Shown here: piece after piece, positions 1-64,000 of the stretch
Position numbering within the stretch: the first letter of the stretch is position 1
How the letters are laid out: each line of letters opens with the position of its first letter
Assembly: GCF_009914755.1 (NCBI RefSeq)
Contig: NC_060936.1
DNA: 64,000 bases
Direction: 5' to 3' (one strand)
From: the human T2T-CHM13v2.0 reference genome, Homo sapiens
Notes under the pieces: model-generated
The model's database searches: none
What the model was told of the DNA's origin: nothing
The model's input: the letters and a program-made list of their open reading frames with translations, nothing else
Made by a program: the position numbers and the translations under genes

Positions 1-703
1 TGTAAAAGGAAGCCATGGAGACTTCTATTCAAGATGATGCTGCAACTGAGGATGTGCTGCAATCTCCCACGCTTTCAAATGTTTGTTCAATTGAATTAAT
101 CTGAGATTTGTATAAAGTTTGTAAAGCCATGGCTCTTGTATTCCAGTTCTGGAGTGATGCTGTTTTTTAAAGAAGGGTGATAAAAGCAGAAATGTCTATC
201 TTTATAACACTCTCCAAGTTTTAATGGGGCTGAAAAACGTGGTCCAAAGCAATGTTCATTAAAAATTTCATTCTCTGATCTCTTAGGTTTGTTTTGTTCT
301 TCTACCTCAAATAAACTCTTATGCATCCTGGTTTGACATCACCATCTTGGTCACCACTTCCTCTCTGCTCCTCTCAACACTGCCCAAGAAGTCTTATCAC
401 TGTACCACAAGATCCCTGGGGGTGTGAGGTTCCTCTTCTACTTTCATCGATTTTACCTTAAGAATAAACTGATGCATCTTTTTGTCCTTTTCTCTTCTTA
501 GAGAGCAGGAGAAGAAGAAACAAATGAACTTCTTTATTAATTTTTATGCTGCCAGGCTTAGAATAAGTATTTCTGAGATATATTAGAGATTTCTAAAACA
601 TTTGCTTGTTTTCTACTCAAAACAACCACTTATACAATATTCCTTTTTGCTCTACCAAGGATAAATTTCACTTACTAAGAATCTCAGGCCTACATATTCT
701 TCC

Positions 704-1163
704 TGAGAATCAGATTCACCATGCACCAATTACTCTATCTCCTGCTTGAGTTCCATGACACAGAACTCTCACAGAACAAGTTAAGGGAAGCAACTTCATT
801 ACTCATACATAGGCAGCAGGGAACAATAGAAGCACAGGATTTACGGCAAGCTGATCCCCCAAGTCTCAGGAAAGTTTCTGAGGGTGGATGGAGTCTTGTC
901 TGCAAATACCCCACATCTCACTGCAGCTAAGGAAACCTGAAAACCCAATACCTTGGGTTTTATATCCCGGGGCAATTGCACTCACTGGGCTAAAGCATTG
1001 TAGGTCATTCTGTGGTGGGAGGGACAGAAATGAAGCCCAACCAGTTCCTCTTTATCTCAGAATGTTGCATTTCCAGCACATTCTGCAGTTATTCTTGAGA
1101 ACTGTAAGCAAGAAAGGGGGAAAAAGCTGGGTCACCAAGGTCCATCCAGAGACCTGTCCTGCA
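704..1163 (-). mobile_element. Solo ERVL-class LTR (MER70/LTR47-like; subfamily uncertain)
   Basis: TG...CA termini, 460 bp, perfect 5-bp TSD CTTCC (699-703 and 1164-1168). Minus strand begins TGCAGGACAGGTCTCTGGATGGACCTTGG, resembling recalled MER70-type LTRs. Confidence 0.75.
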
Positions 1164-2478
1164 CTTCCCTGTCTACTTCAGATGTTGTCACTTATGTCTC
1201 TAAAACAGAGCCCCTTAGAACATAAAGGCTTTTGACATAAGACATTTTCTGGAAGTAAAACTGGCTTCTCAAAATTTGTCAAAAGTCAATACAAAACCTT
1301 CTGTGCCTGCTTTAGTGTGCTAGAATTGCCACATTTGCTGCACCAGGAAAAGGAATCTTTTAACTCATTGTTTACCATTCTTATTATGAAAACAGCACAT
1401 AGCACGCATGATAAAAGAATTATTAGCAAAATATAAAGTAAATTAACATTGAATATTTCCACTGATGTCTGCCTGTATATGTGGTACTGTCTATATACTT
1501 CCATGAAAATCAACTATTGCTTAAAGGTTGAGGCTTATATGTAGACCTTAGAAACTGCATTGTGGTTTTCCTCTTCCTTCTGAACCCATCTATCTTCTTT
1601 CTTTTGGAAATTCCCCACCAATTCAAGGGTATTTCTTATGTATTACTTTACTAAATCAAATTAATAAACAATCCAGGAAAATCCTTTATGCAGCCATTTG
1701 TTCTTTATGTTTTCTTTGTCTGATTTTTAAAATAATATAATCTGCTTTGAAATTTTCATCAGGATCATGAAGATTATTTGATCCAAACACTGTTCTGAAA
1801 ATGCAATTTCTAAGAAGCTTAAATAACCCATGCATAATAGAGAGAAAAAAACCACCCGAATATGATGTTTCCTCTCCCTTTTGTGATCTTTCCTCAGTTC
1901 ACAAATATATACTGAAGAACTACTCTGTTCACAGAACTTGGACTTTGTTACTTTGAAACACTGGAATTATTTATTTATTTATTTATTTTTCTACTTTCAA
2001 TCTAAAGCATATGATGATAAGGGAATAGTTCTGAAAGTTTGTCATTTGAACTAAACATGAAGATATAACCGAATTTCTGTATCATTTTCCCAAGGGGGAA
2101 GAAAGTAGCTTTTAAGGCAGTTAGTAAAAGAAGCTACTGGCAGGGTATACACTGTGTTTCTCTTGGAAATTAACTTTTCTTTTTCCATGTTTATACCCCA
2201 AAAATTGCTAGTCTGCCCTTCCTCTGTGGCTTGAAAGTACAGAAAAGATGAAGCTAATAATGCCCTGTGTTTGTTCATCAGGGATGCTGTACATCCCTGT
2301 ACACTGTATTCAGGAAGATGGTCCATCTCGCAGACCAATGTCTTACTGCTGTGTCAGCCAGGTCAGCTGAATGGGGATCTACATGTGTCTGTTTTTAAAT
2401 TACATTTAGTTCCCATACTGTCAAAAACATCTAGTTAAGTTGCCTAAATAGCAACTTAACTTTCAAGCATTTGAATCA

Positions 2479-2492
2479 GTTGCCATGGTAAC
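2479..2492. promoter_or_regulatory. RFX X-box motif (candidate)
   Basis: GTTGCCATGGTAAC, a 13/14 match to the palindromic X-box GTTGCCATGGCAAC. A GTTGC-N7-GCAAC inverted repeat lies just upstream. Confidence 0.5.
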
Positions 2493-3229
2493 AGATGTTC
2501 AAAAACAGGGACCTACAATTTTGTATTAAACTGTTTTTCTCCACTTCCCACAAGTTTCACGTTTATATGCTCTGCCCTCCTGGCAGGGGGTGGGGGGAGT
2601 CAAAGCACAAGTAAAATTCAATCTTTCTTACCCCCTTTATATTCCAACCTTTTTAAAATTAAAAACTTCACATTGGACTAAAAAATGTGGCCATAACAGG
2701 ATGTTATTTCATATAAGACCTGAAAATATTGAACTAATGGTCATCGTAACTGAGAAGGAGAGGAGAAAAAAAGCATTAGGCTCTGTTGCCTGTCCTCCAA
2801 CTGCACTTCAGATAAAATTAAAACTACACAACTCCATTGACTGGTCATCTTGAAACAAAGAACAAAAGCTTAATCACATATCTAGACAGGGCAATTAAAG
2901 TCAAGACCACAGAAATCTAATTCTCCAAGCACATCCATGCATAATAACCACTTTTGGAAATGTAGTCTATACTGAAAAGACTCTGTGTCTGTATAGAATC
3001 TGCACTTTTTAATTATGAGACATTTCACATAAAGAAGACGTTGGGGGCAGGAACAAATCCAACAAACCAGAGAAGGAGAACTTACCCTCTCCACAGACTC
3101 TGAAACTAGGAGATTTGTATCTTTCTTTGTAGAAAAAAAAAAATAGTACTTTTCCAAGAATTCTCTGCAAGACTGCTCTCTGAAAAGGCATGTGGTGAAA
3201 CAGAACAAGTATGATGAGTTATAGGATAG

Positions 3230-3425
3230 GCGAAACTAGATCAAATAGCAGCTCTGCGCTTACCCAGGGTGTGATGCTGGGCACCTTACTTACTGTCTCT
3301 GCATCGCATCCCCACTTTGAGATAAAAATATCTACCTGAAATGAATTTTCATTTAATAATCCAGTGAAATCCCATATGGAAAACATCCAGCTCAGCTAGA
3401 TCTTAGTAAATGTTCATTCATTTTT
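3230..3425 (+). mobile_element. MIR fragment
   Basis: Degenerate MIR core (ctctgcgcttacccagggtgtgatgctgggcaccttacttac...aaatgttca). Boundaries approximate. Confidence 0.45.
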
Positions 3426-3699
3426 GTTCTGTCATCCCCATCATGAATCCTTGTGTTTAAAAGCAAGAAGTTCTGTCTCCAGTGACTCTTGCAACTTGTC
3501 CAGTTTCTTGGATGGACCACAGGGGCCTGGGTAACCACACCTTTGCTATAATGCTATAAACTGCTCAAGGGCTAACACTCATGGTCTATCACTGAACTTC
3601 ACCTAGTTGGGGAACTATACAGGTGACCACAGGATCTCTCACAATTTAGGAGAATTTGTCCCATTTTACAGTCACAAACAGAAAGACTAGAATAACAGA

Positions 3700-4075
3700 A
3701 TGACCTCTGGGTTAGTTCAGATTCTCTGAGAAGTAGACACCAAGATGTATTAAATGTGCAAAAAAAAAAACGTATTAGGGGAAACATCTGTGGGAGATGT
3801 GAGAAAAGACAAATCTGACCCTGAGGGAAGGAGAGAGGAAAGGAAAGAAGAAAGGGTGTATGGAAGCTTCCTAGACTGGCATGCAGTCTAAGAAAATATC
3901 TACAACTTGAAGGAGTCCTCAAGCTAAAGTTGGCCATAAGAGGGATCCCGTATTTCCCAGGAAGGGCTCATCTCAGTCTCTCTGCCATACTTGGCCACGG
4001 GCTGAGAGCAGCCCTTGAGAAGCAAGGCCTCACCACAGATCTAAAAAGTGAATTATCATAGCTGCCACTGCTTTT
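3700..4075. mobile_element. Old MLT1-type MaLR LTR interrupted by the MST LTR
   Basis: MLT1-like text (gggttagttcagattctctgagaagtagacaccaagat...). Boundaries and strand uncertain. Confidence 0.4.
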
Positions 4076-4082
4076 TAATTAG

Positions 4083-4481
4083 TGATAGGGTTTGGATATT
4101 TGTCCCCTCCAAATCTCATGTTTAAATATAATCCCAGTGTTGCAAGTGGGGTCTTGTAGGACATGTTTAGATCATGGAAGTAAATCCCTCATGAATGGCT
4201 AAGTGCCATCCCCTTTGTGATGAGTGTATCCACCGGAGACCTGGTTGTTTTAAGTGTGTGGCACCTCCCCCTGCTCTTGCTCCCACTCTCACCATGTGAG
4301 ATGACTGCTCCTGCTTCACCTCCTGCCATGATTGTAAGCTTCCTGAGGCCTTACCAGAAGCAGATGCTGGTGCCATGCTTCCTGTACACCCTTCAGAACA
4401 CGAGCCAGTTAAACCTTTTTTCTTAATAAATTGCCCAGCCTCAAATATTTCTTCACAGAAATGCAAAAATGGCCTAACACA
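4083..4481 (+). mobile_element. MST (MSTB/MSTA-like) MaLR solo LTR
   Basis: Starts TGATAGGGTTTGGATATTTGTCCCCTCCAAATCTCATG and ends GGCCTAACACA. Near-TSD ATTAG/AATAG. Confidence 0.85.
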
Positions 4482-6386
4482 AATAGGTTGCAATTTTCTC
4501 CAGTTGCAGATACAACTTTCAATGAAAACTTAGATATTTCAAAAAGGGACACTTAGATAAAGCCAAACTGCAAATTAACAAGGTCTTTATGTGAAGCACA
4601 CTGTGTAGACAGAGCTTCTGTTGACATTGGCTTTGCTCTACCTGGAGGCCTTGCCACAGCTGAGCTTTACTCATGGCTGAGCTATCACCCACTTCTGAGA
4701 ACCCTTTTCCTCTGTCATTCTCCATACCTCTACTGCAAGATGCCTGCCTCCTCAGCAACCTTGAAAGCTGCCCTCTACCCAGAGCCTCCTCCTATATTGC
4801 ACCCCTTTACTGCCATCCCCATCTTTCTGAAAAGTTCAGTCCAAAGTGGCTTAACTCCAAGGGCACAGGACTCATAAAGAGTATTAATTAAGGCTCGCTG
4901 TTCTGATGGATAAATACCAAAAGCTCAGTGATTTTACACAATTGAAATTTATTTTTGTATATCCAACTATCCATGTGGCACATAGCAGGCAACCTTTACA
5001 CAATGATTCACGGACCTTTGTTTGGTCAACCCCTAGAGAGACTGGTGGACATTCTCTTCCAAACATTGGACAGAACAAAAAAAAAAAAGAGAGAGAGAGA
5101 GAGATTGAAAGCAAAGGAATTCCCGGGAAAGATTACTATGGGCCAGGTCGGCACATGGTAATTATCACTTCCACACGTATTTGTTGACAAGAACAAGTTG
5201 CATGGTCGCATCAAACTGCAAGAGACATTGGGAAATGCAGTCCAGCTGTGTGCACAGGAGCAAGAGTAAATGGATTTGGTCAGCACCTTGCTCTCTGCTG
5301 AGTAGGGTCCAGTACTGAGGCTGAGGGTGGAGTCTTGGACTCGCTCTCCAGTACTGCTTTTCTGTGCAATGGGACCTGCAGTTTTGCCCTTAAAGGTTTC
5401 TGAAGTTGGCTTCAGAACCTAACCAGAAGAATGGGAGCTGCTTGAGGGCTCAGCTTTGGGCACTTAGTAAATGTTTTTGGATGGAGAATTTCTATGAAAA
5501 AATGTGTTTTGAGTTATAAACAACCTATTTATAAACAGATTTTAGTAAGAAATCCCATCTGTAAGTTGGGAACTAAATATGCATGTGTGAGCATAAATGC
5601 ATATGTCATATTTTGCAAAATCTTGAGAGGGTGTAAATTTGGATACTGTGTAAGGTCATTGGTGATTGACTCCCATCCTCTAACAAGCTTCAGTTCTTGT
5701 TGCAGGGAGGAGTGGGTCAGAGGCAAGTTAGGAAGCGACTATCCATGATCATCTGGGATTTTCTCTGTGCAATCTATAGTCTGTTGTAGATTTGTTGTAG
5801 AACAACTTAATAGCATTCAGTTGATTCTCTATGTCTGTGGGCTTTATGACAGTACAGACTGGTTAAAAATACTGTCTTCTATTAACCTTCAAAAAAGCAA
5901 TACAATAATTTATGAGAATAAAAATTTTTGGACCCCATTTATTGAATTATGGTGAAATTTTATTTTATATTCTTACACATATGCAAATATGTCATTTGAA
6001 ACATATGCTTGAAGAGTATGCAAAAGACCGCTGGCAGTCTAATCACTTAGCTCGGGCAACAAACTTTACTTTTTAAGCTACATCAGAGCTCCCTCTTACT
6101 TTTGAAGATGACAAATAGCTTTTTATAATCCCCTAACAACATAATCCTGCATTACATTGTCCATTTTAGAGGACAGATGATGTCATGGGCTTAGAAATTA
6201 AAGTCAGGAAATGTTAGATCTGCTAAGAAGTTGAATAATACATTTCTGATGAGAAAAAAAAATGTACATAGACTATCTTCCAGACCCACTTTGCATTATA
6301 AAATATTTCCATAACATGTACAGACATGTGAACATAAATGATACTGTGTTTGTGATGTCTACATTTATACTTATGGAACTGGAACA

Positions 6387-6545
6387 GAGGTGGCAGAGTG
6401 TGGTAGAAAGAGTACTGATATAGGAATCTAGAGACTTGAATTCTTGACTCACTTCTGAATTGATTAGCTGTGTGACCTGGAATAAGTCACCTAACTTCTC
6501 TGAGTTTTGGTTCCCTCCTTTGTAACACTGAGATTTGGATTAAAT
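6387..6545 (+). mobile_element. MIR fragment
   Basis: MIR core: gacttgaattcttgactc...tagctgtgtgacctggaataagtcacctaacttctctgag. Confidence 0.6.
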
Positions 6546-6884
6546 GACTTAGTGCACATCAAGTATCCGATACATTGCACTTAACCATTCAGAATCTCCA
6601 TTTCTACAACTAGAAAACTGGTCATAAAATTATCTGCCCCTTTTTCATCCCAGGGTTATCTTAAGGATCTGAAGAAGAAAAATATTTAGAAAAGAGCTTT
6701 GTAAGTTGCAAAGTGCTATGCAAATATAATATGTTTCAAAGAAAAATAATCACATTCATAATATTGGACTCTTTGGCACATCTACTTAGTCTGGACTCAA
6801 GGGTAGATACAGCAGAGTTTAAGACTCAGGTATGCTAATCAATCTAACAATCATATAGAAAGCTGGATGTTATTTCCATTTTTG

Positions 6885-7215
<331 letters not shown>

Positions 7216-8401
7216 TATTTCCATTTTTGATAAGCTATAAAAGATAGCCTAAGTCCAGACAAAGAAATTATTTAAAATGTTTGTTATGATATCTCAGTAA
7301 CATCATAGGTGGTTGCTGTAGCACTCCTTCTTTACCAGCCCAAATGAGAATGTCCCCTAAAAGCCACACACAAAATATATGTGTGCAAAGACTAAATCTA
7401 TAGTAAAGTAAGCTTTTTAGGTAAAAGCAAAGCATAACTGCATTGGAGAAATGTATCATTTTCTATAAGACAATCAGACCTATAAAATTTAAGGAGTAAA
7501 ATCAGAAAAGGAATAGAAAATCTAGGCATGTCTGCACATCAGTTAAAGCACCGTCAGTATGATGGCTAAATATTCAAGAACAAATGGTAGGGTCATTGCT
7601 CTGATTACTCATTAAACCCTATCTGTGGAGAATAATAATAATGCATTCACATCTTTTGTTTTTCACTTCCCCATGGTCTGGGCAGCATCCTGGACAAGAT
7701 CACAGCAATGACTAAGAGCTGTGCTTTTGGAACTACCCCTGGTAGGTTTAAATTCAGGTTGTGTCACTTGCTATCTTTGTGTAATTCAGCAAAACGCTTA
7801 AGTTATTTGAGCCTCAGTTTCCGCTGTATTAATGAAACTATTCCCTCATTTCCAACTGAAAAGGAGACTGATATATAATGGGATCGCTCTTAAAATCAAA
7901 CAGAAACAAAGTATATACATAAAAGCTTACTGCAGTGCTAACACATAGTAAGTGCTTAGTAACTCGTAGCTATTGGACTATTACAGGGCCAGGATTATCA
8001 AGACTAATTGAGGGGTTAAGGTTTTCTATCTCACAATCTGAACCCTTCCTCTTCTAGTTCTCCTTAACTTCCCTAAATAAATATTTTATAACTACTAGTT
8101 GTGACCATGTGACACATCATGAGGTTAATTTGGCCAGACTCAAATACCAATTATTTAAACAGACTAGAATGGAATCAAATGGGGTAGAATAGAGTAGACT
8201 AGAATAGGAAATTTAGTATCCATGTATATCACATATAGTGAGATAAATATTATTATATGCAATTTGGGAGGAGGTGTTACTAAGATGGGATGAAAACTGT
8301 ATTTCCAAATGTGGAATGCTATCAAAAGTGTTTCAAAGCCACAGCCCTAAAACTTTCCATTGTACCCTCTAGAATCCATAGTACCTCATGAGTAAAATTT
8401 T

Positions 8402-11068
8402 TTTCTATTTTAAGTTCCAGGATACATGTGCAGGACATGCAGGTTTGTTACATAGGTAAACATGTGCTACGGTAGTTTGCCGCACCTATTAGCCCATCAC
8501 CTAGGTATTAAGCCCACATGCATTAACTATTTGCTCTCCCTTCTCCTGCCCCCAGCCCCTGACAGACACCTTCCTGTGTCAATGTGTTCTCATTGTTCAC
8601 CTTCCACTTATAAGTGAGAATATGCAGTGTTTGAATTTCTGTTCCTGTGTTAGTTTGCTGAGGATAATGGCTTCCAGCTCTATCTGTGTCCCTGCAAAGG
8701 AAACAATCTCATCCTTTTTTGTGGCTGCATAGTATTCCATGGTGTATATGTACCACATTTTCTTTACCCAGTCAATCATTGATGGGTATTTGGGTTGATT
8801 CCATGTCTTTGCTATTGTGAATAGCGCTGTAATGAACACACACATGCATGTGTTTTTGTAATAGAATTATTTCTATTCCTTTGGGTATATAACCAGTAAT
8901 GAGATTGCTGGGTCAAATGGTATTTCTGGCTCTAGGTCTTTGAGGAATCACCACACTGTCTTCCACAATGGTTGAACTGATTTACCTTCCCACCAACAGT
9001 GTAAAAGCCTTCCTATTTCTCCACAGCCTCACCAACATCTGTTATTTCTTGACTTTTTATAATTGCCATTCTGACTGGCATAAGATGGTATCTCATGGTG
9101 GCTTTGACCTGCATTTCTGTAATGATCAGTGATATTGAGCTTTTTTCATATGTTTCTTGGCCATATAAATGTCTTCTTTTGAGAAGTGTCTGTTCATGTC
9201 TTTGCACACTTTTTAATGGGGTTTTTTTTTTTCTTGTAAACTTAAGCTCCTTATAGATTCTGGATATTAGACCTTTGTCAGATAGATAGATTGCAAAAAT
9301 TTTCTCCTATTCTGTAGATTGTCTGTTCACTCTGATGATAGTTTCTATTACTGGGCAGAAGCTCTTTAGTTTAATTAGATCCCATTTGTCAATTTTTGCT
9401 TTTGTTGCAATTGTTTTTGATGTTTTCATCATGAAATCTTTGCCAGTGCCTATGTCCTGAATGGTATTGCCTAGATTTTCTTCTAGGGTTTTTATAGTTT
9501 TGGGTTTTACTTTTAAGTCTTTAATCCATTTTGAGTTAATTTTTGTACAAGGCGTAAGGAAGGGGTCCAGTTTCAGTTTTCTGCATATCACTAGCCAGTT
9601 CTCCCAGCACCATTTATTAAATAGGGAATCCTTTCCCTGTTGCTTGGTTTTGTCAGGTTTGTCAAAGATCAGAAGGTTGTGGATGTGCAGTCTTATTTCT
9701 GAGATCTCTATTCTGTTACATTGGTCTATGTGTCTGTTTTTGTGCCAGTACCATGCTGTTTTAGTTACTGTAGCCTTGTAGTGTAGTTTGAAGTCAGGTA
9801 GCATGATGCTTCCAGCTTTGTTCTTTTTACTTTTTATTTTGTTCTTTTTACTTTACTCTTTTTACTTACAATTGTCTTGGCTATACGAGCTCTTTCTTGG
9901 TTCCATATAAATTTTAAAGTAGTTTCTTCTAATTCTGTGAAGAATGTCAATGTTAGTTTAATGGGAAGAGCACTGAATCTATAAATTACTTTGAGTAGTA
10001 TGGCCATTTTCAAGACATTGATTCTTCCTATCCATGAGCATGGAATGTTTTTCCATACGTTTGTATCCTCTGATTTCCTTAAGCAGTGGTTTGTACTTCT
10101 CTTTGAAGAGGTCCTTCACTTCCCTTGTTAGCTGTATTCCTAAGTATTTTATTCTCTTTGTAGCAATTGTGAATGGGAGATGATTCATTATTTGGCTCTC
10201 TGCTTGTCAATTGTTGGTGTATAGGAATGCTTGTGATTTTTGCACATTGATTTTGTATCCTGAGACTTTGCTGAAGTTGCTTATCAGTGTAAGAAGCTTT
10301 TGGGCTAAAATGATGGAGTTTTCTAGATACAGGATCATGTCATCTGCAAACAGAGACAGTTTGACTTCCTCTTTCCCTATTTGAATACTATTTCTTTCTT
10401 TCTCTTGCCTGATTGCCCTGGTCAGAACTTCCAATACTATGTTGAACGAGAGTGGTGAGAGAGGGCATCCTTGTCTTGTGCCAGTTTTCAAAGGGAATGC
10501 TTCCAGCTTTTGCCCATTCAGTATGATATTGGCTGTGGGTTTATCATAAATGGCTCTCATTTTGAGGTATGTTCCATCAATACCTAGTTTATTGAGAGTT
10601 TTTAACATGAAGGGATGTTGAATTTTATTGAAGGACTTTTCTGCCTCTATTGAGATAATCATGTGGTTTTTGTCTTTAGTTCTGTTTAGGTAATGAATTA
10701 TGTATATTGATTTGTGCATGTTGAACCAGCCTTGCATCCTGGGGATGAAGCCCACTTGATCATGGTGGATAAACTTTTTGATGTGCTGCTGGATTCGGTT
10801 TGCCAGTATTTTATTGAGTTTTTTTGCATTGATGTTCATCAGGAATATCGACCTGAAGTTTTCTTTATTGCTGTTGTATCTTTGCCAGCTTTTGGTATCA
10901 GGATGATGCTGGTCTCATAAAATGACTTAGGGAGGTGTCACTCCTTTTCAGTTGTTCGGAATAGTTTCAGAAGAAATAGTACCAGCTCCTCTGTACCTCT
11001 GGTAGAATTCAGCTTTAACTCCATCTGGTCCTGGGCTTTTTTTGTTTGGTAAGCTATTTATTACTGTG
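8402..11068 (-). mobile_element. 5'-truncated L1PA (L1PA8-10-like), ORF2 RT/C-terminal remnant plus 3'UTR
   Basis: ORF-track fragments are L1 ORF2p ([22 protein letters not shown]-like). TSD TC(A/G)TGAGTAAAATTTT at 8386-8401 and 11069-11084. Many stops and frameshifts. Confidence 0.95.
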
Positions 11069-11182
11069 TCGTGAGTAAAATTTTCTACATCCTCAAGTCT
11101 TTTCGGAATATTCCCTTTGTCTTCTTACAGTAATTCAATATTTCCCAAAACTTGGTGCTCATCAGAGTCTCCCAGAGGGTTT

Positions 11183-11940
11183 TGTAGTGGCAGCCTCTAA
11201 GATACTACTTACTGATCCATCCCTCACTCCTCAGATTCACACCCTGGGTAACACTTTCCCTTAAGTATGAGCTAGAAGTAATATCTCACTTCTAATGAAT
11301 AAATTCAGCAAAAGTAATTGTTTATCACTTTTAATAATAGGTTATAAAAAGAAACAGATTTCTGTCTCTCCCTGACTCTCTCTCTCTCTCCTCTCCATCT
11401 TCCTCTCTTCCTCTCTCTTATTGCAAAATAAATCATATAATGTTTTAAAACATTACCCCATGTGGTACACTGATTGCATTTAGGGCTGGAGTCATTCACC
11501 TGTCTCTGCATCCATATCCCTTTGCCATATAACGTTGTGGCAACTCCCACTGGGAATCTAGGCTTAGCCATGTTACTTGCTTTGGCCAATGTGATGCTAG
11601 CAAATGCAAACACAAGCATTGGCTTCAAGGGGAGGCACTATTGGAGTTGTTCAGTCTTGCCCTCTGCCATTGCCATGAGAATATGCTCTGGCTAGCCTGC
11701 TAGAGGGTGAAAGACAGAGCAGAGCCAAGTCACCCAGTCTTCCCAGACGAGGCCATCCTGGATCAGTCAACAGCCAACACACCCCAGCCAAAATCAGCCT
11801 TGCTGTCTAGTGGACCCACAGCTGACCACAGACATGTGAGGGAGCCATGAGAGTCTGAGAACCAGACCAAAGTAGCTGAACCTCTCAAACACCTGAGCAA
11901 AATAAATATTTACCGCTGTAAATTGTCTGTTACATATTGG
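11183..11940 (+). mobile_element. Adjacent or nested MLT1 MaLR LTR fragments
   Basis: MLT1-like starts at ~11183 (tgtagtggcagcctctaagat) and 11461 (tgtggtacactgattgc). Boundaries approximate. Confidence 0.5.
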
Positions 11941-13845
11941 ATAATATTATGTAAAAAAGCATTCTCCTTCTCTGTGGATATCACTGATGAGATCCCATGT
12001 ACTTACAAGAATTTTATTTATAAAATTAAGATTTGCTATTTACTAGAATTATTAAATATGCACATATTGACCTAATCATTACATAACCATTGTATATTGC
12101 AACTTAGAATATCCTTCATTGTATTAATGGGGAGGATAGGGACTGGGGAGAAAGGTATTTGCTCCAGAGACCCCTGTTGAAAAACAGGAGATTGCTGCAA
12201 AACGATCTGATGGATATAAATTTTTCACACAGTGCACTTTGGAACTGTTCCCATCTCCAGATACAATTAGAGGAAAGCACTGACCCCATCCCAAGTCAAG
12301 CCTTGAGCCTGCAGATTCCTGATGGTAGGAGTGAGGGTCCTGCCCTCAGGACCCGCTGGAGGGTAGAACAGGTGGGTTGATGTCTGCTATATTTCCTCTT
12401 GGGCCAACGCACTTCAGTAAATGGTCTCTATTTTAGAAGCCCAAATATCAAGAGGACTTTAGAGGACTGGACTAGGATATCCTGAGACTCAAAGCATTAA
12501 CAAGATCATGATGCCCATTGCCATAAGTAATTTAAAAGATTTGTTTTTCAATGACACAAAACCTCATGTATGCTGTGATCTAGCTATTCTAATTTGGGGA
12601 ACTTTCTGACATTACTAAAAACCAAACTTCTTTGTATTTTAGTGAATTTCTGTGTATCCATTTGGGGGTGGGAGGGCTTGTTTTTCTCTTTTCTTTACAT
12701 ATTTAGCCCTCCTGTGGGGTATTCTACCTATATGCAGATTAGAAAACAACCAAGGAAAGCTAGATTTTCTTTTTCTACCTGGGTCTCTGACTGACCTAAC
12801 CAGTTGCATCTATTTCAGAATGGAAACAATTTGTACCAACAACAAACCTTAATTAATAAATCCAAAATAGATAAAGTTTCATATGCTGTGCTTTGGAAAA
12901 TAACTTATTTCTGAATGTGAGTCATTCTAAGAACAAACTCTAATTGATCATGTAAATTCAGCCTATACAAATTTGTGTTAAATATCATTACTTAATAAAC
13001 TTCTTAACCACCTTCCTGATTTTGAGCCTGCTTTCAAATTTTAATTAGATGTAATGATCAGACAGTTATAAAATGCTAACATTCAAAGAGGAATTGATGT
13101 ACATAGTTTTCACCCTAATATTTGGGACCTGCCATTCTGGATTCCAAATGTAACCTGTGCATGGTTTCTTAGGACTCACTGGGTGTGTATCGTCTAAGGA
13201 CTCTAAACGTAATGCATGTAATAGTTACATTCATAGGATGGCTATGTAATTTTATTAACCAAACTAGTAAGCTTCAAAATGCAAACTATAATACATACAA
13301 GTTGTAGCCTGTAGTTGTTTCCAGAATCAGACTTTTAAAGTTAAAATTCTCATTGTTTTTAATTCAGATATCTTTTACTCTGGACTAAGAGGCAATCCTC
13401 CCCATTCTTGGTGTTTAACAGGAGGCAGCGACTTTAGAATTCTCTCCCATTTCAAGTGCCCACAAAACTGCTATTGCTGCTTACAAAAGTTGTGCATAAG
13501 CCTGGATACAAAACAAACCCTATGGGGAAAGAAAAAAAAAAACGGGTCGATGAATTCACCCAAGTGCAAATTACCTCAAGATTCATTTTTCCCTTTTTGT
13601 AGAACTAACAAGTGAATCTTACTGAGTTGGGACCAAAGAAACCCACTGAAGTGAGCCTTTAAGAGACATTTGTGCTGGTGATGACAGCATTTTCATGGTA
13701 ATTTGTTAATGTTCTTGCAAAGCAGGGGTAATTTACTCCAGTAAAATCTAGCTAATAGCCTTGTAGATTTGAGGCCTTCAACCAAGGGCCACATGCAGGC
13801 CTTGGGCGGCCTAGTGCCTGTAGGACTGCATAACCACCAGAAGAT

Positions 13846-13885
13846 CTCACACCTGACCTCCTGGCTCACACCTGACCTCCTGGCT
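13846..13885. repeat. 19-bp perfect tandem duplication
   Basis: CTCACACCTGACCTCCTGG twice, read directly. Confidence 0.9.
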
Positions 13886-15334
13886 GACTCCCTTTCTCAG
13901 CCTCACACCACCGTCACATCTCAGATCCAGTTCCCAGTATGGGACGTCCAATTGGTGTTAAAGGGAGCAGGGAGCTTGGGAAGGGGCAGGGCAGAAGGCA
14001 CAGCATTTGTGAGTGTTAAACTCAGGAAGGCATGAACCTTCAAGCTCTCTTTTTTGGAGGCAGGCTTTAACACAAAGAAAAGAAAATGATGTGTAAAAAC
14101 ATACATCAATATCATTCATTTTCTTTTCTGATTATAAAAATAATACACATTCATTATAGATTTTTGAAAAACAGAAAGACCTCCAAATGGGGACAAAAGC
14201 ACCAATAATTGTATCTAGACATCTTGATGCAGTTCCTGCCAGTTTTTCTCCATGCAGACTTTAATTACTTTATGCAAATTTATTGTGTATGAATACTTTT
14301 TTAAGAAAATCTGATTTTTTGGCCACATAATATCACTATTTGTATGCACTGTAAGTTATAAAATGTTTCCATTATTAGACAATATAGGTGATTTCCATTA
14401 TTGCATAACTATAAATAACATAGCAGTGAACATCCTTATACAGAAATCTTGGTCTCCCACTCTAATTAGGTTTTTAAGATAGATTCTCAGAAGGGATAAG
14501 TGGAATCAACGGGCATGGATGTTTCAACATATTTGATACATAAAATCAAGTCAAATTGCTCTGCAGAAAAGCCACATCGATTAGACAGTGTGTTCAGCCA
14601 CGTGGTAGGAGAGGCCTTTATTAATGCACTTTCACCAACATTGAGTTTTTAATCTGTGCTAATTTGACTGGTAAAATGACAGATCGAAAGTCACATTTTC
14701 AGTTTATGTGTACAAAAGTTATTATATATAGCTCAGTTTGCTCATAAAATTAACATATTTGGGCCATTTAGAAAGCCATAAAATGAGTCACTGAATACCA
14801 AAAGTGACTTCAAAGAGCATGGAATATACTGAAGGCGAAATTGTTTGCCCAGGCCACTCTGTAGTGATGAACTCAGGACTAAAACCCAAGAATTCTATTT
14901 CCCATCCCAGCGTTCCTAAGAAGAGATTTTTAGTAAGATAGAACCTGCTTTAAAATGCAGAAAGAATGGAGAGGCGGAGGAGACTTTTAACTGTGGTTTG
15001 ATAAAGCTGTTTTCCTCACTAATTTTTCAATGCTTTCACACTGTCCGAGGCTGGTGGTCCTGACATCTGGCAGCTTTTTAACCTTAACTTTTGGAGGGGA
15101 AAAGTCAAGAAATACAAAGTTGTTTCAGAATTAACCAAAGCAAAGTATCACTAGGAAGCTCAGTCCATTCCGAAGATATCTCAAGAGACCATCTATAATA
15201 AAATATAAATGACTCCTCGTGGTCTCTACCCGAGTTGTCTGTGATTCATTCATGGTGAGAACATGAAGGTATAAAGGCCACAACTAAAGATTTTGCTTGT
15301 TACCACGCCTTTAAAACTTCCTTTTTAATTTTTT

Positions 15335-15892
15335 ACATGCAATTCTCAATTCTTCCCAATGAGAGAAAGGATCTTTGTCCCCTCCCCTTGAATCTGGGCA
15401 GGTTTGTGACTGCTTTGACCAATAGAGTATGGAAGTGGTGCTATGTGATTTCCGAGTCTAGGTGATAAAAGGCAATGCATCTTCCTCCTTCTCTTTTGGG
15501 AACACTTGTTCTTGGAGATATTAGCCAACCTGTGAGAAGCACCAATACCCTGAGGCCATTATGAGGAAGTTCACACCACAGAGAGAGACCCTGAGTAGAT
15601 GTGCTGATTTACAGTTCCAGCTGAATGCAGCCTTTGAATCACCCCAGCCCAGGTGCCAAACATGTGAGAGAAGAAGCTTCCAGATCATTCCAGTCCCCAG
15701 CCATCTGAGTCAACTTCAGCCTTTGTGTCTGCCCAGTGAATGCCTCAGACATCATGAAGCAGAAGCAAGTCATCCTTACTGTGCTCTGTCTGAATTCCTG
15801 ACTCACACAATTAATGAGCATAATAAAATGATTGTTGTTTTATACTCCTGTGTTCTGGGGCATTTGTTGTGCAGCAAAAAAGAGGTGAAATA
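15335..15892 (+). mobile_element. MLT1 (F/G/H-like) MaLR LTR
   Basis: cctccccttgaatctgggcaggtttgtgactgctttgaccaatagagtatgg...aataaaatgattgttgtttta is typical of MLT1. Confidence 0.7.
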
Positions 15893-16826
15893 GATCATGT
15901 CTCACTGGATTACTCTCCACTTTTTCATTTCCTTACTCAACTTGTGGGCTACCAGTGTCCCCATCATTCTTCCCAGAATCTCTGTGGATTGGATCAGTGC
16001 ATCCATATAATATATACAATATATAATATTAATGTGTTTCATGGTTGCATTGAAAAAGAGACTTGAAAGTCACCTAGAACACATGAAAGGACCTAGAAAT
16101 GGATTTTCCTGTTGGCATTAAAATGTCTGAGATGTTTTCTCTGCTCTGTATTTTTCCTCTACTTCCTAACCTTGCTCATAATTCGTACCCACATCTCTGA
16201 TGTAAAGCATTTCCAGAAACTTCCCATACTTAACCTAAACAGCCAACAGAGGTCAATTTCATTTAAAATAACAAAAATAAGCTATGTTGAGTTGTATGTT
16301 AAGCAGTTTGCTTACATTGATTTAGCATCTTGATTGTATGAGGTAAGTCATATTAACATATTTTGCTGAAGAGGAAACTGTGGTTTGGAGTTGTAAGGTA
16401 ACACAGCCTCTAAATGGTACAGCCAGGATTTGAACCCAGGGTCAAAGGACCCCAAACCCAGATTTTAACCTCTACACTGGTAGCTTACAAGCTTTTGGTC
16501 TACACCCCATGGTAAGAAATGCATCTTACATCATGGCCAATAAATACCCACATATATATAACTGAAATAAAAGTATCAGGAAACAAGAAACATCTTGACA
16601 TGTATATAGCACATTGACCTCTCTATTTTTCCATTCTATTTCTCTTTCTTAAAAATGTAGATAGTAACCCACGAAATCGATTGTATAACCTGCTGCAAAT
16701 TGATCACAACACAGAGACTTTAAACATTCACTTCACTACCTTTTCCCATTTGACTTAAAATCTGAGAGGTCATTACCTCAAAACTCTTTTCTTCTTATAA
16801 ACTGAAGGTCACTACCTACAGGTTAA

Positions 16827-17158
<332 letters not shown>

Positions 17159-19188
17159 ACAACTCAATTTTTAAAATTAGAAACAAGCCTTAAAATCTCT
17201 ATTCACAAATTCTAATATGAGACTATTTAATAAAAAGCCCTATTTGGTACATTTAGCAAACAATAAAATTGATACCTCAATTATATTTTATATTCAGTTG
17301 TTGGACAGAACAACCCTGGCCACAGCCCTCACCAGGCTCACAGCTCAGGACACTGCCTGCCCTCCTTGCTCTAGATTTTCTGACCATCAGCTGACCAAAG
17401 AATTGTGATATGGCAGAGCATGAGAAAATTAGCTGGCCCAATCTCAGCACTTAGAATGATGGGAAAATAAGCCAAAGAATTGTGAGAGTAGAACTAAAAG
17501 TGCACAAGACAGCACTGGAGATGGAAAGGCCATAGCAATTATAGACAAACCACAATGATAAAGGAACAGAAGAAGCCATGTGGAAGGGAAAAAAGAATGG
17601 AACACACATTCAGAGAGAAGCAGGGAGAGGCCCTGTACCCATGGGGAAGACGGAGTCAAAGAGAAGCTCATCTCTTGCATGGCAGCAGGTCCTGGTGGCT
17701 TTTTGGTTCCAATTCCAGGGCACACATATTCAAAATGAAGATATATCTTTCTTTCTGGAGGAGATTTGCAGGGCTTTTAGTTCTGCATCATCCAAAGATC
17801 CTTAATTAAAATGGATGCCCAAAATATTCTCATGCTATAAATCTCAGAGGAAGGCAGTGTGAGACAGACACAGAGTCAGATGAGAGACAGAACTTCATAG
17901 TGGGTATCTGCATGCTTTTGCCTTTTAGAACATTAGAAATAATAATTACAATGCCATTTCTTTGATTAATACAGTACTTTACAGTTGACAAAATAATGAC
18001 ACATAATCATCTGTAAAATGGAAATAATAATTATAATAGTACCTGCCTCCTATTTTTGTTATGAAGATGAAATGAGTCAACACATGTAATCCTTAAGATT
18101 AGTGCCTCCCATATAGTGGATGCTAAACCAATAGGCTTTGATCCTATGATAATACTGTGACATGGACAGGTATTGCAGAGCCATTTGATAGGTGAAGAAA
18201 CAGATAGTCAGAGAGACCCCAGGCCATGCTAAAAGCTACACAGCCAGTAAGTGGCAACTACAGTCCTCAGGCTTCTTATCTATCCATTAATTCCACAGAT
18301 ATTCATGGAGTGCCAGTCTCACTCCATACAGTGAATGTGACAGGTGCAATTTCTGCCCTACAAAACTCACAGTCCAATGCTCTTTCCCAAGTTTTACCAT
18401 GTTTCTATAGTACAGGCATCAGCTAGACAATTGTTATTTGTTTTATGCCTTGCAAATGAGATTAGTCTAATAAAGAGCCACAAAACCACATGCATTTTCC
18501 AGTGTCTTGAAAACATAGAGTTGGTACCAGTCTCCTGAGCTCACTCCCAATCCCTGTATTATAATTAATACTATGGGGAATTGGGAATGCCATATTGTAT
18601 TTCTTTGTATAATTATCTTTCCCCATGCCTCAACCCAAGACTCTCAGCTCCCTGAGGGCAGAAACTATCCTCTGAGTAGCACAGAGGATGTGCATAATAA
18701 ATACTGGTTAATTTTAAATGAATAAAAAGGATATCATATCAGTGCAGATGTTTTGATTTTTCTTAATACTCAGATTAGTCTTAGTTTTTAATGCCACTGA
18801 GAGGTTTTTATTCCCTGAGTTTTGACGGGGTTTTGGTTCATTGTTTAGAGTACATCACCATCCACCACCCCATCCCATGGTGGTTTTTCAGTTTTAGAAG
18901 TGGAAAAAGCTCAATGGGACCTGAAGTAGGCAGCCAGAAACTAAAATTGTTTCCACAACCACCACCAATAACACTTTCATGCCTTTCCTAAGCCCTAAGC
19001 TCTAGGAAGGCAGACACAAAAAAGTAAAGGAGTAAAGAGAAGAGAAAGTGAAGGGGAAGAAAAAGTTGGAAAACAGCACCAGTCAGACATGACAAAGTAG
19101 AATTAAAATTACCAAAACGGAAAATTGTAGAGTGCCATTTGACCCTCTCTTCATTCCTACCAGATCAGAAAGAGAGTCTGGCTGATTG

Positions 19189-19255
19189 AATATATATATA
19201 TATATTCTTGATCTCTGTCTCTATGTATGCCTGTATGTATGTATACATGTATGTA

Positions 19256-19286
<31 letters not shown>
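19189..19286. repeat. Compound microsatellite (AT)n/(TATG)n/(TG)n
   Basis: Read directly. Confidence 0.9.
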
Positions 19287-21854
19287 ATAAAATACATCAA
19301 GAATGATCAAGAATAATTCATCAAAAATCCATGTGGAACACTTTGGAGTCTTTTATTAAAAGTAAACCTTTTTCTAAAGAACCATGATAAGTTTGTAAAT
19401 GTAAAATTAGTCATGCTCAAATAAATCTATCAACCAGAAACATAGCTCTGGCTTTTAAATCAAGCCACCACTTTTGATTAATTAAATCTTACCCAAAGTA
19501 GATTTTCCTTTATTATTAATGTATTTCATTCATATCAATTCAGAGTAGAGCAATTTTGAAATCAAAATAAATTTTTACCAAAGCCAGGGTTTACAAAATC
19601 AACAGTGCTACATGTTCATGGGTTCTGCCTTCATGAACTGTGGGAGAAGGAAAGGTAGCTGGATTTTGAAACTTCACAAAATTCTAAACATCAAATATTG
19701 GGAATTAGCAGTAAATAGACAAAGTTTTAGAGACCCTCAAGATAAATTTTCCAAAGTTAGGCTTCTCTCCTGGTTAACATAAGTCAAAGGATTCTCTGAA
19801 AAAATACAGTAAATTTGAACTTTTGTGTGGCCTTTTTATTTGCATGTCTGTGTTTTAGCAAGCACCCTGGAATGGCAAATGCTTCCTCATTGGTGGAACC
19901 ATGTAGATTCAGAAAAAAGCCATCTTCCATTGAGAAGACAATTGTTTTCTATAGAGACAAAAAACAAATGCCCATGACCCAGGTCACCTCATCCCAGCAG
20001 GCTTTTGCCGCGGCTTCCTCTGAGCAAACACAACAAAGTCCAGAGCAGTCAATCCTGCTGCCCCACACTGGGCCCCCACAGTTGTGCTCTGCTATTTACC
20101 CTTCCTATTAATCTGTCAATGTTCTAGTCAAACATGCAAAACAATATGGTGGGCACATAGTTTGATTGGTCATTGCTAAGTAACTTGGACCAAAGATGAA
20201 GAAATGGAACTTCCAACCAACAAAATGTGAGGCCCAATCTGATTGTTAGAAAATGTTCAACAATACCAGTGCATGACAATTTTCTCAGGGTGGCTGTGAT
20301 TTAACATCTCTCTCACCGAAAAAGAGTGGTCCCAATAAATGACACTCAGTTCCAGAATCTAAATTCAGGTCATGTTGCTGTTCCTATCATTGCAGCATAG
20401 AACTGTCTGGGCATTTTGCAAAGGAAGATGTTCATTAGAAGATGTCATCATTCCACAGTGAAAAGACCGTTGAGGAATTTGGTTTGGTACACAAGTTGAG
20501 TCCCGGGCTAACAAAGTATTTTTTGAACTGAAAAACAAGAGTCCTTGGTTCAACACTTCCTGGATGCTGAAAAGTATAACTCTGTATTTCCAAAAGGCAA
20601 TCTGAATTATCAAACATTTTGAGCAAATTTAATAGCTTATATTCTTATTTCACTTTCCTCCTTTTCTGCTAGGCCAGATGAAGCCTCAGAATCTTTCTCA
20701 ACACAAAGCTGTGGGTAGCCACCTTTATTCTCCTGGGATTAACATGAAAGATGGGGCCTGTTTGTCATTCCAGCCCTAGACCCTCAAGTGAACATATTCA
20801 AGTACAAGATGTACAGATGAGCAACAACTGTCCAAGAAACACCTTTTTAGAAATACAGAGTGTGCATTTCCTTGCTGTGTGTTTTCAGAAAGCAGGAAGT
20901 ATGGAAAGAGTAAGTGGCTAGGATGTCAGAGCATACAGCAAATTTAAAGAAAACATAGATAATGAAAGCAGGCTGATGTGGGGTAAAATCCCCACCATTC
21001 ACTAGCTATTTACAAGGTATTTGTCCTGCGGAAAATAACAGCTCTGAGACATGTTTGTTCATATATAAAATGGAGAAAATGAGACCACATACTATATAAG
21101 TCAGGACATCTGACTCCTGTCCCTGATCCATTCCCTCTGTCCACTTCGCCACAGACCACAAGCAGCTCCAGGCTATATCCTTGCCATTTTTGGACCCAAG
21201 AGGAAAAGAAACTCTCTCTTCCCATAATGAGTCCAAAAACTGAGAGGAAGAACTCTGGCTTGATATGGATTACGTGTTAACTATTGGATTCCCACTAAAG
21301 GATTCTGATTGGTCCAGACTGGTTCATATATCCATCCTGATAGCCAAGAGGCCAAAGGATTGTGCTTGGGCTGTTTCCAAAACCACTTGGTGGGAATGGA
21401 GAGAAGCAGTTTCCTAAAAGAAGTGTTGTGTAAGGGGGATACTTTTCTTGGGCAGACAAAAGAGTAAATGTGTACTTTATGACCTCATGGAGTGAGAAGA
21501 TTAAATAATGTAAAGAACTTACTAATGGCACATAGCAAGTTGTCCATAAATGCTAGCAAAGATGATGCTAATTTTCTTCATCACTATTATTATCAATCCC
21601 TACTGCAAAATAATACAATCAATAGTAGGGTATTTACAGAAGGATACTTAATATATCACATTGAGTATTACTTACTGATGTCAGTTGTAAATCTGGCTAC
21701 TCATATAGCACTCTTAGTGAAATAACAAAGTACAATGGCCATAGATTTCATACTTCAATTTGAATTCAACTCATAATTCAAATTATAGAGATTTCACTGT
21801 GATCCAGCTTACTGAAAAAAAAATGTGATGTTAAGGGATGAAATTTAAAAATTG

Positions 21855-22235
21855 ATTCATTCATGCATCATAGCTCTTATGTACCAGACACTGAGCTAGA
21901 CCCTGAGTAACACAGGGGAACAAAGCTGGCCAAGTTTCTACCCTAAAGGAGCTTACTTTTCAGAAGTGGAGCCACAGAGGAGTGGGAAGTGTTATGAAGA
22001 AAAACAATACATGGTAAGATTAGAAAGCACAGGATAGATTTTAGGTGTAGTGGTCATGGCAGGACCTCTGGGCAGAGATATGAACAAAGTATTGGAGTAA
22101 GCCATAAGAATCTCTCGGTGAAAGTGTTCTACTCCAAGAGAAGAGTAAGTGAGCACCAAGTCTGGAGGGTGGGTGGTAATGTGGCCACAGTAAAGTAAGC
22201 AGGGGAAGGGGACAGGAATTTAGAGAGCTTGCCCA
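21855..22235 (+). mobile_element. L2 fragment
   Basis: Begins attcattcat...gtaccagacactgagctag, typical text of an L2 3' end. Approximate; orientation not verified. Confidence 0.45.
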
Positions 22236-22239
22236 CATT

Positions 22240-22712
22240 CCTGGCCAGATGTTCATGTCCTAATGCCTAGAACCTGTGAACATTACCTTAGGTGGCAAAA
22301 GGAACGTTGCAAATGTGATTAAGAACCTTGAGAAAGGGAGATGATCCTGGATTATCCAGGATCCAGTATAATATAATCCAATATAATGGTTGAAGAGGGA
22401 GGCAGAAGAGGAGGTTGGAATGATGTGATGTGAGGAAGACTGAACCCTCTGTAACTTGCTTTGAAGATGGAGTAAAAGCAACAGGAGTCAAGGAATTCAG
22501 ACAGCCTTCAGAAGCTGGAAAGGGAAGGAAACAGAATCTCCTCTAAAGTCTATAGAAAGGAATGAAACCTTGCCAACGCCTAGATTTTAACCCAGTGAGC
22601 CCTGTTTCAGACTTCTGAACCTACAGAACTAAGTGGAAGATAGTACACTTGTACTGTTTTAAGCCACTAAGTTTGTGGTAACTTGTTACAGCAGCAACAG
22701 AGAACTAATACA
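22240..22712 (+). mobile_element. MLT1D-like MaLR LTR
   Basis: catgtcctaatgcctagaacctgtgaacattacc...ttaagccactaagtttgtggtaacttgttacagcagcaacagagaactaataca. Confidence 0.8.
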
Positions 22713-23111
22713 GAATCATTCTTACCATTACCAGAGCATTTGTAGTTTTTTATATGTCAGTGAAAAGTTTGTCTTCAGTTAAAAGCCCAGGCTTGTGCAA
22801 CTTCTTAGGAACAATACCAGCAGCTTTAAAGTGAGCACATGTGCCTCAATCCTAATGGTGTGGGGTTACCTTAGTAACATAAGAAATAAATAATAGCAAA
22901 GACAACACATTTCTAAGTTTTCCTAGCATAAATGTAATGTGTCCCTAATAGTGGGAAAAAAATAATTTATGAAGGCATTTAAAATTATGCTATAATTTAC
23001 AATGATGTGAGTATGGATAAATATGGAAACTAAGAGGATTATCTAAAATATAATATCAATGACACTGAATCAAGAATCACAATTAGTGGCTGAAATGGAG
23101 CAAACCTATTA

Positions 23112-23252
<141 letters not shown>

Positions 23253-23388
23253 CTATAAACAAAGAATGGAGAAAGAAGAGCAGGTTTACAATGATGCAAT
23301 GATAATATTAGAGAAAAAAATGACATCTTTAAGAGCCAGAATCATCCTATCCATGAACATAGTATTTCTTGCCAGTGACTTTCAATAA

Positions 23389-23490
23389 TTTTTTTTTTTT
23401 TTTTTTTTTGGTGGAGACAGGGTCACATTATGTTGCCCAGGCTGGTCTTGAACTACTCCTGGACTCAAGCAATACTCGCACCTTGGCCTC
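23389..23490 (-). mobile_element. Truncated Alu monomer (FLAM/AluJ left arm)
   Basis: Poly-T then gagacagggtcacattatgttgcccaggctggtcttgaact...ggactcaagcaat. Confidence 0.8.
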
Positions 23491-23494
23491 AATA

Positions 23495-26400
23495 AAATTC
23501 TATACTTTTCTGCATAAAGTTCTTGATCATCTATTGCAAGATATAATCCTAGGTGGTGCTTGCTTTGGTTGGCTGGTTGGTTGGGGGAAGTGGGGGTTGC
23601 ACTGTAATGATGTCTTTTAAATCATCTTTCTAATCATTTCCAAAGTATAGACATGCAATTTAATTTTATACATTGTTTTAAAACAGCAAGCTAGTTAATT
23701 CCAAAAAATATGTCTGTTGATTATTTGGGGATTTTGATGTGAACAATTGTATCACCTAGTAATAGTAATGGCTTTGTTCCTTTTTATTCAAATTTTTGAA
23801 CTTTGAGTTTTCGTCTTATTGCACTAGTTTACATCTCTAAAACATATAGCTTAGGTCCTCAAGAAGCAAATAAAACTTAGGCCCTCATTTGCACAGGCCC
23901 CTGTGAGTTTCAGGAGTTATTAGGATTTGCAGAGTATTCTAGGTATAGAAAGGGAAGCCTAGTGAAATTGGGAAGCATTTCCAATAAATTGTTTTAAAAG
24001 ATCTCAGAATAGAAAGACCTAATCTCTAAGTCTCCAATATTCTTTGTGCATTCTTCCTTATATCAATTTTAATACATAATTTCTTATTTGTAGTTCTGAG
24101 GCTTGAGTTTTGAGATAGTTCAATCAATAGGAAGTTAAGGCAAGGAATATTGGTTACAGAGGTGTTAAAGGGTTGAAAAAGAAAAGAAGACTAGGTGTGG
24201 AGTTGCAAAAAATAAGAGGAGGTGATATCAACAGGTCAGTAAATACTAACACTCATGAATCAGAGCCCCCAAAATAGTATAAGTTTCAGTCTTCACAGAA
24301 GTTGGATATGCTTGGTTGTTCCTGATGTTAACAGAAATTCATACATTTCCCCATCAAGTATGATATTTGTCATATTTTAATATTTTTGTAGATGTCTTTA
24401 TCAAGTAAATTTTTCTTCTATTCCTAGTTTGTAGAAGTTTTTGGTTTTAAATTAGAGACAGATAGTAAATTCTATTAACTATCTCCTCTGCAGCTGTTAA
24501 GAAGATTGTATATTTCCTTTCAATGATGCTGAAGTGATGCTACATTAACAAAATTTCCAATATTAAATGAACCAGGCATTCATGAGATAAAAAACAACGC
24601 AGTCATAACGTATTTTATTTTTAGTACAGTGCTGGATGGTGCTAAATTTTGTTTGTTAATATTTTATTTTGTTTTCTTCTTCAATGATCACAAGTGAAAT
24701 TGCCTTTTTCCACTTTATAATGTCCTTACCTTATTTTAGTGTCAAAGTTATGCTAGCTGCAAAACATTTGGAGAATATTCTCTTTTTCTAACCACTGATA
24801 GTTTGTATAGGATTTAAATTACTTGCCCCTTAAATATCTGAATAACTATATTGGTAAAAATCTCCTTATTCTGATGTTATCTTTGTGGGAAAAATTTAAA
24901 CTATTAATTCAATTTATTTAATGATTATAGGGTTATTTATATTTTCTATTTCTTTTTGTGTCAGTTTTAGTAAACTGCATTTTTCAAATAAATTATTTTA
25001 TTTCCTAGATTTCCAGATTCATTGACTTTAAAACATATGTAATACACACATATTTTTATCTATTCAGCATAAACAATTCTATTCCATTATGTCCCTGTTT
25101 TAATTCTTAATGTTATTTATAATGCATTTCTCATTTTTCTATTGACAAATATTGCCACAGTCTTGTCAATTTTATTAATTTTTTCAAAGCACAAACTTTT
25201 ATATTTGTGGATTCTTTTTATATGTTTATTTTCTAATTCATTCATTTTTCTCTGTGGGGGGTGTTTGTTTTAAATTATTTATTCTCTTTCCTATACATTT
25301 TGGGGGCTTATTCTGCTATTCTTGTGTTTTTAATTCACTGTTTAGTCTTCTTTTCTAATGTATTTAAATAAGTGTATTTTCTTCTAATACTACTTTCCCT
25401 GCCTCCAATGTTTTGAAATATAATGCTTTTATTATCTCTCATTTCTAATGCTTTTGAATTTGCATTTTGATTCGTTAACCCATATGTTGTTTAAATGTAT
25501 GCTATTTCCCAATTATCTTTTTGCTATTAATTTTTAAATTGGTTACATTTTGATTCAAAAATAAGATTTGTTTGATATCAATTCTCTGAAATTTATTGAG
25601 AATTTTATAGTCTCCATGTAGCCAATTTTAATAAATATTTCATATGTGCTTAGATTCAATATTTTTGAATTATTGGATGTAATCTATAACTGTTCATTAG
25701 ATCAAGCCTATTAATTATGTTCAAATCATCTATATCCCTTGATTTTTTATCTGCTTCATCTGTTAATTACTGACAGAGATATATTAAAATCTCCCACTAA
25801 TGTATTGGGTCTTTCTATTTTTTTCTGTAGTTCAGTCAATTTTTATAATTTTGAGAGTTTATAATTAGCTGCATTAAAGTTTAGAGTTATATCTTCTTAA
25901 TAAATCATTTTATTATATAGCTTTCTTCTTTATCTCTACCAATTTTTTTCCTTAGACAGTCTTTAGTATGATGTTAATATAGCTATAGCAGTTTTCTTGT
26001 TAGTTTTGCTAACACAGTAAAACCTATGCCATAGTGTGATAAGTAATGTCCAAAAATAAAACATGGGTTTATGTATGTGGCTGAAGAAATATTTTTAGTT
26101 ACTCTGTTCTATCATGAAAAAATCCCAAAAGTAAATAAGGAAAAACTTGTCCTCTAAGAAACTGAAGAAATGTATACCATACAGGAAAAGTCTTAAATGA
26201 TCAAGAGTCTGTCACATCCTAATCCTACTCATCTCTCAACAGAAGAAAATAAATCTAGCCTGTCCCTATTTAAAAGTAAAGGGAAGGACAGAAGTCGAAT
26301 GCTGAAGACATTCTTTCTAAATTCTTTTTTTATTGGTATTTTTGTGGGCTACAATTTCCTGGGGGTTTACTACATATTTTTTTCCATACTTGAACTTTTA

Positions 26401-28432
26401 ACATTTTTGTTCCTTATGGTTTGGGGTGTGTTTTCTAAAATCAACATAAAGCGAGTTACTTTAAAAAAAAAATACCGTCTGACAACCTTAACTAAGAAGT
26501 TTAGCCCTTTTCTGTTTATTGTGATAATGGATATATTTGGACTTAATTTCTACCATCTTGTATGTGCTTTCTACTTATCTACGTGTCCTGGTTCTTCTGT
26601 TTTTTGTTTGGGTTTTTTTTTTCCCTACACTTTTAGAATTGACTAAATTATTTTTTCTTTTTCTTTTTCTAGTTTCTCCCCTCTACGTCTTGGAAGTTAT
26701 TCATACAATTTTACCTTTATAATAAAACATGTATACTAACTTACAATCTAAGTATTTTATAAATTTAACACTCTTGTAAATAAAACAAGGTTCTTTAACA
26801 TGGACCACCCACTGCCAAATTCAAAGCTGTTGTTGTCCAATATTTTAGCTGCCTAAATTGCTGTTCTTTTCCCCCACAAGTTAGACGTCACTATTATTGT
26901 TCTAATTTTTTGCAGTCAACTATTATTTTGATTTATGCACATACTTATCAATATGTTTCATAATCAGCCTTTTTTGCATCTCAAATCTGTCTGGGATTAC
27001 ATTTTTCCTTCTTAAGGAAAATCCTTTACAATCACCTTTAGTGAGGGTCTACTGGTGGTAAACTCTCAGGTCTGTTTGGAAACGTCTTTATTTTATCCTT
27101 GCACTTGAATATAGTTTTGCTGGGTGTGCAGTTCTAGGTTGACAATTATTTTCTCTCAGTCCACTTAAGGTATTATTCCACCATCTTATAGTTTTCATTA
27201 TTTCTGTTGTAAAGATAGTAGTCAGTCTGTTGCCAATGCCTATTCTCTACAGTGTTTTGGGTTTTGTTTTGCATTTTGCTTTATTTTGTTTTGTTTCTAG
27301 TCTTCTCGCTTGTCCCTTCTGTGGCTTAAGATCTTTTGTGTGTATATGAATGTGGATTTTTAGTTTCATTTTCATGAATCTAGATGTGAATTGTTTTTTA
27401 TGCGTACTGTCTGTGATTTGCTGGACTTCCTGTATGTTAGGATATATATCTTTGAATAATTCTGAGAAGGGTTTCAGTCGTTATCTCCTTAAATATTACC
27501 TCTCAACTTATGTTTCTATTATCCTTATGGAATTCTGATTAAATTTGTTAGACCTTTTTCTCTATTTTCCATGTCTTTTCACTTATTCTTTTTGTTTATT
27601 TTTTCTTTTTTGTCTCCCATCTTTCTAGCCACTGGATAATCTCTTTAGATTTACATTCCAGTTCATTAAACTCTTCTTCAGGTTCTTCTTATCTACTATT
27701 TAACTTGCCTATTGAATTTTTAATTTAAATATATTTCTATAAGTTTATTTTTACAATATGACTGATTTTACTTTATGCATCTGTTTCTTGCTTATAGTTT
27801 TGAACTTATTTTTCCTCTCAATATAGTAAATATACTTAATTTCATATAATATCAAAAATCTATGCAGGTCTAAAATTGGTGTCTGTTATTTCTGTTGTCT
27901 CTCAGACTACCTCTTTGCTTGTGGGTATTGTGATTTTGGACAGTGAGCTTCTCATTTTAGTTTGAACCTTATATGTAAAATTCCAAGCACCAAGAGTGAA
28001 CTCTAATGTGAACTATGGATTTTGGGTGATGATGCGTGTAGGTTAATCAGTTGTAGCAAACGTACCACTTGGATTGGGTTGTTGATAATGGGGAACACTG
28101 TACATGTGTAGGGGCATAGCGTATAAGGGGTATGTGTCTACTCTACTCTCAATTTTGTTGTGAACCTAAAACAGCTCTAAAAAAATAAAAAATTTAAGAA
28201 AATTCTCGAAGGCCTGTGTTTAACTCACAGTTTCCCAGAAAGGATCCAGCCTCAGGCCATTTTAAATTAAATTCTCCAGTTGAAATTTTTTTTCAGACCC
28301 TCAAAAACATGGCATAAGGACTCAAGCATTTATGAGAGCTGGCTTGTAGTTACGAAAATTATGGTTACGATTTTTCTTCACCCCTCCCACAGTAAAAGTT
28401 GAATCAAGCAGCCGTTTTTTTGCTGAATTTTT
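23495..28432 (-). mobile_element. Highly decayed old L1M fragments (continuing at ~34920-36130)
   Basis: T-rich sequence with degenerate L1 ORF2-antisense motifs (atattaaaatctcccacta, tgctgggtgtgcagttctaggttgaca). Includes a plus-strand L1MC-like 3' end at ~27990-28200. Confidence 0.55.
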
Positions 28433-28448
28433 TATGTCAGGTTTATGT

Positions 28449-34903
<6,455 letters not shown>

Positions 34904-36753
34904 TATGTCAGGTTTATGTATTGCTCCTTCCTACACTAGGATCCCAGCTTTATGTTTCAGCTAAGCTCCCCACTTTATTTCTAACAGCCTATCTTCTGTA
35001 TTGCCATTAAAATTTAAATCTTAGTCTCTGACATTTAAAAGAAATCCTTTAAGTTCTGGCATTCTGTTATTTCTCAGGATTTCTACCTTTATGCCAGCTC
35101 ATAAATGCATCTTACAATGTTTTAAAAATATTTTATCCAGTTTTTAGTCAATTTGGAGAGTTATATAGGATAACTGGTCTGAAATTCTCTTAAAAATACA
35201 AAATCCCCCATTTTATTTCTAAGTTATCTTTATTAATTTTTTAAACTATTGCATTTTGTATTTATTTGGTATTGAATCAGTTTATTCAATATTATTATTT
35301 ATCCATTGATTTTATTTTCACATATCAGTGAGCAATGTTATTTGCAATTAGTGATCTTTTTCTTCCTTTTCAACGACTATGCCACTTATTTCTGTTTTAC
35401 ATCTTATTTAATTTTCTAGAATTTTTAGAACAATCCAAAAGAATAATGGCAATGATAGGTCTCCTTGTTTTAATTGTAATTTTAATTTTAAAGTCCTCTA
35501 GTGTTTTTCATTAAGTATGATAATTGCTTTCATATTAAAATAGTTTATTATGTTAAATAAGTATCTATCTCTTTCTAATTTATAAAACATTATAAGGAGT
35601 AGTTTTATAATACATTTGGTATTTAATAGAATTCCCATATGATTATTCTTGTTTATTATATTATTGTTATATATTCCTAGAATTCCTAATATTAAACCAT
35701 TCTGAAATAATATCTAGTGGGTAGTAGCATACCTTACATTGATGAATTAAATGTGTGCATAGGGTTTTTAGAACATTAGCATCTATATGCCTGCATAAAA
35801 TTGTTGATTTTGTTTTATCATACTCTTAGTCCAGTCTGGCAATCATATAAATTAGAAAAATTTCACCAGTGTTTATGTATTAAATTTCTATAATGTGGAA
35901 CTTCTTTTTCCTTAAAACATTTAAAGAACTGACTCGTAAAACTATCTGGGCTTAGAACTTTTTTGGGAATTAAATATTTGAAAGCATTTTTCATCTTTGT
36001 CATAACTATTGTTCTAATCAGGTCATCCACCTCTCCTTGAGTTAATTTTAATTATTTTTTCCCATCAATATAATAATATTTGTTGGGCTATTTTAACTGC
36101 ATAGTTTACCACTGAATTCTACATAGTAGTTTTTATATTGAATCTCTATATGTACTATAACAAGAGGAAACTCTGGTGCATCCATCCCATTTTCTTGGAA
36201 TTGTAGATGTAGTAGCTTCTGTTGTACTCTCCAGAAAAAAATATAGAAACAAACACTCCTTGCCTCAAGAGATAATTGGCGAGATTAAAGAAAGCCTTAT
36301 ATCTAATGGACCAAATTTAGCAGGAATTAGGTAATAAGGTTCCACCTCTACACTCTATTGTTATCTGGCTTCTCCTTTTGCTTCCCTGTGCTCAGACATG
36401 GCAGGCCTTGAGCTCCTTGTTTCTACATGGCAATCACACCTTGTAAACCTTGGCAAATGTCAGTCACTATTATTTCTACCCCCAGATCCTCCAATGTAAT
36501 TTGTGAGTTATCTTCAGTCAATTTGATTGGAGAGAATGGAAAACTCACCCTGGCTTAAAACTCAAGCCTCATTTCTCACTTTAATCTTTATCATGGAGCC
36601 CTTTACTCAGAGAGTCATTTTAGTGGACATCAATAAAGCTGATAAGCTGAATCAAAATAGGCCTTATTCTATGAGCCAGGACTCTGAAGGGAAAAAGGAA
36701 TTCCTGACTTCCCAAACATAACCCCCAACTTGTTAGAAACTCCTTGTTTTCAA

Positions 36754-37103
<350 letters not shown>

Positions 37104-37559
37104 TAAATACATTATCCAGCAATTTGCATCTTACTGTTTCACAGTCTGAAATAGGAGATTCAGTCTGCGTCAAAAGCAACTGTAAACACCTCAACTGCCT
37201 GACTTCACAGGTCTTCGTCCTAATATTCCTCTAGTCACATGGCATATCTTCTTTCCATAAACTTGCTCCTTTCTGCTAGCTTCTTTAACCTTTAACAAAA
37301 ATTTCCTCTCCCTCAACTGTGTTTCATAGACTTCTACTTATTCATGGCATCCATTTGATCATAATCTTTAATGGTTCTTTCTCCAGCTCATGACTTTTCA
37401 ATTCCTTCCCTGATGCAAACTGCCAGATTATCTCAGTATTTCCAGTTCAGAGTCAGGAAGTGGAAAATCTTACCAGCCCAGCTCATCCCTTCATCCCATG
37501 CCACATCATAGATCCCAAGAAGCTTAGGAAAGGATGAGGGCATAGGGCAAGTCAAGTGT

Positions 37560-38450
37560 CTGTCTCCAGGCCCACCATCTCCTTTAGGCCACCTCAACAA
37601 CAGTTCAAAATTAACCCGTCGAATTATTGATCCACACCCCCATCTTGATTCTCTTCCCCATCTCTGCAATGTGCACCACCATCTGCCAAGTGTGCTACCG
37701 TCAGTTCCTCCCTTTCCCTCTTCACCCCACGCAAGCAATCTCATCCATCAGCTCTCATCAGTTCTTTCTCTAAAGTAGATCCTAAATCCATCTTCATTTC
37801 CATTAACACTACCTTAATCCAGGATTAAGGTTTCTGCTGTTGCTTGTCTGGATTACTACAGCAGCCTTCTAACAGCTTCCTAACCACTTGTTGCACTTTC
37901 CATTCTTTCCTTCATTCAATCCATATTCTACAAAGCAGAGGTAGTGGTGATAAAATATAAATTCAGTCACATAGATCCCTCAAAATCCTTCAGTAGCTTC
38001 CTATTTCTCTTAGAATAAAATCCAGTATTTTCCCACATCTGATACAGCTTTCGACGATCTGATTCTGGCTAATCTCTCAAACCTCATCTTGCAATATTCT
38101 CCCCACACTCACAATGTTTCAGCCACATCAGCGTTGCTTCAGTGACTCAGGATCCCTGAAGCTCTTTTCTGCCTCAGGGCCTTTGCACATGCCTCTGCTT
38201 GCTTGATGTTCCCCACACTCACAATGTTCTGGCCATACCAGCCTTGCTTCAGTGACTCAGGATCCCTGAAGCTCTTTTCTGCCTGAGAGCCTTTGCACGT
38301 GCCTCTGCTTGCTTGGTGTTCCCCTGCATTCTCACTTGCTTTAGGTCCCAGCTGAAATGTGATTTCCTCAGAGAGGACTTGGCCACCCTAAACCAAAGGG
38401 AACCTCCCTCAACTTGTAGCTCTTTATTTTACCCCCTTACATCTTCATAT
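37560..38450. mobile_element. L2 fragment
   Basis: Typical L2 text: ctggattactacagcagccttctaac, ctcttagaataaaatcca, cctcagggcctttgcacatgc. Confidence 0.65.
38101..38324. repeat. 110-bp tandem duplication (2 copies)
   Basis: Copies 38101-38210 and 38211-38320 differ at 10 of 110 positions by manual count. Confidence 0.95.
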
Positions 38451-40149
38451 TTTTGCCCTCCTCTTTAAATTATTGGTGGAGGGGAAACTACAAAGAACAC
38501 GAAAAAAGCAAAAGCCAAAAGGGGAGACAAAAAAAAAAAAAAAAACCTTAGAGATAAGAAAAAGGAGAAAAAGACAAGAAATTAAGAGGAAATACGCATG
38601 AAAGTATTAGCATTTATGGAAAATAAGTTCATAAAATTGTTAAATACACTTAAATGTTATACACCCCTAAAGCAAACATTCTTACTACTTACTTCTAACT
38701 CTTAGATAATGATTTCTAACTTCATCTTCAAGATAAGTCATCTTTCTTTGAATTCCAGTAAGTACAATATTCACTAGTGTAAGAATTTACCAAAACGAAG
38801 GCTCAAAATGAGTTAGAAGTATTTGAAAAAGTCATTATGAGCCCCTAGAAGAGTCTAATGCTTCTTTTCTCATTGTAAGTTTGCATAGCAAGGATCTAAG
38901 ACAAGTTTTAAAATAAAACAACCCTCTCTTAGGGCCATGGGTACATGAGGCATCATTTCTCCACAATAGCCTGGCCCTCTCGCCTCCCTTTGTCTTCTGC
39001 AATGCCTCTTTGTAACTCACAGGTGTTTGTGGGCATAAAGCCCATCAGAAGGGAGTTTATTGTGAAGAGTTCTTTCTTTGCCACTTGTTCTAAACCTGTT
39101 CAGAGAGTGCTCCATGCCTTAGACCAAATCTCCATAAAAATCAAGAAACAAGAAGTTTTCTGTACGCCTGTACAACAGCCACACTATGACATTAGTTTCG
39201 ACAGCTCTGTGACCCTGTATTGTCCCAACTTTATTCACTAGTCTCTTTTTCTCTTTCTCTCTCCATTCCTTTTTTTAAGCCTTTATTGGCATTTTTTTAT
39301 CTACTGTAAAATAAAAAGGAGGAGGATGGGTGGGGGTTTTTTAAGCACTCTATGTGGCAGATAAAAAAAAAACCACTATCTGCAGTTACTGTAGTAATGG
39401 TTTCAAAAAACACCTGCAAATCAAAGAAAGACACCACGGCAGTGTCTTCAGACTTTTTTTTCCTCTTCTTCTCTTAAAGTTCCTTCTTGGCCATTTTAAG
39501 TAGGCCCGGCAATGAATTTATGTGACAGCTATGAAGTTAGTATTAAAATTGTGAATAGTGCCTAGCAGTTTTCATGCCCTTAGTATAAGATCGCCTCAAT
39601 TTGCCACACAGCGGTGAATAGGGTAAAGAAGGGAGGGGGTGTCGAATGAATGGGAGGAGGAGGTTACGTGAATGGGAGGGTTTCCCGGGAGGGGGCAGCA
39701 CAGTTGTCACAGGGAGAAGAGTGATTTATTTTTGAAATTCCAGAAAGGAAGACCAAAAGAAGCTGCCTAAAAGATCCTGAAGTGCGGGGTTGGGGGGATG
39801 TGAGATAAATAATATGTCTACACACATTTAACAAGTGTCAAGGCCAGCTCTAGAAGTAGGGACAGGGTGGGGGCGGCGGTGGTAAATCCATTCCTCTGGT
39901 CTTCCAAGATTCAATATTAAATGCCAGCAGGGAGCAGATGTGGGCAGGGGCTGCAGAATAGGGGTAAGGAGCGCTGAAGGAGGGGTTAAGCGTTTATCTC
40001 AATGGAAATTAACCACTTGGGGGGAATTAAAAGAGAGCTGGAGCGGGCGGGGAAGGTTAGGGGGAGAAGCGGGACAGGGAGAGTGTCTCTACATGTAAAG
40101 AGAGGAACTTTCCTGGTGCGGAGATCTGGGGAGGGCATTCAGTAAAATG

Positions 40150-40880
40150 AGGTGAGCAGGGCTGCAAAGAGCAAGGCGGGGCGTGCCCTCCACCGCCCCC
40201 AACCGCTCCGCCCGGCCCCTCCCCCGCTCCCTCCCCCACCCCTCCCCCTTCCTGTATTAGCATGCGGGCGGCGGCGAGCCGGCCGGGTGGGGAGGGCGGC
40301 GGTGGCATCGCTGCGCGGGGCGCATTGTGGGCCGCGCTCGCCTCCGCGGGGGACCATCTGCTCGCTGTCAATGCATCACCTGCTCGTCTGGGCCGTCGCC
40401 GGGGCAACGGGGGGCGGGGGATTAAGGAGCGTGTGCGTCTCGGTCCGGGCCGAGGCGGCGAGGTGGGGGTTGGGGCGGGGGAGGAGAGCTCCTTGGCCCC
40501 CCACCCCCCTGCCCCGAGACGGGTCGACCCGCTCGGGGGCCGGCGACCACCGCGACGGGTTCCGCCGCTTGCCTCCGCTCCTTGGCCTTTGCTGCCGTGC
40601 TGCCTCTTCTCACGGGCGCGGCTGGAGTCCCGGGGAGCAGCAGAGAGCAAACGGTCCGGCTCTACCTCACCCTGCCAGGGGGCGAGTCCCGCGCTCCCTG
40701 CGTCTACCTGGAGCTGCAGGGTCCCTATCCCGGGGCGCCGCCCGCAGCCTCCTCCGCGGGAGCTGGAGCACTCTGCTGGGTCCTGGGGACGCGGCGCAGC
40801 GTGGTTCCAAGCGCTCCGCAGTCGCCGGGCAACCACAATGGGGCTGCCTTGCCGTGAGACCCTCCCCCGCGACTGCCACC
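40150..40880. promoter_or_regulatory. CpG island: probable promoter and first exon of an unidentified gene
   Basis: Abrupt GC- and CpG-rich block in an AT-rich, CpG-depleted background. GC boxes (GGCGGGGCG ~40175, GGGGCGGGG ~40472). Candidate + strand donor GAG|GTGGGG after 40462. Confidence 0.85.
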
Positions 40881-42554
40881 AAAGTCACAGAAAACTTTCA
40901 CACCTCTCATCTGACACTGTGGCCTGTGCACGACTCCAAGCACTGGGGAAGCCTTCGACATCAGAATATGAATGGCACCTGTTCTTCCGGGGGCGGCAAG
41001 GGGGATCCCGATGTTTATCAAAATGGGTTGATTTTCCACGGAGGGGGTACTTCTGGAGGTAGTAATCCCCAGAAATCCTGAAATTCCCCCTTCCACCTAC
41101 TCATCTGCCTCGAATTGTAAACCATTTTGAATAGAGGAGTAGTGCATCCAGGAATAATGCAGCCAACAGCAGGGGGCAGAGCAAGGCTGTAGATGGGGAC
41201 AGTGGCCATTTGGGGATACTTTTAATCCAAAGTCATGCTAGTTGGTTTAGAAACTTCTGAGGAATTTTACTCTCTGCTCTTCCTCATCTCTATCCCACCT
41301 CCGACTGGTCAAGGACATTTAGCTGTGCCAACAAAGGTCGTTCTCATCTGCCTGAGGAGTCCACACACTTCAACAAAGGACTGGTTAACACCCCCTAATT
41401 CCTGCCCATAAGCTGTCCATAGGCTGCACAGAACCAAAGAGTTGTTAAGTCTTCATCACAACTCATAATATATAAATATTTTTTCTGGGCTAGCTAATTA
41501 CTGAACACTCTTCTGCAGAATCACAGGACCAAAAGAAAGTGGACATTCACACCTGAGTCCCAGGATGGACACCCTCCCCCCCACCCCACACACCCACATC
41601 TAAAATATTTCTAGCCGGGAAAAAAAAAAAAAAGCAGCTTGTTTTTAAAGACTCTTGAGTCTTGTTAGATCTCATTCAAAGGTCTAGCAACTCTTGGGAA
41701 GCCAACAGCCTTTCTCTGACTTAGCAACTCAAACCCATTTTCTGCATTTATTTCTTTAAAAAAAAAAGTAAGTTTGTACTATTGACCCTATGTTCATCTT
41801 TTCCAGCTAAAGTCTCGTGATCATCGAGTAAAATTTCTCTCATCCTTTTATAATTTCTAGATAGAAACACCATGAATCAGGCTAATTTTATGATTAAAAT
41901 GCATTTTTTTAAATTTGCTGTGACCACACAGAAAATGACAGTTCCACTAATGTATCACTTTCTTTTTATCATTCATATGCAAGAGAGAAAAGTCAACTAT
42001 CAAAATATCCATGGCTTTGACATAATAGATGAAGGGGAAAAGGTTTGTATGTATAAACTTGCTCCAAATATAAAATTCTACCCACCATTTTACTTTAATT
42101 ATGACTTCCATAAATTAAAGTTGAGAGTTCTGAGAAGACATGCCCTTCAATCTACAAGGTACTCCTAAATACATAGAATCATGGCATCATTCCAACTTAG
42201 AGAAGGGATGAGCTGAGTCCAACCCTCCTATCTATAGATAAGGTAGCAAGCCCCAAAATGGTAAGTGACTGGCCCAAGACTGTACTGCTAGTGGCTATGG
42301 ATACCCAGTGCTCTCTTAACCCCAACAATATCACAGAGGTGCAGCTTTGCACACCAAAAACACCTGAAAATGCCCTTTGTCTACTCTGTTACCATTCCTA
42401 CAGCTGCTGTTTTCACTACAGAAATGAGAACTCTTCATCAATTTCAGCAAATAATCCTTGAGTACCTATCACGTGTCAGGCAAAATAAACAAAGATCCCC
42501 ATCCCTGTAGAGCTCATTCTTTTGTGGTGCAAACAGATTTTAAAAGAAAGAAAA

Positions 42555-42875
<321 letters not shown>

Positions 42876-43244
42876 TTATTGAACATCTAATCAGCTACGA
42901 TGAGAGGGAAAAATGTATTCACAAATAAGATATGGATGTCAACCTTAAAAAGAGAAAAGCATACATGAGAATCAGAGCAATGCAATCAACTAGAAAATAA
43001 TCTCAATATGACAAAGTATCATGAAGTACAGAGAAGGCATCAGGTAATTTTGCCTGGGCAATGTCATAGAGAAGATGTCATAAATTTGGCTATATAATAG
43101 CAGTCCCTGGTACCTAAACAGGGTATGGCACATAGCAGATGCTCAATAAATCGTTGTTGGATGAATGCATGAATGAACAAATGAATACTGCATTTTCCAA
43201 ATAGTCAAAAGGAGGAAGATATTTAAGGCAAAGATATGACAGTA

Positions 43245-44225
43245 TATGAAAATGTGGTACATATATACAATGGGATATTATTCAGACAAAAAAGGAAGAA
43301 AATCTCCCCACTTGTGACAATATGGATGAGCCTAGAGGACATTAGGTTAAATAAACCAGTCACAGAAGGACAAACACTGCATGATCTCACTTATGTATGG
43401 AATATTTAAAAGTCTAACTCCACCCAAATGCCCATCAATGATAGACTGGATAAAGAAAATGTGGTACATATACACCATGGAATACTATGCAGCCATAAAA
43501 AGGAACAAGATCATGGCCTTTGCAGGTACATGGATGGAGCTGGAAGCCATTATCCTCAGCAAACTAACACTAGAACAGAAAACAGAAACACTGCATGTTC
43601 TCACTTATAAATGGAAGCTGAACAATGAGAATACATGGACACAGGGAGGGAAACAATATGCACTGGGGCCTGTTGGGGGGTGGGGTTGGGGGAGGGAGGG
43701 CATTAGGAAAAATAGCTAATGCATGCTCGGCTTAATACCTAGGTGATGGGATGATAGATGCAGCAAACCACCATGGCACACATTTACCTATGTAACAAAC
43801 CTGCACATGTACCCCAGAACTGAAAATAAAAATAAATTAAAAAAAAAAGTCTTAACTCACACAAGCAGAGAGTAGAATGGTAGTTGATAGATGATGGGGA
43901 GCGAGGAGGATGGGGAGTAAGGGAAATGGGGAGATGTTAGTCAAAGGGGATAAACCTTCAGTTACAAGATCAGCAAGTTCTGGTGATCTAATATACATAA
44001 TGGTGACTAAAATTAATAGTGCTGTATTACATACTTGAAATATGCTAAGACAGTTCTCACCACCACACACCAAAAATGGTAATTATATGAGGTGATGGAT
44101 GTCCTCATTAGCTTGATTGTCATCATTTCACAATGTAGACATATATCAAATCATTACATTGTACACGTTAAATGTAGAAAGTTTTTATTTGTCAATTATA
44201 CCACACCAAATCTGGGGAAAATGTT
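43245..44225 (+). mobile_element. L1MA-type 3' end, split by a younger L1PA 3' fragment
   Basis: L1MA 3'UTR text on both sides (cactgcatgatctcacttatgtatggaat / gcagagagtagaatggtagttg). Confidence 0.75.
43421..43844 (+). mobile_element. Short 5'-truncated L1PA 3' end
   Basis: [24 protein letters not shown], 3'UTR and A tail. TSD AAAAGTCT(T)AACTC at 43408-43420 and 43845-43858. Confidence 0.88.
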
Positions 44226-47200
44226 TTTTAAGGAAAGTTATCACAGTATGAACAAAGGTTGAGGGGCATCTGTATTTAAGGAGTGATGAGTGAGCCATGA
44301 ACTGTGAGCAAAACAAAACAATGGAGAAGAGAAAGGAAGATGGCACACTGGCTTGGAGGTATGTTGAGAAGGGATTTCACTACCATGCCAAGAATGTGGA
44401 TTTTGTCCTGAGGACTAATAGTTTTCAACAGCAGCACACTTGTTTTAAGCAGAATCTTGTAAGAAATCCAAACAGGATAAAACTGATCCATATAGAGCTG
44501 TCCTAATAGAAGCAGGGATATGCCCCCTGCCCACAGTCTCACCATCCAGCCATGGCTGGGGACTCTATACTGCCCTTTGAAATACTGTTTGAACATCAGT
44601 ACAACTGGCAATGAGTCATCTTTGAACTTTATCAGACATAAGAATGTGAGTTTAGAAGGAAAGGAGAAGTCAGGAAGAGCAGTTAGAATGCTATTGAAAT
44701 TGTTCAAGCACAAAATAATAAGAACTTAAATTAGATCAGTAACATTCATAGTGAAATGGAAAATAAAGAGATTTTGAAAACAGAATCCTTAATATACAAG
44801 GTCTTCCTGCATCAGAGAAAATAATTTTACCTCTGGCACGTCTAAGTTTGGATATCTTTTTAAATGATAATATATTACAAACTTCAGCCTTTTAACTGTT
44901 ACTATGGCTAACACATTCTCACATTTGCAAAAGTTTATGAAAAAACACAAATTCCTTTGCAGCAAACTGCTTAAATGATGGTTCATATGTCAGAGTATAG
45001 ATTTTGGGATCCTAAGAGAAGCCAATGGAAGCTACAGAAAGTTAGCAAAAAGTGAAGCATGTTTGAAAGATATCTAATACCCCTTTCATTTACTAACCAG
45101 GCATACCAATTTTTGACCAACGATCAAAACCATCATGACCCTTTCCCTACACTTTCTCAAATGTAAGCATTGAAGTTTTTTCTGAAAAGTTACATAAAAT
45201 TATTCAGTACCCACTTACATTTAGTTACAATTGCCCAGTAAAAGCCCCTCCTGGGTAGAAGGCTTGTGACTTAAGGAATCCATGACACTCCTGGATTGGG
45301 TAAAACAAAGATATGCTCACACAAATAAGCTAATAAGAGAGGCAGCAAAAGAGAACTGGGAAGCCAGAGAAATTCACATGATGAAGATACCTGGCATTTA
45401 GCCAAAAGTAAAAACTATAAATATTAATCAGATGAGAATCAGTGTCACTTTACTGCAAGAATGTTCTGTAATTAAAAGAGTGGGTATTGTGTTGTGCATG
45501 TTAGCACAATTGCCGCCAATAATATTGGATGCCAGTAGCTCAGGAGTACTGGAAAGAGCATGGATTCCTAAGGATGTCACTTAGCAGAAAGTTTACTAAA
45601 TATCAACTGTTTATGTCAAATTGAAGTGATACTGCAAAGTAAAGGAAGAAATATCAGGGTTTCAAAATTGTGTTCCTGTCTTTAAAAGACAAGAAAAGAA
45701 ACCTTCCTTGGACATCTATTATAAGAAAGGCATTTGCTAGTCGCTTTCCAGACATAATGTCTTTGAATCCTTACCTCAGTCCTGCAGAAAAGGTGTCATC
45801 ATAATCACATTTCAAAGATGCAGCTATTCCAAAGTTGGCTTTGTGATCCAAGATGTGGCTGTGGTTGTGCATGTCTGAAGTGGAGCAGAGGTGACATGTC
45901 CTTGAAGTTGATAAAGTCACAAGATTGTGAGACGGCAATGCTTCCTGGATCATCCCTGTGGGCCGATGGGCCTTGGAGTGGATGAAAGGCATGGGAGGGA
46001 GATACCAAAGCTCTCATTTGGGTAAATCAGCAGTAAACCTGCTCAGTTGTCAGGCAAAGGAGGTTTGAGCAATTCACTGGGAGTGTCAAAAAAAGGGGGG
46101 ATAATTGAAGATCAGAGTAGCAATGGTTGGGAGAGGCAAAAGGAGATAAAAGTGTGCCGTTCTCTTTCTTTCCTCTGTTCCTAGACATAGGGGTGAGAGA
46201 GGATGAACAGCCTCCACTGCTGAAGGGGGCTAAATGGTAAATACTCCCACTATGGTGGATTTAAAGCTCTCATGATGTTAGTGAGCGCAGAGTTGGGAAA
46301 AGATGTGCACAATCAGCTCTGACGATCCAGTGCCAGTTAGCGCCAGCACCCTATTGCCCTTTCCCATGTCATATTTTCCTGTTGCTTCTTCCCACCTGTT
46401 CTTGCTCAAAGATAAAGCTGTTAAATTGTCCAGACTGTGTACATTGCGCAACTCTAGTGTTGCCATTTTCATCACAGCCATCATTGACATATATAATTTA
46501 ATATGACAATTTTCCTTTAGGAAGCCGTGTAGAGCAAAGGAGACCTTTTCCTAATTTACACAAAAGCACCATTTGGGTTGGTTTTCATGCTGCTCAAAGA
46601 CCACATACTGGAAGTCACAAGCCAAATTCAGCCCACAGACATCTTTTATTTAACTCACATTGGGTTTTAAAAAAGACATTTTTTTAACTAGCTTGCCAAC
46701 ATTTAAAAGTCAGGAAACCAAAATCCAAATTACTAGATTATATTGGAAAAATCAAAGCAAGCTGCGCTACATTGAAAGCAATAACAAAGAAAGTACCTAT
46801 GCCTAGATCATGGTAGGCGTTCAAAAGATGTCAGGATCCTTCAGCCCACCCTAGCTGTTTTGTACTCACCTTTTTTATCATTATATCCTGGAAGCCACAT
46901 CACCTGGACCCTATCTTCCTCTGTGGCTCCTCCCTTATCTTCTGTCAGTTTCTAGAACAATCTTTGCACCTCAGGGCTTTGCACTTGCCCAGTCTTCTTC
47001 CTGAAACACTCCACCCTCCACCCCCTTGACTGGTCCAACTCCCACTCATCCTTCCATTTCATTTTAGATGTCATCTTCACCATCAGCTTTCAACAAGACT
47101 CCCAAATACCTCCAACTCATGCCATGCTCCATGGAGCAGTCAGAGTGATCTTTTTTAAAAAATAAATCAGATCATGGCACAGCATAATTGTAATGAAATG

Positions 47201-48060
47201 CAAGCTCCTTCAGCTGGCCCTTAAGGAATGGTGTGGTTTGGACACTGTCCCCATCCCTCAGTCACACTGTTTCCCTATTTCCTTTACAAACACACCTCCC
47301 GTGTGCCTGCCTTTGCTCTTGCCACTCCCTTTGCAGGAACACTCTTTCCCAGGTTTTCATAGAACCTACACCTTGGTAACATTCTGGTCTCAGCACAAAC
47401 CAGCTGCACATCCTCAGAGAAGCCTTTCTACCCACCCATGTAAAACAGCAGCCCTGCCCGCTGCCAGCCTCACTTCAATGACTCTCCATCGCATCCCTTG
47501 ATTATGTATCCCAGATATACCCCAGATCTCCAAATCAGACTTCCTGGTAGTGGGGCCTGCCAATCTTTCCTTTTATTAAGCTACCTCTGGGGATTCTGAT
47601 ATGCAACCAATTTAGGAACCCTCAGTCTGTGGTATAATGGGAAAGGAAAGAATGGTAGGCATGTTGAGGTGTGCTGTGGTTCACGGCGAGTGTTTTGTTC
47701 CTCATGAGTTTTGATAGTCCAATATTACAGTGATGTAGGATACTACAAACCCACTGTAATTTTGCAGCAATAAATTACTGTCATTCCCTTGCTTGTTTAT
47801 AAATGCCACCTGAAACCTCAATCAACAAAATTGTGGAGAATCTGTTAGAAACAGAGCCAAAAATTCCTCCAACTTCTTCGTAGAACAGTTATGATCATAC
47901 AAGTGAGAAGACTAAGTGAAGAATGGACAGCTAAAGGATTCGACAAATTAATAGGTTGAAGGAATACAGACATAGTTTTTTAAGCCAGGAAACTGTGGGT
48001 GCTTACAAATCTTTGGGAAAATACTCACTGTCACCAAGAATTTTAAGATTAAAATATTTG

Positions 48061-50184
48061 GTGAACTGGGAGGTACCAGGTCAGGAGGGCCCAGGGGCCA
48101 GGGCCATGGCTGGGAGCGGCTCCATTCTGGCGCCCCAGCTCCTCCAGGTCACAGTCCTCGTTCCGTCCCCTCGCCCACTGCTTGCATGACCCTGAGAGGC
48201 ATCTCTGTAGGGCTACTGAGCCCACAGACCCAGCCTGCGTGTTCTGCACACGTGGGTCTCAAGACTAAGAAAGATGGGAGGACACAGAGCTGACCAGCCA
48301 AGTATAAGGACCCTGGTCACGCTGTGCATCTGCAGCCCCTGCCCAACTGTCTGCCTGCCCCGGATGGATTCTGTCCCAGAATCCAAGGGCTGCCTGAACA
48401 GGATGACAGGGTCATGCCCAGGGTCAGAGGCACTGAGGCACCTGGCATCCCGAGTGTAACTGGCAGGACCTGCTGGTGCTGCAGGAGCAGACGAGGGCAG
48501 ATGAGATCCTCATCAGGAACACCTTCCACACTTACCACCAGCAGTGACTCATGCCTGGCATTCTGCTGGCCAATTGCACTGAAGTTTTTCATGGGGAGGA
48601 GCATATTGCAGCTGTGGGAGCTGGGTGTACTAGGCCCCACCATCAAAGGATATGGCTGTATTGGGGTCTCATGTGTGGCCTATGCACTTCTGGTCTAAAA
48701 GCTGGAGTGGGTGGACAGTGGCTACAGGTTGGCAATGAGTGTCTAGTCCTCCTCTAGTCATGCGCCCTATCTACACCTACATCAGTGAGGAGCAGTGGCA
48801 GAAGTATTAGGTTGGTGCAAAAGTAATTGTGCTTTTTGCCATTACTTCTAATGACAAAAACTGCAATTATGTTTGCAGCAACCTATACCTGCCCCCTGCT
48901 GGCCAAGGGGGCGCTCCTGCGCTACTTCAGGCTCATAGAGCCCAACTGCAGGAGTGACCCCGGCAGCATGGAGATCAGAACCTGCCATAACCCCTGGAAT
49001 AAGAGCTGCACCCTCAATGGGACCACCCTGATCCAACGGGACCTGAATCACCACCAGGATCCAGTGAGACCTAGGTCACCACCTCACCTGTGGCCAACCT
49101 GTTTGTAGCGTGGGCTGGAAGATGGCTACCTTCAGGGCTTCCTGTCGGAGAAGGGTATGTGGGGTCTCTTGGCCTCCAAGATTGAGGGCAAGTTCTCCCT
49201 GCGGGCCTCTGCCATGGGCATGATCATCGTGGACAGCGTGGAGGTGGAGGACGTGCTGCTCAGTGCAGGCAGCCTGGAGGGTCCCTTTGGCTGCCTGAAC
49301 AACGCCAGATCTGGTATCATGTGGGGAGTGCTTGGAGCTGCCGAGTTTTGTCTGCTCGTGGCCAGGCAGTACACCCCACACAGGATCCAGTTTGGCATCC
49401 TGTTGGTCAGGCACCAGCTGATTCAGAAGTTGGAGGTCACGCTGGGCCTTCATGCCTGTCTGCAGCACAGCCACTTGAAGAATCAGGGCAAGGCAGCCCC
49501 CGGACAGGTCTCTCTGCTAAAGACGAATAACTATGAAAAAAGCCTGGACATTGCCTGCCAGGCCTGAGACATGCTGGGGGGTACTGGGGTTTCTGATGAC
49601 TATCATATGGTCCGGAACATCAGGAACTCAGAGGCCATGAAAACCTCTGAGGGTACACATGACATGCGCACCCTGATCCTGGAAAGACCTGTCACGGGAA
49701 TCCACAAATTCACGGCTGGCAAGTGAGCCCATCCAGCCAGTGGCCCAAAGCTCTCAAACCCCTTCCCAGAGACAGGCCTGGCTGGACCATGGGAATGCTG
49801 TGTTCTGAGCTTAGGAAGGAAGCTAGCGGATGGAGTGGGAAGTGAGAGACACTGATTTTTAAATATCAGAATTTCCCTTCTGAAGTTGTTCAGATGTGTT
49901 CCTTAAAAAGAAGATGGAATTCTCTGTAGAGTTTCTCAGTCCACTTTTAACAATGGATGAGAACAGACTCCATTTACCTTGAAATAGAAACATCTATTGA
50001 GAGAAGGAGTGTGACATTGAAGCAACTTCCTGGAGACCCCCTTGGTCTCTGCCTGAGCAGACTCCCCTCACATCAAGGGTTCACAGTGCACCCTCCGACC
50101 CTTCCATCCGGGGTTAGTGCCTTATGCTGGACATTGGAGCAGAATAAGGGAGAGGAAAATAAGAAGGCTGCACGTCTGACCCCA
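48061..50184 (+). pseudogene. Semi-processed pseudogene of glutaryl-CoA dehydrogenase (GCDH)
   Basis: ATG at 48186 (MTLRGISVGLLS ~ GCDH MALRGVSVRLLS). Peptides [39 protein letters not shown]-like, EGTHDM; stop TGA at 49724-49726; GCDH-like 3'UTR to ~50184. Coding exons are joined without introns and carry many stops and frameshifts. Confidence 0.95.
48807..48885. mobile_element. MADE1 (Hsmar1-derived MITE)
   Basis: TTAGGTTGGTGCAAAAGTAATTG...CAATTATGTTTGCAGCAACCTA palindrome. TA TSD (48805-48806 and 48886-48887) duplicating the TA of the GCDH AAG-TAC-CTG (KYL) codons. Confidence 0.95.
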
Positions 50185-50197
50185 TAGTGTTGGGTTA

Positions 50198-50375
50198 CAT
50201 TGACTGGTAACCACCTGAGAAGTAGTTTCAGTCACAGGAGAAATGAACACGTCTGGGTGCTCTGAGTCATGGGAACGTGGTAGGGACGGCATTTACTGGT
50301 AACCACCTGAGAAGTAGTTTCAGCCACAGGAGAAATGAACACATCTGAATGCTGTGAGTCACTGGGACATGGTGG
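50198..50375. repeat. 92-bp-period tandem duplication
   Basis: CATT(G/T)ACTGGTAACCACCTGAGAAGTAGTTTCAG(T/C)CACAGGAGAAATGAACAC... starts at 50198 and again at 50290. Confidence 0.92.
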
Positions 50376-50406
50376 TCTAGCCCATGTCTGAGTCTTAGGC
50401 TCTGCT
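50306..50406 (-). pseudogene. SYCE2 penultimate-exon remnant (antisense inside the GCDH retrocopy)
   Basis: Minus strand: tttattacag|CAG AGC CTA AGA CTC AGA (QSLRLR)...PPCPSDSQHSDVFISPVAETTSQ|gtggtt, versus recalled SYCE2 QSLRLRWGPDH...PPRPGNSQPPDVFVSSVAETTSQ. Confidence 0.85.
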
Positions 50407-50773
50407 GTAATAAATAAACCCAAGTTAGCACTGCCCAGGCCCCTGGGGGGCATATACCAGGGATGCAGGGCTCAAGGCTGTAGATGGAGAGGACAGTTTC
50501 TGACCAGCAGGGGTGCAGGGGATTTTGTTCTTTCTGTCACCACACAGCTGATCACGTGATGGTGGGAAATGACAGTGGTCTGGCTTCTCCGCTTGGACAC
50601 ACCATGTTACAGGGGGTCACAAATGAGATGGCAAAAGCACCACGGGCCTTGTGGGGACTGTGGCCTTGTGAGGTCAGGGCTGGCTGCCTGGTTTCTGTTC
50701 ACATTTACTATCAGCTGGGCCATCCCTGCTTCCTCAGGCAGAGCCCCCCATTGAGTTTGCTCAGGCGGGATAC

Positions 50774-50961
50774 CTCAGACCGGATGCACAGGTCTTTGTA
50801 CACAGTCTCCTTCTGTGGCCATCTTGGTTAAGCTCTGTTTCCAAATGGCTGATCTTTGCCACTTTCTGAGTGAACCCCTGGAGCTTTTCCTAGATGATCT
50901 TGATGTTATCATTATAAAGCTGATAGATCCTCTCCTCTAACTGCTCTGTCAGATCCAAAAC
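50774..50961 (-). pseudogene. SYCE2 internal coiled-coil exon remnant (antisense inside the GCDH retrocopy)
   Basis: Manual translation VLDLTEQLEERIYQLYNDNIKII*EKLQGFTQKVAKISHLETELNQDGHR/ETVYKDLCIRSE|gtatcc, versus recalled SYCE2 VSDLTEKLEERIYQIYNDHNKIIQEKLQEFTQKMAKISHLETELKQVCHSVETVYKDLCLQPE. One stop, a 1-nt deletion, and acceptor AG changed to AA. Confidence 0.9.
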
Positions 50962-51184
50962 TTTTCAAAGAATAAGACACATTCTTGGAAAATCAGACAA
51001 GATGTATCACCAGCCATTTATTCTAAGTGGATCTCAAATTTCTGCAATTTATCTTATATAATGCTAAAACAAACAACCCCCCCACGCCATCCCACCACCC
51101 CCCCACACACACAAAACAAAACAAAAAAAAACCAGTGCAGTCACTGCGGAGCTAAATTTTTTAAGAGGTGAAAACATATAAAGT

Positions 51185-51505
51185 CAGTTGCCACATAGTG
51201 ATGTTTTGGTCAATATCGGGTTGTATATGCAATGATGGTCCTGTAAGATTATAATATCTTATCATAATTTTACTGTACGTTTTCTTTGTTTAGATATGTT
51301 TGAATACACAAATACTTACCATGGTGTTACAATTGCCTATAGTATTCAGTATAGTAACATGTTGTGCAGGTTTGTAGCCTAGGAGCAATAGGCTATACCA
51401 TCTAGGTTTGTGTAAGTACAATCTATGATGTTCAGACAATGATAAAGTTGCTTAACTTCGCATTTCTCAGTAATGTTCCAATTGTAAAGTGATGCATGAT
51501 TTTAT
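51185..51505 (+). mobile_element. Tigger3a/MER7-like (TcMar-Tigger) MITE
   Basis: cacatagtgatgttttggtcaat...gatggtcctgtaagattataat...gtttgtagcctaggagcaataggctatacca...tgatgcatga matches recalled Tigger3 derivatives. Confidence 0.8.
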
Positions 51506-51603
51506 ACAGTATAAATTCAACTAGGTTAGAAAGAAAGTACATAAAACAGGGGCTAGAAGAGGCATGCAACAAAGTGGTCTCTGGGTGATGTATCAAATAC
51601 ATG

Positions 51604-52497
51604 TTTATATATATATTTATATATTATATATATATATTTATATATTATATATATATATTTATATATTATATATTAAATATATATTTATATATTATATATA
51701 TATATTTATATATTATATATATATTATATTTATATTTTATATATTATATATATATTATATTTATATATAATATATTATATATATATTATATTTATATATA
51801 ATATATAAATATAATATATTTATATATTATATATAAATATATTATATTTATATATTATATATAAATATATTATATTTATATATTATATATAAATATATTA
51901 TATTTATATATTATATATAAATATAATATATATATAATATATAAAATATAAATATAATATATATATAATATATAAATATATATATAATATATAAATATAT
52001 ATTTATATATTATATATAAATATATTATATTTATATATTATATATAAATATATTATATTTATATATTATATATAAATATATTATATTTATATATTATATA
52101 TAAATATATTATATTTATATATATATTATATTTATATATTATATATAAATATATATATTATATTTATATATATTATATTTATATATATAATATATTTATA
52201 TATTATATATAAAATATATATATTATATAAATATAATATATATATTATATATATAATATATATTTTATATATAATATATATATTTATATAAAATATATAT
52301 ATTTAATATAAATATATATTTATATATAATATATATTATATATATAATATAAATATATATATATAATATATATTTATATTATATATATAATATATAATAT
52401 ATATTTATATTATATATATAATATATAAATATATAATATATATATATTATATATTATATATAAATATATAATATATATATTATATATTTTTTTTTAA
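51604..52497. repeat. 894-bp interrupted (TA)n / AT-only minisatellite
   Basis: No G or C between 51603 and 52498. Internal 28-bp unit TATATATTATATATAAATATATTATATT from 51821. Confidence 0.97.
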
Positions 52498-52592
52498 CTG
52501 CGTTATGCATTTCTCTACTTTCTAAATTTTCTATGCTGTACCAGGGTATGTACCAATAGGGATTGGGCAGGGGGGCATAAAAGTGGAAAATA

Positions 52593-52888
52593 GGTTGGGC
52601 ACAGTGGGCCACCCCTGTAATCTTAGCACTCTGGGAGGCCAAGGCAGGAGGATGGCTTGAGGCTAGGATTTCAAGACCAGCCCGGGTAACATAGTGATAC
52701 CCCATCTTCAAAAAAAAAAAAATTGTTTTTTATTTGTGGGGTGTGGCGGCACACACCTGTAGTTCCAAGCTACTTAGGAGGCTGAGGTGGGAGCATCTCT
52801 TGAGCCCAGGAGTTTGAGGCTGCAGTGAGCTATAATTGCACTACTGCACCTAGCCTAGGGAACACAGTAAGACCTTGTCTCCAAAAAA
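52593..52888 (+). mobile_element. AluJ
   Basis: ggaggatggcttgaggctagg and gagcccaggagtttgaggctgcagtgagctataattg are AluJ diagnostics. Confidence 0.9.
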
Positions 52889-53924
52889 CTGGTGGGGTGG
52901 GGGCGGGTAATAAAGTCAACCTTTCATTGACACACGTGGAATTAGCAAGCTGTTCCATTCATGAGATCCATTATATTTGAAGAGGCATCAGGCATAACCA
53001 TTAATTTAGGACCTGAACATAGCATCAGGCATTGCAAGACATAAGCTCCTGGCATGTTGAAGAACCCCAGCTCTCCCATCAGAGAATATTTGATGACTTC
53101 TGGAGGACGTGGATGTGACAATGCAAGCTGTGCCTCAACCCCGACTACCGTAGCTATTCATCCCTGTGTGAAGTGAGAGGGCTGGGCATTGGATGCAGGG
53201 GAATCTGGGCCCTCAGCCTGGCTCTCTAACTTGGGCAAATCATTCATTTCCAAATGTTATCCATACAATGAGTCCAATATCTTATTTTCAGGATTATTGT
53301 AAGGGTGAATTAAGATACAGGTGGTCCCCAACTTACTATGATTTGATGTATAATTTTTCAACTTTATAATGAGTTTACTGGGGTATAAAGTACATTTTCA
53401 ACTTATGAAACAAAAAAGGTTAAAACATTTAAAGGTTGTGAAAGTGTGAAAACAAGAAAAAGAATAGAAGGTGGCCATACGATCAGCAAAATTTAATAAA
53501 TTGTGTGAGTGGAAGGATTATTTTCCTGCCAAACAAACATGAGATCCATAGAGAAATTATTTCCCAGGAGCTTTATAAGATTTTGAGTTTGTCTTAGCAA
53601 CATTTAAGTCATTGGAGGTATCATTTTCATGGTATGCTTCCAAATTTAACATTTAAATAGGAAAAAAAGTCCCAAGCCAAATTTGAATACCCATAACCAA
53701 TAACTAGAAATGCAATTCAGTCAATATATGACTGACGGTGTTGTAATTGTTCATACTATGGCTAAGAAGAAATGTTACCCCTCTCTGAAATGTCCCCATT
53801 TCCCCATCTAGATGTAATCTATCCTAGCACCATTTATTTATTTATTATTTGTTATTTATTTATTTGCTGGAAATTACAGTTACTTATAAATATGTGTGTC
53901 CTACTCTACAAGTTCCTTTGTGCA

Positions 53925-54345
53925 ACATAGTATAGGATGGCCAATAACCTAAGCAAAGGAGACAGAAACACTTGGTTTCAAGTCCTGGCTCAGCCACTTG
54001 CCAACTGTGACCTTGTGCAAATTATTTGATCTTTCTAAATGTCAATTTCCTCATCTGTAAAAAGGTGGCAATCATGTAAGAACTAATAATGATAGCTAAT
54101 ATTTATAAATGCTTATAAGCCAGGTAGGTACTAAGTATTTGAAGTACTTTATATGTAAAAAATTTGCTAACTCTCGCAAGAACTCTTTGAGGTAGCTATT
54201 ATTTTCTCTCTTTTATACAAGAGGCAAACTGAGGCATAAGGATGTTAAGTACCTTGCTCAAGGTGTGCAGCTAATAGGTGACGGAGGTGGTGTTCAAACC
54301 CAGTCCACCTGATGCCAAAATGAAATAATGCTTGTAAAGTGTTCA
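53925..54345. mobile_element. MIR fragments (both orientations)
   Basis: ggtttcaagtcctggctcagccacttgccaactgtgacctt...tttcctcatctgtaaaa, then the inverse core aaactgaggcataag...cttgctcaagg. Confidence 0.6.
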
Positions 54346-54944
54346 GTATAGCAGCTTTATGAGTAGTCATCTTTTCACACCAGGGTTTCCTCATACCCCT
54401 ACTCATTTGTGCCATTCAGCAGGTATTGAACCTAACCTTATGCTTCAATGATGCAATATTTGTTACTGAAGAATCAGGAAAAAATACAAGAATGTCTCCC
54501 TCCTTCTGCATTCATCACTACCCAATTGAGAGCCTCAAGGAAGAATCATTTTCTGGAAGTCCTCAAAACCTGCCATTTTCAAAGGAAAAAATAAATCTCA
54601 GCCCCTGAGCCAAGCGTAAGCACCTACAGACAGCCTCGGAAATGCAATTTAAACAACATCCAAAAAAAGCTTCCTCGGGTAAAATACAGATGATACTGCC
54701 AAAGGAAAGAAAATGGTAAATTGAAGCAAGTTTTTAAGCTTAAATTAATTTAACATCGATTCCAAGGAGAGCAGGTACTAGATACTGCACATGGTTATGC
54801 TGACCTTAGACCAACTCTCATTTTATTCTGAATTCCCGTTTTGAGCACTGCAAACTAACTAGCTTTCAGAGGTCACTCCTGCATGGCTATTTGTATATCT
54901 TCTGGCCAAAACACATGGAAATTGTTATTACATGCATGGGAAGT

Positions 54945-55745
54945 AAAGAGAAAATCTGCTTAACATCACAAATGATCAGGGAAATGCAAATCAAAACCAC
55001 AATGTGATGCAACTTTACTCCTGCAAGAATGGCCATAATCAAAAAAATCAAAAAATAATAGATGTTGGCAGGGATGCGGTGAAAAGGGAACACTTCTACA
55101 CTGCTGGTGGGAATGTAACTAGTACAACTGCTGTAGAAAACAGTGTGGAGATTCCTTAAAGAACGAAAAGTAAAAGCACCATTTGATCCAGCAATCCCAC
55201 TACTGGGTATCTACCCAGAGGAAAAGAAGTCATCACATAGAAAAGATATTTGCACGTGCAGGTTTATAGCAGCACAATTTGCAATTGCAAAAATGTGGAG
55301 CCAGCCCAAATGTCCATTAATCAATGAGTGGATAAAGAAATTGTGGTGCGTATATATACATTGGAATACTACTCAGCCATAAAAAGGAACAAATTAATGG
55401 TGTTTACAGCAACCTGGATGGAACTGGAGACTATTATTCTAAGTGAAGTAACTCAGGAATAGAAAACCAAACATCAAACATTCTCACTCATAGTTGGGAG
55501 CTAAGCTATGATAGGATACAAAGGCATAAGAATGATACAATGGACTTTGGGGATTTGGGGGTAAGTGTGGGAAGGAGTGAGGGATAAAAGACTACAAATT
55601 GGGTTCAGTGTATACTGCTTGGGTGATGGGCACACCAAAATCTCACAAATCACCACTAAAGAACTTACTCATGTAACCAAATACAACCTGTTCCCCAAAA
55701 ACCTATAGAAATAAAAAATTATAAAACAAAAGTAAAAAAAATAAA
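54945..55745 (+). mobile_element. L1PB-like 3' fragment
   Basis: ORF2 C-terminus (WRFLKE...[13 protein letters not shown]) and L1PB 3'UTR (caccaaaatctcacaaatcaccactaaagaactta). Confidence 0.88.
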
Positions 55746-57399
55746 GAAGATGAAAAAAGTTTCTAAATCCTCTTTCAGACTTGGACTTTTAGACATTCTG
55801 AAACCAGGGAATTCTGCCACGGAGATATAAGTTCTTTAAATTCCCTAAAACAATCATTTCATTTTGAACTCAGTGATAAAATTACAGAATCACATTATCA
55901 CACTGGGCTCTTTTCCTTTGTGCTGTGGGTTAGAGAGAGGCCAGATCATAGATATTTGAGAATATGAAACTTCAATGGGAAATCGATGATCTTATATCTT
56001 ACCCCTTCTTTAATGGCTGCAATTTTGTTCTTCACCCATCCTTAATCCCAGCTGCACAGGCTACAATCCTCTTTTTAATCCTGACCATGCACATCAGGTC
56101 CAGCCCCATCATCTACTAAGAGACTGCACTTTGACAAGTGTTCCCAAACTAGTCAGTGGGAGACATTGTGTGGCCATATTGGCAAGTTGTGGGAGGCTCC
56201 CATTCCAGCCTCTTCTCATGAAGCCAGTGGACAGGGTTGACCATTCTAACTCTCAAGAGGTATGCAGGTGAGGTTCTGACTTTTTAAAACCTCCAAGAAA
56301 AAATGGAGGAGAAGATGGGATGCTTTGGAGAAAAGGAGAGAATTTCACTTACCCAAGATGCTGGTCTTTCCAAACTCACCAAGTTGTATACATTACATAC
56401 ACACAGCTTTATGTATGTAATAATACATCAATAAAGTGATTAAAAAATGCTAGTCTTATGATTTTATATTGGATTCCAGTGGTATTTGGAAAGTCCAAAT
56501 AAAAGAGAACAAAAACAAATCATATATTTTTTATATATTTGATAAAATTGTTTATATTTAATATAACTTATATAGTATACATTTATATAATTTATAATAT
56601 AATTACAGCATAAAATACATGTTATATATAATGCATGCATATGTATACCATGTGTCTATTCATATGAAATTGAGGTATAAAAAATGTTCTTGTACTATAA
56701 AAACACTCTAATCTTCTCTTGGGGTATAAGGTATTCCAAAGTGGCCTATTCCACTGCTCAACTCCCCTTTTACCGCTCTTCCTCCTAACCTCTAACTCTA
56801 TGTTCTCTAGAAGCATAGATAAATGCATCCAATTACTCAAAAGAGCCTCTGGCTTGTTAGTGCATCTTGAAAAAATAAAGTAGAAGCAGGCCCAGGTGGA
56901 GACACACTCACTCACCTCCAAGTTGACTAATAATAGCACATCCCTGATACAATAGTGATTTGATACCTCTTCAAACTGCTATTCTTTAAATATTTAAAAT
57001 TTTCACACTTACTTAAATTTATATGAAATCCCTAAATATATAAACGTAATTTTGACTTTTTTCTTTTTGGAAGTGTTAGGCATGGTAAGAAAAGGACACA
57101 ATCAGGGCAGCCCTATCTTCACTCCTATGTATTGGAGAGCTACACTTTAGTTGACTAAAACAGAAGCCCTGAAGGTAATCTAATCCACTCTCCCTAGAAG
57201 GCAGTTGGGGAAATAAGAAAGCTAATATTTGAGGTTGCTCCTTGGGAGTCTTGGTCCTTTCCTAAATAGAGTAGGCATATTTTTATTCCTATCACTGTCC
57301 TACTCTCCTGAGAAGTCCCGGTAAATTAAATTCTCACCTTCTCATTACATTTCCAGTGATATCTTGGTTCCCTTTAAGGAAATATAGAAAATGGTCTAT

Positions 57400-57815
57400 G
57401 TGCACAGAAAGACAACTATTGCATGTTCTCACTCATATGTGGGAGCTAAAAAATCATTAATTCCATGGAGGTGGACAGTAGAATGATAGTTACCAGAGGC
57501 TGTGAAGGGTGTGTGGGTGGGTGGGGTGTTGAAATAAAGGCAGATTGGTTAATGGGTACAAACATACAGTTAGACAGAAGGAATAAGTTCTCTTGTTGGA
57601 AAGCAGAGGAGGATGACTATTGTTAGTTACAATGTATTATTTCAAAATAGCTAGAAGAGAGGATTGAAATGTTTCTGACACATAGAAATGATATCTACTC
57701 AATGTGATAGATACCCTAAGTAGCCTGATTAATCATTCACATTCTATGCATGTAATAAGATATCACATATACCTCATAAAATGGGCAGAAATTGTATATC
57801 AATTTTTTCTCAAGA
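57400..57815 (+). mobile_element. L1MA 3'UTR fragment
   Basis: gcatgttctcactcatatgtgggagctaaaaa...agtagaatgatagttaccagaggctg...ttcaaaatagctagaagagagga. Confidence 0.8.
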
Positions 57816-57920
57816 AAAAGAACATGACCCATATGGTGTGCCCTTCAATGAGACTTTGAGAACTCGTAAGGATTGCTGTTGTGGTGGTTAGGGGAGAAGT
57901 TGATCCTTAAGAAGAGAGTA

Positions 57921-58726
<806 letters not shown>

Positions 58727-59141
58727 AACCAAACTTTATGATCAGCCTTCCCCTCAACCAAAAAAAGAAAAAGCTTTCACTCTCAGATTAGAAAATGGGG
58801 TCTTTCTCTGAGTATAAGTTATAATCCATCTCTGGACCTGCAGGACTCTAACTGGGGAAAAAAAGTTAAGACTGAGAATCAGGCCCCACTTGAACTAGAT
58901 TTATTTAACAGAAAAAGCATTCAATCCTTCAACAAGTGTTTATTGAACAACAAATACATGCTGGACAAATGAATGTGCCAGGCACTAGGACACAGCCATT
59001 AATAAGAGCCAGTGTCTGCCTTCTGGTGCATGCATTTCAGTGAGGAAAACTAAAAAAAAAAACAAGTATATGCTATGCTTTGTGATAACAAGTGTTTTGG
59101 AGAAAAATAAAAAGGATAAAGGGAATAGAGAGAAAGGATGG

Positions 59142-59519
59142 TGTATTAATCCATTCTCATGTTGTGAATAAAGACAAAACCGAGACTAGGTAATTTATAA
59201 AGGAAAGAGGTTTAACTGACTCATAGTTCAGCTTAGCTGGGGAGGCCTCAGGATACTTAACAATCACGGCAGAAAAGCAAGTAAATATGTCCTTCTTCAC
59301 ATGGCTGCAGGAAGGAGAAGAATGAGAGCCCAGTGAAGGGGGAAGCCCCTTATAAAACCATCAGATCTCATGAGAACTCACTCACTATCACAAGAACAGG
59401 ATGGGGGAAACCGCCCTTATGATTTAATTATCTCTACCTGGTCCTTCCCACAACATGTGGGGATTATGGGAACTACAATTCAAGATGAGATTTGGATGGG
59501 ACACAGCCAAACCATATCA
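59142..59519 (-). mobile_element. THE1 (THE1C-like) solo LTR, inserted in an L2 fragment
   Basis: TGTATTAATCCATTCTCA...ACACAGCCAAACCATATCA, 378 bp, perfect TSD GATGG. Confidence 0.92.
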
Positions 59520-60087
59520 GATGGGTTGACAGGGGAGACCTCTCTGAAAAGGCAGCATTTGAGCAGGAACTGGAAGAAACTGCAAGATGGATGCAACTCT
59601 CTAAGGGAACCGTCTTCCTGGAAGACGGGAAGAGCTAATGCAAAAGCTCCAGGGTACAAGTGTGCAGGGCAGGGCCTAGGAACACCAAGACTAATGTGAC
59701 TGGGGCCCCATGGGGAAGGAGTATGGGAGACAAAGTCAGATGCTTCAGGGCCTTGTAGACATCATAAGAACGTTGGCTTTTACTCTGAGTAAAGTGGCAC
59801 CACTGGAGGCTTTTGAACAGAGAAAATATATGATCTGACTTTTTAAAAGAGCACTATAGCTGTTGCACAGAAAACAGTTCACTGGGTATTGTCTGGGGGC
59901 AAGAACCAAAGCTGAGAGATGTTGCCCTCAGACAATTCTATACAAGATAAATAGTATAAAACCCCTAAATCCAAATTGGCAATTAGAAGTCTGCCATATG
60001 AATTAAAATGAACAACAGAATTCCCAAATATACCTATAGAGGAGTTCAAGACGATAGCACACAAATAATTATTAGTTTAGTCCCTCA

Positions 60088-60330
60088 TAGTGGTTCTCAA
60101 TTCTCAGAGACCATTTTGCCCCCTACCCTTACCCTGAGATAATTGGCAATGTCAAGGGAACTTTGTGGTTGTCATGACTGGTATGGGGTGGGAAGTGGGG
60201 AGAGTAACACTGGCATCTAATGGGTGGAGGCCAGGGACACTGCTAAACATCCTGTAATGTACAAGACACCCCACACAACAAAGAATTATCCAGCTCCAAC
60301 TATCAATAGTGTTGAGGTTGAAAACCCCTA
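60088..60330 (+). mobile_element. MER20 (hAT-Charlie)
   Basis: agtggttctcaa...tggcatctaatgggtggaggccagggacactgctaaacatcct...caacaaagaattatccagc...gttgaggttgaaaaccc. Confidence 0.88.
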
Positions 60331-61609
60331 TATTAATGTAAATATTCATTGTTCTCAGATTTCATTATTCTTAAACTTGCAATAAATATAAAATCAGAGA
60401 AGCACAAACTGAGTTGAATTGTCTTCCTTTTTGGCTAATCATTTAAAAGGCAAAAAATATTGTTGCTGTTTTACATTTAAGAACAACTTCTTGAGGTAAA
60501 AAAATGCATAGTGACCTGTGCTCTTAAATCAAAGCAGGAGATCCTTAGGGAAAAAGTGACATAAGAATGTTTCTGAGTTTGCAACAGGAAGACTTCAAAA
60601 TTGTTTTAATATGAAAATGTCATTTCAGGAAAACAAAAGCACCTGGCACAGATTTGCTTTGGGGAGGAAAATTCCTTTGAAAACCCAACTAGTTGTATAA
60701 TTAAGTGATAATGAATGCAGAGCTGTACTTTGTATTCCATTCCAGCACATTGGAGTTGAATCTAGGCTTGAAAAGCTAAATCCCTCAGTGCTCTGGCCTC
60801 TCATCAGTGAAGTGCAAATCAAGGCCTTTAACTGCTATAGAAGGGGTGGTTCCAAAAAAATGAACTACAAATATTATGTTTTCAAACTGTCTACTTTCAA
60901 ATGTATGCTGAGTTGTATGTGCAAGACTGCATTAAATAAAAAGAAATGTTTCACTGGAACAAGAAAGCAAGCTATCATATGTAATATTTTACATGATGGT
61001 TTATACATAATAGAATAATCTATTTTTTAAAAGAAAGAAGGGCTATTAATGTCCATTTTATAAGGCAAATAGGATTCTTAATCACTGGTGATTTCACTTA
61101 GAGAAAGACTAAATAATATATTTGTACTCTAGCTAATGTCATGTGTAAGAAAGATGAATGAGAGTAGATGCACGTGCTGGATTGAGTTTTTTGCTTGGTT
61201 ATAGAGATATGATGCAGTATAGATAGTACTTGGAAGTTTGGTTTAACAAAAATTGGATATACTTCTTTAAAATTACTGCAACAAAATCATGATGGGGATC
61301 TGTAAACATGAGAAGTTAATAACTTGATGTGCCATTTAATATTTACCATCATAACTAAAGGACATAATATAATCAGCCTGTGGCTAGCCAATCATTCAAA
61401 GAAGCCACTATCACTTGTAGTTTTTATCTTAATTTAAAATGAACAAACAGAAAGAGACAATTTTCATTTTGTTTCTATAAAAATTAGTATTTTCCCAAAA
61501 GGAGATTAAAACAAAGATTCCATATACAAATAACTTAGGAGTAAACCTGATGGAAAGCAACATAGACCATATGATACATATTCAAGTTCAAATAGCATTT
61601 TATAAACAT

Positions 61610-61964
61610 TATATTAGTCTGTTCTCACACTGCTATAAAGAAATGCCCAAGACCTGGTAATTTATAAAGAAAAGAGGTTTAATTGACTCACAGTTCCACA
61701 TGGCTGGAGAGGCCTCTGGAAACTTACAATCATGGTTGAAGGGGAAGCAGGCATGTCTTACATGGTGGCAGAAGAGAGAAGAGCAGGGGAAACTACCACT
61801 TATAAAACCATCAGATTTCATGAGAGCTCACTCACTATCATGAGAACAGCACAGAGGAAACAGCCCCAATGACCCAGTCACTTTCTACCAGGTCCCTCCC
61901 TTAACACATGTGGATTACAATTTGAGATGAGATTTGGGTGGGGACACAGAGCCAAACCATATCA
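61610..61964 (-). mobile_element. THE1D/MSTA-like solo LTR
   Basis: TATATTAGTCTGTTCTCACACTGCTATAAAG...ACACAGAGCCAAACCATATCA, perfect TSD AACAT. Confidence 0.9.
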
Positions 61965-63389
61965 AACATGCTTAAATGTCTGAAGAAAAACAGGACTTCA
62001 TAATAGGAAGGTAAACAAATGACAAAAGCAATAAGAAAACATAGTTATTGGTATCACACAAATAGTCTTCTACCTGATATAATAGAGAGCACGGGTTCTT
62101 GCATAGTTTTGAACATAGGAACAGACCATAGAGCAACAAAATCCTGGAAAGAAACCACCTGCCTGAGAGCTATTAAAGGGACTACCAAGAAAGACCAGGA
62201 CATGAATCAAACAAGGCTGCTTAAACTAGGCTGTGCATTAAAACTATTCTCTGCACTGTGGTAACATGTCAACATAAGGAAGAACTTTGGCAAAAAATCA
62301 GGTTGGTGACATAATAAGACCAATGGGATGGAGCAGCTGGATAGGATAAAACACAGGGAAAGAGGTGTTTTTTGTGTATTGGTTTTTGGTTTTTGGTTTT
62401 TTTGTAAACACATATACATCCAAGCCTGTATACTTGAGAACTTACTGGGTAAGGCAGACAAGTTGCTTTTTCTACTGACGCTAGTCAAACGAGTTTAGGA
62501 ATTAATCAGAATTACATATCCACATTGTCCCTTCCATCTGTGAGTCAACATCCCTGCAGAAACCGCACCATGAATTGAGAAGCATACAGTCTGCAGCCTG
62601 GATGACTTACCCATGAGATTTGGGTAGAATAAATAGTAAAGGCCTTTGAAATGCCTTTGCTGATGCCAAACATGAAATGTTGTCAGTCCACCTGAAGTTC
62701 AAAGAGTGGCAGGAGCCACCTGATGGATTACACAAATTACATTAGACCTTTTTAGGTAAGTGGTTGGAGAGTTAGATGAACCAACACTTCTTTTCTGATT
62801 TTTTTTTATTAAAAGACACCACAGTGGTACAAGAGAGGATGGCCTTTGGGAAGTGTATTGCCTTGAGCTATGCTTTGAATTATTTTTTTTCAATGAGAAT
62901 GTCTTTTTTCTCAAACTGGATTGTATGTTGCTTATGTTTCTCTGTTATCAACCTCCCATCTCCAGCATTTAGCTTTCCTTGATGGCTTTTAGCAAGGCGC
63001 TGCTCAGAGAAAAGAATAAAACTATAAAGAGTCACAGAGGACATTTTTAAGATTTGAAAGAAAACCCACAGAAAATAAAAAATTTTAATTTTTTTATTTT
63101 CTTTTTTCTAAAGGAGTGTGTAAATTGCTGGCATGTTTATGGATTATAACTCCATTTTTGTGGTTGTTTTTAACATCATGAATCAGAAAGTGAAAAAATA
63201 TGAGCAATATTCAAAAAGCAGTAGGAATATCTTAATGCCACTGAAGGCCCAGCAGAAATTAAAACTCGTTTATCAGAATATAAGAGTTACAGAAATTGTA
63301 AATCATGAGAAGATACACAGATGTTACTTTGAACTTCAAGCCATCAATTGGCTCACAGGCCTGCCACAGTCTACTGATGTATGGTCAGA

Positions 63390-63810
63390 GTTCTTGGTTG
63401 CAAATAACAGAATATATTTTGGCTAGTTTAAGCAGAATAGGAATGTATTAAAAGAAGCCAGGTAGCTCATGGAATCTGAGGGCCAAGGAGCCAGAAACTG
63501 AAGCCATTTAGCCAGGAAACCAAGCCATCCCATTGGATTCTCTAGTGAAATGTCACTACCACCACCATTCAGCATCAATCCTCCTTGGGACTAGACGCCA
63601 GAAACTCTTCTGCCAATGCCCCAGATGAAGTGGACACCATTGCCCCCGCCATGCCCAGAAGACTGACTCTCCCTTAAGTAGGGCAAACTCCCACATGTGA
63701 CGACATTTTTATCCTCTGAATCAAGTCTTATATGGGTGGTCCCAACTGGCAGAACCTAAGCCACACACCTGCATCCCAGGTACAAGGGAGTCCAGAGATG
63801 TGTTTTTGCC
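63390..63810 (-). mobile_element. Old MLT1 LTR fragment
   Basis: ttcttggttgcaaataacagaa...tggctagtttaagcagaa...ggcagaacctaagccacacacctgcatccc. Confidence 0.5.
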
Positions 63811-64000
63811 CTGAATATGTCCTTGAAAAGGACATATAAAGTTAGAAACTTTCACACTGTATAGAGAAATGTTCAAACATAGCAGGCAGCCACAAATGAC
63901 AAAAACCCTCTATGAATTCCAATCTATCTTTTTTAATCCGTATTTCTTCTGTCCAAACCTTCCCTTCCAGGCATCCTGATCTCTTTATTATTTCTTTTAC

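What the first reader, a model, noticed from the sequence alone, without database searches (positions are those of the whole stretch)
48304..48440. Retrocopy preserves a frameshifting alternative 5' splice site in GCDH intron 3
Seen: 137 extra nt lie between the exon-3-like ...CAGCCAAGT and the exon-4-like CCTGGCATCCCGAG. They start ATAAGG (a decayed GTAAGG donor) and end GAGGCA with no AG acceptor. Recalled GCDH intron 3 begins gtaaggacctctggtcgcac... and contains ...ggcactaaggca|gtgagt. Inference: a downstream donor was spliced to exon 4. Since 137 is not a multiple of 3, this would be an ancient unproductive (NMD-type) isoform, possibly a conserved poison splice event in the glutaric aciduria type I gene.
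Basis: partly seen in the sequence, partly recalled or inferred. Interest (0 to 1): 0.72.

Follow-up and report, generated by a model that had tools for sequence, protein, structure and literature searches.

The report
GCDH pseudogene preserving an alternative splice
A dead, reverse-transcribed copy of the glutaric aciduria gene GCDH on chromosome 12 was made from an unusual messenger RNA that used a second splice donor 138 bases into intron 3; this is an ordinary kind of genomic fossil, and whether the live gene still uses that donor remains to be checked.

Summary
Window 48304-48440 (137 nt) is the first part of GCDH intron 3, with 112 of 137 aligned bases identical. It sits between exon-3-like and exon-4-like sequence in a processed GCDH pseudogene.

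In the chr19 parent the breakpoint falls at GCA|GTGAGT. This is the only one of 24 GTs in intron 3 that matches GTRAGT 6 of 6. The missing 170 nt run GT..AG up to the first base of exon 4. So the source RNA used an alternative 5' splice site.

One correction: in the parent the extension is 138 nt, or 46 codons, so it is in frame. The "137, frameshift" reading comes from a 1-nt gap in the copy. The isoform is still unproductive, because an in-frame TAA (codon 87) lies 4 nt before the alternative junction. The copy has TGA at the same place.

The copy is larger than annotated, about 48061-53415. It keeps intron 1 and reads more than 3 kb past the canonical poly(A) site.

It is old: K2P is about 0.2, and a MADE1-like element has inserted into it.

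Conservation, present-day use and regulation of the donor could not be tested here. This is an ordinary kind of fossil and of modest interest.

The parts
48045..48059 (+). 5' target-site duplication candidate (15 nt), preceded by TTTT
   Evidence: 13 of 15 bases match window 53416-53430. 38 of 2000 shuffles of the flanks reach the score, so support is modest.
48061..48079 (+). Last ~22 nt of GCDH exon 1 (5' limit of the copy)
   Evidence: Homology to L006 1634-1655 starts here.
48080..48147 (+). Retained 68-nt intron 1 of the parent (CAG|GTAAGG ... TGTAG|G in the parent)
   Evidence: It aligns without a gap across both borders, 47 of 68 identical. The intron status in the parent is inferred from its GT..AG form and from my recall of the 12-exon RefSeq model.
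48148..48267 (+). Exon 2 (holds the ATG); intron 2 cleanly absent after it
   Evidence: There is a 10-nt deletion near its 3' end.
48268..48303 (+). Exon 3 (36 nt)
   Evidence: 28 of 36 identical. It ends ...AAGT as in the parent.
48304..48440 (+). The finding: the first 138 nt of parent intron 3 (137 nt in the copy). This is the extension of exon 3 made by the alternative 5' splice site.
   Evidence: 112 of 137 identical, one 1-nt gap, K2P 0.22. The parent breakpoint is GCA|GTGAGT.
48441..48584 (+). Exon 4, starting at its exact first base
   Evidence: 120 of 144 identical, no gap.
48585..49725 (+). Exons 5-12 (coding part), with introns 4-11 all absent
   Evidence: Every junction was viewed. 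In the parent frame the copy has 6 stop codons and 9 frameshifting indels.
48807..48886 (.). 80-nt palindromic interspersed repeat (MADE1-like; the name is recalled) inserted in exon 6 at a TA
   Evidence: It has 37-nt arms that are 81% complementary. The first look found 474 genome candidates; 40 were scored, giving 74 matches on both strands. It is absent from the parent.
49022..49083 (+). Tandem duplication (28 nt x 2.2) that repeats the already spliced exon 7/8 junction
   Evidence: It is not a retained intron 7.
49726..50185 (+). Canonical GCDH 3' UTR up to the usual poly(A) site
   Evidence: 86.3% identity. The parent AATAAA is at L006 10403. The poly(A) sites listed in the supplement of PMC13187750 map there through a constant offset.
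50186..53415 (+). Read-through 3' extension, collinear with chr19 DNA beyond the poly(A) site. It carries later additions: a 92-nt x 1.8 tandem duplication at 50198-50367, a (TA)n-rich repeat at about 51598-52503, and an Alu-like element at about 52587-52888. It ends in a short A-rich tail.
   Evidence: Collinear HSPs run to window 53338. Identity is 80.5-83.8%.
53416..53430 (+). 3' target-site duplication candidate

Best explanation
Window ~48061-53415 is a single, long-dead processed pseudogene of GCDH (parent on chr19). It was made by reverse transcription of a non-canonical GCDH transcript and inserted at a TTTT/AA-type site.

The source RNA had four features:
- It kept the 68-nt intron 1.
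- It spliced out intron 2 and introns 4-11 normally.
- It ran more than 3 kb past the usual poly(A) site.
- In intron 3 it used a downstream donor (GCA|GTGAGT, G at intron position +139) instead of the canonical AGT|GTAAGG, joined to the normal exon 4 acceptor.

This lengthened the 36-nt exon 3 by 138 nt. The extension is in frame but ends with an in-frame stop (TAA in the live gene, TGA in the copy). The isoform would therefore encode only 86 residues and be a predicted target of nonsense-mediated decay.

Shown: the homology, the exact GT..AG borders, the frame and the stop, the age indicators, and the anatomy of the copy.

Inferred: the alternative donor competes because the canonical donor of this very short exon is weak. 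I also infer that its use is low-level splicing noise rather than a regulated switch.
For: 1. Collinear homology. 10 HSPs, all on the + strand, link window 48061-49729 to L006. 13 HSPs extend this to window 53338.
2. The junction. Window 48268-48440 is continuous with parent exon 3 plus 138 nt of intron. Window 48441 onward is exon 4 from its first base. The 170 nt missing from the copy start GTGAGT and end CCCAG. Flanking bases allow no alternative placement of the gap.
3. Donor quality. Of 24 GTs in the 308-nt intron 3, only the one at +139 matches GTRAGT 6 of 6.
4. Weak canonical donor. It matches the 9-mer consensus at 6 of 9 positions, the same as the alternative donor. By a crude U1-duplex energy it is the second weakest of the 11 canonical donors (-5.8 kcal/mol), against -6.8 for the alternative donor.
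5. Gene model and frame. My parent exon model gives one open frame of 438 codons plus a stop. With the 138-nt extension, the first stop is codon 87, 42 residues are shared with the normal protein, and the stop ends 4 nt before the alternative junction. Exon 4 (144 nt) and 8 more junctions follow.
6. Retrocopy hallmarks. 9 of 11 introns are fully absent. A 13/15 duplication flanks the copy, with a short A-rich tail at the 3' end. The copy has 6 in-frame stops and 9 frameshifting indels. Only the parent and this copy are found in the genome.
Against: - No transcript data were available. Use of this donor in any living species is not shown here.
- The copy's canonical donor reads ATAAGG. This may be later decay, or the cause of the event (see the rival on a mutant source allele).
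- The source RNA was unusual in three ways at once: retained intron 1, alternative donor, and 3' read-through. It may have been an aberrant nuclear transcript rather than a recurrent isoform.
- By the crude U1-duplex measure the +139 GT ranks only third of the 24 GTs in the intron.
- The target-site duplication is only modestly better than chance, with 38 of 2000 shuffles reaching it. The poly(A) tail is reduced to about 9 A-rich bases.
Confidence: 0.85

Rival explanations
1. The +139 donor of exon 3 is a conserved, regulated 'poison' splice choice that tunes GCDH output through nonsense-mediated decay. The pseudogene is a fossil of that long-standing regulation.
For: - The donor hexamer is still a perfect GTRAGT in the human gene.
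- The event is at least as old as the copy, with K2P about 0.2.
- A stop codon sits at the same column in the copy (TGA) and the parent (TAA).
- The canonical donor is weak and the exon is only 36 nt.
Against: - One fossil shows one use, not regulation.
- The extension has diverged as much as neutral-looking 3' sequence: 25 mismatches of 137, against a background of about 17.5% (binomial P(<=25) 0.64). Identity is 81.8%, against 80.5-86.3% for that sequence. So there is no sign of constraint.
- Eight full-text searches found no paper on this junction.
- The GCDH poison exons listed in the supplement of PMC13187750 lie at the 3' end of the gene, not here.
Confidence: 0.1
2. The source allele carried a mutation of the canonical donor (+1 G>A, as the copy now reads ATAAGG). 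This forced use of the next good donor. The copy would then record a germline splice mutation, not a normal minor isoform.
For: The copy has A where the parent has the invariant G of the canonical donor. Loss of that G would be expected to shift splicing to the only GTRAGT in the intron.
Against: About 18% of the positions in this stretch differ between copy and parent anyway, 25 of 137. A G>A at one named site is therefore unremarkable as later decay. A carrier of a rare recessive splice allele is an unlikely source a priori (inference).
Confidence: 0.07
3. Intron 3 was fully retained in the source RNA, as intron 1 was. A later genomic deletion of 170 nt in the chr12 copy removed its 3' part.
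For: Intron 1 is retained in the same copy. The copy also carries other deletions of 5-18 nt.
Against: The deletion would have to start exactly at the only GTRAGT of the intron and end exactly at the acceptor AG. Under uniform end points in a 308-nt intron that is roughly 1 in 10^5 (my estimate). The largest other deletion in the coding part is 18 nt.
Confidence: 0.03

Closest known systems
Processed pseudogenes as fossils of splice isoforms (Shemesh et al. [quoted passage not shown] I saw this only as an entry in the reference list of PMC5470649. The paper itself is not held, so its content is recalled.
   Same: An intronless, L1-type retrocopy whose exon junctions reveal which splice sites the source mRNA used. 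Here these include a non-canonical one.
   Different: This copy combines three non-canonical features: retained intron 1, an alternative donor in intron 3, and more than 3 kb of read-through past the poly(A) site. I could not check whether GCDH is in that paper's lists.
Alternative 5' splice site use coupled to nonsense-mediated decay (unproductive or 'poison' splicing)
   Same: A downstream GT donor lengthens an exon and brings in a stop codon. A junction follows more than 50 nt downstream. The rule is as worded in the abstract of PMC13187750, seen in the listing.
   Different: The defining functional evidence is lacking: NMD sensitivity, regulation and conservation. The extension is in frame (138 nt), so the stop arises from the intron sequence itself, not from a frameshift.
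GCDH poison exons with intronic polyadenylation (PMC13187750, Table 1 and supplement file 1; I read section 18 and two supplement passages)
   Same: The same gene, and also predicted NMD-target isoforms. That paper's coordinates also show GCDH transcripts that continue past the usual poly(A) site.
   Different: Those events lie in and after the last exon (hg38 chr19:12899468-12900318). That is about 8 kb downstream of exon 3, and they are cassette or terminal-exon events, not an alternative donor.
LOC644203, RefSeq pseudogene 'glutaryl-CoA dehydrogenase, mitochondrial-like' (hub table)
   Same: It is the same element.
   Different: The annotated span, 48501-49723, covers only the coding-like part from mid exon 4 to the stop. 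The copy runs from about 48061 to about 53415, so the finding lies outside the annotated span.

Membership tests
Processed pseudogene (L1-mediated retrocopy) | Parent introns absent at exact exon-exon junctions | tested here: met
   9 of 11 introns are fully absent. Intron 3 lacks its 3' 170 nt, and intron 1 is present.
Processed pseudogene (L1-mediated retrocopy) | Located away from the parent, single copy, collinear with the transcript including the UTRs | tested here: met
   Parent on C19, copy on C12. There are only these two matches in the genome, and the HSPs are collinear.
Processed pseudogene (L1-mediated retrocopy) | Flanking target-site duplication | tested here: inconclusive
   A 13/15 match sits directly at both limits, and the 5' copy is preceded by TTTT. 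However, 38 of 2000 shuffles do as well.
Processed pseudogene (L1-mediated retrocopy) | 3' poly(A) tail | tested here: inconclusive
   Only AAACAAAAA remains before the 3' duplication.
Processed pseudogene (L1-mediated retrocopy) | Disabled reading frame | tested here: met
   6 stops in the parent frame, 9 frameshifting indels and an 80-nt insertion.
Alternative 5' splice site event | GT donor at the alternative border in the parent gene, with the same acceptor as the canonical intron | tested here: met
   GCA|GTGAGT at intron position +139. The junction falls on the first base of exon 4. The remaining intron is 170 nt, GT..AG.
NMD-coupled ('poison') splicing | Premature stop more than 50 nt upstream of a later exon junction | tested here: met
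   The TAA at codon 87 ends 4 nt before the alternative junction. The next junction lies 144 nt further on, and 8 junctions follow.
NMD-coupled ('poison') splicing | The junction is seen in present-day RNA and rises when NMD is blocked | not testable with these tools
   No RNA-seq or junction tables are held. Eight literature searches found nothing on this junction.
NMD-coupled ('poison') splicing | Conservation of the alternative site and its flanks across species | not testable with these tools
   No other mammalian genome is held (one search states that the genome has no relatives here). The within-genome proxy shows no excess similarity.
MADE1-type miniature mariner element (name recalled) | About 80 nt, palindromic, TA target duplication, many genomic copies | tested here: met
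   37-nt arms that are 81% complementary. TA on both sides. 474 first-look candidates, 40 scored, 74 matches at 76-93% identity.

The most novel reading that the evidence does not exclude
The +139 donor of GCDH exon 3 may have been kept for tens of millions of years as a functional unproductive-splicing valve on a very short, weakly defined exon. The chr12 pseudogene would be its fossil witness. If so, blocking that donor with a splice-switching oligonucleotide could raise productive GCDH mRNA in carriers of hypomorphic glutaric aciduria type I alleles. Variants at the canonical donor (c.127+1/+2 by my numbering) would be predicted to give a 138-nt, stop-bearing inclusion.
Probability: 0.1. 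Interest if true: 0.55.

Novelty: new member of a known kind. Interest (0 to 1): 0.3.

Why it matters
This is a clean example of a retrocopy that dates an alternative splice choice. GCDH exon 3 could already be spliced from a donor 138 nt downstream when the copy was made, roughly 45-100 million years ago on recalled neutral rates. The human gene still carries a perfect GTRAGT there.

For a disease gene this gives three things:
- A concrete junction to look for in RNA data.
- A prediction for what canonical-donor variants of exon 3 would do.
- A candidate site for splice-switching if the isoform proves abundant.

It also shows that the RefSeq pseudogene span misses about three quarters of the copy. 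None of this is surprising in kind.

Tried and rejected
- **Retained intron 7.** One BLAST HSP (window 48902-49280, 70% identity) ran across parent intron 7. Inspection showed that the 41 extra bases are a tandem duplication (28 nt x 2.2) which repeats the already spliced exon 7/8 junction. Rejected.
- **Constraint on the 138 nt.** I compared copy-to-parent divergence of the extension with the coding exons and with four non-coding 3' blocks. Identities were 81.8% for the extension, 80.9% for coding exons and 80.5-86.3% for the 3' blocks. The binomial test shows no deficit of changes. This is a weak test with n = 137.
- **Intron 1 as a neutral yardstick.** It is 69% identical over 68 nt and lies in a CpG-rich 5' region. 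I did not lean on it.
- **U1-duplex energies.** These are a crude stand-in for a proper splice-site score. They allow out-of-register pairing and rank the +139 GT third of 24. No MaxEnt-type model was at hand.
- **Other GCDH retrocopies that could confirm the junction.** None were found.
- **Literature.** Searches for GCDH with pseudogene, intron 3, c.127+1G, nonsense-mediated decay, cryptic donor, poison exon, the RefSeq NR accessions or LOC644203, and retrocopy terms gave nothing on this junction. In one search only 12 of 489 papers were listed, and none of the 12 holds 'GCDH'. PMC8395096 reports a GCDH intron-retention event with a shifted start site, but the passages I saw do not say which intron.
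- **Shemesh et al. 2006.** The paper is not held.
- **Which of 137 or 138 nt is ancestral.** This cannot be settled without an outgroup.

Full report
**1. Observation**

The window reads ...CCAGCCAAGT, then 137 nt beginning ATAAGG and ending GAGGCA, then CCTGGCATCCCGAG.

A search of the window's own genome with window 48100-48700 found the window itself and four collinear pieces on contig C19. I fetched C19:13014000-13023999 as L006, and later L007 and L008.

- BLAST of window 47801-50400 against L006 gave 10 collinear plus-strand HSPs.
- Window 48268-48440 aligns without interruption to L006 1940-2113 (80.5% identity, E 6e-41).
- Window 48441-48584 aligns to L006 2284-2427 (83.3%, E 3e-39).

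**2. The junction**

In the parent, exon 3 (36 nt) ends ...GCTAAGT and is followed by GTAAGG. After 138 intronic bases the parent reads AAGGCA|GTGAGT. The canonical intron is 308 nt and ends CCCAG|CCTCGCG.

- The copy holds exon 3, the first 138 intronic bases (137 in the copy, because of one 1-nt gap), and then exon 4 from its first base.
- The 170 nt that the copy lacks therefore begin GT and end AG.
- The bases on either side leave no other placement of the gap.
- Of the 24 GT dinucleotides in intron 3, only the one at +139 matches GTRAGT at 6 of 6 positions. The consensus is recalled.
- The canonical donor and the alternative donor each match the 9-mer consensus at 6 of 9 positions. The other ten donors of the gene match at 6-8.
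- By a crude U1-duplex energy the exon 3 donor (-5.8 kcal/mol) is the second weakest of the 11 canonical donors. The alternative donor scores -6.8 and ranks third of the 24 GTs.

I conclude that the source RNA was spliced from the +139 donor to the normal exon 4 acceptor.

**3. Frame**

My exon model of the parent gives a single open frame of 438 codons plus a stop. Exon 3 ends at coding position 127.

- The extension is 138 nt, which is 46 codons, so it keeps exon 4 in frame.
- It contains a TAA that becomes codon 87 and ends 4 nt before the alternative junction. Only 42 residues are shared with the normal protein.
- Exon 4 (144 nt) and eight more junctions follow, so the isoform meets the 50-nt rule for nonsense-mediated decay. 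I take the wording of that rule from the abstract of PMC13187750 in the listing.
- The copy has TGA at the same column. A stop was therefore probably there when the copy was made, provided the frame was then as it is now.

Which length is ancestral cannot be told without an outgroup.

**4. The whole element**

- The copy starts at window 48061, 22 nt before the end of parent exon 1.
- It keeps the 68-nt intron 1, with 47 of 68 bases identical and no gap at either border.
- It lacks intron 2 and introns 4-11 at exact junctions.
- Homology does not stop at the coding end. It runs through the canonical 3' UTR, past the parent AATAAA at L006 10403, and on to window 53338, collinear with chr19 DNA. 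The breaks are where the parent has clusters of Alu-like repeats and the copy has a (TA)n-rich repeat and one Alu-like element.
- The poly(A) sites listed for GCDH in the supplement of PMC13187750 (hg38 12899951 and 12899969) map next to that AATAAA. I used an offset of 124,453, which I obtained from two exon borders.
- A 15-nt stretch directly before the 5' limit matches, at 13 of 15 positions, a stretch directly after a short A-rich tail at 53416-53430. 38 of 2000 shuffles do as well.
- In the parent frame the copy has 6 stop codons and 9 frameshifting indels.
- The genome holds no other copy.
- RefSeq's LOC644203 span (48501-49723, hub table) therefore covers only part of the copy and excludes the finding.

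**5. Age**

- Identity to the parent is 80.9% over 1311 coding positions (K2P 0.227) and 81.8% over the extension (K2P 0.221).
- It is 80.5-86.3% (K2P 0.154-0.229) over four non-coding 3' blocks.
- With neutral rates of 1-2.2 x 10^-9 per site per year (recalled) and both lineages free, K of about 0.2 gives roughly 45-100 million years.
- An 80-nt palindromic repeat with TA on both sides sits in exon 6 of the copy and is absent from the parent. It has hundreds of genomic relatives: 474 first-look candidates, 40 scored, 74 matches. I recall this as MADE1, the miniature form of Hsmar1.
- Two abstracts seen in the listing (PMC9062482, PMC6326780) date Hsmar1's arrival in primates to about 50 million years ago. 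The copy was therefore already there while that family was mobile.

**6. Rivals**

- **Later deletion in a fully retained intron.** It would need end points exactly at the one GTRAGT and at the acceptor. Under uniform end points that is about 1 in 10^5 (my estimate). The largest other deletion in the coding part is 18 nt.
- **Mutant source allele.** The copy's canonical donor reads ATAAGG. Either this is one of the 25 later changes in the stretch, or the source allele had lost its donor and so forced the cryptic site. I give the latter about 7%.
- **Regulated, conserved poison event.** The evidence neither shows nor excludes this. The only proxy I could compute shows no excess similarity of the extension.

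**7. Comparison with what is known**

- Processed pseudogenes that record splice variants are a described class. I know it from Shemesh et al. 2006, seen here only in a reference list. The paper is not held.
- Unproductive splicing coupled to decay is well known.
- For GCDH, PMC13187750 lists two poison-exon events, both in or after the last exon. They are not this one.
- PMC8395096 reports an induced GCDH intron-retention event with an upstream shift of the start site. The passages I read do not say which intron.
- Eight full-text searches gave no paper on the exon 3 junction or on this pseudogene's structure. Supplements and subscription journals are largely outside these searches.
- Gene-model databases could not be consulted, so the isoform may already be annotated.

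**8. Verdict**

The frameshift claim is corrected to an in-frame extension that carries a stop. Antiquity is supported, while function and conservation are untested. This is a tidy but ordinary genomic fossil.

Noticed in passing
window 48061-53415 vs hub annotation 48501-49723: The RefSeq span of pseudogene LOC644203 covers only the coding-like middle of the copy. The 5' part (exon 1 end, intron 1, exons 2-3, the intron 3 piece) and about 3.7 kb of 3' UTR and read-through sequence are outside it.
   Followed up: yes
window 49826-49990: A 165-nt stretch of the 3' UTR-derived part is 93.9% identical to the parent (155 of 165), against about 83% elsewhere. P is 3e-5 at 17% divergence but 0.11 at 9%. 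The result fits a strongly constrained element in the parent's proximal 3' UTR plus slow decay of AT-rich, CpG-poor DNA in the copy.
   Followed up: partly
window 49950-50039, 50120-50379, 50840-50889: All three nearby RefSeq 'enhancer' features of the hub table lie inside the pseudogene's 3' UTR and read-through part. I did not examine why.
   Followed up: no
window 48807-48886: An 80-nt palindromic MADE1-like element is inserted at a TA in exon 6 of the copy.
   Followed up: yes
window 49022-49083 and 50198-50367: Two tandem duplications arose in the copy after insertion: 28 nt x 2.2, repeating the spliced exon 7/8 junction, and 92 nt x 1.8 in the 3' UTR part.
   Followed up: partly
window 51070-51135 and 51598-52503; L006/L007 positions 11213-12375 and 12808-14361 of my merged chr19 string: Copy and parent lose collinearity at two places. 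There the parent holds clusters of Alu-like repeats, with an (AATA)n run at the second. The copy holds a C/A-rich low-complexity stretch at the first and a roughly 900-nt (TA)n-rich repeat at the second. Both places seem to have been unstable or insertion-prone in both loci.
   Followed up: partly
window 53320-53400 / chr19 13028720-13028800: The last ~80 nt of the copy, and the matching parent DNA, look like an old interspersed repeat with reiterated CAACTTAC-like motifs. The source transcript ended inside it, and no AATAAA is seen nearby in the parent.
   Followed up: no

What the first reader, a model, noticed from the sequence alone, without database searches (positions are those of the whole stretch)
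48061..51131. GCDH retrocopy is a fossil read-through transcript that carried antisense SYCE2 exons and an intron
Seen: after the GCDH-like 3'UTR (~50184) there is no poly(A). Parent-like, GC-richer sequence continues ~900 bp to an A/C-rich tail at ~51066-51131. On the minus strand this extension encodes two SYCE2 exons (50774-50961 and 50306-50406) with donors (GAG|GTATCC, CAG|GTGGTT), an acceptor (TTACAG|CAG) and the ~370-bp intron between them. GCDH coding introns on the plus strand are spliced out. Knowledge (recalled): GCDH and the meiotic synaptonemal-complex gene SYCE2 overlap tail-to-tail. Inference: the template was a plus-strand GCDH RNA that ignored its poly(A) site, making it a natural antisense transcript of SYCE2 present in germline or early embryo. 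The SYCE2 last exon (ATASEV...) is absent, as expected if it lies in a spliced-out GCDH intron. The larger SYCE2 exon does not appear in the ORF track.
Basis: partly seen in the sequence, partly recalled or inferred. Interest (0 to 1): 0.9.

Follow-up and report, generated by a model that had tools for sequence, protein, structure and literature searches.

The report
Read-through GCDH retrocopy carrying antisense SYCE2

Summary
Window 48061-50185 is a spliced, disabled copy of GCDH, whose parent lies on chr19 of the same assembly. It runs on, without a poly(A), into DNA collinear with the sequence downstream of GCDH. That DNA holds two SYCE2 exons in antisense with their intron, and the last SYCE2 coding exon is missing because it lies in GCDH's last intron.

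Two points are wrong. The A/C-rich stretch at 51070-51131 is not the tail. Both of its flanks match chr19, and collinearity continues to about 53400. The gaps are later Alu insertions in chr19 and a TA microsatellite in the window. The copy is therefore about 48061-53417, ending in a 10-nt A run and a weak candidate target-site duplication.

Splicing was also imperfect. One intron was removed from a cryptic donor, which left 137 nt in the copy, and a 68-nt GT-AG interval in the 5'UTR is retained.

Divergence (K2P about 0.2) and a later MITE insertion suggest an age of roughly 40-80 Myr. A 2026 paper's supplement lists present-day GCDH exons and junctions beyond the same poly(A) site, so read-through here is already annotated. 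Interest is low to moderate.

The parts
48045..48059 (.). Candidate 5' copy of the target-site duplication (AAGATTAAAATATTT). It contains a TTAAAA motif.
   Evidence: It matches 53416-53430 at 13 of 15 positions. Support is weak: 176 of 2000 shuffles and 38 of 728 other 80-nt tiles score as high.
48061..48185 (+). 5' end of the retrocopy, the GCDH 5'UTR. It includes 48080-48147, the counterpart of a 69-nt GT...AG interval on chr19 that is retained here.
   Evidence: Homology to chr19 starts exactly at 48061, matching 13015633. The chr19 sequence shows CAG|GTAAGG ... CTGTAG|GTC. Whether the reference mRNA removes this interval could not be checked.
48186..49726 (+). Disabled GCDH coding sequence, from the ATG to the TGA.
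   Evidence: All 10 introns between the 11 parent coding exons are absent. Every parent junction is GT-AG. There are 5 premature stops in the parent frame, with Ka 0.178 and Ks 0.337 over 422 of 439 codons. The best PDB hits are human glutaryl-CoA dehydrogenase chains, E 3.6e-55.
48304..48440 (+). 137 nt of parent intron kept because a cryptic 5' splice site was used.
   Evidence: The block 48268-48440 matches chr19 13015939-13016112 and ends exactly before GTGAGT on chr19. The next block starts at the normal acceptor. Read in frame on chr19, the extension ends in a TAA stop.
48808..48885 (.). An 80-bp palindromic MITE inserted after retroposition, at a TA in the coding sequence. The name MADE1 is recalled, not tested.
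   Evidence: It is absent from chr19. 69 of the 81 rows fall in this stretch, often on both strands at one locus. Its 37-nt arms are 81% complementary.
49022..49083 (+). Local 28-bp tandem duplication over a spliced exon junction.
49727..50185 (+). GCDH 3'UTR up to the counterpart of the canonical poly(A) site. The hexamer reads AATAAG at 50158-50163, and no A run follows.
   Evidence: The site is continuous with the chr19 last exon.
50186..53407 (+). Read-through extension, collinear with chr19 from about 13024430 to about 13028800.
   Evidence: Single-copy collinear alignments are seen. The chr19-only gaps are Alu clusters. K2P is 0.197 over 1576 aligned nt, similar to the mRNA part.
50198..50367 (+). 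92-bp tandem duplication (1.8 copies), made during or after retroposition.
   Evidence: On chr19 the two BLAST pieces overlap by 88 bp.
50307..50404 (-). SYCE2 39-codon exon in antisense, with a partial second copy at 50215-50286.
   Evidence: tblastn of the chr19 exon peptide gives 16/23 and 15/24 identities (E 6e-7 and 6e-6), plus 9/11 at 50372-50404 (E 0.08).
50405..50773 (-). SYCE2 intron, present because the template was the opposite strand.
   Evidence: It is continuous with chr19 13024574-13024912.
50774..50961 (-). SYCE2 63-codon exon in antisense.
   Evidence: tblastn gives 38/49 identities at E 3e-20, plus 9/12. The parent exon is 100% identical to PDB 6r17_A residues 50-112.
51070..51131 (+). 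A/C-rich low-complexity run. This is not the poly(A) tail.
   Evidence: Both flanks match chr19: 51040-51069 with 13025182-13025212, and 51113-51149 with 13025997-13026034. Between these points chr19 carries later Alus.
51154..51597 (+). Copy of a common interspersed repeat that was already in the parent and was carried in the RNA.
   Evidence: It matches chr19 13026374-13026807 in a collinear position, and the flanks match too. The family is abundant, with 4109 first-look candidates.
51606..52487 (.). TA microsatellite expanded in the window. chr19 has a short (AAAT)n at this position.
52594..52888 (+). Old Alu, probably carried in the RNA, but this is unresolved.
   Evidence: It differs by 25% from the local Alu consensus. 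Its best pairwise identity among 66 other Alus (0.787) is to the chr19 Alu at the collinear place, 13026851-13027080. Its shared non-consensus states (26) are no more than for other old Alus (28, 25, 23).
52909..53338 (+). Last clearly parent-like stretch.
   Evidence: 52909-52974 matches 13027284-13027349 (E 1e-14), and 52972-53338 matches 13028360-13028738 (77%, E 1e-75).
53408..53417 (+). A run (AAACAAAAAA), the likely remnant of the real poly(A) tail.
   Evidence: It has no counterpart in chr19 at this point.
53416..53430 (.). Candidate 3' copy of the target-site duplication (AAGGTTAAAACATTT).
   Evidence: Support is weak.

Best explanation
Window 48061 to about 53417 is one old LINE-1-type processed pseudogene of GCDH. 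It sits inside an intron of C12orf42, on the opposite strand.

Its template was a single plus-strand RNA from the GCDH promoter on chr19, and that RNA was poorly processed:
- It kept a 68-nt GT-AG interval in the 5'UTR.
- It removed one intron from a cryptic donor 138 nt downstream of the normal one. In today's chr19 sequence this puts a stop codon in frame.
- It removed the other nine coding introns normally.
- It was not cleaved at the canonical AATAAA site.

Instead it ran on for roughly 2 kb, which is 4.4 kb of today's Alu-laden chr19. On the way it passed antisense through two SYCE2 exons, the intron between them and most of the next intron. It ended about 130 bp short of the next SYCE2 exon.

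It was polyadenylated there, or primed there, then reverse-transcribed and inserted in the germline or early embryo.

Later changes in the window were an 80-bp MITE, tandem duplications of 28 bp and 92 bp, a TA microsatellite expansion, and point decay.

Shown: collinearity, exact intron loss, the cryptic junction, the absence of a tail at the canonical site, and the SYCE2 content. Inferred: L1 as the machinery, the exact 3' end, the age, and the germline origin.
For: - Parent and collinearity: there are 11 chr19 pieces in order. 13 single-copy collinear alignments out of 648 HSPs span 48061-53338 against chr19 13015633-13028738.
- Exact GT-AG junctions for all 10 coding introns.
- Cryptic donor: the retained block ends at GGCA|GTGAGT on chr19, and the extension reads into a stop.
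- The last exon is continuous through the AATAAA site with no A run.
- SYCE2 exons are present in antisense. The last SYCE2 exon lies in the spliced-out GCDH intron.
- The supposed tail is bridged on both sides, and the chr19-only segments are Alus.
- Divergence is similar across parts, as expected for one event: K2P is 0.215 for coding exons, 0.152 for the last exon and 0.197 for the extension.
- No homology is found beyond 53338. An A run absent from chr19, plus a 13/15 direct repeat, abuts both ends.
- Read-through at this site exists today. The supplementary table of PMC13187750 lists a GCDH exon at chr19:12899468-12900318 that spans the poly(A) site at 12899951, and a junction 12897863-12900234. 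With a constant offset of 124,453 these land on the chr19 last-exon start, the stop, the AATAAA, a plus-strand acceptor (13024687) and a donor (13024771) that I see in the sequence.
Against: - The tail is only 10 nt.
- The target-site duplication is not statistically secure: 176 of 2000 shuffles and 38 of 728 other tiles reach its score. The 14-mer with up to 3 mismatches occurs 28 times in the window against 20 expected.
- The last 70 nt or so of homology lie in an internally repetitive transposon remnant, and their alignment is ambiguous.
- There is no poly(A) hexamer on chr19 at the distal end. The window has TATAAA at 53384-53389, but chr19 does not.
- No outgroup genome was available. The ancestral state of the canonical hexamer (AATAAA or AATAAG) and the age are therefore inferred.
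- The hg38-to-CHM13 offset is my own inference from matching features.
Confidence: 0.85

Rival explanations
1. One reading: the retrocopy ends at 51131, the A/C-rich run is its decayed poly(A) tail, and the extension is about 0.9 kb.
For: BLAST homology pauses at 51069, and an A/C-rich run follows.
Against: Sequence right after the run (51113-51149, 51154-51200) matches chr19 just beyond a later Alu cluster. Collinearity then continues for another 2 kb. The best direct repeat near 51131 (51159-51177, reached by 272 of 2000 shuffles) lies in parent-derived sequence.
Confidence: 0.03
2. The copy was once longer. The 3' boundary near 53400 is a later deletion or rearrangement, not the end of the RNA.
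For: The tail is very short and the target-site duplication is weak. No poly(A) signal is seen on chr19 at that point.
Against: An A run absent from chr19 sits exactly at the end of homology. It is followed at once by a 13/15 match to the 15 nt that precede the 5' end.
Confidence: 0.1
3. A chimeric retrocopy: reverse transcriptase switched templates between a normal GCDH mRNA and a separate plus-strand RNA from the SYCE2 region.
For: Template switching during L1 reverse transcription is known (recalled). The 92-bp duplication lies close to the canonical poly(A) site.
Against: The join would have to fall at exactly adjacent genomic bases. The last exon and the extension are one unbroken alignment across the poly(A) site, and there is no A run there.
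Confidence: 0.03
4. A DNA-level duplication of the chr19 locus, followed by loss of introns.
For: About 2 kb of unspliced genomic sequence is present, including an intron and repeats.
Against: All 10 GCDH coding introns are removed at exact splice junctions. The copy starts near the promoter-proximal 5'UTR, and nothing upstream of 48061 matches chr19.
Confidence: 0.01

Closest known systems
Ordinary L1-mediated processed pseudogenes. This one is annotated as LOC644203, 'glutaryl-CoA dehydrogenase, mitochondrial-like'.
   Same: It is an intron-less, disabled copy on another chromosome, with an A run and a possible target-site duplication.
   Different: The annotation covers only 48501-49723. 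The copy actually spans about 5.4 kb, and about 3.2 kb of that lies beyond the parent's poly(A) site, in the opposite sense to a neighbouring gene.
L1 3' transduction: an RNA that skips its own poly(A) site and carries downstream DNA. Seen in a figure-legend passage of PMC5470649 that cites Goodier 2000 and Pickeral 2000.
   Same: The logic is the same. A bypassed poly(A) site means flanking genomic sequence is retroposed.
   Different: Here the RNA is from a cellular gene mobilised in trans, not from an L1.
Processed pseudogenes as records of past transcript isoforms (Shemesh et al. [quoted passage not shown] I saw this only as an entry in the reference list of PMC5470649. Its content is recalled.
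   Same: The retrocopy preserves non-reference splice and 3'-end choices.
   Different: This is a single case. It combines a cryptic donor, a retained 5'UTR interval and a long read-through.
Present-day GCDH isoforms that extend past the canonical site (rows for GCDH in the supplementary table of PMC13187750).
   Same: They begin at the same last-exon start and pass the same poly(A) site on the same strand.
   Different: The listed isoforms splice at a donor (chr19 13024771) or use an acceptor (13024687). The retrocopy's template read straight through both points, at window positions 50631 and 50546.
PIPSL, a hominoid retrogene made from a read-through, intergenically spliced transcript of two tandem genes. 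Recalled; no paper seen.
   Same: It is a retrocopy of a read-through transcript that takes in a neighbouring gene.
   Different: PIPSL joins two same-strand genes by splicing, and the product is expressed. Here the neighbour is on the opposite strand, unspliced, and the copy is dead.

Membership tests
L1-type processed pseudogene (retrocopy) | Parental introns removed at exact exon junctions | tested here: met
   10 of 10 coding introns are absent. Nine were removed at the canonical junctions and one from a cryptic donor.
L1-type processed pseudogene (retrocopy) | Poly(A) tail at the 3' end | tested here: inconclusive
   Only a 10-nt A run at 53408-53417, which is absent from chr19.
L1-type processed pseudogene (retrocopy) | Target-site duplication abutting both ends | tested here: inconclusive
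   A 13/15 match between 48045-59 and 53416-30. 176 of 2000 shuffles and 38 of 728 tiles score as high.
L1-type processed pseudogene (retrocopy) | Located away from the parent and without the parent's promoter | tested here: met
   The parent is on chr19 and the copy on chr12. Window sequence upstream of 48061 has no match to chr19.
Retrocopy of a 3' read-through transcript | Unbroken collinearity with parent genomic DNA across and beyond the canonical poly(A) site, with no A run there | tested here: met
Cis natural antisense transcript of SYCE2 | RNA from the opposite strand overlapping SYCE2 exons | tested here: met
   The template must have contained two SYCE2 exons and an intron in antisense. 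Present-day plus-strand exons in the same region are listed in the supplement of PMC13187750.
Cis natural antisense transcript of SYCE2 | An effect on SYCE2 expression | not testable with these tools
   No expression data were available. The copy shows no A-to-G excess that would suggest editing of a double-stranded RNA: 34 A>G against 51 G>A.
Segmental (DNA) duplication | Introns and flanks copied along with the exons | tested here: not met

The most novel reading that the evidence does not exclude
GCDH transcription that overruns its poly(A) site and runs antisense across SYCE2 is an old, maintained feature of the locus, at least about 40 Myr in age. It would be active in germline cells, where SYCE2 is needed. 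It would tune SYCE2 by transcriptional interference or RNA pairing. The chr12 copy would then be physical proof that this RNA was present in germline or early-embryo cells.
Probability: 0.1. Interest if true: 0.55.

Novelty: new member of a known kind. Interest (0 to 1): 0.3.

Why it matters
The copy dates a piece of transcript behaviour. GCDH RNA was already overrunning its poly(A) site and reading backwards through SYCE2 tens of millions of years ago, in cells that pass DNA to offspring.

It also corrects the extent of an annotated pseudogene from 1.2 kb to about 5.4 kb. Finally, it shows how an A-rich stretch inherited from the parent can be mistaken for a retrocopy's tail.

It does not reveal a new mechanism. 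Retrocopies of read-through and mis-spliced RNAs are an expected by-product of L1 activity.

Tried and rejected
- **RNA editing.** If the read-through RNA had paired with SYCE2 RNA and been edited, the copy should show excess A-to-G changes against chr19. It does not: 34 A>G against 51 G>A in the extension, and 19 against 43 in the coding exons.
- **Direct repeat 48044-57 / 51244-57** (13/14) as a target-site duplication. Rejected, because the 3' copy lies in the parent-derived repeat and has a chr19 counterpart.
- **Whether the Alu at 52594-52888 was carried in the RNA.** It has the highest identity to the collinear chr19 Alu among 66 others, but its shared non-consensus states are no more than for other old Alus. 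This is left open.
- **Literature.**
  - No paper holds 'LOC644203', 'GCDHP1' or 'GCDH pseudogene'.
  - 10 papers hold both GCDH and SYCE2. From the titles and abstract starts, none is about the overlap. I read passages of one, PMC2265466, which gives only the gene order in mouse.
  - None of the 15 papers listed from 2,489 in the GCDH/read-through search holds GCDH.
- **Shemesh 2006** (PMC1360558) is not held.
- **Other vertebrate genomes** were not available, so the insertion could not be dated by presence or absence.
Full report
**What is there.**
A search of the window's own assembly with 48061-51131 returned 81 rows: the window itself, 11 pieces on chr19, and 69 rows that all fall in one 80-bp stretch of the query. 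Re-aligning against the fetched chr19 DNA gives an ordered series of blocks from window 48061 (chr19 13015633) to window 51069 (chr19 13025212).

I rebuilt the parent gene from chr19. It has 11 coding exons, all bounded by GT-AG, giving 1317 nt and 438 codons. A 152-residue translation of the window copy has human glutaryl-CoA dehydrogenase chains as its best PDB hits, at E 3.6e-55.

All 10 introns between the coding exons are missing from the window. The copy has 5 premature stops in the parent frame, with Ka 0.178 and Ks 0.337 over 422 of 439 codons. This is a processed pseudogene, annotated in part as LOC644203.

**The template was not a clean mRNA.**
- After the 36-nt second coding exon, the copy keeps 137 more nucleotides (48304-48440). 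They end exactly where chr19 has GGCA|GTGAGT, and the next block starts at the normal acceptor. So a cryptic donor was used. Read in frame on today's chr19, that extension runs into TAA.
- In the 5'UTR, chr19 has a 69-nt interval with CAG|GTAAGG and CTGTAG|GTC ends. Its counterpart is retained at 48080-48147. I could not check whether the reference mRNA removes it.

**The read-through.**
The last exon aligns as one piece from its acceptor, through the stop codon and through the AATAAA at chr19 13024402. The window reads AATAAG at 50158-50163, and no A run follows.

Downstream, on the minus strand, lie two SYCE2 exons:
- The chr19 63-codon exon is 100% identical to PDB 6r17_A, 'Synaptonemal complex central element protein 2'. 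It matches window 50961-50815 at 38/49 identities (E 3e-20) and 50809-50774 at 9/12.
- The 39-codon exon matches 50375-50307 (16/23) and, because of a 92-bp tandem duplication, also 50286-50215 (15/24).

The intron between the two exons (50405-50773) is present, as expected for a template from the other strand. The last SYCE2 coding exon lies at about chr19 13023797-13023838, inside GCDH's last intron and about 80 nt before GCDH's last exon. No match to it is found in the window. I located it with short peptide motifs recalled from memory, and the script then printed the chr19 translation.

**Where the copy really ends.**
The A/C-rich run at 51070-51131 is not a tail:
- On chr19 the homology breaks at 13025212 because an Alu cluster starts there.
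- After the cluster, chr19 13025997-13026034 matches window 51113-51149.
- After one more Alu, chr19 13026374-13026807 matches window 51154-51597. That stretch belongs to an abundant repeat family (4109 first-look candidates), but its unique flanks match too.
- Collinearity continues at 52909-52974 (chr19 13027284-13027349, E 1e-14) and at 52972-53338 (chr19 13028360-13028738, 77%, E 1e-75).

In the whole-window comparison, 13 of 648 HSPs are single-copy on both sides, and all 13 are collinear.

The window-only material in this stretch is a TA microsatellite (51606-52487; chr19 has a short AAAT repeat at that position) and an Alu (52594-52888).

Homology fades at about 53395-53407, inside a short transposon remnant whose internal repeats make the last 70 nt or so ambiguous. 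Then come AAACAAAAAA (53408-53417), which chr19 lacks, and AAGGTTAAAACATTT (53416-53430). The latter matches the 15 nt just before the 5' end (48045-48059) at 13 of 15 positions.

That repeat is only suggestive. 176 of 2000 shuffles and 38 of 728 other tiles score as high, and the related 14-mer with up to 3 mismatches occurs 28 times in the window against 20 expected.

Nothing further downstream matches chr19 up to 13055999. The next SYCE2 exon upstream, at about chr19 13028934-13029115, is not in the copy.

**One event, and its age.**
K2P distances are similar across the parts: 0.215 for coding exons, 0.152 for the last exon and 3'UTR, and 0.197 for the extension (0.179 without CpG sites). 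With primate neutral rates recalled as about 1.2-2.2e-9 per site per year, that gives roughly 40-80 Myr.

The 80-bp palindromic MITE at 48808-48885 was inserted later. Apart from possibly one, none of the chr19 Alus in the copied interval is in the window.

The Alu at 52594-52888 differs by 25% from the local consensus, against 10-11% for four other window Alus. Its closest relative among 66 Alus is the one at the collinear chr19 position (identity 0.787). However, its shared non-consensus states (26) do not stand out from those of other old Alus (28, 25, 23). I lean to it having been carried in the RNA, which would make the event primate-specific. This is not settled.

**Link to what is known.**
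For PMC13187750 I read section 18, passages of sections 7 and 17, the header of the supplementary spreadsheet, and its two GCDH rows. The table lists a GCDH exon at chr19:12899468-12900318 with its stop at 12899541 and a strongly supported poly(A) site at 12899951. It also lists the junctions 12897863-12913995 and 12897863-12900234.

Adding 124,453 to these coordinates places them on features I see in the chr19 sequence:
- the end of the tenth coding exon (13022316)
- the last-exon start (13023921)
- the TGA (13023994)
- the AATAAA hexamer
- a plus-strand acceptor at 13024687
- a donor ATG|GTGAGT at 13024771

The offset is my own inference.

So plus-strand GCDH RNAs that pass this poly(A) site are listed for present-day humans. 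The retrocopy's template ran unspliced through both of those sites, at window positions 50546 and 50631.

The idea that retrocopies record old isoforms is established. I saw the Shemesh 2006 title only in a reference list and recall its content. L1 3' transduction follows the same logic (passage in PMC5470649).

**Checks that gave nothing.**
- There is no A-to-G excess that would point to editing of a sense-antisense duplex.
- Searches for the pseudogene's names found no paper.
- Of the 10 papers that name both genes, none looks to be about the overlap, judged from titles and abstract starts. I read passages of one.

**Verdict.**
The boundaries and the 'tail' are wrong, and the template was more aberrant than described. 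The phenomenon is a known kind. It is a tidy, datable example rather than a surprise.

Noticed in passing
window 48808-48885: An 80-bp palindromic MITE is inserted at a TA inside the pseudo-coding sequence. It has many near-identical copies genome-wide. The name MADE1 is recalled.
   Followed up: partly
window 51606-52487: An 880-bp TA microsatellite sits where the chr19 parent has only a short (AAAT)n. This looks like expansion after the copy was made.
   Followed up: partly
window 50198-50367 and 49022-49083: Two tandem duplications (92 bp and 28 bp) lie inside the retrocopy. The first doubles part of a SYCE2 exon, and the second sits on a spliced exon junction.
   Followed up: partly
L002/L009 (chr19 13023797-13024573): SYCE2's last intron contains the whole GCDH last exon. 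SYCE2's 39-codon exon starts only about 35 nt beyond the GCDH cleavage site, so the two genes interlock rather than just touch.
   Followed up: partly
window 50545-50546 and 50631-50632: The plus-strand acceptor used by a listed present-day GCDH junction is conserved in the copy (CACAG). The plus-strand donor reads GC in the copy, against GT on chr19.
   Followed up: partly
window 48303-48305: The normal donor after the 36-nt exon reads AT in the copy, against GT on chr19. This could be later decay, or a splice-site variant in the source allele that forced use of the cryptic donor. The two cannot be told apart here.
   Followed up: no
window 49950-50039, 50120-50379, 50840-50889: The hub's table lists RefSeq 'enhancer' elements inside the retrocopy's 3'UTR and extension. 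One overlaps the antisense SYCE2 exon.
   Followed up: no
chr19 13025215-13026367 and 13026851-13028355 (L002, L009): A-rich spots in the parent collected clusters of Alus after the copy was made. The window's counterparts stayed mostly Alu-free, so the retrocopy gives a pre-Alu picture of this SYCE2 intron.
   Followed up: partly
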